From Escherichia phage vB_EcoM_P8: a DNA stretch of 64,000 nt. The notes under the pieces are model-generated. The model was not told where the DNA came from, searched no databases, and was given only the letters and a program-made list of their open reading frames with translations. Each line of letters opens with the position of its first letter. Position 1 is the first letter of the stretch. Location of the stretch: sequence record PV390659.2. One strand, given 5' to 3'. Positions 1 to 64,000 of the stretch are shown here, in pieces. Both the position numbers and the translations under genes were made by a program.

Positions 1-1241
1 CCGGCGTTATTCAGGTTGGTTCAAACTTCAGCAAAGGAGCTATCGGTGGTATGAGAAGTGCTTCTCGTTTTAAATCTAATGATTATGAACTAGAAAGCTT
101 CCGAAATCATATTGCATTGGCTCATGCACGTTTACGTGATCCATCTATCAAGCTGCAGAGCGATATAACATATCAAGGTTCTCAAGAATATTTAAAGAAT
201 AAAGAATTTTTTGATTATAAAACTGATAAAATTTTAAGCGATCTCGCTGACATTAATATTTCTAATAGCTTTGATGTTATTAAGAAAATTATCAATGATT
301 TAGTTAAAGGTTCTAAAGCCACGCCAGACGAAAAGGTAGCTATTGTTCAATTTGTCATGAATGGCATTTATAAATTGATTAATGAGTCTGCTTCTCAAGC
401 GTATGAATATGCAAGTACTGAAGTACCCCCAAAAGGATTAACTCAGGCTGAGTCTGATGTAATTGAAGATTATTGCGCGGATTCATATGTTGAAATGAAC
501 TCGTTCCTTTTAGGTAAACCGGATTCTACTCGTGAAGAATATATGGAACGAGCTATTAAACACATCGAGACGATGGATTCTGCTTTTGCCAAAGGATCAG
601 TTCTTCCTCCAGGAACTACGCTTTACCGTGGCCAAGAAGTTACCTTTAAAACTTTACGTCATAATATTGAAAATAAAATGTTCTATTTTAAGAACTTCGT
701 ATCCACATCGCTTAAACCAAATATCTTCGGTGAGTATGGTAAAAACTATATGGCTCTAGATGATTCCAGCGCAGTATTTTCTGGTGAAGGAGAAGGTTCT
801 GTTGACGCAGAAGATTTGATGCATATGGGCAGTCACTCTGCTTATGCGAATGAAGATGCTGAAACTAGCGTAGGTATGGTAATAAAAGGAGCTGAGCGAA
901 TCAAAGTTATCGTTCCGGGTCATTTATCAGGATTTCCGTCAGAAGCTGAAGTTATTTTACCACGTGGAATTTTGCTGAAGATTAATAAAGTGAGCACGTA
1001 CATGATGAAAGAAACTGCTTATAACAAGTATTTAATCGAAGGTACAATCGTTCCTCCTTCTGAACAATTAGAAGAATCGGTATATGATGGCGATCATCTG
1101 ATGGAAACTGGTGAAGTTCGTCCAATGGCTGGATTTAATCAATTCCTTGTAGAAGAATCAAAAGAAGAGGAAAACGAAGTTTCTCAAATCTTGGCTTCTT
1201 TGGTTAACATCAACGGAATGTCTAAAAAGTTCAAGATGTAG
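1..1241 (+). CDS. alt: ADP-ribosyltransferase Alt, C-terminal portion; reading frame is open to position 1, so the gene is 5'-truncated by the window edge
   Basis: No in-frame stop upstream of M at 51; ART motifs present (LYRGQ Arg, STS, SEAEV E-x-E); position next to gene 54 as in T4. Confidence 0.8.
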   Translation, partial: GVIQVGSNFSKGAIGGMRSASRFKSNDYELESFRNHIALAHARLRDPSIKLQSDITYQGSQEYLKNKEFFDYKTDKILSDLADINISNSFDVIKKIINDLVKGSKATPDEKVAIVQFVMNGIYKLINESASQAYEYASTEVPPKGLTQAESDVIEDYCADSYVEMNSFLLGKPDSTREEYMERAIKHIETMDSAFAKGSVLPPGTTLYRGQEVTFKTLRHNIENKMFYFKNFVSTSLKPNIFGEYGKNYMALDDSSAVFSGEGEGSVDAEDLMHMGSHSAYANEDAETSVGMVIKGAERIKVIVPGHLSGFPSEAEVILPRGILLKINKVSTYMMKETAYNKYLIEGTIVPPSEQLEESVYDGDHLMETGEVRPMAGFNQFLVEESKEEENEVSQILASLVNINGMSKKFKM

Positions 1242-1261
1242 TTTACAAGTCCCTCGTGTTG

Positions 1262-1270
1262 TGTTATAAT
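1262..1270 (+). promoter_or_regulatory. extended -10 element (TGtTATAAT) upstream of the 96-aa ORF
   Basis: tgttataat about 30 nt upstream of ATG 1302; GAGGA ribosome-binding site follows. Confidence 0.35.
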
Positions 1271-1301
1271 AATCTTACTGACATAACATGAGGAACACAA
1301 A

Positions 1302-1592
1302 ATGAAATCTTCTTTACGCTTTTTAGGTCAAGAACTTGTAGTTGAAGGCGTTATTCCTGCTGATAACGCTTTTAATGAAGCAGTTTACGATGAATTTATC
1401 AAAATTTTTGGAACAGATAAAAAGTTCGGAATTTTTCCTTCTGAAAATTTTTCAAAGCCAGAACAGACTGAAAGCATTTTCCAGGGTGTAGTAACAGGTA
1501 AATTTGAATCAGAAGCTCCGGTAAAAATTGAAGTTTATATTGAAGACAGTTTAGTTGCTTCAGTTGCTGCTTTTATTTCATTCCGTAAATAA
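1302..1592 (+). CDS. hypothetical protein, 96 aa, immediately downstream of alt
   Basis: ORF with GAGGA ribosome-binding site; no recognisable motif. Confidence 0.5.
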   Translation: MKSSLRFLGQELVVEGVIPADNAFNEAVYDEFIKIFGTDKKFGIFPSENFSKPEQTESIFQGVVTGKFESEAPVKIEVYIEDSLVASVAAFISFRK

Positions 1593-1595
1593 AAA

Positions 1596-1620
1596 CATGG
1601 GGACCGAAAGGTCCCCATTG
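1596..1620. terminator. bidirectional intrinsic terminator between convergent genes
   Basis: Hairpin ggggacc-gaaa-ggtcccc at 1599..1616 with a U-tract on the minus-strand side (AUGUUUUU) and a weaker U-rich tract on the plus side. Confidence 0.7.
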
Positions 1621-2586
1621 TTATATTGCTCCTAATATTTTACTTTGCGAGTTGACAATTCCCGTCATAGTATTAATGTTTGAAATGCTTCCTGCAGTTC
1701 CTCCTAATCTACTAAGTCGTGAAAGCGAATTAGATAGTCCAGTAACACCTCCACTATTTCCGAGAACGCTTTGAATGCCATTTATAGCAGCAGATTCAAG
1801 CCATTCAAGCGCAGCTTGTCTATCAACTGCTCCAGCCTGCATGACTCTATACGCAAAAGTAACATCAAATGTAGTTATTTGGTTATCTCCATCATATGAT
1901 AACTCAGGAGCACTCACTGACACTGGAATGCATCCGGTGAACATCACAGCAGTATGAGGTAATCCATTACGAGCATGAAGATTAACCTGAATATCTGCCT
2001 CGACATCTTGTGGCAAAGCACGCAATCCAGTTACTGGGTCTTGAACAGCGTTAACCCAGTCTTGCATTGCACGATAGTTACAAGCTTCTGAATCCATCCT
2101 AAATGAAATAACCAAAGGGTCTAATTCTCTCCCAGTTATACGAATATTAGGAGAATTATAGTTCCAGTCAGTTTCATAGGATAATCTATTCTCTGGCATT
2201 TTTACGGAATATATCATCAATCCAGATGAGTTATATGCCATGTTAAAGAAGTCAATTAAATATGTACCAACTGTAAATGAGCCCAATAAACTTTGAACTG
2301 TACGTTGACTCATGGCACCAATAAGATATTTACTAACCCCTGATTTTCTTATCAGTTTTTGTGTGCCAGCGGTAATTAGCGTGGTAATTCCCTGATTAAT
2401 ATCGCCTTGAGTCAATCCTAACCAATCTGAATTTAGACCCAAGTTATTATAAGAAAAGTTGCTAATTGAACTTATCAACGAAGAGCTTTTAGTTGATGGA
2501 GTTGTCGCAAAAACGCAGCTAAACATATTATTACGTTGGAAATCTGCGTTTATTGCTTGATTATTAAATTCCTCTAAAGAATACAT
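1621..2586 (-). CDS. 54: baseplate tail-tube initiator gp54
   Basis: 321 aa; size and position match T4 gp54. Confidence 0.8.
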   Translation of the reverse strand: MYSLEEFNNQAINADFQRNNMFSCVFATTPSTKSSSLISSISNFSYNNLGLNSDWLGLTQGDINQGITTLITAGTQKLIRKSGVSKYLIGAMSQRTVQSLLGSFTVGTYLIDFFNMAYNSSGLMIYSVKMPENRLSYETDWNYNSPNIRITGRELDPLVISFRMDSEACNYRAMQDWVNAVQDPVTGLRALPQDVEADIQVNLHARNGLPHTAVMFTGCIPVSVSAPELSYDGDNQITTFDVTFAYRVMQAGAVDRQAALEWLESAAINGIQSVLGNSGGVTGLSNSLSRLSRLGGTAGSISNINTMTGIVNSQSKILGAI

Positions 2587-3680
2587 TAAAAAGTCCCCGC
2601 ATATAAAGAAGCACGGTTTAACGTGATAATTTCTCTCATAGTAATCTCAAGAGTAAATGTACTAGGGAGGTTTGGAGCAATAGCTAATCCGTTAAAGTTA
2701 CCATTAGGCGTTTTATCAAATCTGATGCTTTGTATTTGGCATGGGCCAAATATTTCCGTTTTTCCATCAAACTTAGATGTTGCACCAAAGTTTTTCACCA
2801 TCCAAATTGTCGGGTTTGAAACTACTAGGACGTTAGTTAAACTCGATGTCATTTTCTCAAATAGTGTTTTATTTTTAGCTGCGTCTTCCGGAGATAAAGG
2901 TTCAATTAACGTAGAACGATACCAATCGTCTAAATACCCCTTTATTTCAGCAGCATATTGAGATTTACCCGTTTCACCATAAGAAAAATAGTTAAAATAT
3001 TGATAGATATTAATAATAGCCATTAAATCTTCTGTGGAACGTGGAGTCAAATCCCATGTAAACACTTTAGTTCTATTCTCAGCACCACCATACATACTTC
3101 TGGCTGTCGTATAAATCTGTTCATTATTATCAGCCATTATACCTTGTGTTATACTTTCCAGTGCCCCAAATACTGCAGTTGAAGCAATATTACTTAGCAC
3201 ACCAGTAGCAGTACCTCCGCCTCTGCTGATAAGACTTTCTTGAACATCATTAAATCTATGTGATGATGTATCAACATCGGATTTAGATCTTGGTAAAAGA
3301 ATATTTGCAACAGGTGCTTTACTTATTGTTCCTGAATTATTATCTGATATTAATCCATTTGACAGTTTTGATACTGTATTACTGATAGTGTTTCTGGCTG
3401 TACGTAAAATACTCGAAGATGAAGAAGAGTAGTTAGATCTCATCGATCTAAGACTTCCAGAATCCCTAGATGACATATTGTATGCAGTAAATAATAATCC
3501 ATTCTTATATAGATCTGTTACCTGGAAGTCCCCTGTAGTGTCATTACCACTAGCACGCCCAGTTGGAAACTGGGCAGTGTATGTTTTAGTTGCTACTTCT
3601 GATTTAGTACTCTGCCCGGCTGAAATTTTCTCACCGGACTTTTTAATTAAATCAGCAGTTATTTCTTTAACAATTGCCAT
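2586..3680 (-). CDS. 48: baseplate tail-tube associated protein gp48
   Basis: 364 aa; size and order match T4. Confidence 0.8.
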   Translation of the reverse strand: MAIVKEITADLIKKSGEKISAGQSTKSEVATKTYTAQFPTGRASGNDTTGDFQVTDLYKNGLLFTAYNMSSRDSGSLRSMRSNYSSSSSSILRTARNTISNTVSKLSNGLISDNNSGTISKAPVANILLPRSKSDVDTSSHRFNDVQESLISRGGGTATGVLSNIASTAVFGALESITQGIMADNNEQIYTTARSMYGGAENRTKVFTWDLTPRSTEDLMAIINIYQYFNYFSYGETGKSQYAAEIKGYLDDWYRSTLIEPLSPEDAAKNKTLFEKMTSSLTNVLVVSNPTIWMVKNFGATSKFDGKTEIFGPCQIQSIRFDKTPNGNFNGLAIAPNLPSTFTLEITMREIITLNRASLYAGTF

Positions 3681-3688
3681 ATTATTCC

Positions 3689-5461
3689 TTAATTAACTCC
3701 AGTCGCATCAAATACACCAGGAGCAGTTGTACTCGTAACAGGTGTCATATTATGAACGACAGTATTTTTCTTAATAACATTATTAGTATTATTGATTGAA
3801 GGAGATGCTTGTTGAACAGGAGCTTGCTGTGCTTTGTTCTTTTCTATTACCTGGACTTGTTTTGCTTCTGGCGATTTAGCAGAAGTTTCAGGCTTGGCGT
3901 TAGGCTGATTTTTCTTGAGCTCTTGATAAGTAGCATCAATTTTAGAAAATCTAGCAGCAAGTTCTTTTTTAACTGCCGGTGAATTATTTAAATCCGGGTC
4001 ATCCATCCGTTTTTTAAGGTCTTCATAGGCAGCTTCAACTGATTTAACTGTTGAGTCTTTACTCATATCAGCTGAATCAGCATATTTTTCAAAGCGAATC
4101 ATCGCGGCACGCGCTTCATTAGCCTTCATTAAAGCATTTTTTCTTTCTTCAGGTGAAAGTTGCTTTAATTTTTCTTCTTCTGCTGCACGTTCTTCGTCGG
4201 TAGTTAGTGCTTCTTTATTATCAACGCCACGAATCCAGTTAGATGCACGAGTTTTCCAATTAGCAATTTTATCTAATCCTTTTGCTATCGGACCAAGGTC
4301 TCCATTCATTCGTTTATCTTGATAATTTGCAACTTTTTCCTGGTCTTCTTTATTGAGAGATGCTCCAGTAGAATTTTGGAAATTTTCTAGCGCTCTTCCT
4401 TCTACTTCATCAGCGGTATCCTTCATACCAGGAATAACTCGAAGAATTGCCGCAGATAATTTAGCCATTCCAAGCTGAATAAGTTCTCCTAAATTATAAA
4501 GAACCTTTCCAAGCCCTTCTACAATAGCTACTGTCAATCCGCCCCAATCTCCAGCTTCCCAGAATTTTTTAATTTCATCAATAGAACTAAAGATGCTCTG
4601 TAATAAAGGACCCCATGTTCCAGTTTCGCTAGAGAATTTAGTAAAGTCTGTACTAAACAAATCCCAAGCCTGTGAAAATTTATCTGACCAATATTTGAAA
4701 TGAACCATCAGCAGGTCTATTCCGACAACAACAGCCAATATCATTGCTGTCATTTTAGCAGCTTCAATAGCAGCACTGACGGTATACTTAAATAGCATGC
4801 TTGATATTTTATCAGTAATTGAAATAGATTTCTTAAATCCGAAATCAACAGTCTTTGTTAATTTATCTAAAGCTTGAGATAATTTTAAGTTAAATGCGTC
4901 TTTTTTCTGTTTTTCTTCTGGCGATTCTTGTTTAGGTTCAACTGGCTGAGGGGTAGGGAAAAAATCAGCATCAGGATCATTATTAACTGCTTCAGGAGCT
5001 GGTAATAAAGGACCCACAGATTCAGCTGTATCATCCTCAACAACTTTAACAGGAATAGCGCTTTCGACTGTGGCTAAACTAGTTCCTGTTTGTTGAATTC
5101 CGGCTGTCTGGATTTTTTGCTCGAGTAAACTGGTTAATTTATCTAATTTGCTCCCGAGTGATTCACCGATTTCTTTATTAATATTGTTGCCAATTTCGAC
5201 AGTTTCAGCAATTAACTCAGAACCAGCAGTAGTATCACTCACTGCGCTTTCTACATTGTCAATTGCTCCAATTATTTCATTCGATTTTTCTTCGACAGTT
5301 TGAGCAATTAATTCAGAAGCAGCTTGAGCATCATCCAATTTCGTAGATATATCGTTAAGTCCAGATAAAGTGTTAGAAGCGGATTTAGCCGCTTCCTGTG
5401 TTGGTTTATTATCTGAAATAACTTTTCTACGCATCGTTTGCATTTCTTGTGGCTTTTTCAT
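3689..5461 (-). CDS. 29: tail tape-measure / baseplate hub protein gp29
   Basis: 590 aa; coiled-coil-rich; size and order match T4. Confidence 0.8.
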   Translation of the reverse strand: MKKPQEMQTMRRKVISDNKPTQEAAKSASNTLSGLNDISTKLDDAQAASELIAQTVEEKSNEIIGAIDNVESAVSDTTAGSELIAETVEIGNNINKEIGESLGSKLDKLTSLLEQKIQTAGIQQTGTSLATVESAIPVKVVEDDTAESVGPLLPAPEAVNNDPDADFFPTPQPVEPKQESPEEKQKKDAFNLKLSQALDKLTKTVDFGFKKSISITDKISSMLFKYTVSAAIEAAKMTAMILAVVVGIDLLMVHFKYWSDKFSQAWDLFSTDFTKFSSETGTWGPLLQSIFSSIDEIKKFWEAGDWGGLTVAIVEGLGKVLYNLGELIQLGMAKLSAAILRVIPGMKDTADEVEGRALENFQNSTGASLNKEDQEKVANYQDKRMNGDLGPIAKGLDKIANWKTRASNWIRGVDNKEALTTDEERAAEEEKLKQLSPEERKNALMKANEARAAMIRFEKYADSADMSKDSTVKSVEAAYEDLKKRMDDPDLNNSPAVKKELAARFSKIDATYQELKKNQPNAKPETSAKSPEAKQVQVIEKNKAQQAPVQQASPSINNTNNVIKKNTVVHNMTPVTSTTAPGVFDATGVN

Positions 5462-5991
5462 TCAAATAATCCAATAATATTGCCAATTCCGGTTATTGGA
5501 CCATTAGGGCCAGGAATTGCTAAAGTTGTAAAAATATCATTTGCCCATTTTAAAACGAATGCTGGCATCTCAAGAAAATTAATTTCTTTAACTTCATCAT
5601 TGACCTTAAGCAAGCATTTGGATAACATATCGCTCACAGTTAAAAATTGTTCAAATTTTCCAGGAGGTCTAAAATAAAATGTATTTCCTTGGTATTGAAA
5701 TTCTAATCTTTGGCATACATAAACATCATTAATGTCATAAGTATAACCATCTATTTCTTTACGAGATTTAATCTTTCCATTAAATTCCAATAAATGAATA
5801 GAAACGAAATCAACTTCTGCCGGTGATAAATTTGGACAAATAGAATCAATAAGAAGTTTTAAATTTTCATCAGGACCTTTAACATCTTTTAAAATGTTAT
5901 AGTGTTTAAGACCCATTTTAGGAATAGAAACTTCTTTATTGCTTATTGGAAGAACTACTTTCTTCAGTGGTAGTATCAGATTTAAATTCAT
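5458..5991 (-). CDS. 28: baseplate hub distal subunit gp28
   Basis: 177 aa; synteny; start overlaps the end of gene 27 in the track. Confidence 0.7.
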
Positions 5992-7111
5992 TTTTAACCT
6001 TAACTGGATCTATTGTTTCCAGTTTCGTTGCATTAGTGAACATATATAGATGAGTTACTGAATTATTATTGGATAATTCATGGATGACTTCATCAACGTA
6101 AAATTCTGTTTTAAATTGGTTTTTACTATCATTAAAAATAATTTTAACGCCAGGGGTTAAGTTAAAATTACCGACAGTAGAACATTTAGCATAGCCATCG
6201 TATTGCGCCATAGTTTGAAGACGAATAGCTTCTTCATATCCATTCCTATAAGTCATTTCAGAATAAGCACCTGACCTTGACACTACAATAGAGTTTTCGC
6301 CCTTTCCTGTAGTAATCATTGGCAATGAAGAATCTAAAAATGAATGCGCATAGATAGTAGCGTTTTTCATTGGGTCACGTTTGTGAGGATTTGATTTAGT
6401 CAACCAAACGAAATCATATGCTAATGGATATTTTAATTCTTGGATAAATTGACCTATTAAAGATGGCTCACCGACAATCATCGGATACGGTTCTTGATTT
6501 ATCATCATATCATAGTCCATCATGTTAACTCCCATGATGTCTTGCCACACAAATACAAATTTGTCACTTCCTACAGCTAGAGCAACTTCTCTGACATATG
6601 ACAAATAGTTTTCAAATGTACTAGTCCACGGAATATCAGGAACATAAGCATTTATAGCATTTATTGCTGGAGTTAATAACGTGCGATCCTGATAAATGAC
6701 ACCAAGCATTTCCTTTATAGATTCACCTGCATCAGAGAAAAACGGTCTGCCAAATTTAAGATTTTCTATAGAATGAATAGTTCCCAATTCAATAGCAATG
6801 ATGTTATCACCCTTTGAATCTACTGACACGGAAAAATGCTTACATCCATAAATTCTTGTTTTAACATTATTAATATCGTTTGCATTAGCTACAGAAATCT
6901 GAATTATTTCATTTCCATCCATTTTTGTATGGATGTTTTTAGAATCATAAAACTGCAGCATTCCTTCATTTCGGCCATAAAGAGAATCCCGCATAGTTAA
7001 TGTGGTAATAGTAGCAGCTAATTCAACAAATCTATTATTACTCCAAGCGTCATAGCTATCAAATAATTTAACGCTGAGATTTGGATATCCTGGGCGTTGC
7101 AACATACTCAT
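5936..7111 (-). CDS. 27: baseplate hub subunit gp27
   Basis: 391 aa; size and order match T4. Confidence 0.8.
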
Positions 7112-7860
7112 TATTGTTTATCCTTCTCAATCAGTTTTAATACGAATCCGCGCTCAGCAGGAATCATTTTCATTATTGAATTTAAGCTATAATTACTTTT
7201 TACAAGCGTGTGATTAATTTGATAAAAAGTAAATATTTCATCTGGGTTAACTAATAGCTTAAACACATCTACTATATCAGTGTATTTTTTTACATACTTG
7301 TCACAACAGGACATGTGTAGCGTTAAATTAATAGGATTCATTGCATCAAGAATTTTTTCTAATGTTTCTATCTCGATTGCATCAACAAGTTCTATTTGAC
7401 TTGATTCGCTAATTTCCTTCCAATCATACCATGTTTCATCTACTTGAACAGAATGAATATTTTCAGTAATCATCTTTGCTTTATTTTCATAAAACTCAGA
7501 AGGAAACTTTAATTTAATTTTAACATTAGCTACATCAAAAACAGGTTCCTTTAATTCTTTTTGATATATTTCAAATGGAACTGTCTTTTCTTTTTTACAT
7601 TTTGGACATACAAATGTGACCGGTACTTTAGTTTTACCTATTGACCCTACAAATACCTGCAAAAATATAAATGGTTGCCAAGTCTTCGGATAGTCTCCAA
7701 AATAATCAGCAATTAAATCAGCAATTATTTCTTTTTGTTCTTGTGGTGACCGATGTTCTATATCGTTTCGAACTAACAAAAAATCTCGATAATCTTCTAC
7801 CGTAAATGGTTTAAAACGATGAACACCATCTGGTAATTTACAACGAATAATGTTTGCCAT
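7111..7860 (-). CDS. 51: baseplate hub assembly catalyst gp51
   Basis: 249 aa; Cys-rich; synteny. Confidence 0.8.
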
Positions 7861-7877
7861 AGATGCTCCTTTTATTC

Positions 7878-7889
7878 TATTTATAAATA
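7878..7889. promoter_or_regulatory. overlapping divergent late promoters (TATTTATAAATA) for genes 51 (minus) and 26 (plus)
   Basis: TATAAATA on plus at 7882..7889 and on minus (plus-strand tatttata) at 7878..7885, between divergent late genes. Confidence 0.6.
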
Positions 7890-7910
7890 TGATAAATAAA
7901 GGAGCTAAAT

Positions 7911-8537
7911 ATGTATGAATACAAATTTGATGTGAGAGTTGGTTCTAAAATAATCAACTGTCGCGCATTTACTCTTAAAGAATATCTAGAACTTATTACT
8001 GCTAAAAAGAACGGTTCAGTAGAAGAGATCGTTAAAAAGCTAATCAAAGACTGTACAAATGCAAAAGATTTAAACCGCCAAGAATCAGAACTACTATTGA
8101 TTCATTTATGGGCACATTCTCTTGGAGAAGTTAATCACGAAAACTCCTGGAAGTGCACCTGCGGAACTGAAATACCAACCCATATAAATCTATTACATAC
8201 ACAAATAGATGCACCAGAAGACCTCTGGTATACACTGGGTGACATTAAAATTAAGTTCCATTACCCTAAAATTTTTGATGATAAAAACATAGCCCACATG
8301 ATAGTATCATGTATAGAAACAATTCATGCTAACGGTGAAAGCATTCCAATTGAAGACTTGAATGAAAAAGAGTTGGAAGATTTATATTCTATCATCACAG
8401 AGTCAGATATTGTAGCTATAAAAGATATGCTTTTAAAGCCTACTGTTTATTTGGCTGTTCCAATTAAGTGTCCAGAGTGTGGAAAAACTCACGCTCATGT
8501 AATAAGAGGACTCAAAGAATTCTTTGAGCTATTGTAA
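7911..8537 (+). CDS. 26: baseplate hub subunit gp26
   Basis: 208 aa; synteny. Confidence 0.8.
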
Positions 8538-8935
8538 TGGCAAATATTAATAAGCTTTATTCTGACATTGACCCAGAAATGAAAATGGATTGGGACAAAG
8601 ACGTTTCCAGATCTCTTGGATTAAGGTCAATTAAAAATAGTCTTTTAGGAATTATTACAACCAGGAAAGGGTCAAGGCCATTTGACCCAGAATTTGGATG
8701 CGATTTATCTGATCAGCTTTTTGAGAATATGACTCCTCTTACTGCTGATACTGTTGAGCGTAACATTGAAAGCGCAGTAAGAAACTACGAGCCACGTATT
8801 GATAAATTAGCAGTTAATGTAATACCAGTTTATGATGATTATACTCTGATAGTAGAAATACGCTTTTCGGTCATCGATAACCCTGATGATATTGAGCAGA
8901 TAAAACTACAACTGGCTTCCAGTAACAGAGTATAA
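8537..8935 (+). CDS. 25: baseplate wedge / sheath initiator gp25
   Basis: 132 aa; synteny. Confidence 0.8.
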   Translation: MANINKLYSDIDPEMKMDWDKDVSRSLGLRSIKNSLLGIITTRKGSRPFDPEFGCDLSDQLFENMTPLTADTVERNIESAVRNYEPRIDKLAVNVIPVYDDYTLIVEIRFSVIDNPDDIEQIKLQLASSNRV

Positions 8936-8942
8936 TGCTTCA

Positions 8943-8970
8943 CGTATAAACGTGGTATAATGAATCTAAG
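8943..8970 (+). promoter_or_regulatory. MotA-type middle promoter upstream of uvsY
   Basis: MotA box aaTGCTTcA at 8943..8951, 13-nt gap, TATAAT at 8965..8970. Confidence 0.55.
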
Positions 8971-9001
8971 TCCATCCAATAACAACTGAATAGAGAACAA
9001 T

Positions 9002-9415
9002 ATGAAATTAGAAGATCTTCAAGAAGAATTGAAGAAAGATGTGTTTATAGATTCGACTAAATTACAGTATGAAGCAGCTAATAATGTGATGTTATATAGT
9101 AAATGGCTTAATAAGCATTCAAGTATTAAAAAGGAAATGCTTAGAATTGAAGCACAGAAAAAAGTTGCTCTTAAAGCTAAATTAGACTACTACTCGGGAC
9201 GAGGAGATGGTGATGAATTTAGTATGGATCGTTATGAGAAATCAGAAATGAAGACAGTTCTATCAGCTGATAAGGATGTTTTAAAAGTTGATACTTCATT
9301 ACAATATTGGGGAATTTTATTAGATTTCTGTAGCGGAGCTCTTGATGCTATTAAATCACGTGGATTTGCTATTAAGCATATTCAAGACATGCGAGCATTT
9401 GAGGCTGGAAAATAA
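9002..9415 (+). CDS. uvsY: recombination mediator UvsY
   Basis: 137 aa; synteny with uvsW. Confidence 0.85.
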   Translation: MKLEDLQEELKKDVFIDSTKLQYEAANNVMLYSKWLNKHSSIKKEMLRIEAQKKVALKAKLDYYSGRGDGDEFSMDRYEKSEMKTVLSADKDVLKVDTSLQYWGILLDFCSGALDAIKSRGFAIKHIQDMRAFEAGK

Positions 9416-9639
9416 TGAAATATAGCATTGATGATGCTTTTAATTATGAAGAAGAATTCGAAACGGAAATTCAATTCTTAATGAAAAAATATAATCTCAA
9501 GCGTCAGGATATTCGTATCCTGGCCGACCACCCATGCGGTGAAGATGTACTTTATATTAAAGGAAAATTTGCCGGATATCTTGATGAATATTTTTATTCT
9601 AAAGATATGGGCATTGATATGCATATGAGAGTTATATAA
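9415..9639 (+). CDS. hypothetical protein (uvsY.-1-like)
   Basis: 74 aa ORF; ATGA overlap with uvsY stop. Confidence 0.55.
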   Translation: MKYSIDDAFNYEEEFETEIQFLMKKYNLKRQDIRILADHPCGEDVLYIKGKFAGYLDEYFYSKDMGIDMHMRVI

Positions 9640-9667
9640 ATAGATATATAATTTAGAGGAGACAATC

Positions 9668-9835
9668 ATGTCAGATAAGATTTGTGTTGTCTGTAAAACT
9701 CCAATCGATTCTGCATTGGTTGTTGAAACAGACAAAGGTCCTGTACATCCTGGGCCTTGCTATAATTACATTAAAGAACTACCAGTTTCAGAAAGTTCGG
9801 AAGAACAATTAAATGAAACACAACTTTTGCTATAG
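9668..9835 (+). CDS. small Cys-containing protein, 55 aa (uvsY.-2-like), not in the ORF track
   Basis: ATG at 9668 preceded by GAGGAG; CxxC...C; hairpin and T-tract follow. Confidence 0.4.
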   Translation: MSDKICVVCKTPIDSALVVETDKGPVHPGPCYNYIKELPVSESSEEQLNETQLLL

Positions 9836-9858
9836 TGTGACCTTTAGTCTATAGTTTT

Positions 9859-9887
9859 GGCCCTTCCTTTTTGGTTGGGCCTTTTTT
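9859..9887 (+). terminator. terminator-like hairpin plus T6 tract
   Basis: ggccc...gggcc followed by tttttt. Confidence 0.4.
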
Positions 9888-9890
9888 AAT

Positions 9891-10133
9891 TTAAAAGCTT
9901 TCTTCTACTTCATCGTCTGAATCTTCTAATTCAGCTCTTTTTCCTGCCAAAGCATCTCTAACTGAGATGTCATCAGTATCTTTTAATTCAGTTTCTTTAA
10001 CTCTTTTCTTATAATAAGCTTCAAGTTCTTCTAGACCCTCTAATGTTTGACAAGAGGCAATTTTACCCATAAATTCATCAATAGAAGCTTCATAAAGAAA
10101 TTGTTTAAATTCTAGTAACATCTTTTTCTCCAA
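9891..10133 (-). CDS. uvsW.1: UvsW.1 small acidic protein
   Basis: 80 aa acidic helical ORF directly downstream of uvsW. Confidence 0.65.
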   Translation of the reverse strand: MEKKMLLEFKQFLYEASIDEFMGKIASCQTLEGLEELEAYYKKRVKETELKDTDDISVRDALAGKRAELEDSDDEVEESF

Positions 10134-10146
10134 AGGGCCGAAGCCC

Positions 10147-11658
10147 TTATAAATTAACTGTTTTCATTACGTAATTAAATTTTTCATCTGCGTATCGCTG
10201 AATACGATCAATGCCGTGTTTTAAAAGATAGTTCAAATGAACATATTTCTTTTTCGTATTAGCAGATTTTGGCTTAACACCACAATCATCGATGAGGTCC
10301 CAGACCGTTGCGATTGTTTTAGAACCATGCTTACGTAATACGCGACCTATTGTTTGCAATACAATAATTTTAGATTTAACGCCGTGCGCTAAAACAACGT
10401 GATGCAGATTTTTAACTGAAATACCAGTAGAAAATACACCATAACTAGCTACTATAATTATTCCTTTACCGTTTTCAGCTAGGGTTTTCATTACATTGCG
10501 CGTTTCAGTATCAACTTCTCCTGATACGTAATAAACTTTATCGTATTCATTTTTAATTAAATCGAAAATAGCTTTACCATGTGATACATGCTTAAACATG
10601 ACAAAAGCGTTTTCATCTTTTTGTGCAAGTTTAATAGCTAATTTAGCGATCCATTTATTTCTTTTACTGAGCCCAGTAATAATTTTTATTTCTTCTTGGT
10701 AAGTTTTTCCCTTTAATTTAGTAGTGAACTCATCGGGATAGCGAAGAAAAATACTATTAATTTTTAACTCAGTTACTTGTCCATCTTCCATTAATTTAGA
10801 AGTCGTTACTGGTTTAAATATTTCACCAAACATTCCAACATACTGCATGATATTAGCTTTGCCATCACGCAATGAACCTGATAGACCAAATTTAAACATG
10901 CAGTTATTTAAACCTGATATGATAGATGAAATACTTTTTCCTGTGGCAAGATGGCATTCATCATTCATCATCATTCCAAACTGTGAGAACCATTCTTTTG
11001 GTTGTTTTACTACAGTTTGCCATGTACCAACAATTACCGGTGCATCATTTTTATATTTATCATCTTTTGATGCTCCGCCACCAATTTTCTTTATCATTGC
11101 ATGACTGAATAAACGATAATCAACAAAGTCATCAGCCATCTGAGTTGTCAGAGCAGTTGTTGGAACAATGATAAGAATTTTACCTTCATAATTTTCCAAA
11201 TAATAACGTGCAAGCAAAGCTTGAATTAAAGATTTACCTGCGGATGTTGGAAGATTAAGAATTCTACGACGATTAACTAATCCTTCGAACACTGCATCTT
11301 TTTGATACCAATGCGGTTCAATTCTTTTATTTCCTGAATGGATTTCTAATTTAGAAATCCATTCATCAAAATCTTTTCTTGATAATTCTTCTTTTTCGTT
11401 AATTTGTGGGTCAATCCAGGCTTTATAGCCAAAGTTATCACAGAACTTTTTAATTTGCCCGACTAAGCCGAACGGAAGAAGGCGATTATAATCTAAAAGA
11501 CGGATTCGTCCATCCCAGTGACCATATTTGTATTTCGGATTAAAACGATACCCTTCAGCTTCAAAGCTAAAGAAATCACGGAGTTCATGAAATGTACTTT
11601 CTTCACAATCAATTCTCACGTGACTAAAATCATAAAAATGTACTTTAATGTCAGTCAT
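10147..11658 (-). CDS. uvsW: UvsW SF2 DNA helicase
   Basis: 503 aa; Walker A (PTSAGKS) and DECH box. Confidence 0.9.
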   Translation of the reverse strand: MTDIKVHFYDFSHVRIDCEESTFHELRDFFSFEAEGYRFNPKYKYGHWDGRIRLLDYNRLLPFGLVGQIKKFCDNFGYKAWIDPQINEKEELSRKDFDEWISKLEIHSGNKRIEPHWYQKDAVFEGLVNRRRILNLPTSAGKSLIQALLARYYLENYEGKILIIVPTTALTTQMADDFVDYRLFSHAMIKKIGGGASKDDKYKNDAPVIVGTWQTVVKQPKEWFSQFGMMMNDECHLATGKSISSIISGLNNCMFKFGLSGSLRDGKANIMQYVGMFGEIFKPVTTSKLMEDGQVTELKINSIFLRYPDEFTTKLKGKTYQEEIKIITGLSKRNKWIAKLAIKLAQKDENAFVMFKHVSHGKAIFDLIKNEYDKVYYVSGEVDTETRNVMKTLAENGKGIIIVASYGVFSTGISVKNLHHVVLAHGVKSKIIVLQTIGRVLRKHGSKTIATVWDLIDDCGVKPKSANTKKKYVHLNYLLKHGIDRIQRYADEKFNYVMKTVNL

Positions 11659-11708
11659 GTCTAAATACCATGTAATAAATATATCTATATTTATACTGAG
11701 GAAATATT

Positions 11709-12389
11709 ATGATAGATAAAGATTATATTGCAGAGCTGAAGGCTCTTGATGATAATAAAGAAGCTAAAGCTAAATTAGCTGAATATGCTGAACAGTTTGG
11801 TATAAAGGTCAAAAAGAATAAATCTTTTGATAATATCGTTATTGATATTGAAGAAGCCCTCCAGAAGCTCGCTAGTGAACCTATGCCAGAGACTGATGGG
11901 TTATCTATTAAAGACTTAATTAATGCTGCTGATGCTGCAGAGGGATTAAAATATGACGATGAAGAGGTCAATCCAGAGGCAGCACTTCTGATTGATTCTC
12001 CGGTTAAATCTGACATTAAAATTGAAGTGGTAGAAACGGATAAAATTCCTGAAAATATCGATGTTTTGATTGAAGATACTCCTTTTGTTGAAGAAAAATT
12101 CGAACAGGCTGTAGCTGAGATTATTGAATCTGAAAAACCGTCTGTATTTACTCTTCCGGAAAACTTTAGTCCTAATCTTCAGCTGATTGGGAAAAATCCA
12201 GGATTTTGTACCGTTCCTTGGTGGATTTATCAATGGATAGCCGAAACCCCAGATTGGAAATCTCGCCCAACTAGTTTTGTGCATGCTTCTGCTCACCAAA
12301 CATTATTTAGCTTAATTTATTATATTAATCGCGATGGATCAGTTCTAATTCGTGAATCTCGTAATTCTTCTTTCGTAACATTAAAATAA
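11709..12389 (+). CDS. inh: Inh, inhibitor of prohead protease
   Basis: 226 aa; position before hoc as in T4. Confidence 0.7.
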   Translation: MIDKDYIAELKALDDNKEAKAKLAEYAEQFGIKVKKNKSFDNIVIDIEEALQKLASEPMPETDGLSIKDLINAADAAEGLKYDDEEVNPEAALLIDSPVKSDIKIEVVETDKIPENIDVLIEDTPFVEEKFEQAVAEIIESEKPSVFTLPENFSPNLQLIGKNPGFCTVPWWIYQWIAETPDWKSRPTSFVHASAHQTLFSLIYYINRDGSVLIRESRNSSFVTLK

Positions 12390-12398
12390 GGATAACTT

Positions 12399-13529
12399 AT
12401 GGCTTTTACAGTTGATATAACTCCTAAAACACCAACAGGAGTTATTGATGAAACCAAGCAGTTTACTGCTACACCCAGTGGTCAAACTGGAGATGGACCT
12501 ATTACATATGCTTGGACTGTAGATAATGTTCCACAAGATGGAGCTGAAGCAACTTTTGATTATGTATTAAAAGGACCTGCCGGTCAAAAGACTATTAAGG
12601 TAGTTGCAACAAATACTATTCCTGATTCCGAAGCTGAAACAGCTGAAATTAGTACAACTATTACAGTTCAAAACAAGACACAGACAACTACCTTGGCAGT
12701 AACTCCCGATAGTCCTTCAGCTGGAGTAATTGGAACCCCAGTTCAATTTACTGCTGCCTTAGCTTCTCAACCATCAGGTGCATCTGCTACGTATCAGTGG
12801 CATGTAGATGGTTCTCCTGTAAGCGAAGCAACTAGTGCTACATTCAATTACACTCCTACTACAAGCGGAGTTAAAAAAATTAAGTGTGTCGCTCAAGTAA
12901 CAGCGGCAGATTATGATACAAAAGAAGTTACTTCTAATGAAGTATCATTGACAGTTAATAAGAAGACAATGAATCCACAGATTGCATTGACTCCTCCTTC
13001 TATTAACGTTCAGCAAGATGCTTCGGCTACATTTACTGCTAATGTTACTGGCGCACCTGACGCAGCACAAATTACTTACTCGTGGAAGAAAGATTCTTCT
13101 CCTGTAGAAGGGTCAACTAACGTATATACTGTCGATACCTCATCTGTTGGAAGTCAAACTATTGAAGTTACTGCTGTCGTTACAGCGACTGATTATGATA
13201 GCAAAACAGTTAAAGCGACTGGTCAAGTTCAGGTAACTGATAAAGTTGCTCCGGAACCAGAAGGTGAATTGCCTTATGTTCATCCTCTTCCACATCGTAC
13301 TTCAGCTTATATCTGGTGCGGTTGGTGGGTTATGGATGAAATCCAAAAAATGACTGAAGAAGGTAAAGATTGGAAAACTGACGACCCAGATAGTAAGTAC
13401 TACTTGCATCGTTACACTCTTCAGAAGATGATGAAAGACTATCCAGAAGTTGATGTTCAAGAATCGCGCAATGGATACATCATTCATAAAACTGCTTTAG
13501 AAACTGGTATCATCTATACCTATCCATAA
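12399..13529 (+). CDS. hoc: Hoc, highly immunogenic outer capsid protein
   Basis: 376 aa; repeated Ig-like segments; size matches T4. Confidence 0.85.
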   Translation: MAFTVDITPKTPTGVIDETKQFTATPSGQTGDGPITYAWTVDNVPQDGAEATFDYVLKGPAGQKTIKVVATNTIPDSEAETAEISTTITVQNKTQTTTLAVTPDSPSAGVIGTPVQFTAALASQPSGASATYQWHVDGSPVSEATSATFNYTPTTSGVKKIKCVAQVTAADYDTKEVTSNEVSLTVNKKTMNPQIALTPPSINVQQDASATFTANVTGAPDAAQITYSWKKDSSPVEGSTNVYTVDTSSVGSQTIEVTAVVTATDYDSKTVKATGQVQVTDKVAPEPEGELPYVHPLPHRTSAYIWCGWWVMDEIQKMTEEGKDWKTDDPDSKYYLHRYTLQKMMKDYPEVDVQESRNGYIIHKTALETGIIYTYP

Positions 13530-13532
13530 TCT

Positions 13533-13560
13533 AAGGGGCTTCGGCCCCTTTCTTCATTTT
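13533..13560 (+). terminator. intrinsic terminator after hoc
   Basis: aaggggc-ttcg-gcccctt hairpin then T-rich tract. Confidence 0.65.
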
Positions 13561-13617
13561 GAAAGCACACAAAACACAATCAGAAAACGATGTATATAAT
13601 GGCACCAACTCGATAAC

Positions 13618-13833
13618 ATGAGATTGATTATGAGAACTGAGGTTGTGGTGTTTACACTCCATGAGTCTGGAAAGTCATTCATTGAAATTGCTCGTGAATT
13701 GAACTTACATGCAAAGGAAGTGGCTGTATTATGGGCTCGAGCTATGACTGCTAAGAATAAATTTGAGACTCGAGAAAAAGTTGTCTATAGAAAAAGACAT
13801 ATTAATAAAAGGGTGAAAAATGGAACAGTATGA
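13618..13833 (+). CDS. hypothetical small protein (24.3-like position)
   Basis: ORF; true start probably ATG at 13630. Confidence 0.45.
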   Translation: MRLIMRTEVVVFTLHESGKSFIEIARELNLHAKEVAVLWARAMTAKNKFETREKVVYRKRHINKRVKNGTV

Positions 13834-14098
13834 TCTTTATGAAAATGAATCTTTTGCTAATCAATTACGCGAAAAAGCACTTAAAAGTAAACAGTTTAAA
13901 CTAGAGTGTTTTATTAAAGATTTTTCGGAACTTGCTAATAAAGCAGCTGAACAAGGTAAAACATATTTTAGTTATTATTGCACTGCTCGCGATAAATTGA
14001 TTACTGAAGAAATTGGTGATTGGCTGAGAAAAGAAGGATTTAGCTTTAAAGTCAATAGTGATCAGCGTGATGGTGATTGGTTAGAAATTACATTTTGA
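13820..14098 (+). CDS. hypothetical small protein (24.2-like position)
   Basis: 92 aa ORF overlapping the previous stop. Confidence 0.5.
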   Translation: MEQYDLYENESFANQLREKALKSKQFKLECFIKDFSELANKAAEQGKTYFSYYCTARDKLITEEIGDWLRKEGFSFKVNSDQRDGDWLEITF

Positions 14099-14107
14099 GG
14101 ATTAATT

Positions 14108-15112
14108 ATGTTTAAAAAGTATAGCAGTCTTGAAAATCATTACAATTCTAAATTCATTGAAAAACTTTACAGTTTAGGATTGACTGGTGGCGAATGGGTA
14201 GCTCGTGAAAAGATTCATGGCACAAATTTCTCACTGATTATTGAACGCGATAAAGCAACTTGTGCTAAACGTACTGGACCGATTCTTCCTGCTGAAGATT
14301 TCTTTGGGTATGAAATTATTTTAAAGAATTACGCTGATTCCATTAAAGCAGTACAAGATATTATGGAAACTTCGGCAGTTGTATCTTATCAAGTCTTCGG
14401 TGAATTTGCTGGACCTGGCATTCAGAAGAATGTCGATTATGGCGATAAAGATTTTTATGTATTTGACATTATTGTTACTACAGAAAGCGGTGATGTAACT
14501 TATGTCGATGATTATATGATGGAATCATTCTGTAATACATTTAAATTTAAAATGGCTCCACTTTTAGGTCGCGGTAAATTTGAAGAGCTTATTAAATTGC
14601 CAAACGATTTAGATTCTGTTGTCCAAGATTATAATTTTACAGTAGACCATGCTGGATTAGTTGATGCAAATAAATGCGTTTGGAATGCCGAAGCAAAAGG
14701 TGAAGTATTTACTGCTGAAGGATATGTATTGAAACCTTGTTATCCTTCTTGGATGCCTAATGGCAATCGTGTAGCTATTAAATGCAAGAACTCTAAATTT
14801 AGCGAAAAGAAAAAGTCTGATAAGCCTATTAAAGCTAAAGTTGAGCTGTCAGAAGCTGATAATAAATTGCTGGGAATTTTAGCTTGCTACGTTACACTGA
14901 ACCGAGTAAATAACGTTATTTCTAAAATTGGCGAAATTGGTCCAAAAGATTTTGGAAAGGTGATGGGGCTAACTGTTCAAGATATTTTGGAAGAAACTTC
15001 TCGTGAAGGTATTACTTTAACTCAAGCGGATAATCCTTCTTTGATTAAAAAGGAATTAGTTAAAATGGTACAAGATGTACTTCGTCCGGCTTGGATTGAA
15101 TTGGTAAGTTAA
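14108..15112 (+). CDS. rnlB: RNA ligase 2
   Basis: 334 aa; nucleotidyltransferase motif I (EKIHGTN); N-terminus matches T4 Rnl2. Confidence 0.9.
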
Positions 15113-15143
15113 ATAAAAAGGGACCTTTCGGTCCCTTTGTTTT
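15111..15143. terminator. bidirectional terminator between rnlB and gene 24
   Basis: agggacc-tttc-ggtccct hairpin with U-rich tracts on both strands. Confidence 0.6.
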
Positions 15144-16425
15144 ATTCATCAACGATAATTTTTGGTAATTTAACACCTAATAAAACAGACAAATCTGAAC
15201 GACCCGCCATTTTATCCATGTCTCCACCATCAATTATTCTTGCTTCTTTTTCATCTTTTGCTACAGTGTAAGGATTTGCAGATAAAGCATATCTAACCAA
15301 TAAACCGATAGATGGTTGTAAGCTTTCTGGATCAACTACAACTTTAAATGCACCTACATGTTCAGGGTCATCTAAGTCAAGACCTTCTGTATACGGAGCA
15401 TAGAAAATTGATCCAACAATTTCTTTTTCGCCAATATTTTCTACTACACCAACGATTACATAATCTAATGGGCTGTTAGTATCGCAATAAAGCGGTAAAC
15501 CATTAGCTAAGAACCCGTAGGCATTTTGTGAAAGATATTTATCATCTTCTGGTTTATGTTTTAACCAACCTGATGCAGCAAGAATCGCAGCGGCACGAGC
15601 TGAAGCAACACAGAACGTTGCAGTATAAGTTGATTCTTTTTGGATATGCGAAACCATTTCACATACCATTCGGTATAATGAACGACCAGCTTCAGGTGCA
15701 GATGCATAACTCAAATCAATGAATCCAGTATCAGTAATTCCTGTAACTTTATAGCGTTTTGATACTGTAATCAAAGACTGCAGAATATCTTTATTGATTT
15801 CATCCGCCATTTCAGTTGCAAGCAAATCTTCCAAGAAATTAGGAGCATCGAATCCATTTGCTTCTAAATCTTGTGCTAATTCAACTGTAATGCCAGTTTT
15901 AAGTTTACGAGATTTAACCGCGGTTTGCCATTTATTAATCTGGAATCTAGCATCAGCAATTTCGCTATCAGAGCTTTCAAATTTGCTTGTTACTGCAGCA
16001 TCAGAAAATAGACGAACCTTTAAAAGAACGATTGCAATCTGAAGAGCTAATTCTAAATCGCTTTCTTCAATATCAGCAAATGGTGTATCTTCTAATACTT
16101 TATAAACGATATTATTATATTTGAATAAATCGCCTTTATTGAGAGTTAATTTAGACTCTTCTGTTAATTCTGTGATTTGTTCTCGGTCTACGTACCCAGC
16201 TTCGCCAGCGTAAGTAGCACCAGTTTTAAATGTAAATTCGTTATCTGGGTTAAGGTATTTGATACCATAAAAAGCAGCAACAGGTTGATTAGTTCTTTGC
16301 GTTGCTACAATGTCAGAATATATTAATTTAGTGGTAGCGCGAGTCAAAGCAACGAGATTTGGGCGACCGATTGAGTTGCTATTCGTTGTGGTTGATTCGC
16401 GCAGAAGTTCGTTGATTTTAGCCAT
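15142..16425 (-). CDS. 24: capsid vertex protein gp24
   Basis: 427 aa; size and order match T4. Confidence 0.9.
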   Translation of the reverse strand: MAKINELLRESTTTNSNSIGRPNLVALTRATTKLIYSDIVATQRTNQPVAAFYGIKYLNPDNEFTFKTGATYAGEAGYVDREQITELTEESKLTLNKGDLFKYNNIVYKVLEDTPFADIEESDLELALQIAIVLLKVRLFSDAAVTSKFESSDSEIADARFQINKWQTAVKSRKLKTGITVELAQDLEANGFDAPNFLEDLLATEMADEINKDILQSLITVSKRYKVTGITDTGFIDLSYASAPEAGRSLYRMVCEMVSHIQKESTYTATFCVASARAAAILAASGWLKHKPEDDKYLSQNAYGFLANGLPLYCDTNSPLDYVIVGVVENIGEKEIVGSIFYAPYTEGLDLDDPEHVGAFKVVVDPESLQPSIGLLVRYALSANPYTVAKDEKEARIIDGGDMDKMAGRSDLSVLLGVKLPKIIVDE

Positions 16426-16452
16426 TGCGCTTTCCTTTTGGTTTATATGATT

Positions 16453-16460
16453 TATTTATA
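16453..16460 (-). promoter_or_regulatory. late promoter TATAAATA for gene 24
   Basis: plus-strand tatttata about 28 nt upstream of the gene 24 start. Confidence 0.55.
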
Positions 16461-16494
16461 CCATAAAAACAACTAAAGGGACCCGAAGGTCCCT
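16461..16494 (-). terminator. intrinsic terminator downstream of gene 23
   Basis: agggacc-cgaa-ggtccct hairpin followed by a U-rich tract on the minus strand. Confidence 0.6.
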
Positions 16495-16508
16495 TAAATC
16501 GTCAAAGA

Positions 16509-18074
16509 TTAGATACCTTTAACATATACACGGCGGAAGTAAGCGTTTTTACCAAGGCTATTCAGAATAGAAGGCATACCGCTTTGAATGCGAGAAGCCG
16601 GAGCCTGAGCAGCGGATTCTGCAAATGGGTTGATACCGATACCGTAACGAGTTTTGAATCCCATTACTGGTTGGAAGTTCTTCGGATCGGAACCACGCAG
16701 CGGAGTCAGAGCTACATATGGAGCATAGTAAATACCAGCATCCATTTCGTTCGGACCTTTATAACCTACAGTGAAATAATCCTGTTTAGCATACTGGTCG
16801 ATATATACACGGTATTTACCACCCAGAACACCAGCAAATACTGACTTGGTAGTATCAGTGTTAAAGCCGGTAGCCAGACCCTGTGCAGCATAAGAAATGC
16901 CAGTATCAACTGAAGCCAGAACGTTAACTACGTTACGGGAAGCGATAATGAAGTTACCTTCACCACGACCGGTCTGACGAGCAATTTCAACTGCTTCTTT
17001 GTCAATCTGGAACAACAGAGCTTTAAAGGATTCACCCGCCCAGCGAGCACCACGAATATCAATCGGATCCTGGAAGTCAAATACACCAGCTTTAGAACCC
17101 GGAGTCAGGGTCATACCAGATTTACCAACCTGAGCTGAGTAGTTAATCCAATCAACAACTTCACGGTTAATTTCCAGCATGATTTCGGTAGCCAGAATAC
17201 CAGACAGTTCAGCATCAGCATCCATACCGTGAACAGCGCGGAGGTCTTGTGCTAATTCGATAGAGTAAGCAGCTTTCAGCTGACGAGATTTAGCTTCGAT
17301 AACTTGTTTATCGATACGGAAGCCCATTTCATTCCATGGGTTATCGGTAGAACCGTTGAAACCTTCCTGAAGTTCAGCGATAGAAGTAGCCATACCTTCA
17401 GCGATTTCTACCAGTACACCAGCTTCCATTTGTTTCTTAATTTCAGCATCTAATTTAGCTGCATCAGTTGCGCTTGCACTAATTGTTACTTGAGCAGAAG
17501 CCTGCAGATACACAGTACCAGTGTCCTGGAAGAAGTGAGTATAGATATCACCTACTGTGGTTTCTGTGCTAGCAGCCAGAGCCGGGAATTTCTTAGCAGC
17601 ACCCTGACCAGAGAACATTGCATCTGGACCATACATTGGGTGGAATGCTTCTTTAGCACCGGAAGCGATTGGGTCTTTACCATATACTGCACGCAGTGCG
17701 AATACCTGGCCAGTCGGGCTGTTCATCGGCTGAACACCACAAATATCGAAAGCAATCAGGTTAGGAATAGCACGACGTACCATACCCATAACAGCTGGGC
17801 CAATCTGAGTTACTGCGCCAGAAGTCTGACCAGCAGCGATGTTAGTAGCATTGTAACCGTGGTCACCACCGATTTCAGCTTCTGTTAAGAAAGAACCGAA
17901 CGCCTGAGCGATTTTTTCGTCTTTGTACTCTGGAGCTGTCTGGAAATCTTTTTCCTGGTTTTCAAAGATTTTAGCGATAATCGCTTGTTTGCTATTAGCA
18001 ATTTCCGGTAAACCTTCACCTTCCAGTAATGGCTTCCATTTGTTCAAAAGTTCAGCTTTAGTTTTGATAGTCAT
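16509..18074 (-). CDS. 23: major capsid protein gp23
   Basis: 521 aa; N-terminus MTIKTKAELLNKWKPL as in T4 gp23. Confidence 0.95.
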   Translation of the reverse strand: MTIKTKAELLNKWKPLLEGEGLPEIANSKQAIIAKIFENQEKDFQTAPEYKDEKIAQAFGSFLTEAEIGGDHGYNATNIAAGQTSGAVTQIGPAVMGMVRRAIPNLIAFDICGVQPMNSPTGQVFALRAVYGKDPIASGAKEAFHPMYGPDAMFSGQGAAKKFPALAASTETTVGDIYTHFFQDTGTVYLQASAQVTISASATDAAKLDAEIKKQMEAGVLVEIAEGMATSIAELQEGFNGSTDNPWNEMGFRIDKQVIEAKSRQLKAAYSIELAQDLRAVHGMDADAELSGILATEIMLEINREVVDWINYSAQVGKSGMTLTPGSKAGVFDFQDPIDIRGARWAGESFKALLFQIDKEAVEIARQTGRGEGNFIIASRNVVNVLASVDTGISYAAQGLATGFNTDTTKSVFAGVLGGKYRVYIDQYAKQDYFTVGYKGPNEMDAGIYYAPYVALTPLRGSDPKNFQPVMGFKTRYGIGINPFAESAAQAPASRIQSGMPSILNSLGKNAYFRRVYVKGI

Positions 18075-18092
18075 TTGTGTTAACCTTTAAAA

Positions 18093-18902
18093 TTAGAAAC
18101 GAGATGCGACTTTCGCATATACACTTACAATATCTTCTGCACCAGGTGCAGCTTTATCTTCTACAGCTTCAGTGACGAAATTCAGTCCGGCTGCTTCAGT
18201 ATCAGGAGTATTTATACCCTCAGTAATAGTGCTTTCATCTTTATTAGACTTCTTCACCATTTCTACGATGGCACTCAATTTATTTGAGAATTCATCTGAA
18301 TAATCCATACCTTCGACCAGAGCAGAGACTTTTTCTTTTTGAGACTCAGTCAGATCTTTAGTACTTTCGCTCAATGCCACTTCACGCTGCACATAATTGA
18401 TATATGCGTCACGCTTATTGAGTTCTTCGAACAGACGAGCTGATTCTTCTTTATGTTCTTGCAGCTCTTCTTCCATTTCAGCCACAACATCAACTGATTC
18501 TTCTGGAACAACAACGTTGTGTTCAACAAAGAGCTCTTTTAATCCACCAAGCATGGATTCAAACAGTTCGGCTTTGATGCCTTTATCAACTGCTAATTTA
18601 TTTTCAGCGAGCCATTCTTTTGCAAGATGGTCGATGAATTTAGAAGCTTGCTCAGCGATTTTCTTCTCAGCTTTTTCTTCGGCTTCTTCTTTATTTTTTT
18701 CTACTTCTTCTTCTGCTTTTTCAGCAATTTTAGCGATATGAGATTCAGCTAATTTAACGGCGTGCTGCTTGACGGTAGCTTCGAATACAGTGCCGAAAGT
18801 TTCTTTTGCTTCCGGAGAAATATTAACTGATTCGAAAATACTATCAAGAGCAACGGAAGCATCAATTTTTTGCGCTTCAGCAATCAGTTGTTCTTTAAGC
18901 AT
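18093..18902 (-). CDS. 22: prohead core scaffold protein gp22
   Basis: 269 aa; acidic, coiled-coil; synteny. Confidence 0.85.
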   Translation of the reverse strand: MLKEQLIAEAQKIDASVALDSIFESVNISPEAKETFGTVFEATVKQHAVKLAESHIAKIAEKAEEEVEKNKEEAEEKAEKKIAEQASKFIDHLAKEWLAENKLAVDKGIKAELFESMLGGLKELFVEHNVVVPEESVDVVAEMEEELQEHKEESARLFEELNKRDAYINYVQREVALSESTKDLTESQKEKVSALVEGMDYSDEFSNKLSAIVEMVKKSNKDESTITEGINTPDTEAAGLNFVTEAVEDKAAPGAEDIVSVYAKVASRF

Positions 18903-18932
18903 TTTGTAGTCCTGTTGTTTAGATAATAATAT

Positions 18933-19571
18933 TTATAACGCTTTTTTCATGGCCTCTGCGAGAGCCATATAGGCGTCATCGGCACTTGTATCGGCTTCCG
19001 CCGTCTGTGATTCGGTAATTTCCTTAGGAGTTACCCATGCATCTGGAGCACTTGGACCCCATACTGCATCAACACCTACAGTTAATTTGAATCCTTCGTT
19101 TACGATACGATAACCTTTATTTGTGTCAGTCAATGAACCTAATCCACGAGAAGAAACTCCTGGAATCCATCCGGCACGAATATTAGCTGCTAATTTATCT
19201 CCAGGACCGTGGTCACCTTCAATAACACGAGCTCGTCCGTATACGTCATTTCCTTTCCACCACATATCTTCTATAATGATAGCGGCTTGCATCGGGTCAA
19301 CATTAGCGCGTGGAGGATGATTTAATTCTCCGAGAGCTTGTTTAGTTAAAACTTGCTCATTAATATAGTCTTTTACCGCTTTTTCTAATATGCGTTTTGG
19401 ATAAAGACGTTTATTTCTATTGACGACTTCTGCTTGCATGAATATTCCTTCGATGTATAAACCCGGTTTTAAACCTAAGTCTTTTCCATCGTGGGATTCG
19501 AGCATTGGCACACCATCAATAATTTCGCCAGGTTGACCCCAAGTTTCAATTAGTAATTGGGGTTCATTCAT
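18933..19571 (-). CDS. 21: prohead protease gp21
   Basis: 212 aa; synteny. Confidence 0.85.
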   Translation of the reverse strand: MNEPQLLIETWGQPGEIIDGVPMLESHDGKDLGLKPGLYIEGIFMQAEVVNRNKRLYPKRILEKAVKDYINEQVLTKQALGELNHPPRANVDPMQAAIIIEDMWWKGNDVYGRARVIEGDHGPGDKLAANIRAGWIPGVSSRGLGSLTDTNKGYRIVNEGFKLTVGVDAVWGPSAPDAWVTPKEITESQTAEADTSADDAYMALAEAMKKAL

Positions 19572-19996
19572 TAGCTTAATCCTAATGCTTTACGGCGTTT
19601 AAGAGCTTTTTTACGCTTACGCTGAGCACGAGATTGACCTGCTGGATTGGCAATCTTCGTTTTGGTAGCTTTGCGAGCAATTTGTCTACGTTTTGCTTTA
19701 GACAGTCCGGTGGTTTGAAATGCATTACGTTCACGCGTCTTGCGGTCTTTAGTACGTGTAATTTCACCACGAGCAGAAACATGTTTAACGATGAATTCAT
19801 TTAGCGGCATATCTTCATTAATAGAAGCTAATGCAATTGCTAAATCAGTTTCATCATCAAGCATATTCTCGACAATTGTATTTATATCGTCTTTATTTAA
19901 AGCAGAAGACAATTCGTCAAAGCGACCCTGTGCTTCAGGAATAAGTGCTTCGACATTCTCGAGAACTAATTCATGAGTTTCAGGGATCAGAAGCAT
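19571..19996 (-). CDS. 68: prohead core protein gp68
   Basis: 141 aa; basic C-terminus; synteny. Confidence 0.7.
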
Positions 19997-20240
19997 TATT
20001 CATCATCCTCGTCTTCGTCATCTTCGTCAGAGTCTTTGTCTTTTTTGTCGTCTTTATCATCACTATCTTCGTCTTCATCATCCTCGTCTTCAGGTTCTTC
20101 ACCTTCGATTAAGAAATTACGAGCGATAGCGATTTTTTCTTCTTTAATTAAATCAATCGTTCTTGCAGCCATGGCTTCAGCAAATAATTTACGAGCGGCT
20201 ACGAGGTCGTTTGATTTAATAGCTTCAATTAAACCTTCCA

Positions 20241-20241
<1 letters not shown>
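19996..20241 (-). CDS. 67: prohead core protein gp67
   Basis: 81 aa with poly-acidic C-terminal tail; synteny. Confidence 0.75.
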
Positions 20242-21866
<1,625 letters not shown>

Positions 21867-21898
21867 TTAAGCAGGATGGGGATTTCTCCCCATTCATT

Positions 21899-22390
21899 TT
21901 ATTCCCAATAATCGAGAGCGAGAGTTACTTCAAAGGTTTGGATTTCATTGTTTGAATCCCAATCTAACTGAAGTTCACCCACGTTAGTAGGCCACAGGCC
22001 TTTAATTTCGACTTCTTTTGTTACAGTTTTAGCGTCACGAGCATATTGGCGTACAATAGCACTCTTTTTATACTCTGCTGGTTTTCCACCAGTAATTTCG
22101 TTTCCTTGCCCAGCAGCAATGCTTTGCCAGTCAACAAACTTCTGGCGTGCATCATGCGCCTCATCATTCATTACTGTAATAGTCCAGTCATCGAATGTAC
22201 GATCGCCTGCTACGTTAATTTTACGGTTCATAAATCCGACTGGAATTTTTTCTACAATACCAGCTGGTAAAGCAGTGGCTTTACATTGAAACGTAAAATT
22301 TTGTCCAAGATAAGAAATTTCTACTTGGAATAAGTTAGGTCGAGCAAAATCACCAGATTCAAACGCTCGTGTTACATCATCTACAAACAT
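21899..22390 (-). CDS. 19: tail tube protein gp19
   Basis: 163 aa; synteny. Confidence 0.9.
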   Translation of the reverse strand: MFVDDVTRAFESGDFARPNLFQVEISYLGQNFTFQCKATALPAGIVEKIPVGFMNRKINVAGDRTFDDWTITVMNDEAHDARQKFVDWQSIAAGQGNEITGGKPAEYKKSAIVRQYARDAKTVTKEVEIKGLWPTNVGELQLDWDSNNEIQTFEVTLALDYWE

Positions 22391-22506
22391 ATTAGCCTCT
22401 GTAGTATTTATATCCCTATGTTTAACCTAGGGCATATAGAATTAAAGAATTAAGGATATAGTGTATTTATATGGCCTGCCGAAACAGGCCTTTAGAATGC
22501 ACCGTA

Positions 22507-24486
22507 TTAACCTGCAAGACCAGTTAACTCATCGAAATCTGCACCTGTAGCAGTTGCTACGAAGTTCAAGGTAATGTAGTTAATGCTTCTAGCCGGTTGG
22601 ATGTAGAATGTTGCAACAAACTCATTTCTATCAATTACTGACGGAGTGTTATTTGTTGTATCGCAAACTACACGATATTCATAAATTCCACCGAGAGCTT
22701 TAATTCCCTGCAAGTATTGGGCAGTTTCTGTGCGGAATGATGAACGAGTAAACGCGTTGTTTAATTCGAACAAACGATATTTTGAACTACGTCCGATATT
22801 CGTTTTCAACATATTAAACAGACGACGAACGTTAATACGATCAAATGGAGAAGGAACAGAAGTAGCTGTTTTATCACCATATAATACGTAACCATCACCA
22901 CCTGTACCGGTTACCGGGTTGATAGCTTCTTGGTATAAACGGTCGCGCTGCGCCTGGCGAGTTTCAATAGCAAGTTTAATAACGTTAAGAATCTGGCCAC
23001 GATTATAACCAGCTGGAGACATCCAAGTCTGAGAAACGTTATCGGTTCTTGCACATAAACCGGCAATATCAGCTGCTAATGGAACCCAGCGATTGACATC
23101 ATTATATTTGTCATACTGATATTTGTAGTTACCATCAATTGCTGCGTAGGTTGAACTGATATTAAAGTTATTATCAGTGTATGAACCTGTTGCAGTTCTC
23201 CAATTGACTAAGTTATCAACAGCGCGAGTTACAGGAATTCCAACTACAGTTTCGCGCGGTGGTGAGCATAGTACTAAGCAATCCTGGCGAGCATCCCCAA
23301 TTGAAACGACGTGTTTTTGGACAGTAGATGCTGTTTCTAAAGATTCACCGGCACAAGAACCCGCAATAAACAACTGAACGTCAACAGATTCACGGTCAGC
23401 AAAGAAGTCCCAGGCTTCCATTAAATCTCCTGCTGTTACTTCAGCATTTGATGATAATCCACCAGACAGAGTTAAAATTCCAGAGAATCCTTCTGGCCAG
23501 TTTTGTGCAGTTGCGAAAATATATTCTGAACCGCCTTTTGCGAAAAAGTCATCAATGTAGATGTTACTATCGTAAATATCTTTTTCACCACGCTTTGTTG
23601 AAAGAACAATACTTTGAACAATAGCATCATTACGACGAACTATAATAGCGTATTGCGAATCAGTTTGTGGTCCATATCCAAACACCGCTTTGGCAGTAGA
23701 TGCACGTGTTCCGCCACCTGGATAAATTGGAAGTAATACAGAAGCACCTTTTGCGTAGTCAGCTTTAGATACGATTTCAATTTCGATTTTATCGCCCAAC
23801 TCGCCTGGATAAAGAGCTACTACTCCTGGAATTCCATATTTTTCGAGATTTGTTTGAAATTCAACCGCTGTCATAGCAGCTTCGGCATTTTCAATCTCAG
23901 CTAATAAAATACCGGAATCAGTAATAATTTTTCCAAGAGTTATTACTGCAGCTAAACCAGATGAAGACGAAGAAATTTCTGCGGTCCAGTTAGAACCTAG
24001 TTCTGGATATTCACCGACTTCTTTCGCTTTAGCGATAATTTTTGCAGTAGGAATATTAATTTTCTTAATTTTTCCATCAGCATCTACTTCGGTAATTTTA
24101 CCTTCCGTTTCAATGTCTTCTGAAACATACTTAACTGTGATTTTATCTCCAACCGCGTAGTTACTACCTGGGGTAGAAATAGTGTATTCAATATTACCAG
24201 CAATCGGAGATGAGTTTTTAGCGGTATCTCTATCGACAGCACGCACAACTCGCAAATCATTTCCATATTGTAAGAAATTCATTGCAGACATAAAATAGTC
24301 AGCAGTTTCAGCTGTAGGTTGACCAAAAGTATTAACTAAATCTACTTCATTTGTAACCTGTTTGATCTGAAAAGCAGGACCCCACTGGAATTTACCGGCC
24401 AAAGCTGCTGTACCAGTAGAGTTATTAACCACGGTGCTTTGAACCGTAGTTTCTTTGAGCTCAATGCCCGGAGATAATAAAGTCAT
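22507..24486 (-). CDS. 18: tail sheath protein gp18
   Basis: 659 aa; synteny. Confidence 0.9.
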   Translation of the reverse strand: MTLLSPGIELKETTVQSTVVNNSTGTAALAGKFQWGPAFQIKQVTNEVDLVNTFGQPTAETADYFMSAMNFLQYGNDLRVVRAVDRDTAKNSSPIAGNIEYTISTPGSNYAVGDKITVKYVSEDIETEGKITEVDADGKIKKINIPTAKIIAKAKEVGEYPELGSNWTAEISSSSSGLAAVITLGKIITDSGILLAEIENAEAAMTAVEFQTNLEKYGIPGVVALYPGELGDKIEIEIVSKADYAKGASVLLPIYPGGGTRASTAKAVFGYGPQTDSQYAIIVRRNDAIVQSIVLSTKRGEKDIYDSNIYIDDFFAKGGSEYIFATAQNWPEGFSGILTLSGGLSSNAEVTAGDLMEAWDFFADRESVDVQLFIAGSCAGESLETASTVQKHVVSIGDARQDCLVLCSPPRETVVGIPVTRAVDNLVNWRTATGSYTDNNFNISSTYAAIDGNYKYQYDKYNDVNRWVPLAADIAGLCARTDNVSQTWMSPAGYNRGQILNVIKLAIETRQAQRDRLYQEAINPVTGTGGDGYVLYGDKTATSVPSPFDRINVRRLFNMLKTNIGRSSKYRLFELNNAFTRSSFRTETAQYLQGIKALGGIYEYRVVCDTTNNTPSVIDRNEFVATFYIQPARSINYITLNFVATATGADFDELTGLAG

Positions 24487-24517
24487 TTTTAATCCTCTTT
24501 AATATGCTTTAATATAT

Positions 24518-27655
<3,138 letters not shown>

Positions 27656-27696
27656 GATTTCTCCTAATCTGGGCTTTAATTAGTTTATAATATTTA

Positions 27697-29398
<1,702 letters not shown>

Positions 29399-29400
29399 TT

Positions 29401-29427
29401 AAAAATCCTTTGGGGCCTTGCGGCCCC
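29401..29427 (-). terminator. hairpin terminator between wac and gene 13
   Basis: ggggcc-ttgc-ggcccc followed by a U5 tract on the minus strand. Confidence 0.55.
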
Positions 29428-29430
29428 ATG

Positions 29431-30888
29431 TTATGCTGGTGATAAAAAGGTAGAAAGTAATACCCATTCGCCGTCTTTACGAACGTAAGCTTGGCCATCT
29501 TTTGGAGCTTCAGGAATATAACCTGCTTCCTGTAAAGTCTGAACATCCCCATGTAATGAAGATACATTACTTTTAATACTACGCATTTCTTGATTAATAG
29601 AAGAAATGTTAGTTTCATTAGCTTTTATTGAATTAGTTAATCCACGCTCTTCTACTGTTGAACCATTTGGATTTGTGCCGCTTACTAGTTTATTTAGTGC
29701 AACAACTTGGCCTTTAATTCCAGTAGTGTTATTACCAATTTCAACTTGTAAGTTTTGAACATCATTGTTCAGTCTATTAACCGAGGTTTCAACAGTTGAA
29801 ACCCTATTTAAAAGAGACCCAGGAGGAGAAGGCTGACCTCCACTAGAATCAGTTCCAACGATTTGGTTTAGCCATGAAACGTTTGCTCGTAGTCCAGATG
29901 AAGTGTTTTCACCAACAATTCCATTTAAAAACTCGATAGATGTTGTATTATCTTTAATTCGACCTTTAATGCTAGAAGGAATATCATCTGAGCCAATTGT
30001 TGTTTCAATGACAGTCAATCGTTGTTTAATACCTCCGCTTTTATTTAGTTCATCATTTAAAGCTGAAATTTCTCGTGTATTAGTGTTAACATCTGTGATT
30101 ATTGAAGTATTTCCTGGATATCCAATAGAAGTTTTGATAGATTTAATTTCGGAACTAAGATTAATCTGCGATTGATCTAAATTATGAACACGTGAATATA
30201 TGCTTTCACTGAATGAAGATGGTCTTTGTCCAAGTTCTTGTCTAAGATTTCCGACTTCAATTGTCAGTGAACCTACATCAGATTCAATAAATTTTTCTTC
30301 CAAATCACTTAGACGTATTCCTTGGGAAGTTATAGCATCTGTATTATTAATGATGCGGTGCTTCATACCCGTGCTGCTATTTCCTACAACAGGAAGACCA
30401 TTAATGTCTTGCCCAGCATATTGTCCTAATTCCCTTTTAATCCATAACAAATCATTTCTAATCGTTCTATAAACTGAATTTGCTTGCGAATTAAATGGAC
30501 CAATATCAGAAAGAATATTATCAACCGTAGTATTTGTGCCATTTAATATATCAGTATGTTCATTCGTGAGTGTCTTTAAATTTGATATATCATTTTTATT
30601 AACACTGATCTGTGATAGCGCTTCTATATCTCCTGATACATCTAAAATGCCTTGAATGGTTTTAATATCTTCCTGAGATGTTTCAATGGCAGTTTTAAGA
30701 ATTCCTACATTTTCGTCGAGAACCTCGACATTTTTAAACACAGAAACAGTTGGTCTATTCATTGACCCATCGTTTCCATACTTAGTACTAGCTCCTAATA
30801 TTTCTTCACCATTTTTAATCCATGAAATACGTTCCTGACCTTCGCCAGGAACGCTATCAACAAAAGGTAACTCTTTTAATTCAATCAT
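29431..30888 (-). CDS. wac: fibritin (whisker antigen control)
   Basis: 485 aa coiled-coil; C-terminal foldon [27 protein letters not shown]. Confidence 0.9.
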
Positions 30889-30897
30889 TTGTAATCC

Positions 30898-32448
30898 TTA
30901 GTAATGAATTTTAATAATATAGTTTAATGATATATTCCATGGTCTAGTTTCATAACCAATTAATCCTTCACGATTAAGTGTACCAAGGGCATCTCTCGGT
31001 CCACCCAATTCAAATCCATCATTAGTGAAGTATGAAGCATTATCCCAGTCGGCATATTTTCTAGTTCCAAGATATCCTTGATAAACGGACGCGCCAAATG
31101 GAGCTTCATGTCTTTGGTATTCTCCCCAACCACCAGCGTGTTTATGGTATGACATTTGTTGTGCCTGAACACCACCAACATGCATTCCGTCACATCCTAC
31201 ACCAAGTCTATCCTTCCCATAGCCATCTTGTCCTCGTTGATTTAAAATATGACCGCCCGTGCCAGCTCCTCTAACAAAAAGACCTCGCATATCAGGAATG
31301 CCAGGGTTATTCCAATCACCACCAAATCTCGTTCCAACTGTGTTTCTATAATCAGGATATTGATCTCCTGACACGGTTCCACCATGGCACATAATCCAAC
31401 CCGGAGGTGCTGAATCTCCCGCAAACATCATAATAGTTCCAACTGGAACCCTTTCTGACGCATATCTTTCAGTGGCAACAGGTTGATCGCCATTTTTCCA
31501 CATTCCGCCGCGCGACCAAATTCCGTTTGCTGTAAGATGGTCTAAATTTAAAGAACCATTAATAGTTTGTCCACCACGAGTATTAATTACATCTGCGTTC
31601 CATGCTAATGCACCAGAGCTATCACCTTCAGGGGCAATACCGGCTTGCGTCGTTAATTTAACTACTCCACGCATAGAACCAGTAGCTCCTCGACCATTTA
31701 GTGTTTCACCTGTTACTGCAACATCTCCTAAATTACTGTTAACTTCCGATTGTGTTCCTAAACGTATAACACCCTTATATTCTTGTGTTGCAACAGAATT
31801 CATAAAGGTATACGGAGAAATTGCATATCCTTCGCGGAGAGTTCCTTGACGAGTTTGCGCAACAGTAGATAATTGAACTACACCTCTCACAGATTCTGAT
31901 GCAGTATCTTCGGAAGGAGCTATTTGTGAAATTAATTTTATTGCAAGTTTTTGCGTTTTTAATGGAGTCATTGCCGTAGTATCATCAACTCCAGCTAAAG
32001 CTGCAGGTGTAGATGATATTTTAATAACCCCGTTTGATGACTCAGACGAATATCTATTTTGGAACACATCGTCAGTATGGTATTTCAGTTTTTGCGGCGT
32101 TATTGATGAATTATTATCTGAGCCTTCTAATGTTTCTTCATTTGTTGAATAGCGCGTTAAACCATACTTAGTTTCAGTAGCATTTGGATACAATAATCTT
32201 GTTGCTAATGTAGCTGGTGTAACGATTTTAGAATTATTAGTTCCATCTAAAACCTCTTGCTCTGACGCAATCATTGCTATTCCTTTAACTTCCATAGTTG
32301 CATCAGGAATACCATTTACGCCGATATTACTTATTTTTGATAATGCAGACTGCACTGTCGTGACAGTGTCAGGAAAATTCGATCCTACTGGATCGAATTT
32401 AACATATTTTGATTCATTTGATACGTGCTGATATGTATTGTTACTCAT
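30898..32448 (-). CDS. 12: short tail fibre gp12
   Basis: 516 aa (T4 gp12 is 527); synteny. Confidence 0.8.
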
Positions 32449-33104
32449 GCTATTCTCTCAAAATAATAAAATACTGTAGGTTGTGTGTGACTATCTAGCG
32501 TGACAGTTTGCGCACCTAATAATTGCCAAGTTCCGTATCCAGGTTTAGAAGGAGAAATTATTTCCTGTTTGAAAGTAATTCCTTTATCAGAGTATTGTTC
32601 TAAGATATGTTCTTGGTTATCTAAATACTTAACTTGTATTTTATTTCCTATGGTAGGATGGTCTTCAAATGAATCAATTGCAATAAATTTTGCAACCATT
32701 TCCTGTAGAGCTGTTCTAACGGCACTGGTAAATTCGATTGAAGTCATTCCGTTGGTAGCTTTAACAGGAATGCCAAACATGTTAACAATAACTGGGTCAC
32801 CCGGTTTGGCTGAAGTATCAGTAACAGTTCCTTCAAATGACCAATAGTCTGTTTGCTGCACGCCAGTAGGAGATACGCCGCTTATATTAACTAATACAGC
32901 TCCAACTTGTTGCTCTGCCATATTTCTAACATCATTGATAGCAGATTCTACATTTGGGTCATAAAAACCCTTTGCTATTTGTGAAATTGTTACAGCGCCT
33001 ACTGGCTGATTATTCATAACCGAAATATCATTTTTCTTAGTTCTAAAACCAAGAAAATCTGCTAAGCGGGAAATAACTCCCGCTTTATTATTAAGTAAAC
33101 TCAT
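32445..33104 (-). CDS. 11: baseplate wedge protein gp11
   Basis: start moved to the internal ATG giving MSLLNNK... (219 aa as in T4). Confidence 0.8.
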
Positions 33105-34909
33105 TATGCAATCCTTATCCAACGGTATACAGTAATAGACGGTTGAATATTACTAATATTAGCAGGAGGAGTATGTGAAGAGTTTGTTGTTGCGTAATCT
33201 TCACGGTATTTTGTATATATAGGACCAGTTTCATCTGGGTCATATTGGCAACCTCCAATAATAACCGATCCATTTTCGTCTTCAATTAAAACTCTTTCGT
33301 CGGTTTTAGTTGCAGGAAGATTTGCGTTTTCAAGCGTTACTGATGTTGTTCCAACCGTTCCACCGGCAGTATGTGAAGGATTTCCACTAGAATCTAAATC
33401 ATTATTGTTTAAAGCAAAGTTTGGATCCGTAACATCATCATTCCATCCTACTAAAACTTGTCCTTTACCAAATAATTTCCATGAACCAAATCCCATATAA
33501 GTCACCGGATTATTTGGATTTATAGCATTTTCATAAATTGAACCTACAGGATAAATGCTATCGAAAATAGATGATATTGAATTATACGTTCTAGTATAAG
33601 AATCAACTTTTTCAACATTTGGCCAACCGATTTTATCGAAATCTGTTAAGGCCACATCACCAGTAACTTCAGTAGATGATCCTTTGCTAACATAGCGGTC
33701 ATCAGTCAATTCAATAATGTCATCTTTTTCTAAAAGAGTTCCTAAATCGTTATTGAACCATGTTATAACGATAATGTCACCTGATTCAAATTTTCTATCA
33801 AATAAAAGACTGGTAGGTTTTCCATCTTCATATTCTATAGAATAATCTGTGTTTGATTCTTTCCATTCGCCACCAAGAGATATACATCCTTCTTGTGTAT
33901 CTGAACTAGCGCCTTCACACAAAAACAGAGGATATCCAGCTGTTCCAGCCTGCTGCTGTAAAATTCCATTAAAACGAACCTCAAGAGAGTTAGGATTAAT
34001 GGGTTCACCAGGAATTAATCCAAATGCAGAAAATGGAATTGATTTCATCGCCGATAAATCAGTAACATAAATGCTTCCTTCTAAAGAAGTCTTTGATGTT
34101 AGTTTTGAATCTAGTACTTTTATTTGGCGTCTAGTATATGAACTTCTCCATTGTGATACACCATCCATAAATGTTTCAATTTGAACAGTGTCACCAATAT
34201 TACAAGGCTGTCTTAATCGAATATTAAATCCATCAAGAGGAACTAATTCGCCTTCATTTTCGCCCGGAGAGCCAAAGTCACTGTTTTCGCTAAATACATC
34301 ACCGTAATACAATTCGTTACCACGATGTTTTACTCTGATGTTATTGACATTATAACTAGTTCCATTAAAAACATCTAAAAAGTCTGTTTGCCCTTGAACT
34401 TCGACTAAAAATTCTTTACGAGCTACATTACTAATGTCTGAACTAATAATTTTATCAATTTGCTTATTTTTGACATACTCCCAGCGTCCTGGAGCGCAAT
34501 AAACGAGCTCTAAATCACTAAATTGAATATTAATTTCAACTGACGATGACGACCCTTTAATTGTATCTCCGGAAGCAGCTACTAAAGTAACTGGATTGAT
34601 GTTCCATGTAGCGAATACGTCTCTAGCTCTAATTACCTTGTTGTAATCATTAACAGTTCCTTTAGGAAGTTGTAGAGTTACTCTTCCAGACGAAGTATTA
34701 ATGGCATATGATTTTCCCCATTCTGCCGTTAGTGTTTGTCCAGATGAAGCATTATAAGTTTTCCAGGCACCGGCTGAATATGGAACATCTCCATCACCAA
34801 GTTCATAATAAAGTTCATCAAAGTTTTCATTTATTTTTATACCACCTTTACGCAGGTAGTCACCGGTACCATCATCAACAACATTACCGATATTAATATT
34901 TTGTTTCAT
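33104..34909 (-). CDS. 10: baseplate wedge protein gp10
   Basis: 601 aa; synteny. Confidence 0.85.
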
Positions 34910-35775
34910 TATTGAGCCACCCCGATTTTCTGCGTAGCGATAACTTTAACTGCTGCTCTCATACCGACAGTTGAAGAACTTATAGTCGCCGTTACATAAT
35001 TTTCTTTAATACTAAATGCAATATTAGCGATTTCGTCTTCTTCGGTTTCATTCCCAACCCGCATGACAGCATATTCAGAAGAAATGACCGTTGAATTAAC
35101 AGTATCTACAAGAATATTTATTTCTGCCGTTTTAATTTTTCTTCCATCTACCGATTGACACGTAACTAGTAATTTAGCCATATTGTATTCAGTACGATGA
35201 AATAATGGAATGTCAACTGATCCGGATGTAGAAATATTCCATGTACCTTCAGCCGGTGATTCCTTTTGGCCAAACATACTTTCAATAGAATAATTCCAAA
35301 CTGACGTAGAATTATCAGATGAAATACAACGTAAAGTAACTTTACTATATGGGCTAGTTACTACCAAATTACCTGAAACACCTTTAATTGAATCAATCGC
35401 TTGAATCGTTAAAGGATTGGTAACTGATATAGATCCATTTGAGTTAATAAATTCAACGCAATCACCAAGTTCGCCTCTTTCAATGATAACTTTAACACCT
35501 ACAGCAGAGGTATCAATATCGTGTCTAGTACCAACTTTCACCGGAGTTGCGTACTCTGTGATAGAATGCTTTTGATAATATCCAGTAGCATGGATAATTT
35601 GGCCGTCAGCACCAGTACCATTTGCTACTGCCATTTTACGCTGATCGCCAAACGCGTTATAAATTGCATTAAAATCACTGTTAATTTTATTACCACCGTC
35701 GAATAAGATATCACCAGTAGAAGCGTTACCAATTTCGCCGGTATCAATCAATTTCTTTGGTTCTTGAATGAACAT
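34909..35775 (-). CDS. 9: baseplate wedge / long-fibre socket gp9
   Basis: 288 aa; synteny. Confidence 0.85.
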   Translation of the reverse strand: MFIQEPKKLIDTGEIGNASTGDILFDGGNKINSDFNAIYNAFGDQRKMAVANGTGADGQIIHATGYYQKHSITEYATPVKVGTRHDIDTSAVGVKVIIERGELGDCVEFINSNGSISVTNPLTIQAIDSIKGVSGNLVVTSPYSKVTLRCISSDNSTSVWNYSIESMFGQKESPAEGTWNISTSGSVDIPLFHRTEYNMAKLLVTCQSVDGRKIKTAEINILVDTVNSTVISSEYAVMRVGNETEEDEIANIAFSIKENYVTATISSSTVGMRAAVKVIATQKIGVAQ

Positions 35776-35799
35776 AGCGGTTTCCTTATGAGTTTATAG

Positions 35800-35807
35800 T
35801 ATTTATA
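35800..35807 (-). promoter_or_regulatory. late promoter TATAAATA for gene 9
   Basis: plus-strand tatttata 25 nt upstream of the gene 9 start. Confidence 0.5.
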
Positions 35808-35833
35808 AAGAAAAAGGGAGCCCATGGGCTCCC
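35806..35833 (-). terminator. hairpin terminator downstream of gene 8
   Basis: gggagccc/gggctccc palindrome followed by a U5 tract on the minus strand. Confidence 0.5.
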
Positions 35834-35838
35834 TTAAT

Positions 35839-36843
35839 TTAAAATGTAAACAGAATATTGATTTCTTCCGTTTGATCCATTGCCATAATAATAGGTGGCC
35901 TATTTTCCATATAAATCATTTCGCCCGAATGCCTCATTAAATCTTCCGGATCATAGTAATCCTTTTCAGCTTTAACGTTTGGGTCATTTGGATGAACTTT
36001 AGCTTCAAGAGGATTCGTGATTATCGATATTTGTCTAAATCCTTTATTTCCTGGCAATGCAGCTTCAGGAAAATAAACTGAATCTAAGTATGCTTTAAAA
36101 CGAATAGTATTTGCCTTAACCCGGTAAATTAATCCAAAATCATCTTGCTGCCAAGTGAGGTTATCTTCATACCCCCATCTAGTCGGATCTTCTTTTAATT
36201 CCTCAGGCCAAGGAACCACGATATATTCATTCGTGCATCTGTTTATAGATACATCAGGCGGAATCTCAAAAAGATATTCCCATACATACCCGTCTCCAGG
36301 TTCGATTGTTCCTTCCGCGTCTCCTCGACCTTCAGGAGGAGTCATTGACCTAACAGAAGGAGTCCATTTTCCACCTAGCTTAAGGCATTCATCCTTATTA
36401 GTTAAAGACTCAATTGAGCACATTCCAGTATCAGGAACATCTAAACAACGATATACTAACCAGCCTGCGCCTGATTCGGTAGCGTTGTAAGGAGCTGAGT
36501 TACACACTACAATATCGTTAATTCTAAATGTGTATGGATCCGGATATCTAGTATCTCCCCAATCTCGACGAGGAATAACTGCATCAAGCATAGATGGAAG
36601 AACCTTCACGGTTCCCATCATATGAGTCCACATGTCAGTTACACCTAACACAGAATCGGTGGGATAAGGTGGGGCAAATCCCACCTCATTTTCGTTTGAT
36701 GACCACGGTTCTGATCTTCCAAATGTAATAAAGATAGTGTTTTTATCCGGACCACTTCCAATTGAATTATAAAAATTCAACATTTTTTCTGTTCTAAATT
36801 TTGAAGTAACTATCGCACGATAGATAACACTTGAATCATTCAT
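35839..36843 (-). CDS. 8: baseplate wedge protein gp8
   Basis: 334 aa; synteny. Confidence 0.85.
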   Translation of the reverse strand: MNDSSVIYRAIVTSKFRTEKMLNFYNSIGSGPDKNTIFITFGRSEPWSSNENEVGFAPPYPTDSVLGVTDMWTHMMGTVKVLPSMLDAVIPRRDWGDTRYPDPYTFRINDIVVCNSAPYNATESGAGWLVYRCLDVPDTGMCSIESLTNKDECLKLGGKWTPSVRSMTPPEGRGDAEGTIEPGDGYVWEYLFEIPPDVSINRCTNEYIVVPWPEELKEDPTRWGYEDNLTWQQDDFGLIYRVKANTIRFKAYLDSVYFPEAALPGNKGFRQISIITNPLEAKVHPNDPNVKAEKDYYDPEDLMRHSGEMIYMENRPPIIMAMDQTEEINILFTF

Positions 36844-39800
36844 CTATTTTAACCTGTGTTGGATTTTCAGGGTCTCTTGGATTTCCTATATTATCTTTTA
36901 GACGTTTATTAACTAAATCCCTAAATTGTGCAAATGTTGTTCCAGATGCATCAAATAGAGGACTCATTAATTTACGTCGTTCAGACGGCAATTGACCTTG
37001 AAATATTGAATTATTATTTTCAGCATTATAGTCATCAGGAAGAGGATATTCTACACCAGCCATTGGGCCAGGTTCATAAATTGCTTCGCCTGTTACTGAA
37101 TCATGCTCAATTTCACCGGTTGGAGTCAATTTAGCTACTCTATCAGCATATTCAGTAGGCAATCCAGAATCCCATTTATAGTTTTTGTATTTATTAATTA
37201 TAGTCTCTGTGTGTTTAAGAGTTAAACCAACATTAATAAACATTGTTAAAAGAGTAATTGCTATAAATCCAAATCCTACTGGATGAACAAAACGAATAAC
37301 GTCAGATTTCCAGCGGGAAGAAGGTAAATTGGATTTAATTTTCATTACATAATATGATCTACTTCTATTAATATAGTCTATATTATTTTGAAGCAAATCC
37401 TTTCCTTTAACCCCGCGAATAATTTCGCCTTCGAAACTAGGGAGTCTTTCTGCTTTAACTTCTTGACCGGCAATTAATCTTCCCAAAAGATTATGAATAG
37501 TTACGGTCCATTGCAATTTGCCATTGGAATAGCTTCTTTCTATATAAGTAACATTACATCTTCCTGTAGCTGTATAAATCGTTTGTCCTACTAAATCTTC
37601 AGTCAAAGAATCAGATTGAACGATTATATCATATTCAGTACCAGCCCCAGATTCAATTTCAATTTCAACTTCTTCATTATAAAGAACTTTAAAAAGAAAT
37701 TTGTATGATGCTTCAATTCCTTTAGTAGAATAAAAATCATAGCTACGTGATTCAAAAAATCTTGCAACAGCATCACGTTTATCAGCATTTAAATAAATGT
37801 TTCTTTTATATATCTCTGACCACAAATATTCCCACGCGTGCTCTTCTCGCGGATATTGGTTACGAATTAAATTTCGTAAATTATTATACTGAGTTCCATA
37901 TCCATCAGAAAGATACTGAATATATGCTTCGCAGAATGCCTCAAAATTAGAATCCTGTAGCAAATAAGAATCAGGCATCATTGTGCCAATCAATGGTCTT
38001 AAATCAGGATCAGCCAATCCATGCTCTTCTTCCGGGGACCAAGGAGTTTCACGCTCTTGGTTTTGTAAAAATGCTTTTAAAAATATTCCAGTTGGCTTCC
38101 AAATTATTTCAACCGTGTCTCTCACTCGATAGTTAAAATCATAGTAAGAAATTATTTCACCAGAAGACTTATAAAAAAGCATCCCAGACGCGTATTTTTT
38201 AAATCCCGTGAATTTAACATTTGGCATTACTATCGTACAATCACCATCATCCCAGTATTCATGAACTAATCTATCTGGTGATGTTTCAGGAATATTTTCT
38301 ATAACTTTGGTGTATTTTAAATCAGCATAAACTACTACAGCTCTATCAGAGTTGTTTATCCAACAGCGTGTGTTAGATTTTTTAGACCAGTTAAAGAATG
38401 GTTCTGCATAGTATTTCATCGGCTGAGGTGTAAAAGTTTCCCAATCAGATTTTTCATCTGCTATAAATGCCATCATATGATAATGCTTATCAGCTAGCCA
38501 TTCACGAGGAAATTCATATTTAACAGCGCCGATTAACTGATATTTCGCTGCAGTTTCAGGGTCATTAACAATGTTATCACTTAAAAATTTAAAATTACTC
38601 GAAGACAGAGAAACTAATTTACCATCAGTTGACATATTCGCATATCCAGGTTGAATACGTCTTCTTTCTTCTTCAGTGTTGCCAAAAACTCTTTTCCATG
38701 TTTTCGTGGCATGATTTAAAACATATATTCCTTTATCGGCAGAATCAATTATTTTTGATGTTCTAGGATTAGCATTTAATGTTTCAACTTCTCCAACAAT
38801 AAGAGCGAAAACTTTATCACCAATAGAATCCATTTTATAACATACTGCTTTAGGATTTCCAGTTATAGTCATCGTATCAGGTTCAAATAGCCTTTCCGAA
38901 TATGTTGGAGATAATGGGTCAGAATCTATAGGTGCATTACTCGTTTTTATGTATCTAACTTTGTCTCTGGCGACAACGTAAATGTAATCATCGGTGCAAG
39001 TAATAGCTTCTGCAATGCGGTATACATTAGCTGGCAAAGTCGCGTAAGTGGCAAAAATTTCTACATCAAATCCTAGATGTAATTGGTCGCCAAGTTTAGC
39101 AAATGTTATATCCTGCGAACTAAATCTGACATCATCAGCTGACCATCTAACATCAGTAGATTTGCGGCCATAGAAAATCTTGTCGTATCCTAGAACGTAT
39201 GTTGTGTTTGCAGATTGGTAATATACTGTCTTAGATAAAGGATATCCTACGCGGTCATTGAAGAGTTTTACAGCTTTCCAAGTTTGTCCTTTATCATTAG
39301 ATACTTTAACTACAGGTTGATAACGCTCAAAAAGATATAGAATCCCTTCTGATTCCATCAAATAAACTCGGTTAATATCCTTACATACTTGCTGAATAGA
39401 ACCTTGTATTTCATGATACTCATTTTCACCAATAATAAAATTACTTATTGATGAAACATCAACATATGATGGGCTGAATTGAAACGATTCGTTCATCAAT
39501 GCAGCCATTATAGTGTCATTGTTAAAATTGACATAGTCAGAATTATTAAGAGTAAATTTTTCCTGAATGAATTTATTAGCTAATTGCATTTCAATCATGT
39601 TTTGAAATGTATAAGCGTTTGTAGCAAAAGTTTCAAACTCTTCAGTATAAATCCAATCAGACTGCTCAAAATCCTGCGCAGCTGTAGCTACTCTAATAAT
39701 GTACGATGTCAATGGATTAGCGTTATCAAAAAAGAAGCTGTTATTTGCAGTATATCCTAAGTTAATCCATCTGTATTGATTACTCGGGAGATTTTCCCCC

Positions 39801-39934
39801 GAGTTTGTTTTTGTCTCAGCGATTTCTACAAAATAGTAGAAATTAGCACCAACGTCATCCCAGCGTACTTGCACCTGATTTGCGGATAACTTGGAAATTC
39901 TGAGACTAGTGACTGAAGGTGCTTTTACTGTCAT
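36836..39934 (-). CDS. 7: baseplate wedge protein gp7
   Basis: 1032 aa; synteny. Confidence 0.85.
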   Translation of the reverse strand: MTVKAPSVTSLRISKLSANQVQVRWDDVGANFYYFVEIAETKTNSGENLPSNQYRWINLGYTANNSFFFDNANPLTSYIIRVATAAQDFEQSDWIYTEEFETFATNAYTFQNMIEMQLANKFIQEKFTLNNSDYVNFNNDTIMAALMNESFQFSPSYVDVSSISNFIIGENEYHEIQGSIQQVCKDINRVYLMESEGILYLFERYQPVVKVSNDKGQTWKAVKLFNDRVGYPLSKTVYYQSANTTYVLGYDKIFYGRKSTDVRWSADDVRFSSQDITFAKLGDQLHLGFDVEIFATYATLPANVYRIAEAITCTDDYIYVVARDKVRYIKTSNAPIDSDPLSPTYSERLFEPDTMTITGNPKAVCYKMDSIGDKVFALIVGEVETLNANPRTSKIIDSADKGIYVLNHATKTWKRVFGNTEEERRRIQPGYANMSTDGKLVSLSSSNFKFLSDNIVNDPETAAKYQLIGAVKYEFPREWLADKHYHMMAFIADEKSDWETFTPQPMKYYAEPFFNWSKKSNTRCWINNSDRAVVVYADLKYTKVIENIPETSPDRLVHEYWDDGDCTIVMPNVKFTGFKKYASGMLFYKSSGEIISYYDFNYRVRDTVEIIWKPTGIFLKAFLQNQERETPWSPEEEHGLADPDLRPLIGTMMPDSYLLQDSNFEAFCEAYIQYLSDGYGTQYNNLRNLIRNQYPREEHAWEYLWSEIYKRNIYLNADKRDAVARFFESRSYDFYSTKGIEASYKFLFKVLYNEEVEIEIESGAGTEYDIIVQSDSLTEDLVGQTIYTATGRCNVTYIERSYSNGKLQWTVTIHNLLGRLIAGQEVKAERLPSFEGEIIRGVKGKDLLQNNIDYINRSRSYYVMKIKSNLPSSRWKSDVIRFVHPVGFGFIAITLLTMFINVGLTLKHTETIINKYKNYKWDSGLPTEYADRVAKLTPTGEIEHDSVTGEAIYEPGPMAGVEYPLPDDYNAENNNSIFQGQLPSERRKLMSPLFDASGTTFAQFRDLVNKRLKDNIGNPRDPENPTQVKIDE

Positions 39935-41913
39935 TGTGATATAGGCTCCAAATCGATAGTTAAGTATTGTGGACGTAAATCATTTTCAAATACAATCAGT
40001 GAACCATCGCGTGTGAAAATAACATCGTCTATTGGATCAGAATATAGCTCAATAGTCTGAACCTCAAATTTATCGGATGTTAAATTAATTTTAGCGATAT
40101 TCCAATAAATCATGTCAGCTGGATAATTTATTTCACCGATAACGTAGTATTTGTCGCGTCCATCGGAACTTGCTAATTTATTAAAATCATTGCCTGTATA
40201 TGGCTGAATGTTTTCATTTTCTGTAACATCGCCAGAAGCAAATGGACCAATAATAACTTTACCAATTCCTTTAGAATCTCGGTCTGTTGATACTATGCGA
40301 ACGTCATATAATACATCTTCTTCTAAACCAGTATCAGGATTTACAACCTTTCGTCCAGAATTAAATGAAAACGTATTAGATTCCATAGAACGATCTTTTA
40401 TTTGATTATTGTATTTAATACCTGCTTCAGGCGTTTTATAGAAGTTTTGTACTTCACGAACAATTTGAATTGTCGCTGATGAACCAATGATAGAATGATC
40501 TGCATCATCTACATATGTCAACATCTTAGATTTAGCGAAAGATGAGTTAAAAATTTCTACGTCTTCGGTATAATAACGATCAATTTTATCAATTATTTGA
40601 CCTTCGAGCCACTGTTCGGATTCTTGCAGCTTATTTAAAGCATATGTGACTTTTAAATTAGTCTTAATAAAAAGATAATTAGGAGAAATAATTGATGGCG
40701 TAATAGGAGCTAAATTATAGTCTTTGAGATAATTTTTAATATCTTCGCGCTGTACAGTAGTTAAATACAACCCTGATTTAGGTTTAGCCGCAATAAATGC
40801 ATAACCAGGTTTAGTAGAATCAGTGAAAGTCTGAACTGCTTGAATAATAGAACCAAATCTCTCTGAGACGAATGTATCATAGTCAGTTGCAGTTACGCAG
40901 CGTTGCTGGGTTTCGCGTTTAATAGTACCCAATTCGCGAATACGTTCAATATCTTCTGGATCGCCGCCGCCATCTGCCCCAACAAAATCTGGGTCATCGT
41001 TTGGATTTTCATTAATGTTGATGACAGTTATATTTGTTAATGTATCTGCATATGAAAATCCGACTGCGCCATTCGCATCTGCGCCGTTAGTACTGATGTA
41101 CTCAATAACAATCGTAGAGTTCTGAGTAGGTTTAAGACCCCCAATATAATTAGCAGTCAATGCTCCTTCTGCCGCATTAACAGAAATCTCACCTTCACCA
41201 AAATAAAACTCAGTATTTCCATCAATAGTTTCACGCATGTAGTAAATTGTTGATGTAGAACCAGCATGAACCATTGACTTTCTTGTCCAGTTAATCCATT
41301 CTGCTCCATCAACGTACAGTTTAACTTGGTTTCTATCTATATTTTTGTCATAAATGATAATAGGTGTTAATTTATCATAAATGATTTCAGTTCTTACTAT
41401 ACGTCCCTGGGCTAATTTTAAACGCGGAAAATACTGGTTATTTTTATCGCGAATAGCAATAACATCTTCGGTAGATACAAAGTTATAAGGATTAACTGAA
41501 GTATCTTTTGCATATGCTAAAAAGCGAGTACCACGAGGAATAGTAATGTAATTTCTATTCAATGCATCTGTACAAGTTAGCATAATTTCAGTTTGAGCAG
41601 CTGATTTTGAAGTAGGTAAATATCCATTATCTTGTGCCGCTTGAACTACTGAACTACGTAAGTTAGCAGTACGCATAAAACTTTCATACACGGCAGCATT
41701 ACCAAACTGCTGGATGTATAATGTATTATAAGCCAAAAGGTCGCACAGAACGTTTAATCTTGAGCCTTCAAAATCATAATCCAAAAATTCATTTTGGCCA
41801 TTAAGCCATTCAATGAGGTTTTGTTTTATTTCAGCAAATGTACCCCCGACGAATATCTCGGGAATAGCATTTGCTGTTCTTGTTAATTGATAATTTACAG
41901 GGGTATTTGCCAT
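39931..41913 (-). CDS. 6: baseplate wedge protein gp6
   Basis: 660 aa; synteny. Confidence 0.85.
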   Translation of the reverse strand: MANTPVNYQLTRTANAIPEIFVGGTFAEIKQNLIEWLNGQNEFLDYDFEGSRLNVLCDLLAYNTLYIQQFGNAAVYESFMRTANLRSSVVQAAQDNGYLPTSKSAAQTEIMLTCTDALNRNYITIPRGTRFLAYAKDTSVNPYNFVSTEDVIAIRDKNNQYFPRLKLAQGRIVRTEIIYDKLTPIIIYDKNIDRNQVKLYVDGAEWINWTRKSMVHAGSTSTIYYMRETIDGNTEFYFGEGEISVNAAEGALTANYIGGLKPTQNSTIVIEYISTNGADANGAVGFSYADTLTNITVININENPNDDPDFVGADGGGDPEDIERIRELGTIKRETQQRCVTATDYDTFVSERFGSIIQAVQTFTDSTKPGYAFIAAKPKSGLYLTTVQREDIKNYLKDYNLAPITPSIISPNYLFIKTNLKVTYALNKLQESEQWLEGQIIDKIDRYYTEDVEIFNSSFAKSKMLTYVDDADHSIIGSSATIQIVREVQNFYKTPEAGIKYNNQIKDRSMESNTFSFNSGRKVVNPDTGLEEDVLYDVRIVSTDRDSKGIGKVIIGPFASGDVTENENIQPYTGNDFNKLASSDGRDKYYVIGEINYPADMIYWNIAKINLTSDKFEVQTIELYSDPIDDVIFTRDGSLIVFENDLRPQYLTIDLEPISQ

Positions 41914-41921
41914 TTTAAATC

Positions 41922-42215
41922 CTATTTAATGAATACTTTAGATGATGCCTGAGCCACAGTATCACCGCATGATATTGGATCAGCCATTTGAACAGCTTTC
42001 TTTCCAGTGACATATACCTTAGAAGTTCTAGGTTGTGTCACTCCGCCATGTGTTTCATATGGCTTTTTAATTTCTGTATGTTCTGTAATTGGATCACCTG
42101 CTACGAGAACAGCAATTCCTCCAGTGAATACTTTACTTTGTGTAGCATTCACAACCGTTGGAGGCCATGCTTCATGGCCGGCAGTAACACACTTATCATA
42201 ACTTAATCCTGACAT
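41922..42215 (-). CDS. 5.4: PAAR-repeat spike-tip protein gp5.4
   Basis: 97 aa; PAAR-like; sits between genes 5 and 6. Confidence 0.7.
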
Positions 42216-42773
42216 TTATGGCCTCTCATACACGTAGCTTCTCAATTTATTAGCCCAACGACTCCAATTTCCAACTATAGTTTTTGTATAATTTTTAACA
42301 AGAGTTTTTCTTATTGGAGCTGGAGGATTCGTTGGTTCAGTAGTATCAGAAGATGACCTAGAATTACTGCCAGAACCTCCAGATTCACCTTGTTCTTGAT
42401 AGTCATATATTAATGTTACTTCGTAAGTGAATGTCTTCTGGAGGTTTTGAGGAGCTTTCCATAGATATAACTGAGTATTAGAATCAGTTGGAAGGTCTTC
42501 CCATGAAGCAGCAGTTTTAAATTCATTATCTAAACGATATTTCAACACATCATTTCCAAATCCAAACACAGATTCATACGTTCCATATAAACGATTTTCT
42601 TCTACTAAAACCCCAGGAGTTTCTTCGTAACTAGTTATATTTATAGATACTAACGTTTCACCTGTTTCTAATTGAGCGGTAAAGGTGACGTCGATAGAAG
42701 AACCTTCCATGGATTCTCCTAAATCAGCGCTCATTGGAAGTATATTAGCCAATGTCAATCCTCGATCCATCAA
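42216..42773 (-). CDS. 5.1: hypothetical protein gp5.1-like
   Basis: 185 aa ORF between gene 5 and 5.4. Confidence 0.55.
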
Positions 42774-44472
42774 TTGTGTATTGACCAGATGAAATAGAAC
42801 TCATAGATGCCATTTTTTCTGTCCAATCACCACCAACGTCCCAATCAACTGTCCCAGCAACTTTCCAAGAAAGATTTCCATTTACTGTATTAGTCTGATT
42901 TCCTTCAACTAAAGTGGTAGCATCCCCTTTAACTGTAATGTCAGCATTACCTTCAACTACAATAGTAACATTACCTTTGACTAGGATAGTTCCATTACCT
43001 TCAACCGTCTTAGTTTCATCGCCACGCACAAATATTGTATTGCTTCCATCTATTTGGTGGAGACGATTATCCATGTTGTAGTAAATTTCTGATCCACCGA
43101 CGTTAGTCTTTTTATCGCCGGCTACCAAAAAATTACCATCAGCATTTGTTATATCATACAAATTATCAACAGTTTTTCTCGTTCTTCTTCCTGATGGTGA
43201 TACTTCCTCGTACGTTCCAGTTGGATGAACTAATCTGTATCGTTCTTGCCCCGGAGTATCATCAAATTCCTGAATATGACCGCTTTCAGTTTCCATTGTA
43301 TGAACATACGGATACTCACCTTTATATGAAGAAACAGGTTCTTTGAATAAAATTCTCGAATCATTCGGAATAGGAGGGTCAGCCGGGTCAGAAGACTTTG
43401 CTACAGTAGCAGCCATTGCTGACAAAGACCTAGCTGGTGTTTTAACTTCAATACCGTATGATTCCAAATTCCCGGTAAGAATAATCATGGTAACACGGGA
43501 TGCACGGCCTTTTGTTTGTTGATACCATAATGAATCACGCCCGGCTTTATATGCTTTTTCCCAATCTCCGGCTAACATAGCAGTTAACATTGTGTTAAAT
43601 TTAGCTACGCCGCCAACACCCATCTGAAATGCCATATTTTCTAACGCCATTTGACGAGAACGATTAACTGCTTTCCAAACTGGGCCAACTTTAGAATGCG
43701 ATTTAATGTCACGTTGCATATCAGCCAAATCGCGTTCAAATAAAGTTACCGCTTCTTCCATTGTAATAGAACCTGGATTTCCGGTAATTTCACGACCAAC
43801 TTGTTTTGATAAAACTTTATTAATTTGGGTCATATCACGAACTGGCTGCTTCATGATAAGATGACCAATACCAATTGTCGGATATCCTTCGGTATCCCAA
43901 TAAACTTTTAGTCTTAATCCTTCATCACGGCGAAGCATTTCAGCCATTGACATATTTGGATTATCATCAGTTGGAATCTCTGATAGCGGTCTATCATCGG
44001 GATTTATCGCAGTGTCTAAATTACTGTCTTGGATAACGTTAGAAGACGAATCATATCCTACTTCTCCTCCTTGGTTTAATACGTTAGTATCATTTCCTAG
44101 ACGTCTAGGATACTGTCCAGTTGGGTCAGAAAATCCTTCAAGTCTATTAGGTTTTTCGCGAACTATTCCACCATATGTGCCAAGGACAATTCCGTTAGTT
44201 TTCCATTTGTCTAAAAAATGACCATATACTCTAGTTCCTTCTACCGGACCAGTAACGGAGCCTCCAATTCCAGACATTGCTGCTGAAGTTATCGGTTGAA
44301 TAACTGACATCCATGGCAACTTATCAGTTGGAATACCCATTACATCACCTTGTGCTCTTTGAGGTGGATGCAGACCAACCACACGAACACGAACACGACC
44401 TAATTTTAATGGGTCCATTCTATCTTCAACAACACCAACAAACCAATTAAGGTTATTACTTATCATTTCCAT
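42745..44472 (-). CDS. 5: baseplate central spike with lysozyme domain gp5
   Basis: 575 aa; lysozyme motif GLRLKVYWDTEGYPTIGIGHLI; C-terminal beta-helix repeats. Confidence 0.9.
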   Translation of the reverse strand: MEMISNNLNWFVGVVEDRMDPLKLGRVRVRVVGLHPPQRAQGDVMGIPTDKLPWMSVIQPITSAAMSGIGGSVTGPVEGTRVYGHFLDKWKTNGIVLGTYGGIVREKPNRLEGFSDPTGQYPRRLGNDTNVLNQGGEVGYDSSSNVIQDSNLDTAINPDDRPLSEIPTDDNPNMSMAEMLRRDEGLRLKVYWDTEGYPTIGIGHLIMKQPVRDMTQINKVLSKQVGREITGNPGSITMEEAVTLFERDLADMQRDIKSHSKVGPVWKAVNRSRQMALENMAFQMGVGGVAKFNTMLTAMLAGDWEKAYKAGRDSLWYQQTKGRASRVTMIILTGNLESYGIEVKTPARSLSAMAATVAKSSDPADPPIPNDSRILFKEPVSSYKGEYPYVHTMETESGHIQEFDDTPGQERYRLVHPTGTYEEVSPSGRRTRKTVDNLYDITNADGNFLVAGDKKTNVGGSEIYYNMDNRLHQIDGSNTIFVRGDETKTVEGNGTILVKGNVTIVVEGNADITVKGDATTLVEGNQTNTVNGNLSWKVAGTVDWDVGGDWTEKMASMSSISSGQYTIDGSRIDIG

Positions 44473-45046
44473 AAGATTTCTCCATTATACGTATAAGGTC
44501 GTTCATAAATGAATTGATGTCTGATTTTGCTATTATTTTTATTTGACGAAGTTTTTCATTTTCAAGAACAGCAGCTTCATACGTATCGACCGCAGCAAGT
44601 GCTCCTTCATATTGAGGATATTTTCTAGCTTTATCGCCTTTATCATACCAAACATATGGATTATCATCGTATGATATTAAATTATAAAATTTTTCACCGT
44701 TCTCATTAACATGATATACTATTTGGTCTCCACCTACATTTTTGTATTTTTGTATAGATGCTTGATAAGCAGCTTCTTGCGAAGTAATCCATCCATAATA
44801 CGGATCATAATTATCATTACACATCAATAAAACCCAATACAGCTGTGGATTTCCATATATAGCATTTGCTAATTCTTCCGGGCGTGGTGAACCTTTAATA
44901 TAATAAGTACGTAAGCGGTATCCAGCAAGAGCGCGTTTGAAATAGTCTTTATAGTTTCTAAAAATATCTGTCATAGGAATAGTCGGCGCGTTTTTATTCA
45001 CCGTTTTGGCCGCATATTCAATCGGATCAAAAAATGTAAAGAGCAT
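44456..45046 (-). CDS. 53: baseplate wedge protein gp53
   Basis: 196 aa; synteny. Confidence 0.8.
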   Translation of the reverse strand: MLFTFFDPIEYAAKTVNKNAPTIPMTDIFRNYKDYFKRALAGYRLRTYYIKGSPRPEELANAIYGNPQLYWVLLMCNDNYDPYYGWITSQEAAYQASIQKYKNVGGDQIVYHVNENGEKFYNLISYDDNPYVWYDKGDKARKYPQYEGALAAVDTYEAAVLENEKLRQIKIIAKSDINSFMNDLIRIMEKSYGNDK

Positions 45047-45059
45047 GGGCCCTCCTGTT

Positions 45060-45082
45060 TATAAATATATTATCTATTTATA
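45060..45082. promoter_or_regulatory. divergent late promoters for gene 4 (plus) and gene 53 (minus)
   Basis: TATAAATA at 45060..45067 on plus; plus-strand tatttata at 45075..45082. Confidence 0.55.
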
Positions 45083-45093
45083 AGGAGAATCCA

Positions 45094-45546
45094 ATGGCAT
45101 ATTCTGGAAAATGGGTTCCTAAAAATATATCAAAATATAGAGGTGACCCTAAAAAAATTACGTATAGATCAAATTGGGAAAAATTCTTTTTTGAATGGTT
45201 AGATAAAAATCCAGAAATTATTGCATGGGGTAGTGAAACAGCAGTAATTCCTTATTTTTGTAATGCAGAAGGGAAAAAACGTAGATACTTCATGGATATT
45301 TGGATGAAAGATTCTTCTGGACAAGAATTTTTTATTGAAATAAAGCCTAAAAAAGAAACACAACCACCAGTTAAACCAGCACATCTAACAACCGCAGCGA
45401 AGAAAAGATTTATGAATGAAATTTATACATATTCCGTTAATACTGACAAATGGAAAGCAGCGCAATCTTTAGCTGAAAAGCGCGGAATAAAATTTAGAAT
45501 TCTAACAGAAGATGGATTACGAGCTCTTGGCTTTAAGGGGGCATAA
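45094..45546 (+). CDS. 4: head completion protein gp4
   Basis: 150 aa; synteny. Confidence 0.8.
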
Positions 45547-46370
45547 TGGCTATTTTTCAAATAATTAATGAAAGCACTCCCCAAATTCCAAAGGTTAAGC
45601 AATCATTAAACGAAAAGAAATGGATTCAGATAGGTCTTGAATACAAAAAGGCCAAAGCAAAAGGAATGACAGGAAAGCAATTTGCTGAAGAAAGAGGAAT
45701 CAAATACTCTACGTTTACTTCGGCAATGTCAAAATATGCTTCAGGAATTAAAACGGCTGAAAAGATTCAAAAGCTTGAATCAAAACCAATGAATAAACTC
45801 AATAAGCAAGAAAGACAACTGCTTATGATAAATTCATTCAGGCAAACATTGCGTGATAAAATTCGCAATGAAGGTGCAGCAATTAATAATAAAACCAGAA
45901 AGTGGTTTGCTGAAACTATTAAACAGGTAAAAGGACATAAAGTTGTTCGCCCGCAGCCGGGACGAATATATGCTTTTGCTTATGATGCTAAACACAAGGA
46001 AACTCTTCCTTATTGGGATAAATTTCCTTTGATAATTTACCTTGGTTTAGGTAAACATAATTTAATGTATGGATTGAACTTGCACTATATTCCACCTAAA
46101 GCTCGTCAACAGTTTCTAGAAGAGCTTTTAAAGCAATATTCAAATACACCTACTATTACTAATAAAACGAAATTAAAAATTGATTGGAGTCAAGTGAAAG
46201 GATTTAGGGGTGCAGACCAAATGATTAAGGCATATATACCTGGTAATATTATGGGTAGCCTTGTTGAAATCGCCCCGAAAGACTGGGCGAACGTTGTGTT
46301 AATGCCACTTCAGCAGTTCGTTTCAAAAGGAAAACGTTTCTCTGCAAACAAAGTCTGGTCAAATATCTAA
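45546..46370 (+). CDS. 2: DNA end protector gp2
   Basis: 274 aa; synteny. Confidence 0.8.
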
Positions 46371-46476
46371 TTCTATTATCTTCCATTCTTTTCTATTGTT
46401 TGTTCTAATTGGAATTGAATGGAAGGGACTTAGACCCATTATACCACCAACATTTATAAAGCATTATGAGGAATAT

Positions 46477-47007
46477 ATGTCGCAAGCTCTGCAACAAATT
46501 TTTAACCAAGCAAATACAACTAACTTTGTAGTATCAATACCGCATAGTAATACTACATCTGCTTTTACTTTAAATGCTCAGTCAGTTCCTATTCCGGGAA
46601 TTAGGATACCTGTTACTGATACCGTGACTGGGCCGTTTGGACTAGGCCGAGCACAGCGTCCAGGAGTTACATTTGAGTACGATCCACTCATCGTGAGATT
46701 TATAGTTGATGAAGAACTTAAGTCGTGGATAGGAATGTATGAATGGATGCTAGGAACTAGTAACTATCTTACAGGCGAAAATACTGCCCAAAAAACAGGT
46801 CCTGAATACATTACGCTTTACATTTTAGATAATAGTAAAACTGAAATCGTGATGTCAATAAACTTTTATAAGCCTTGGGTTTCTGACCTGTCTGAAGTAG
46901 AATTTAGTTACACGGAAGATTCAGACCCGGCTTTAGTATGTACAGCAACGATTCCTTATACGTATTTTCAAGTAGAAAAAGATGGTAAAATTATAGCAGA
47001 AGTTTAA
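46477..47007 (+). CDS. 3: tail completion / sheath stabiliser gp3
   Basis: start moved to ATG 46477 (MSQALQQ..., 176 aa as in T4). Confidence 0.75.
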   Translation: MSQALQQIFNQANTTNFVVSIPHSNTTSAFTLNAQSVPIPGIRIPVTDTVTGPFGLGRAQRPGVTFEYDPLIVRFIVDEELKSWIGMYEWMLGTSNYLTGENTAQKTGPEYITLYILDNSKTEIVMSINFYKPWVSDLSEVEFSYTEDSDPALVCTATIPYTYFQVEKDGKIIAEV

Positions 47008-47031
47008 TGCTTCAGTTTCATGTGTTATAAT
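47006..47031 (+). promoter_or_regulatory. MotA-type middle promoter upstream of gene 1
   Basis: aaTGCTTcA at 47006..47014, 11-nt gap, TATAAT at 47026..47031. Confidence 0.5.
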
Positions 47032-47056
47032 CTTAACTAAATTTGAGGAGAAACAT

Positions 47057-47781
47057 ATGAAACTAATCTTTTTGAGTGGTGTAAAGCGTAGTGGAAAAGA
47101 TACTACTGCAGATTTTATCATGAATAATTATTCTGCAGTTAAATATCAACTTGCTGGTCCTATTAAAGATGCATTGGCTTATGCATGGGGCGTATTCGCA
47201 GCAAACACTGACTATCCTTGCTTAACTCGTAAAGAGTTTGAAGGAATTGACTATGATCGTGAGACTAATTTAAATCTGGCTAAATTAGAAGTAATTACGA
47301 TTATGGAACAAGCATTTTGCTATCTTAATAGTAAAAGCCCAATTAAAGGCGTGTTTGTTTTTGATGACGAAGGAAAAGAATCAGTTAATTCCGTAGCATT
47401 TAACAAGATTATTGACGTTATAAATAATATTGAAGACCAATGGTCAGTCCGTCGTCTGATGCAAGCCCTAGGTACGGATTTGATTGTTAATAACTTCGAC
47501 CGCATGTATTGGGTAAAATTATTTGCTTTAGATTATCTTGATAAATTTAACTCAGGTTATGATTATTATATCGTTCCTGATACTCGTCAAGACCATGAAA
47601 TGGATGCGGCTAGGGCGATGGGTGCTACAGTAATTCATGTAGTTCGTCCTGGTCAAAAATCCAATGATACTCATATTACAGAAGCTGGATTGCCAATTCG
47701 TGATGGCGATTTAGTAATTACAAACGATGGTTCTCTTGAAGAACTTTTTTCTAAAATTAAAAATACACTAAAGGTACTATA

Positions 47782-47782
<1 letters not shown>
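47057..47782 (+). CDS. 1: deoxynucleoside monophosphate kinase gp1
   Basis: 241 aa; P-loop GVKRSGKDT. Confidence 0.85.
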
Positions 47783-48479
<697 letters not shown>

Positions 48480-48487
48480 TTTCACAA

Positions 48488-48524
48488 AGTTGTTTACATA
48501 CTGATGAGGTAGTGATACTATTAT
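48488..48524 (+). promoter_or_regulatory. T4 early-type promoter upstream of ipI
   Basis: GTTTACA -35-like at 48492..48498 and gTGATACTAT extended -10-like element. Confidence 0.5.
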
Positions 48525-48551
48525 CTCATCAAAATTAATTAGGAAAATAAA

Positions 48552-48839
48552 ATGAAAACATTTAAAGAATTTACTTCTACAACTACCCCGGTTTCTACTA
48601 TTACTGAAGCTACTCTTACTTCTGAAGTTATTAAAGCAAATAAAGGACGAGAAGGTAAACCAATGATTAGTTTGGTTGATGGCGAAGAAATCAAAGGTAC
48701 TGTTTACCTAGGTGATGGGTGGTCTGCTAAAAAGGATGGTGCTACAATCGTTATCTCTCCTGCTGAAGAAACTGCGTTGTTTAAAGCTAAACACATTTCT
48801 GCGGCACATCTCAAGATTATTGCTAAAAATCTTTTGTAA
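48552..48839 (+). CDS. ipI: internal protein I precursor
   Basis: 95 aa; mature part ATLTSEVIKANKGREGKPMISLVDGEEIKG... matches T4 IPI*; 19-aa leader ending ITE. Confidence 0.85.
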   Translation: MKTFKEFTSTTTPVSTITEATLTSEVIKANKGREGKPMISLVDGEEIKGTVYLGDGWSAKKDGATIVISPAEETALFKAKHISAAHLKIIAKNLL

Positions 48840-48853
48840 TAAATATTTCACAA

Positions 48854-48890
48854 AGTTGTTTACATAGGGTTTTAGTTGTGATACTATTAC
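48854..48890 (+). promoter_or_regulatory. second copy of the early-type promoter module
   Basis: tttcacaaagttgtttacata ... gtgatactatta, nearly identical to the module upstream of ipI. Confidence 0.5.
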
Positions 48891-48915
48891 CCTATCAACT
48901 ACTGAGGAGAATAAA

Positions 48916-49101
48916 ATGAAACGTTGTGAATTAATTCGAAATGTTGCTATTGCAATTTCTGCTTCTGCTTTTAGTTTTTCAATGTTTGTTGGATTTATAT
49001 GTGGATTATTAACTACAGCAGAAAATGTGTTTTCACTTGTAGTAGCATTTTTAATTGGTTTAATCGCTATTGTTATGGATAAAATTTCTAAAGGTGAATA
49101 G
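48916..49101 (+). CDS. small membrane protein, 61 aa, two predicted TM helices
   Basis: hydrophobic ORF with a ribosome-binding site. Confidence 0.5.
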   Translation: MKRCELIRNVAIAISASAFSFSMFVGFICGLLTTAENVFSLVVAFLIGLIAIVMDKISKGE

Positions 49102-49102
49102 A

Positions 49103-49486
49103 ATGTATAAAGTGTACGCGGATTATCAGGCTAATCCATCTGAAAAGCCAGGTTGTCAAATTGGATGGGCTCATGATACTTTGCTTGAAGCAGTAGATGC
49201 TGCTCAAAAATTAGGATATAAATATGTAGAGATTGTTCAACTACCATCAGGAAAAGTTATTACTCTTGAAGAGTTCAATAATATTAAACCAAACTTTTTA
49301 CTTTTTGCAGGTGATAATTATTATCCTCGTGGTGGATATGCTGATTTAATCGCGAAAGCCGCTACCGAAGATGAACTTCGTGATATTATTAAAGAAAATG
49401 AAAATAAACCGATGTATGGTTCTAATCGTTTTGACTGGTGGCAAATTGTAAATGCCCATACTCATACTATTGTTGATGAAGGCTGA
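49103..49486 (+). CDS. hypothetical protein, 127 aa
   Basis: start moved to ATG 49103. Confidence 0.5.
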   Translation: MYKVYADYQANPSEKPGCQIGWAHDTLLEAVDAAQKLGYKYVEIVQLPSGKVITLEEFNNIKPNFLLFAGDNYYPRGGYADLIAKAATEDELRDIIKENENKPMYGSNRFDWWQIVNAHTHTIVDEG

Positions 49487-49488
49487 TA

Positions 49489-49779
49489 ATGATTCTTTAT
49501 GCGAAAGTATCATCCATTGAAAATGGATATAAATATGATCAAGACGCGGCTAAAGCCTTGATTGATGATTATGGCATTTTAACATGTTTTGAAGTTGAAA
49601 AGGTTTACATTGACCGTTCATCTTCTCAAGTTAAATTAGTGAAGGAAGACCGTAAATTTAATACAGTAAATTTTGATTTCTTTATTGAAACAGAAAAAGG
49701 TCCTCTTGAATATGATATTTTCAAGAATCCTTTGGGTCTTGAATGTATTAAATATACTTACATTAATGCAGCGTGGTGA
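49489..49779 (+). CDS. hypothetical protein, 96 aa
   Basis: ORF. Confidence 0.5.
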   Translation: MILYAKVSSIENGYKYDQDAAKALIDDYGILTCFEVEKVYIDRSSSQVKLVKEDRKFNTVNFDFFIETEKGPLEYDIFKNPLGLECIKYTYINAAW

Positions 49780-49781
49780 AA

Positions 49782-50297
49782 ATGAATATTTGTTTGGGTA
49801 CTACAATTCCGCAGGGTTACGTAATTGATGTCACTACCTGGGAAAATGATGGTGACAACTATAAAACCAAAACACTGTTTGGCGTAGAAGAGCATGAAAT
49901 CTTACAATTCCAATATCTTTTAAAGAAGTTTAAAAGCCGACATTCTAGTACTAAAATTGAGCACTATTGTGGTAATGCTTCGTTCAGTGAGCAATCGCTT
50001 TTTATCTATGAATACTTGGTTGAAGGACTGTTCTCAGACCAACTTTATCCAGAATTCATTAAAAAGGTCTTTGATATAGAAGTTGACCTTGGTAATAAAT
50101 CTGAAGAAGATGAAGAACGTGTATTTGACTTATTCTTTGTGAATGGTAATAAAGTGCTTGAAGGACTTATTAATATTTTAGGTAATGCTTCTGAGTATTA
50201 TGATTATGATTTTTTGCGTGTAGTTGAGAGTGTTAAATACTCTTATATAGAAGAAGAAATTGTTTTGCCGACCGTTAAAATGTTTAATTTGCTTTAA
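49782..50297 (+). CDS. hypothetical protein, 171 aa
   Basis: start moved to ATG 49782. Confidence 0.5.
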   Translation: MNICLGTTIPQGYVIDVTTWENDGDNYKTKTLFGVEEHEILQFQYLLKKFKSRHSSTKIEHYCGNASFSEQSLFIYEYLVEGLFSDQLYPEFIKKVFDIEVDLGNKSEEDEERVFDLFFVNGNKVLEGLINILGNASEYYDYDFLRVVESVKYSYIEEEIVLPTVKMFNLL

Positions 50298-50383
50298 GAA
50301 TTATTTGTTATTATTAACTTATATCGCATTGATTAATACCCTCTATCATCAAGGGTTCTTTCCTGAGAGCCTTTGTTAATAAT

Positions 50384-50456
50384 TGGGAATTAGCCAAGTT
50401 GGTAAGGCACTGGATTTTGATTCCAGGATGCAAAGGTTCGAGTCCTTTATTCCCAG
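50384..50456 (+). tRNA. tRNA-Gln (anticodon UUG)
   Basis: cloverleaf; acceptor TGGGAAT/ATTCCCA; anticodon loop ttTTGat. Confidence 0.85.
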
Positions 50457-50457
50457 C

Positions 50458-50544
50458 GCGAGAATGGTCAAATTGGTAAAGGCACAGCACTTAAAATGCT
50501 GCGGAATGATTTCCTTGTGGGTTCGAGTCCCACTTCTCGCACCA
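50458..50544 (+). tRNA. tRNA-Leu (anticodon UAA), type II
   Basis: acceptor GCGAGAA/TTCTCGC; long variable arm; CCA encoded. Confidence 0.85.
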
Positions 50545-50549
50545 AATTT

Positions 50550-50623
<74 letters not shown>

Positions 50624-50633
50624 ATTTAATTTA

Positions 50634-50707
50634 CTCCGTGTAGCTCAGTTTGGTAGAGCGCCTGATTTGGGATCAGGAGGTCCAAGGTTCAAATCCTTGT
50701 ATGGAGA
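50634..50707 (+). tRNA. tRNA-Pro (anticodon UGG)
   Basis: D-arm GCTCAGTTTGGTAGAGC; anticodon TGG; two G-U pairs in the acceptor stem; CCA not encoded. Confidence 0.8.
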
Positions 50708-50709
50708 CT

Positions 50710-50799
50710 GGAGGCGTGGCAGAGTGGTTTAATGCACCGGTCTTGAAAACCGGCAGTCGCTCCGGCGACTCATAGGTTCAAATCCTATCGCCTCCGCCA
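50710..50799 (+). tRNA. tRNA-Ser (anticodon UGA), type II
   Basis: acceptor GGAGGCG/CGCCTCC; long variable hairpin. Confidence 0.85.
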
Positions 50800-50804
50800 G
50801 TTTT

Positions 50805-50880
50805 GCTGATTTAGCTCAGTAGGTAGAGCAACTCACTTGTAATGAGAAGGTCGGCGGTTCGATTCCGTCAATCAGCACCA
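50805..50880 (+). tRNA. tRNA-Thr (anticodon UGU)
   Basis: acceptor GCTGATT/AATCAGC; anticodon loop ctTGTaa. Confidence 0.85.
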
Positions 50881-50881
50881 A

Positions 50882-50956
50882 GGCCCTGTAGCTGGAAGGT
50901 TCAAGCAAGCGACTCATAATCGTCAGATGGTGGTTCAATTCCACCCAGGGCCACCA
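50882..50956 (+). tRNA. tRNA-Ile (anticodon CAU, presumably modified)
   Basis: acceptor GGCCCTG/CAGGGCC; anticodon CAT; position after Thr as in the T4 Thr-Ile pair. Confidence 0.75.
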
Positions 50957-50969
50957 AATTAAGAATTAA

Positions 50970-51056
50970 GGGGAGTTATCCCGTAGAGGTAGCGGTGTGG
51001 ACTGTAAATCCATTGTCATTGCGACTCGGGTGGTTCGACTCCATCACTCCCCACCA
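50970..51056 (+). tRNA. tRNA-Tyr-like (anticodon GUA), type II, with an irregular D-arm
   Basis: acceptor GGGGAGT/ACTCCCC; anticodon loop CTGTAAA and variable arm resemble bacterial tRNA-Tyr; the D-arm only folds with a 4-nt linker. Confidence 0.45.
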
Positions 51057-51060
51057 ATTT

Positions 51061-51135
51061 GGATGTGTAGCTCAATGGCAGAGCGATCGCCTGTTAAGCG
51101 ATTGGTTATAGGTTCGAATCCTATCACGTCCGCCA
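51061..51135 (+). tRNA. tRNA-Asn (anticodon GUU)
   Basis: clean 75-nt cloverleaf: acceptor GGATGTG/CACGTCC, D-stem GCTC/GAGC, anticodon loop CTGTTAA, T-loop TTCGAAT, CCA encoded. Confidence 0.75.
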
Positions 51136-51139
51136 AATC

Positions 51140-51215
51140 CGAGGCATAGCTCAGAAGGAAGAGCAAGGACCTTCTAAGTCCTAGGTCGTAGGTTCGATCC
51201 CTACTGCCTCGACCA
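51140..51215 (+). tRNA. tRNA-Arg (anticodon UCU)
   Basis: acceptor CGAGGCA/TGCCTCG; anticodon loop cTTCTaa. Confidence 0.85.
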
Positions 51216-51231
51216 ATTAAGTGAGGAAAAT

Positions 51232-51582
51232 ATGAAAGGTAATGTTTATTTAGTAGTTCATGATTTAACATTCTATTTTAATCATAATGACACTGTTATT
51301 TCTGAACGTGTAATTAATTTACTTTATCAGCATGCAGATTATGTTTATGTCGAAAACGAATATGGTCATTGGCAATTTCTCAAAAATCGTTCATTTGGTT
51401 TAGATGGTTACGAATATTTTGAACGTAAAGACCTTTTAGATAAAATTCCGTTATCTACACAATATCAAAATCATAAGTCTTTATATAAATGCCGTCCAAT
51501 TCGAAATGCTGAATCTGCGTATGAAGTAATTGATTTATGGCGTAAACGTCGTGAACAGGTTGATGCTTTAAAAGAATACTAA
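51232..51582 (+). CDS. hypothetical protein, 116 aa
   Basis: ORF with GAGGAAAA ribosome-binding site directly after tRNA-Arg. Confidence 0.5.
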   Translation: MKGNVYLVVHDLTFYFNHNDTVISERVINLLYQHADYVYVENEYGHWQFLKNRSFGLDGYEYFERKDLLDKIPLSTQYQNHKSLYKCRPIRNAESAYEVIDLWRKRREQVDALKEY

Positions 51583-51886
51583 GAAACCGGGTCGCTACCG
51601 GTAAGTCGTCGGACTGATGTTCCCTGGAGTATAGTTTCTCCCACAGTTTTACTGTGTTCTGATTCTTTACTATCACAGCAGAAACGGCGCACCGAATTAT
51701 CGATTCGAGGAAATATCTTTGCCGTAAGCCGAGTAGCGTTTTTGGCGGAACGTTCGGATATGGTCGAGATATGGCCTTTTAAAAATATTGAGTAGCGTCA
51801 ACTGCTTAATAACCGGGTTCGAATCCCGGCGTTTCGTACAAACACTTGCCTTAGCAGGTGGAACCCCGACAAGGTTGCCGCAAGGC
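51583..51886 (+). ncRNA. candidate small stable RNA locus (analogous to the T4 species 1/2 RNAs at the distal end of the tRNA cluster)
   Basis: about 300 nt with no ORF; tRNA-like T-arm CCGGG-TTCGAAT-CCCGG at 51813..51829; ends at a strong terminator. Confidence 0.35.
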
Positions 51887-51888
51887 TT

Positions 51889-51917
51889 AGCCCCGACCGA
51901 AAGGTTGGGGCTTTTTA
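51889..51917 (+). terminator. intrinsic terminator (10-bp stem, GAAA tetraloop, U5)
   Basis: agccccgacc-gaaa-ggttggggct + ttttt. Confidence 0.8.
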
Positions 51918-51918
51918 G

Positions 51919-51926
51919 TATAAATA
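51919..51926 (+). promoter_or_regulatory. late promoter TATAAATA upstream of the 157-aa CTS-like gene
   Basis: exact TATAAATA 40 nt upstream of ATG 51967. Confidence 0.6.
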
Positions 51927-51966
51927 TAGTAGTATATTAAATCCACGAATTAAAACAGGAAATAAG

Positions 51967-52440
51967 ATGAAATCATATGCTCAATTTTTAAATGAAGCGG
52001 TGTTAAATGAAGCATCTAGCACCGAAATTCAAGCTGTCGCAAAAGCAGCCATTGCAGCGGGTAAATATTCCTATAAAGATGCTTCTGACGAATCACGATT
52101 CCAGTTTGCTCGCGACATGAAAGCAGAAGGATTTACGGGAAATGCAGTTAGTATGGCCTGGAAAAGTTTAGTTGCTACTGGCGCTGCTTTTGCAAAGGCT
52201 TCAGGTAAACCTGCTCCTAAAGCAGATCCTAAAGCTGCACAAGAAAAAAATATCGTTAAAGGAATTATCGCTAAATATGAAGCTATCCTTAAAGAGCTTT
52301 TAGTAATCAAAACCGAAGGCCAAAAGTTAGCCCGCGCTTATAGTTTCAAAGATAATCCACATGCTCACTCTCTTGAGTATGTTGAAGACATCCAAAAAAT
52401 TATTAAAGACCGCATTTGGTCTGCTAAACAAATCAAATAA
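51967..52440 (+). CDS. candidate internal (head-packaged) protein, 157 aa, with a capsid-targeting-sequence-like N-terminus
   Basis: N-terminus MKSYAQFLNEAVLNEA resembles the T-even CTS (MKTYQEF...) with L-x-E protease sites; late promoter; AGGAAATAAG ribosome-binding site. Confidence 0.6.
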   Translation: MKSYAQFLNEAVLNEASSTEIQAVAKAAIAAGKYSYKDASDESRFQFARDMKAEGFTGNAVSMAWKSLVATGAAFAKASGKPAPKADPKAAQEKNIVKGIIAKYEAILKELLVIKTEGQKLARAYSFKDNPHAHSLEYVEDIQKIIKDRIWSAKQIK

Positions 52441-52446
52441 CATTTT

Positions 52447-52474
52447 AGCCCCGACCGAAAGGTTGGGGCTTTTT
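52447..52474 (+). terminator. intrinsic terminator, second copy of the same hairpin
   Basis: sequence identical to the 51889 hairpin, followed by tttt. Confidence 0.8.
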
Positions 52475-52603
52475 GATATCTAGGCCTTTCTGGACCTCTC
52501 TAGGCATCATTTAGTTTATACCCTTTATAATATATTATCCTATCCTTTAATTGCCCATCCCTGCCCTAGAATTCCCTAAAACTTTTTAAAAATTTTTTCA
52601 CAA

Positions 52604-52640
52604 AACGGTTTACATCCCCGTTCTTCCATGGTACTATACA
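52604..52640 (+). promoter_or_regulatory. early-type promoter module, third related copy
   Basis: ttcacaaaacGGTTTACAt ... gGTACTATACA. Confidence 0.45.
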
Positions 52641-52681
52641 ACTATCAACTACTGATACAGAAAAACAACTTGGAGAATGAA

Positions 52682-52945
52682 ATGGATAATTACGGCGAAC
52701 TGTTCAACTTCTTTATGAAATGCGTTTCAGAAGATTTCGGTCGTACAGTGAATGATATTAAAGTTATCGGTCCTGATCATCCGATGTTTGAAACTTACGC
52801 AGTAATGGGTAATGAAGATGGTCAGTGGTATACTGTAAAGGTTGTGATTAACATGTTCACTGCTGAAGGTTATGTTAAACTGTCTTCTAAAGTTTACCAT
52901 GATAACGACGAAATCGCAGAAGAATATTTTAATAATATGAAATAA
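52682..52945 (+). CDS. hypothetical protein, 87 aa
   Basis: start moved to ATG 52682 behind a GGAGAA ribosome-binding site. Confidence 0.5.
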   Translation: MDNYGELFNFFMKCVSEDFGRTVNDIKVIGPDHPMFETYAVMGNEDGQWYTVKVVINMFTAEGYVKLSSKVYHDNDEIAEEYFNNMK

Positions 52946-52975
52946 GTTTACATAGGCTCATGATTGAGATATTAT
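52946..52975 (+). promoter_or_regulatory. early-type promoter (GTTTACA ... TATTAT) overlapping a 9-bp-stem hairpin
   Basis: -35-like at 52946..52952, -10-like at 52970..52975; palindrome taggctcat/atgagccta at 52953..52982. Confidence 0.4.
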
Positions 52976-53000
52976 GAGCCTATAATTTGAGGAAACTGTT

Positions 53001-53531
53001 ATGTCTCTTTATACCGAACTGAATGAAACTTCCGAAAAATCTTTTGATGGTATCTTATCAATAATGCAAAAGCAGGTATTAGAACAGCTTAGTGAAGCCG
53101 CAAGCAACGGACATAAGGCTTGTCGAATCCCAAGCCCACATCGTCGCCTGTATGAACGCCCTCTTATTAATTGGCTAGAAAGCGAAGGTCTTACAGTTAA
53201 GATTTGTCCTGCCAAATTTGATGTCCCACGTATTCTTAATATTTACTGGGATAAACCGATTGAGAAACCGATTGAGAAAAGTGAACCTTGGGTTGTCAAT
53301 GTAAAAACATATGATAATGGATGCTCACTTGAGGTGTCTGCTGTAATTAAAGGCACTCACGGTGAAAAATCGTGGGGTTGGCCTGGTAAAGATAAAGAAA
53401 TCGTGTTAAGTGTAAAAGCTACTAGTATTAGTACTCCTATAGCTAAAAGCATTATCGCCGCCGCTGTTGAAGAAGCTGAACGAATTTGTAAAATTAAAAA
53501 TAGTTTACATCTCTTAAATAGCATGATATAA
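53001..53531 (+). CDS. hypothetical protein, 176 aa
   Basis: ORF; contains an in-frame 12-bp tandem duplication (KPIEKPIE). Confidence 0.55.
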   Translation: MSLYTELNETSEKSFDGILSIMQKQVLEQLSEAASNGHKACRIPSPHRRLYERPLINWLESEGLTVKICPAKFDVPRILNIYWDKPIEKPIEKSEPWVVNVKTYDNGCSLEVSAVIKGTHGEKSWGWPGKDKEIVLSVKATSISTPIAKSIIAAAVEEAERICKIKNSLHLLNSMI

Positions 53532-53574
53532 TTCTTCCACAGATTTTAATTTTTAATCAACCTAAGGAAATACT

Positions 53575-54168
53575 ATGAACACACTGAAGAAAATTGTTGA
53601 GTTTATTCGCACTAAACTTGGTTCTGCTATGGCTAAAAATCTATCTGTTGAAGAACAGTATACTGCTGCAGCAGCAAAACTTCTTGATAAAATTAAAGAC
53701 CTAAAAACTGCTTCTGTTAAATCTATTAATGAAGAAAAACGTATTCGTGAACTTGTTATCGAAAAGAATCGACAAGCCGAATCAAAAGAGCGTGAAATTC
53801 GCAAACTTCTTTCCGAAGGTCAAGATGTAACAATGCATGCTAAGCTCGGTTTACTATATCGTCGAACAGCTGAGCAGTTGACTACTAAAGCTGATGGTTA
53901 TGCTGAAATGCGAATTGAAATCGCCAAGAAAGTAGTTGAGTTAGATGATGCTCGTCAAGAACTTGCAGTTAAATTGGAATATATCCGTGAAACTCGTGCG
54001 GCAAATGCTCTTGGAATTAGTACTGCTGATGATGTAGTTGAAATCGCAGCGCTAACTAAGGTTGATATTGAAGATACCCTTGCTCGAGTTGAAACCTTTA
54101 ATGGTAATATTTCTGGGGTTGAAACTACCTCTGCCGATGTTCAGGAATACATTAATTCTCTGAAATAA
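53575..54168 (+). CDS. coiled-coil protein resembling the PspA/IM30 family, 197 aa
   Basis: all-helical heptad-rich sequence; C-terminal segment DTLARVETF resembles the PspA AMARFESFE region. Confidence 0.45.
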
Positions 54169-54173
54169 TGATA

Positions 54174-54195
54174 AGGGGCTTCGGCCCCTATTACT
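54174..54195 (+). terminator. terminator-like hairpin after the PspA-like gene
   Basis: aggggc-ttcg-gcccct; weak U-tract. Confidence 0.4.
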
Positions 54196-54209
54196 TGGAG
54201 TAAATAGGA

Positions 54210-54818
54210 ATGAAAATGCAAAGTGATTTCAATTCAATGTTTGAAGAGTTCCAAAGACAAGTTGATGTTCCAGACCAATTACTAAATGCTCTTAAACGTA
54301 TGGCAGAAGGACGTAATTACTATTGGGGCTCTTCGTATGAAACTGATGAAAGTCTTTCTGGAAGACTTTATAGAGGTAAAAAGTCTTTAATACGTCCTGG
54401 AATACTCATTAAAAGTATTGAATCAATTCATTCATTGACATGTGATTTTGATGTTGAATTTACTGATTTCATTTCTCCTGAATGGACAGTTTGTTATTTA
54501 AATGACGATTATGATTATCTTGGCGTTTATAGTTTAAGTGACGCATGGTTTAAACGTAATTTACAAAAGTCAAATTTATTTTATATTGATACTACGGTAA
54601 AATTTCAGGGAAAGAAATATTTCTTTACTCTTATAGTTGATTCTGAAACAAAGCATGAAAATAAACGTATTCTTAGTAAAAAGAATATCTTAACTATTGT
54701 TGATGATCTTTTTGATAAATTCGTGGAAAATCCTAATTTTGAAAGCGATTTATTATTAGAAAAATTTGTTAAGGAATGTAGAGAATATGTCAAAGCCATC
54801 ACTATACCTTCCAAGTAA
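54210..54818 (+). CDS. hypothetical protein P1, 202 aa, with C-terminal F-V-x-E-C-R motif
   Basis: first gene of a translationally coupled array; C-terminus EKFVKECREY. Confidence 0.55.
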   Translation: MKMQSDFNSMFEEFQRQVDVPDQLLNALKRMAEGRNYYWGSSYETDESLSGRLYRGKKSLIRPGILIKSIESIHSLTCDFDVEFTDFISPEWTVCYLNDDYDYLGVYSLSDAWFKRNLQKSNLFYIDTTVKFQGKKYFFTLIVDSETKHENKRILSKKNILTIVDDLFDKFVENPNFESDLLLEKFVKECREYVKAITIPSK

Positions 54819-55179
54819 ACCTGTGAAGTATGAACTAAAGCGTCAGCTAATTCCTACTGATGTATTAATAGGTCCTGTGACAGCTATATCATTTGTAATT
54901 CTATTGATTGTTGGAATGGTTATAGACTTTATGACTGATATTGAATCTGGCGTAATATTTTTGTTAGTATTAATTCTTCCATTAGTAGTTCCATTTTTAT
55001 TGGTACCTGTAAATTGGGTAGGATATTGGTATCAAGGAAGGCATTATCGTAAACGTGTACGTGAATGGAAAGCTCAGTGTAAAAAGATTAAAAAGGAACA
55101 CCAGCTTAAACTAAATATGTATGAATTTAATGAAATTATGAAATTTGTTAAGGAATCACGATGCAAAAGCCAAAACTAA
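54787..55179 (+). CDS. small membrane protein P2, two TM helices, C-terminal KFVKESRCK motif
   Basis: start moved to ATG 54787; overlaps the P1 end; two hydrophobic helices. Confidence 0.55.
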   Translation: MSKPSLYLPSKPVKYELKRQLIPTDVLIGPVTAISFVILLIVGMVIDFMTDIESGVIFLLVLILPLVVPFLLVPVNWVGYWYQGRHYRKRVREWKAQCKKIKKEHQLKLNMYEFNEIMKFVKESRCKSQN

Positions 55180-55535
55180 ATAAAGTCAAATATTCTTTTT
55201 CTGAGTCATTTTTAATTTTTGCTGTAGCGTTGGCTGCAGCTCTTGCTGGTAGTCTTATTGGATTAATGATTGACTGTATTATTTTAAACATCCGCAGTAA
55301 CGTCAGCGGTATAGTAGATATAATAGAAGTTTGGAGTGAACTTCATTATACTATAGCGATTTCATTATTTTCATTCTTTGGTATTATTTTATATTTTCAT
55401 TATGATAATTTTAAAATAAATTGGCAAAGAAAAAAGGATTACAAAATACAATTAAAAGAATATAATAACTACATGTCTTATATTGAAAATGAATCAATGA
55501 AAGAATTCGTGAATGATTGTAGGAAAATCAAATGA
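55161..55535 (+). CDS. small membrane protein P3, two TM helices, C-terminal EFVNDCRKIK motif
   Basis: N-terminus MQKPKLNKVKY parallels P2 MSKPSLYLPSKPVKY; overlaps the P2 end. Confidence 0.55.
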   Translation: MQKPKLNKVKYSFSESFLIFAVALAAALAGSLIGLMIDCIILNIRSNVSGIVDIIEVWSELHYTIAISLFSFFGIILYFHYDNFKINWQRKKDYKIQLKEYNNYMSYIENESMKEFVNDCRKIK

Positions 55536-56020
55536 TTTTAAAAACTCGCTGGTATGATTTAGATGATGGGGACGATGGCATTCCAGTTGATAGAGTTGAC
55601 TGGAATGGCTGTTCCGAAGATATGAAAAATTTGTTAATTAGGGAGTTTAGAATGGGATATCAACCAGTTAAGCCATCTACTGCAACAGATGATAAATTCG
55701 TGTGTATTCAAAATGGTCGTGCTAAGTTAACGAACGCTGATTGGTTCACAGATAAGAAGGTTATTCTGTGGTATATTATTAGTTTTCCTGTGACATCATT
55801 TGTATTTTGCTTCTTTGGAGAAAGTCCAATAGGCAGAACGGAAGATTGGATTCTTTTAATTATACTTGTTAATATTTTTACAGCAGCAGTACTATCAGGA
55901 ATATGGTGCGTGTTCATTGAAATGCCATGGCGGTTACGTAGGCAGCAAAAGATTTTTGATGAAAAGAAATATACTCAAAATTTAAATAATTTTATCACTG
56001 AATGCAGGAAATTAAAATGA
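55532..56020 (+). CDS. membrane protein P4, 162 aa, two TM helices, C-terminal NFITECRKLK motif
   Basis: ATGA overlap with P3; soluble N-terminal domain then two TM helices. Confidence 0.55.
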   Translation: MILKTRWYDLDDGDDGIPVDRVDWNGCSEDMKNLLIREFRMGYQPVKPSTATDDKFVCIQNGRAKLTNADWFTDKKVILWYIISFPVTSFVFCFFGESPIGRTEDWILLIILVNIFTAAVLSGIWCVFIEMPWRLRRQQKIFDEKKYTQNLNNFITECRKLK

Positions 56021-56457
56021 AAACACTATCAGCTGGTATTATCTTTATGACCGAAGATAAAGATTTATTCATGGGACGGGTTACTGGTTCTCGTAAGCCT
56101 GGAATGATGGCACATCGCTGGGATATTCCAAAGGGCCGCGTAGAAAATTCTGATTTAAGCGCACTAGATGCAGCACGAAGAGAATGCTCAGAAGAGACCG
56201 GTTTTAGCAATTATAGTCCAGACCTTCTAAAAGACCTAGGTGTATTTAAATATTCTAGTAATAAAGACTTACAGTTATTTTATTATACGATTCCAGTAGA
56301 GCATGAGATGTTTAGAAATTGCCATTGCGAGTCTTATTTTGAAAATAAAGATGGCGTTATGATTCCAGAGATGGATGCTTTTGCTCTTATTCCTCGTACT
56401 CAGTGGCAATATGTGATGGGTCCTTCACTTTACCGAATAATGAACAGCCTCTTTTAA
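56017..56457 (+). CDS. nudE: Nudix hydrolase NudE
   Basis: Nudix box GRVENSDLSALDAARRECSEETGF; start moved to ATG 56017 (ATGA overlap with P4). Confidence 0.8.
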   Translation: MKTLSAGIIFMTEDKDLFMGRVTGSRKPGMMAHRWDIPKGRVENSDLSALDAARRECSEETGFSNYSPDLLKDLGVFKYSSNKDLQLFYYTIPVEHEMFRNCHCESYFENKDGVMIPEMDAFALIPRTQWQYVMGPSLYRIMNSLF

Positions 56458-56988
<531 letters not shown>

Positions 56989-56992
56989 AGTG

Positions 56993-57025
56993 GTTTACTT
57001 TCTCCTAGAATTGTGATAGTATATT
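56993..57025 (+). promoter_or_regulatory. early-type promoter upstream of denV
   Basis: GTTTACt ... tgTGATAGTAT. Confidence 0.4.
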
Positions 57026-57047
57026 CACAGTTACTTGGAGGGATAAA

Positions 57048-57464
57048 ATGACTCGTATTAATTTGACTTTAGTATCTGAACTTGCTGATCAACATTTAAT
57101 CGCAGAATACCGTGAATTGCCACGCGTTTTTGGTATAGTTCGTAAACACGTGGCAAATGGTAAGCGGGTTAAAGATTTTAAAATATCTTCCGAGTTTATT
57201 TTAGGTTCTGGTCATGTTACGTTCTTTTACGACAAGTTAGAATTTTTGCGAAAGCGTCAATCAGACATTATAATGGAATGCTTAAAACGTGGGTTTAGTA
57301 TAAAAGATACTGAAGTTCCTGACATCAGCGATATTCCAGCAGAATGGAAAAATGATTATAATCCATGCAAATCAGCTATTAAATTGAGTCAACAACGACT
57401 CGATGAAAAAATTTTAATGAAGCCACACTGGTACAAGTATTACGGCAAAAATATTTACATTTAA
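57048..57464 (+). CDS. denV: endonuclease V (pyrimidine-dimer DNA glycosylase)
   Basis: 138 aa; N-terminal [17 protein letters not shown]...YRELPRVFG matches T4 DenV; C-terminus diverged. Confidence 0.9.
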
Positions 57465-57473
57465 AGGAAACAT

Positions 57474-57948
57474 ATGAAAACATATCAAGAATTTATCACT
57501 GAAGCAGCTATTAATTCTCAAATTATTGCTGAATCTTTTACTGATCTTTTGAAATTTAAAAAAAGGTCAAAAAATCACTGCTGTATTGGATGATGGTACA
57601 GAAGTTGAGATGGATGTACAGGGATATAATTATGCAGTAGATGGAAAACTGTATAATAAATCCCATGCTAAATTTGATTCATTTGACGACTTTGTTAATA
57701 CAGTTGAAGATGAAAAAACTCGTAGATCAATTTCAACTGGTGATGCTAAGGTTCTTATGGCACACGGTCATGAACGTATTCGTGCTAAACAGAATAAAAT
57801 GGGTGAAGATAATTTCGCATTAGTTGGTTATCAATCTGGTAAGCAAACTTATGGCTATCAGCGTACTGCTACCATGTATAATAAGAATGGTAAAATCGCT
57901 TTCGTGAATAGTAAAGGTTCTATTCAGTACGTCAAATCATTCAAATAA
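57474..57948 (+). pseudogene. internal-protein-like gene with a CTS leader (MKTYQEFITEA) interrupted by a +1 frameshift in an A7 run (57558..57564)
   Basis: frame-0 ORF 57474..57593 (39 aa) and frame-1 ORF ..57948 join into one 157-aa reading frame if one A is removed; strong ribosome-binding site before 57474. Confidence 0.55.
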
Positions 57949-58089
57949 TATGGGAACAACCTGGACCTCATGATTCTGTGAGGGATTCCCGCCAACCTGT
58001 AATAAGGTCGAGCCCAAGTGCGGTAATGGGTAAATACAGAAATGGACAATTCATGCGCCATGGAATGGCCCAAATTTAGAGAGAATAAA

Positions 58090-58629
58090 ATGAGAACATT
58101 TTTAACTGGCCCTTATCTATCCCTGATGAATGCTTTTACACACCATTCTGATGCTAGAGTAGAAGAAATTTGTAAAAACGATTATATCCCACCATTTGAA
58201 GACTTGCTTAAACAATATTGTACACTTCGACTAGATGGTGGACGTCAATCTGGTAAATCAACTGCTGTGACTAACTTTGCTGCTAATTGGCTGTATGACG
58301 GTGGAACAGTTATTGTTCTTTCTAATACTTCAGCTTACGCTAAAATTTCTGCGGGCCACATTAAAAAAGAATTTTCTCGTTATTCTGGCGATGATATTCG
58401 ATTCCGCTTATTTACCGATTCTGTCCATAGTTTTATCGGTAATAAAGGAAGCAAGTTCAGAGGTTTATCGCTTTCGCGGATTTTGTATATAATCGATGAG
58501 CCTGTTAAATCTCCTGATATGGATAAAATTTACGATATTCATATTGAAACTGTGCACCACTGTTGCAATAGTAAATGCTGCATTGGTGGTATTACTCGTC
58601 CACAGTTTTTCATAATCGGAATGCAATGA
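58090..58629 (+). CDS. P-loop NTPase-like protein with a Cys-rich C-terminus
   Basis: Walker A GGRQSGKST; Walker B-like ILYIIDEP; start taken at ATG 58090 behind GAGAGAA. Confidence 0.5.
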   Translation: MRTFLTGPYLSLMNAFTHHSDARVEEICKNDYIPPFEDLLKQYCTLRLDGGRQSGKSTAVTNFAANWLYDGGTVIVLSNTSAYAKISAGHIKKEFSRYSGDDIRFRLFTDSVHSFIGNKGSKFRGLSLSRILYIIDEPVKSPDMDKIYDIHIETVHHCCNSKCCIGGITRPQFFIIGMQ

Positions 58630-58955
58630 TGACAGACACGCAACTTTTCGAATATCTTTATTTTTCGCCAAAAACTATTAAAAATAAATTGGTGAATCAT
58701 TTTGAAATTTTGGCAAATAACAACGTCTTGAGCGAATTTTATCCTAAGCAATACAAATTACAAAAAGGCGTATTCAAAGGATGCAGAGTTTTGTGTACTG
58801 CTCCTAATGCAAGATTAATGAATAAAATTCCATATTTTACCATGGAATTTATTGATGGACCTTTTAAAGGACTAATCACCCAAAGTTTAATGGCATATGA
58901 TTCTGAGCCATTTTTAATTAAAGAGCAATCTTGGATAAATTTATTTTCTAATTGA
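58626..58955 (+). CDS. hypothetical protein, 109 aa
   Basis: ATGATGA overlap with the upstream stop. Confidence 0.5.
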
Positions 58956-58963
58956 GAGGTTAT

Positions 58964-59326
58964 ATGAAAGCATATCAAATTCTTGAAGGCACGCATAAAG
59001 GTACTATTTATTTTGAAGATGGTATTCAAGCACGAATTATTGTCTCTAAAACCTTTAAAGAGGACTCTTTTGTAGACCCGGAAATTTTCTACGGTTTGCA
59101 TGCCCGTGAAATTGAAATTGAAACACAACCTACAGTTAAAATTGAAGGTGGTCAACACCTGAACGTTAACGTTCTGCGTCGTGAAACTCTGGAAGATGCA
59201 GTTAAGCATCCGGAAAAATATCCGCAGCTGACCATCCGTGTATCCGGTTATGCAGTTCGCTTTAACTCTCTGACTCCGGAACAGCAGCGCGACGTTATCG
59301 CTCGTACCTTTACCGAGAGTCTGTAA
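58964..59326 (+). CDS. autonomous glycyl-radical cofactor (GrcA/YfiD-like; the T4 homolog is Y06I)
   Basis: C-terminus ...[59 protein letters not shown] with the RVSGY glycyl-radical motif. Confidence 0.85.
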
Positions 59327-59547
59327 TGGCAAAGATAATTATTGAAGGTTCTAAAGATGTGCTAAATGCTTTCGCCGAGTGGTTTAGTAATTCAGGCGAA
59401 CAGCAATTTAATGAAGCATGGAATATGGGTGATATTGATGGAATTTATCCTACGACAGAAATTTCTGTTCAGGGATATGGCATTCATGAACCTATTCGTT
59501 TAGTTGAATATGATTTAGGTACTGGTGAGGAAGTAAAATATGATTGA
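59326..59547 (+). CDS. hypothetical protein, 73 aa
   Basis: ORF coupled to the upstream stop. Confidence 0.45.
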   Translation: MAKIIIEGSKDVLNAFAEWFSNSGEQQFNEAWNMGDIDGIYPTTEISVQGYGIHEPIRLVEYDLGTGEEVKYD

Positions 59548-59806
59548 AGATATTAAGGGTTATAAGCCACATACTGAAGAGAAAATCGGTAAAGTGAATG
59601 CTATCAAAGATGCTGAAGTTCGTTTAGGACTTATCTTTGATGCTTTATATGATGAATTCTGGGAAGCACTAGATAATTGTGAAGACTGTGAATTCGCGAA
59701 GAATTATGCTGAAAGTCTTGATCAGTTAACTATTGCTAAAACGAAACTCAAAGAAGCCAGTATGTGGGCTTGTCGTGCTGTGTTCCAACCAGAGGAAAAA
59801 TATTAA
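59540..59806 (+). CDS. hypothetical protein, 88 aa
   Basis: ORF. Confidence 0.45.
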
Positions 59807-60084
59807 TGGCTCAATTAAGCGCAGGGTTTGGTTATGAGTATTATACTGCCCCTCGTCGTGTATCTGTTGCTCCTAAGAAAATTCAAAGTCTTGATGACTT
59901 CCAGGAAGTAGTCCGTAACGCTTTCCAGGACTATGCACGCTATCTTAAAGAAGATTCACAGGACTGTCTCGAAGAAGATGAAATTGCTTACTATGAGCAG
60001 CGTCTTGAGCAACTCAAAAATTTACATGAGGTTCGTGCAGAAGTTTCAAAGTCTATGAATAAATTGATTAGATTTAAAGAATAA
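59806..60084 (+). CDS. hypothetical helical protein, 92 aa, directly upstream of regB
   Basis: start moved to ATG 59806 (TAATG overlap). Confidence 0.5.
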
Positions 60085-60086
60085 CT

Positions 60087-60116
60087 GTTTACTTTTCCTC
60101 TTGACTGTGGTATAAT
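60087..60116 (+). promoter_or_regulatory. sigma70-type early promoter upstream of regB
   Basis: GTTTAC at 60087..60092, 18-nt spacer, TGgTATAAT at 60108..60116. Confidence 0.6.
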
Positions 60117-60143
60117 TTTTCTATCAGTTAAGAGGAGAATAAC

Positions 60144-60605
60144 ATGACTATCAACACAGAAGTTTTTATCCGTCGAAATAAGCTCCGTCGTCACTTTGAG
60201 TCGGAGTTTCGTCAAATTAACAATGAGATTCGTGAGGCATCAAAAGCAGCAGGGGTCTCATCGTTTCATCTAAAATATTCTCAGCATCTTCTTGATCGTG
60301 CAATTCAACGGGAGATTGATGAGACATATGTTTTTGAATTATTCCATAAAATAAAAGACCATGTTTTAGAAGTTAATGAATTCCTGAGTATGCCTCCGCG
60401 TCCTGACATTGATGAGGATTTTATTGATGGGGTTGAATATCGTCCTGGGCGTTTAGAAATCACAGATGGAAATCTTTGGCTTGGATTTACAGTTTGTAAA
60501 CCTAATGCGAAGTTCAAAGACCCGTCGCTTCAATGCAGGATGGCAATTATCAACAGTCGTCGTTTACCAGGAAAGGCTTCTAAAGCAGTAATTAAAACTC
60601 AATGA
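60144..60605 (+). CDS. regB: RegB sequence-specific endoribonuclease
   Basis: 153 aa; size and position relative to the vs/tk block as in T4. Confidence 0.75.
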   Translation: MTINTEVFIRRNKLRRHFESEFRQINNEIREASKAAGVSSFHLKYSQHLLDRAIQREIDETYVFELFHKIKDHVLEVNEFLSMPPRPDIDEDFIDGVEYRPGRLEITDGNLWLGFTVCKPNAKFKDPSLQCRMAIINSRRLPGKASKAVIKTQ

Positions 60606-60612
60606 GGTAAGC

Positions 60613-61158
60613 ATGAGAAAAGCACTACTCGCTGGTCTATTGGCCATTTCTATGATGGCACATAGCTCCGAGCATACTTTCAGTAATGTCCAACTCGATA
60701 ACATGCGTTACGCGTATCAATTCGGGGAACAATTTTCTAAGGATGGAAAATATAAAACACACAAAAATATCCATAAAAGCGGATTAGGTCATATAATGGC
60801 TGCTATTTTATGGCAAGAAAGCTCTGCCGGAGTTAATTTAAAATCTAAACCAAAACATCATGCCTACGGAATGTTCCAAAATTATTTGCCGACCATGCGG
60901 GCAAGAGTTAAGGAACTTGGTTATAATATGACCGATGCCGAAATAAAAAGAATGTTGAATAAACGGTCCAATTCAGCTTCCTGGGCGTACATTGAACTTT
61001 CTTATTGGTTAAATATACATAAGGGCGATATAAGAAAGGCGATATCCTCTTATAATTCGGGATGGAATGTTAAAGCAGGTTCTAAATATGCTTCTGAAGT
61101 CCTAGAAAAGGCTAACTACCTTAAAAATAATAAACTTTTGGAAATAGTAAATGACTAA
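60613..61158 (+). CDS. secreted lytic-transglycosylase-like protein
   Basis: N-terminal signal peptide; SLT-like ILWQESSAG with catalytic E-S. Confidence 0.5.
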   Translation: MRKALLAGLLAISMMAHSSEHTFSNVQLDNMRYAYQFGEQFSKDGKYKTHKNIHKSGLGHIMAAILWQESSAGVNLKSKPKHHAYGMFQNYLPTMRARVKELGYNMTDAEIKRMLNKRSNSASWAYIELSYWLNIHKGDIRKAISSYNSGWNVKAGSKYASEVLEKANYLKNNKLLEIVND

Positions 61159-61492
61159 AATTTTAGTTTTATGTATAGGATTAATTTCATTTTCTGCGTT
61201 AGCAAATACATCATATACTGAAATTAGAGAGTATGTAAACCGTACTGCCGCGGATTATTGCGGGAAAAATAAAGCATGCCAAGCTGAATTTGCGCAGAAA
61301 TTAATATATGCATATAAAGACGGAGAAAGAGATAAATCAAGCAGATACAAAAATGATACTTTATTAAAACGATATGCTAAAAAGTGGAATACCTTAGAAT
61401 GTTCAGTTGCGGAGGAGAAAGATAAAGCCGCTTGTCATTCAATGGTTGACCGTTTGGTAGATTCTTATAATCGAGGATTGAGTACTAGATGA
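61151..61492 (+). CDS. small secreted protein, 113 aa
   Basis: signal peptide MTKILVLCIGLISFSALA; Cys-containing. Confidence 0.45.
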   Translation: MTKILVLCIGLISFSALANTSYTEIREYVNRTAADYCGKNKACQAEFAQKLIYAYKDGERDKSSRYKNDTLLKRYAKKWNTLECSVAEEKDKAACHSMVDRLVDSYNRGLSTR

Positions 61493-61968
61493 TTGTAAAA
61501 TATATCAAGGGCGATATTGTCGCCCTATTTCTTCAAGGTAATATTATTGCGCACGGGTGCAATTGTTTTCATACTATGGGTTCAGGTGTAGCGGGTCAAT
61601 TAGCAAGGGCCTATCCTAAAATTTTAGAAATAGATAAAACCACTACCGAGTACGGTTCTCGTGATAAATTAGGCGATATGTCTATTGTTTTTAAACATAA
61701 TCCTACAGGATTTGGTATATGCTATAACCTGTATACACAATACGAACCGGGTCCTAATCTTGATTATGGTGCTTTAGTAAACTGCATGATAGAATTAAAT
61801 CTACAGGCAGAGACCCTTTTGTTTAAACCAGTAATTTATATTCCACGCATAGGTTGTGGTATTGCTGGCGGCGATTGGGATAAGGTTTCTAAATTAATCG
61901 ACATGTTTACTCCTGATATTGATTTAATAGTGGTGGATTATGAAAGTGCATTACCCGCATCCGTTTGA
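61489..61968 (+). CDS. macro-domain-like protein (ADP-ribose binding / hydrolase fold)
   Basis: N-terminal IAHGCNCFHTMGSGVAGQL resembles the macro-domain N-x6-GGGV nucleotide-binding motif; ATGA overlap upstream. Confidence 0.5.
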   Translation: MIVKYIKGDIVALFLQGNIIAHGCNCFHTMGSGVAGQLARAYPKILEIDKTTTEYGSRDKLGDMSIVFKHNPTGFGICYNLYTQYEPGPNLDYGALVNCMIELNLQAETLLFKPVIYIPRIGCGIAGGDWDKVSKLIDMFTPDIDLIVVDYESALPASV

Positions 61969-62152
61969 TCCTAAAAACAAAGCGGAAATTATTCGACAAT
62001 GGGAACGCATTTGCCGTACTAAATGCCCAATTAATAGTCCACATGATGTAGATAAAGACTATATTGGAACATTCGTTGAATATACCTTTATTGATAAGAA
62101 AGGTCATAAACAACATGTAGAAGAATATTGCTTAAAGGTTACATGGTTATGA
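61940..62152 (+). CDS. hypothetical protein, 70 aa
   Basis: ORF overlapping the macro gene end. Confidence 0.4.
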   Translation: MKVHYPHPFDPKNKAEIIRQWERICRTKCPINSPHDVDKDYIGTFVEYTFIDKKGHKQHVEEYCLKVTWL

Positions 62153-62355
62153 GCCAAACTAGTATTCTTAAAAATGCCCATTGTGAAAAGTGTAAATGGC
62201 CAGTTGTTTTTGCTTTATGCAATGATGAAATGGCTTGTGATTTCGATTATTGGTGCTATTGCTCTAATAAAGGATGCATCAATCATAAAGGCGAAGGATT
62301 TTATTCAGGATTTTATCCTTATCCTGATTTCGTTAAAGAAGGTAAACCAAAATGA
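62143..62355 (+). CDS. hypothetical Cys-rich protein, 70 aa
   Basis: multiple CxxC pairs (CEKCKW, CYCSNKGC). Confidence 0.45.
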   Translation: MVMSQTSILKNAHCEKCKWPVVFALCNDEMACDFDYWCYCSNKGCINHKGEGFYSGFYPYPDFVKEGKPK

Positions 62356-62525
62356 ATAGTTTTGAGTTACAATATGAAGTGTTACGTGAACTTGATAATT
62401 TAATTGAACTCGCTGTTAATAAAGGTTTTGCCATTGGAATTGGTCAAAAAGATACTGATCATTTAACTATGGAAATATTTAAGCAAAAGCGAATTATTTT
62501 AAAACTTCTGGAAATTAATATATGA
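62352..62525 (+). CDS. hypothetical small protein, 57 aa, not in the ORF track
   Basis: ATGA overlaps at both ends (62352, 62522). Confidence 0.4.
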   Translation: MNSFELQYEVLRELDNLIELAVNKGFAIGIGQKDTDHLTMEIFKQKRIILKLLEINI

Positions 62526-62707
62526 GTCTGAGTAAAGAACAAAAAGATAAATTGTTTGAGCTTATCCATGAACTTCTAGATGAGCATACAGAAGCAAACA
62601 CCTTTTATGATGAATACGGCCCGCTATCTCCCGAACACCAGGAAGAATTTGCTGATCGGTTTGATAAGAAAGAAAACGAATTAATAGCTTATGTGAATAC
62701 GCTTTAA
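62522..62707 (+). CDS. hypothetical protein, 61 aa
   Basis: ORF. Confidence 0.45.
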   Translation: MSLSKEQKDKLFELIHELLDEHTEANTFYDEYGPLSPEHQEEFADRFDKKENELIAYVNTL

Positions 62708-62716
62708 GAAGGTGAT

Positions 62717-63298
62717 ATGGCGAGTTTAATTTTTACTTATGCAGCAATGAATGCTGGAAAATCTGCTTCTCTTTTGACTGCTGCGCATAATTATAAAGAA
62801 CGTGGAATGAGTGTATTAGTTCTTAAGCCTGCTATTGATACTCGCGATTCTGTCTGTGAAGTCGTTTCTCGCATTGGAATTAAGCAGGAAGCGAATATTA
62901 TTACGGATGATATGGATATTTTCGAGTTCTATAAATGGGCTGAAGCACAAAAAGATATTCATTGCGTATTTGTAGATGAAGCTCAGTTTTTAAAAACTGA
63001 ACAGGTACATCAATTAAGCCGAATTGTCGATGCATATAATGTTCCTGTTATGGCTTATGGTCTAAGGACTGATTTCGCTGGAAAATTATTTGAAGGTTCT
63101 AAAGAACTTTTGGCGATTGCAGATAAACTTATTGAACTAAAGGCAGTTTGTCATTGCGGTAAAAAAGCGATTATGACAGCTCGATTAATGGAAGATGGAA
63201 CGCCAGTTAAAGAAGGTAATCAAATCTGTATTGGTGATGAAATTTATGTTTCTTTGTGTAGAAAACATTGGAATGAATTAACTAAAAAGCTCGGTTAG
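62717..63298 (+). CDS. tk: thymidine kinase
   Basis: 193 aa; P-loop NAGKSAS; C-terminal Cys zinc motif. Confidence 0.9.
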   Translation: MASLIFTYAAMNAGKSASLLTAAHNYKERGMSVLVLKPAIDTRDSVCEVVSRIGIKQEANIITDDMDIFEFYKWAEAQKDIHCVFVDEAQFLKTEQVHQLSRIVDAYNVPVMAYGLRTDFAGKLFEGSKELLAIADKLIELKAVCHCGKKAIMTARLMEDGTPVKEGNQICIGDEIYVSLCRKHWNELTKKLG

Positions 63299-63340
63299 TG
63301 CAAAAGTTATAAATAGGTTTATCTAACTAAAGGGGTATAT

Positions 63341-63553
63341 ATGCTACAATTAACTGAAAAGCAACTTCGCAATCTTACTGTTCTTCAATTAGATGAAATT
63401 CGTAGGGAAGTTGGAAATATCATTTCAGCTTTGCGTCGAGAAGTATCACTCAACCAATCTCCGGCAGACTATACTAGATTGCGAAATTTTGAAAAATACC
63501 TTGATAAAGTTAAGGCCGTGCATCGGCATAAAGTAAATACAGGACAAAAATGA
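63341..63553 (+). CDS. hypothetical protein, 70 aa
   Basis: ORF with ribosome-binding site. Confidence 0.45.
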
Positions 63554-63565
63554 TAGGAGGCCTTT

Positions 63566-63859
63566 ATGGCCTTAAAAGCAACGGCATTATTTGCCATGCT
63601 AGGATTAGCGTTTGCTTTATCTCCACCAATTGAAGCGAATGTCGATCCTCATTTTGATAAATTTATGGAATCTGGTATTAGACATGTTTATATGCTTTTT
63701 GAAAATAAAAGCGTAGAATCATCTGAACAGTTCTATAGTTTTATGCGAACGACCTATAAAAATGACCCGTGCTCTTCCGATTTTGAATGTATAGAACGAG
63801 GCGCGGAGATGGCACAATCATACGCTAGAATTATGAACATTAAATTGGAGACTGAATGA
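63566..63859 (+). CDS. hypothetical secreted protein, 97 aa
   Basis: signal peptide; Cys-containing. Confidence 0.45.
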   Translation: MALKATALFAMLGLAFALSPPIEANVDPHFDKFMESGIRHVYMLFENKSVESSEQFYSFMRTTYKNDPCSSDFECIERGAEMAQSYARIMNIKLETE

Positions 63860-64000
63860 AATTCAGCGACTTTTCACAAAGTGGAAAACCTTCAAAGGCA
63901 GATGAATACTTAGGTTTATTAATGGCTGCACAAGCTTATTTTCATTCTGCGCATTTTGAAACTAAAAGTTATGCTAGACACAAAGCATACGATTTTATTT
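63856..64000 (+). CDS. hypothetical protein, 3'-truncated by the window end
   Basis: ATG 63856 overlapping the previous stop; frame open to the window end. Confidence 0.35.
   Translation, partial: MKFSDFSQSGKPSKADEYLGLLMAAQAYFHSAHFETKSYARHKAYDFI

Follow-up and report, generated by a model that had tools for sequence, protein, structure and literature searches.

A JS98-type allele of the T-even macrodomain gene tk.4 (adfM) with a predicted glutamine-type active site

An A1pp (macro) domain in tk.4 orthologues was already reported in a 2006 comparison of T4-like phage genomes (PMC1524935), and the T4 RefSeq record carries the note 'Tk.4; contains A1pp phosphatase motif'. The role of the T4 gene emerged from HIDEN-SEQ, in which a T4 transposon library was screened on a DarTG2-expressing host: tk.4 was the sole significant hit, its read counts showed a specific drop when DarTG2 was present, and T4 became sensitive to DarTG2 once tk.4 was cleanly knocked out; the gene was renamed adfM (bioRxiv 10.1101/2025.11.20.689424). 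The authors propose that the protein removes ADP-ribose from DNA, and hydrolysis 'seems likely' in their words (bioRxiv 10.1101/2025.11.20.689424). In phage T2, the Tk.4 protein was detected in the infection proteome, and RIL-seq showed an interaction of the host sRNA ArcZ with the tk.4 mRNA, while deletion of arcZ left the Tk.4 level unchanged; tk.4 is mislabelled 'putative thymidine kinase' in that study (bioRxiv 10.64898/2026.06.19.733364). The literature searched yielded no Tk.4 protein that had been assayed in vitro.

Biochemical data do exist for other macrodomains that act on DarT products. SCO6735 of Streptomyces coelicolor, the characterised enzyme of the Gln type, hydrolyses the thymidine-linked ADP-ribose that DarT leaves on DNA at a higher rate than DarG or TARG1, and it relieves the toxicity of DarT; the Q85A exchange abolishes its activity and N27S nearly does so (PMC9411070). 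The mechanism proposed for SCO6735 is water-mediated, with the glutamine positioning the distal ribose, and the enzyme also inhibits DarT by direct interaction, which the catalytically dead Q85A variant still does strongly in vitro (PMC9411070). A mobile loop five residues longer than that of DarG and TARG1 is characteristic of the subclass formed by SCO6735 and BT1257 (PMC9411070). The chimallivirus macrodomain PhiKZ gp104, likewise called AdfM, was shown in vitro to strip a DNA oligonucleotide of the ADP-ribose attached by DarT2; mutation of N23 reduced activity, and the protein is imported into the phage nucleus (PMC13309987).

We analysed a 64,000-nucleotide stretch of the genome of Escherichia phage vB_EcoM_P8 (PV390659.2; the window), for which a preliminary description, made from the letters of the sequence, had pointed to a macro-domain-like gene within a string of small, translationally coupled genes close to tk. 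The open reading frame exists as described, the peptide quoted from it corresponding to residues 17-38, and the string is accurately characterised, with stop/start overlaps at its junctions. The gene and the features immediately around it are:

61489..61968, + strand: tk.4 / adfM coding sequence, 159 aa, ATG start, a stand-alone macrodomain of the ALC1-like class
61151..61492, + strand: vs (valyl-tRNA synthetase modifier), the upstream neighbour of tk.4 in the same coupled string (PHROG 1256, E=6.5e-40; annotation in related phages)
61489..61492, + strand: ATGA overlap of the vs stop and the tk.4 start, read from the sequence and consistent with translational coupling
61940..61968, + strand: 29-nt overlap of the tk.4 3' end with the start of tk.3, from the ORF coordinates
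60088..60116, + strand: upstream of regB, the closest match to a sigma-70-like promoter (TTTACT-17-TATAAT preceded by TG, 10/12 matches; a consensus match only)

The predicted product has a size of 17.5 kDa. Megablast found the segment in 559 phage records, nearly all of them Tequatrovirus and relatives, among which the gene is annotated as 'tk.4', 'macro domain protein' or 'phosphatase'. UFV-AREG1 and T4 have it at the same place as the window, flanked by vs and tk.3 and upstream of tk, and the ATGA junction with vs is identical in T4. Because of this position and its full-length homology to T4 Tk.4, the gene belongs to the Tk.4/AdfM orthologues of the Tevenvirinae: it is an allele of T-even tk.4, now adfM (anti-DarT factor, macrodomain). 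The 29-nt overlap with tk.3 is also annotated in UFV-AREG1 and JS98, whereas the overlap in T4 measures 4 nt.

The neighbours of tk.4 are regB, vs.1 and vs, then tk.3 (PHROG 2008, E=4e-41), three ORFs of 57-75 aa and tk; no darT gene is found among these neighbours in the window. The three small ORFs after tk.3 show stop/start overlaps at each junction before tk begins at 62717; located at 62153..62707 (+), they match PHROGs 2306, 3452 and 653, function unknown for all three. For the ORF called mechanically at 62128..62355 (+), the start is a TTG at 62128, yet the PHROG match begins only at residue 8; the true start is probably the ATG at 62149, which forms an ATGA overlap with the tk.3 stop like the other junctions of the string. 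Upstream, vs was the T4 gene most strongly depleted in M9-glucose compared to LB (bioRxiv 10.1101/2025.11.20.689424). Polar effects between insertions in vs and in the translationally coupled tk.4 are worth bearing in mind.

The part of the T4 map that holds this string is usually regarded as early. A promoter scan of the region gave no more promoter-like sites than shuffled sequences, and the site upstream of regB was the only plausible one; its consensus match would be compatible with an early promoter for the regB-vs.1-vs-tk.4 string. Map position and this candidate site together suggest early expression of tk.4. A perfect 8-bp GC-rich hairpin (AGGGCGAT-ATT-GTCGCCCT) lies at 61508..61526 (+), 17 nt into the coding sequence. 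Its sequence matches T4 at 100%, and its position coincides with the onset of the collapse in identity to T4. We note it as an observation and not as a regulatory element: folding of the surrounding 81 nt was not significantly stronger than that of shuffled sequences (z = -1.64). The hairpin could mark a recombination boundary, or nothing.

The resemblance to a macro domain, seen in the N-terminus by the preliminary description, is borne out by every comparison made. Pfam Macro (PF01661) matches Tk.4 with 33.1 bits (gathering cut-off 22) over profile positions 2-117 of 118. In a search of solved macrodomains with the single sequence, the E-values were 1e-10 for BT1257, 1.6e-9 for yeast Poa1p, 1e-7 for SCO6735, 5e-5 for Mtb DarG and 0.01 for TARG1, and with a profile of 94 homologues they became 1e-18, 7e-15, 5e-15, 9e-12 and 7e-16, respectively. 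An AlphaFold2 model built on the 94-homologue alignment (mean pLDDT 94.0, pTM 0.89) has the three-layer alpha/beta/alpha macro fold, and its first Foldseek matches in the PDB are TARG1, Poa1p, BT1257 and DarG, all with probability 1.0. The profile and structure comparison recommended at the outset thus returned a macro fold. The nearest neighbours in both structure and sequence are the ALC1-like class (TARG1, DarG, SCO6735, Poa1p), not the MacroD, PARG or viral Mac1 types.

Three stretches of the protein form the predicted ADP-ribose pocket:

61552..61593, + strand: loop 1 of the pocket, codons H22-A35 (HGCNCFHTMGSGVA), with the conserved Asn25 and a GxG motif (HGCNC...GSG)
61726..61752, + strand: codons N80-G88 (NLYTQYEPG), a beta-strand end whose invariant Gln84 takes the place of the TARG1/DarG catalytic lysine
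61843..61878, + strand: loop 2, glycine-rich and diphosphate-binding by homology, codons P119-W130 (PRIGCGIAGGDW; PRIGCGIAGG)

In alignments of 94-122 homologues with identities down to about 40%, H22, G23, N25, C26, G33, A35, D49, N80, Y82, Q84, P119, G122, G124 and W130 are invariant, and all of these except D49 fall into the two ADP-ribose-binding loops or the strand end between them. It is this conservation of pocket residues that suggests ADP-ribose binding by the allele. N25 aligns with N23 of PhiKZ AdfM and Asn27 of SCO6735. Q84 stands opposite the catalytic K84 of TARG1 in the HMMER profile alignment and, in MAFFT, aligns with the 'PTK' of DarG and the 'IGQ' of SCO6735 and BT1257; the whole motif NLYTQ corresponds to NFPTK in both DarG structures, FPTK in PhiKZ gp104, LITK in TARG1 and NMIGQ in BT1257 and SCO6735. 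The aligned counterparts of loop 2 are PRIGCGLAGG(K/T)W in BT1257 and SCO6735 and PRIGCGLDRLQW in TARG1, whose D125 is Ala126 in Tk.4 (profile alignment), so that the catalytic dyad Lys84/Asp125 of TARG1 is matched by Gln84/Ala126. Judged by these alignments, Tk.4 has a Gln-type active site in which Asn25 holds Gln84, as in SCO6735, and not the Lys-type site of DarG, TARG1 and PhiKZ AdfM. Catalysis would therefore probably be water-mediated, with Gln84 positioning the distal ribose.

The Gln motif is kept in distant phage homologues, namely those of Felixounavirus, Pakpunavirus, Aeromonas phage Aeh1 and a Vibrio phage. A tblastn search found a homologue encoded in 2,777 of 50,697 phage records from many groups, Felixounavirus and Pakpunavirus among them. 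The context of such proteins varies: in Escherichia phage wV8, gp12 has about 100 aa fused C-terminally to a Tk.4-like macrodomain, in Pakpunavirus SCUT-S2 one small gene separates it from nicotinate phosphoribosyltransferase, and in Vibrio phage D527 one small gene separates it from polynucleotide kinase; all three keep the NLY(T/G)Q motif. The allele of the window (at least 90% amino-acid identity) occurs in 312 of the 2,777 records, while the other allele, 58% identical, is that of T2 and T4. Phages with the window allele include vB_EcoM_BMB16 and the BASEL phage FriedrichZschokke, the latter at 97.5% identity.

Identity to T4, computed per gene and in 60-nt sliding windows, shows that the window allele is set into an otherwise T4-like region:

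61527..62000, + strand: divergent cassette in which identity to T4 collapses, with flanks at 96-98%

From vs.6 through vs and in tk, nucleotide identity to T4 is 96-98% (vs 96%, tk 98%). The first 38 nt of tk.4 (to 61526) are 100% identical; then identity collapses, to 66% over the whole gene and 59% over its body after the first 120 nt. At 59% nucleotide identity, the synonymous sites of the two alleles are saturated. The comparison with JS98 (genus Dhakavirus) gives the reverse picture, with 88.8% nucleotide identity in tk.4 and 57-70% in regB, vs.1, vs and tk. Since the protein is 58% identical to T4 Tk.4 inside flanks of 96-98%, and the gene about 89% identical to that of JS98, we interpret the locus as a tk.4 allele of the JS98 type within a T4-type backbone, that is, as a cassette that by sequence comparison has been exchanged between Tevenvirinae genera. 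A second replaced segment lies beside it at 62153..62707 (tk.1-tk.2), where identity to T4 tk.2/tk.1 is 50-62% with many gaps and the sequences are largely unalignable; the last ORF of that segment, 62522-62707, is 85.5% identical to JS98 tk.2. Because tk.1-tk.2 is also replaced relative to T4, the whole region is one of general plasticity, and selection acting specifically on tk.4 is not needed to explain the exchange.

A bolder interpretation, which we consider unlikely, holds that the two alleles (T4/T2-type and JS98-type, 58% identical) are functionally non-equivalent, either in substrate range or in direct toxin inhibition, and that Tk.4 represents a third, phage-specific ALC1-like subclass that is Gln-type, short-looped and acidic. 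If true, the difference in substrate range could concern further DarT variants or other nucleic-acid bases bearing ADP-ribose, and the cassette exchange at the tk.4 locus would be an arms-race signature.

We propose, with a probability of roughly 80%, that the window gene is a functional AdfM/Tk.4 allele and acts as a product-directed 'orphan antitoxin', which hydrolyses thymidine-linked ADP-ribose from phage single-stranded DNA by means of its Gln84/Asn25 pocket. Upon infection of a host with the toxin-antitoxin defence DarTG2, DarT2 attaches ADP-ribose to thymidines of the single-stranded phage DNA and blocks replication. The Tk.4 pocket, most likely through loops 1 and 2, would take up the ADP-ribose moiety, and the macrodomain would then cleave the ribose-thymine bond, which would restore the DNA. 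Because Tk.4 would act on the product, it would require neither a cognate toxin nor the toxin-binding domain of DarG. For T4, the idea of an enzyme that reverses DarT modification, raised in the preliminary description, was correct in kind and had already been published with the sensitised tk.4 knockout, and the statement there that the substrate is unknown is out of date for the T4 orthologue. That the window allele, 58% identical to the T4 protein, also protects against DarTG2, and does so via hydrolysis rather than binding, we infer by analogy. Points against the hydrolysis model are the 42% divergence from the tested T4 protein, the lack of Lys34, Lys89 and the longer loop of SCO6735, and the acidic character of the protein. 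A partly non-catalytic mode is possible, given the direct inhibition of DarT by SCO6735.

The similarity to Poa1p, together with the presence of NAD+ or RNA-repair genes near some distant homologues, could instead indicate a hydrolase of small ADP-ribose derivatives: an ADP-ribose-1''-phosphate phosphatase like Poa1p, the historical 'A1pp phosphatase', or an O-acetyl-ADP-ribose deacetylase. Such an enzyme would dispose of by-products from RNA repair or NAD+ turnover, or destroy ADP-ribose-based signals, and would not repair DNA. This function does not account for the specific DarTG2 phenotype of the T4 orthologue, and tk.4 of the window does not adjoin RNA-repair or NAD+ genes. 'Phosphatase' is moreover an inherited domain name and not the result of an assay, and both activities can coexist in macrodomains. 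We thus regard a small-molecule role in place of DNA repair as improbable.

A mainly non-catalytic protection, in which Tk.4 would bind and inhibit DarT2 or cap ADP-ribosylated sites and the rapid turnover of alleles would reflect co-evolution with toxin surfaces, is somewhat less probable still. Dead SCO6735 Q85A, which still inhibits DarT strongly in vitro (PMC9411070), sets a precedent for it; the highly divergent, exchanged cassette in a conserved backbone is what arms-race pressure predicts, and Tk.4 lacks the basic DNA-binding surface of SCO6735. However, the invariant residues are those of the ADP-ribose pocket, with the Gln/Asn pair that SCO6735 needs for hydrolysis, and Tk.4 has no counterpart of the C-terminal DarT-binding domain of DarG. 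T-even plasticity regions, furthermore, often exchange cassettes, and tk.1-tk.2 is likewise affected.

The phage also has an ADP-ribosylation programme of its own, and the preliminary description had placed Alt in the window. The stretch does contain alt sequence at 3..1238 (+), namely the 412 C-terminal codons, which encode the ART part of an Alt-like RNA polymerase ADP-ribosyltransferase (PHROG 802 at E=5.6e-124, covering 282-674 of the 674 profile positions); the remainder of the gene lies beyond the window start, by which alt is cut. Arginine is the target of the Alt/Mod enzymes and an atypical macrodomain substrate; arginine-linked ADP-ribose is cleaved by ARH-type enzymes, and to our knowledge by no macrodomain. 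That Tk.4 erases Alt, ModA or ModB marks on host proteins or RNA, a role that the preliminary description had also considered for Alt-type marks, is very improbable: the presence of alt and the activity of several ALC1-like macrodomains, including TARG1 and SCO6735, on protein substrates too speak for it, but this linkage chemistry disfavours it, T4 tk.4 reads fell specifically under DarTG2, tk.4 and alt lie unlinked about 60 kb apart in the window, and homologues occur in the 2,777 phage records over many groups, their Alt/Mod content aside.

The discovery value of this locus is small: the gene, its domain and, in T4, its anti-DarTG2 role have already been described, the macro/A1pp annotation being old and the T4 function published in 2025. 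What was deduced beforehand from sequence proved accurate. New, and of modest weight, are the divergent JS98-type allele, the Gln84 active site and the separation from DarG and PhiKZ AdfM. Our residual interest lies in the Gln-type, short-loop, acidic variant of the active site and in the allele exchange between genera.

Compared with the known systems, the window allele is closest in context to T4 Tk.4, with which it shares the locus between vs and tk.3, the fold, the length class (155 vs 159 aa) and the invariant pocket residues, including the Gln of NLYTQ. Residues 1-13 are the same in both proteins, as are 35 of the first 40, whereas identity over 155 aa is 58% (E=2e-70) and 66% at the nucleotide level, so that the alleles differ at 42% of amino-acid positions. 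Loop 2 reads GCGIAGGDW in the window allele and GAGIGKGNW in T4, and the window allele has a C-terminal extension of 4 aa. Human TARG1 (C6orf130) and yeast Poa1p belong to the same ALC1-like fold class and are top Foldseek hits (TM about 0.72-0.78) at 20-25% identity. Poa1p, a small-molecule phosphatase acting on ADP-ribose-1''-phosphate, is as similar to Tk.4 in sequence as the DNA-acting enzymes are.

DarG of DarTG2 (PDB 5M31, 5M3I, 7OMU; NF048014) comprises about 330 aa with a C-terminal DarT-binding domain, is encoded beside darT and has a catalytic lysine (Lys80 in T. aquaticus, motif PTK), whereas Tk.4 has 159 aa, the macro part only, and Gln84. NCBIfam NF048014 scores 27.7 bits (equivalog cut-off 250) over model positions 2-138 of 338, and the PADLOC DarG model matches at positions 3-144 of 329, its N-terminal macro half; neither model finds a counterpart of the DarT-binding domain in Tk.4. 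A DarG equivalog is ruled out by the match to the macro half only, a score far under the cut-off, and the lack of both the catalytic lysine and a darT neighbour. Nor was a darT found beside a cellular relative, as an orphaned-antitoxin origin might lead one to seek, in the one bacterial homologue examined, a stand-alone protein of Pelagimonas (40% identity) encoded among housekeeping genes.

PhiKZ gp104 resembles Tk.4 as a stand-alone phage macrodomain that counters DarTG2 (for Tk.4, in T4 only), in the name AdfM and in the loop-1 Asn. BLASTP, however, aligns the two in merely two short patches (E=0.001), the alignment gives 22% identity, and gp104 is DarG-like (E=9e-25 to Mtb DarG), with the Lys motif PTK where Tk.4 has YTQ. 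Membership of Tk.4 in the PhiKZ AdfM family is ruled out by this low identity and by the Lys-type, DarG-like nature of gp104, and the name AdfM therefore covers two macrodomain lineages, which phages recruited independently.

SCO6735 and BT1257 of Bacteroides (PDB 5E3B, 2FG1/2AFC) have in common with Tk.4 the Gln at the catalytic-Lys position and the loop-1 Asn, at 26-27% identity. Both carry an insertion of 5-6 residues after the Gln, whereas Tk.4 has a short loop like TARG1 and DarG. The DNA-positioning Lys34 of SCO6735 corresponds to Ser32, and Lys89 falls within the loop that Tk.4 lacks. Tk.4 is acidic (pI 5.0), in contrast to SCO6735 and BT1257 (pI 8.4-9.5; SCO6735 9.5) with their electropositive surface. 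Full membership in their subclass is ruled out by the missing extended mobile loop, Lys34/Lys89 and basic surface. Since the Tk.4 family has a Gln in place of the catalytic Lys of DarG, the natural mechanistic model for Tk.4 is nevertheless SCO6735, and not DarG, with which the T4 protein was compared in the preprint.
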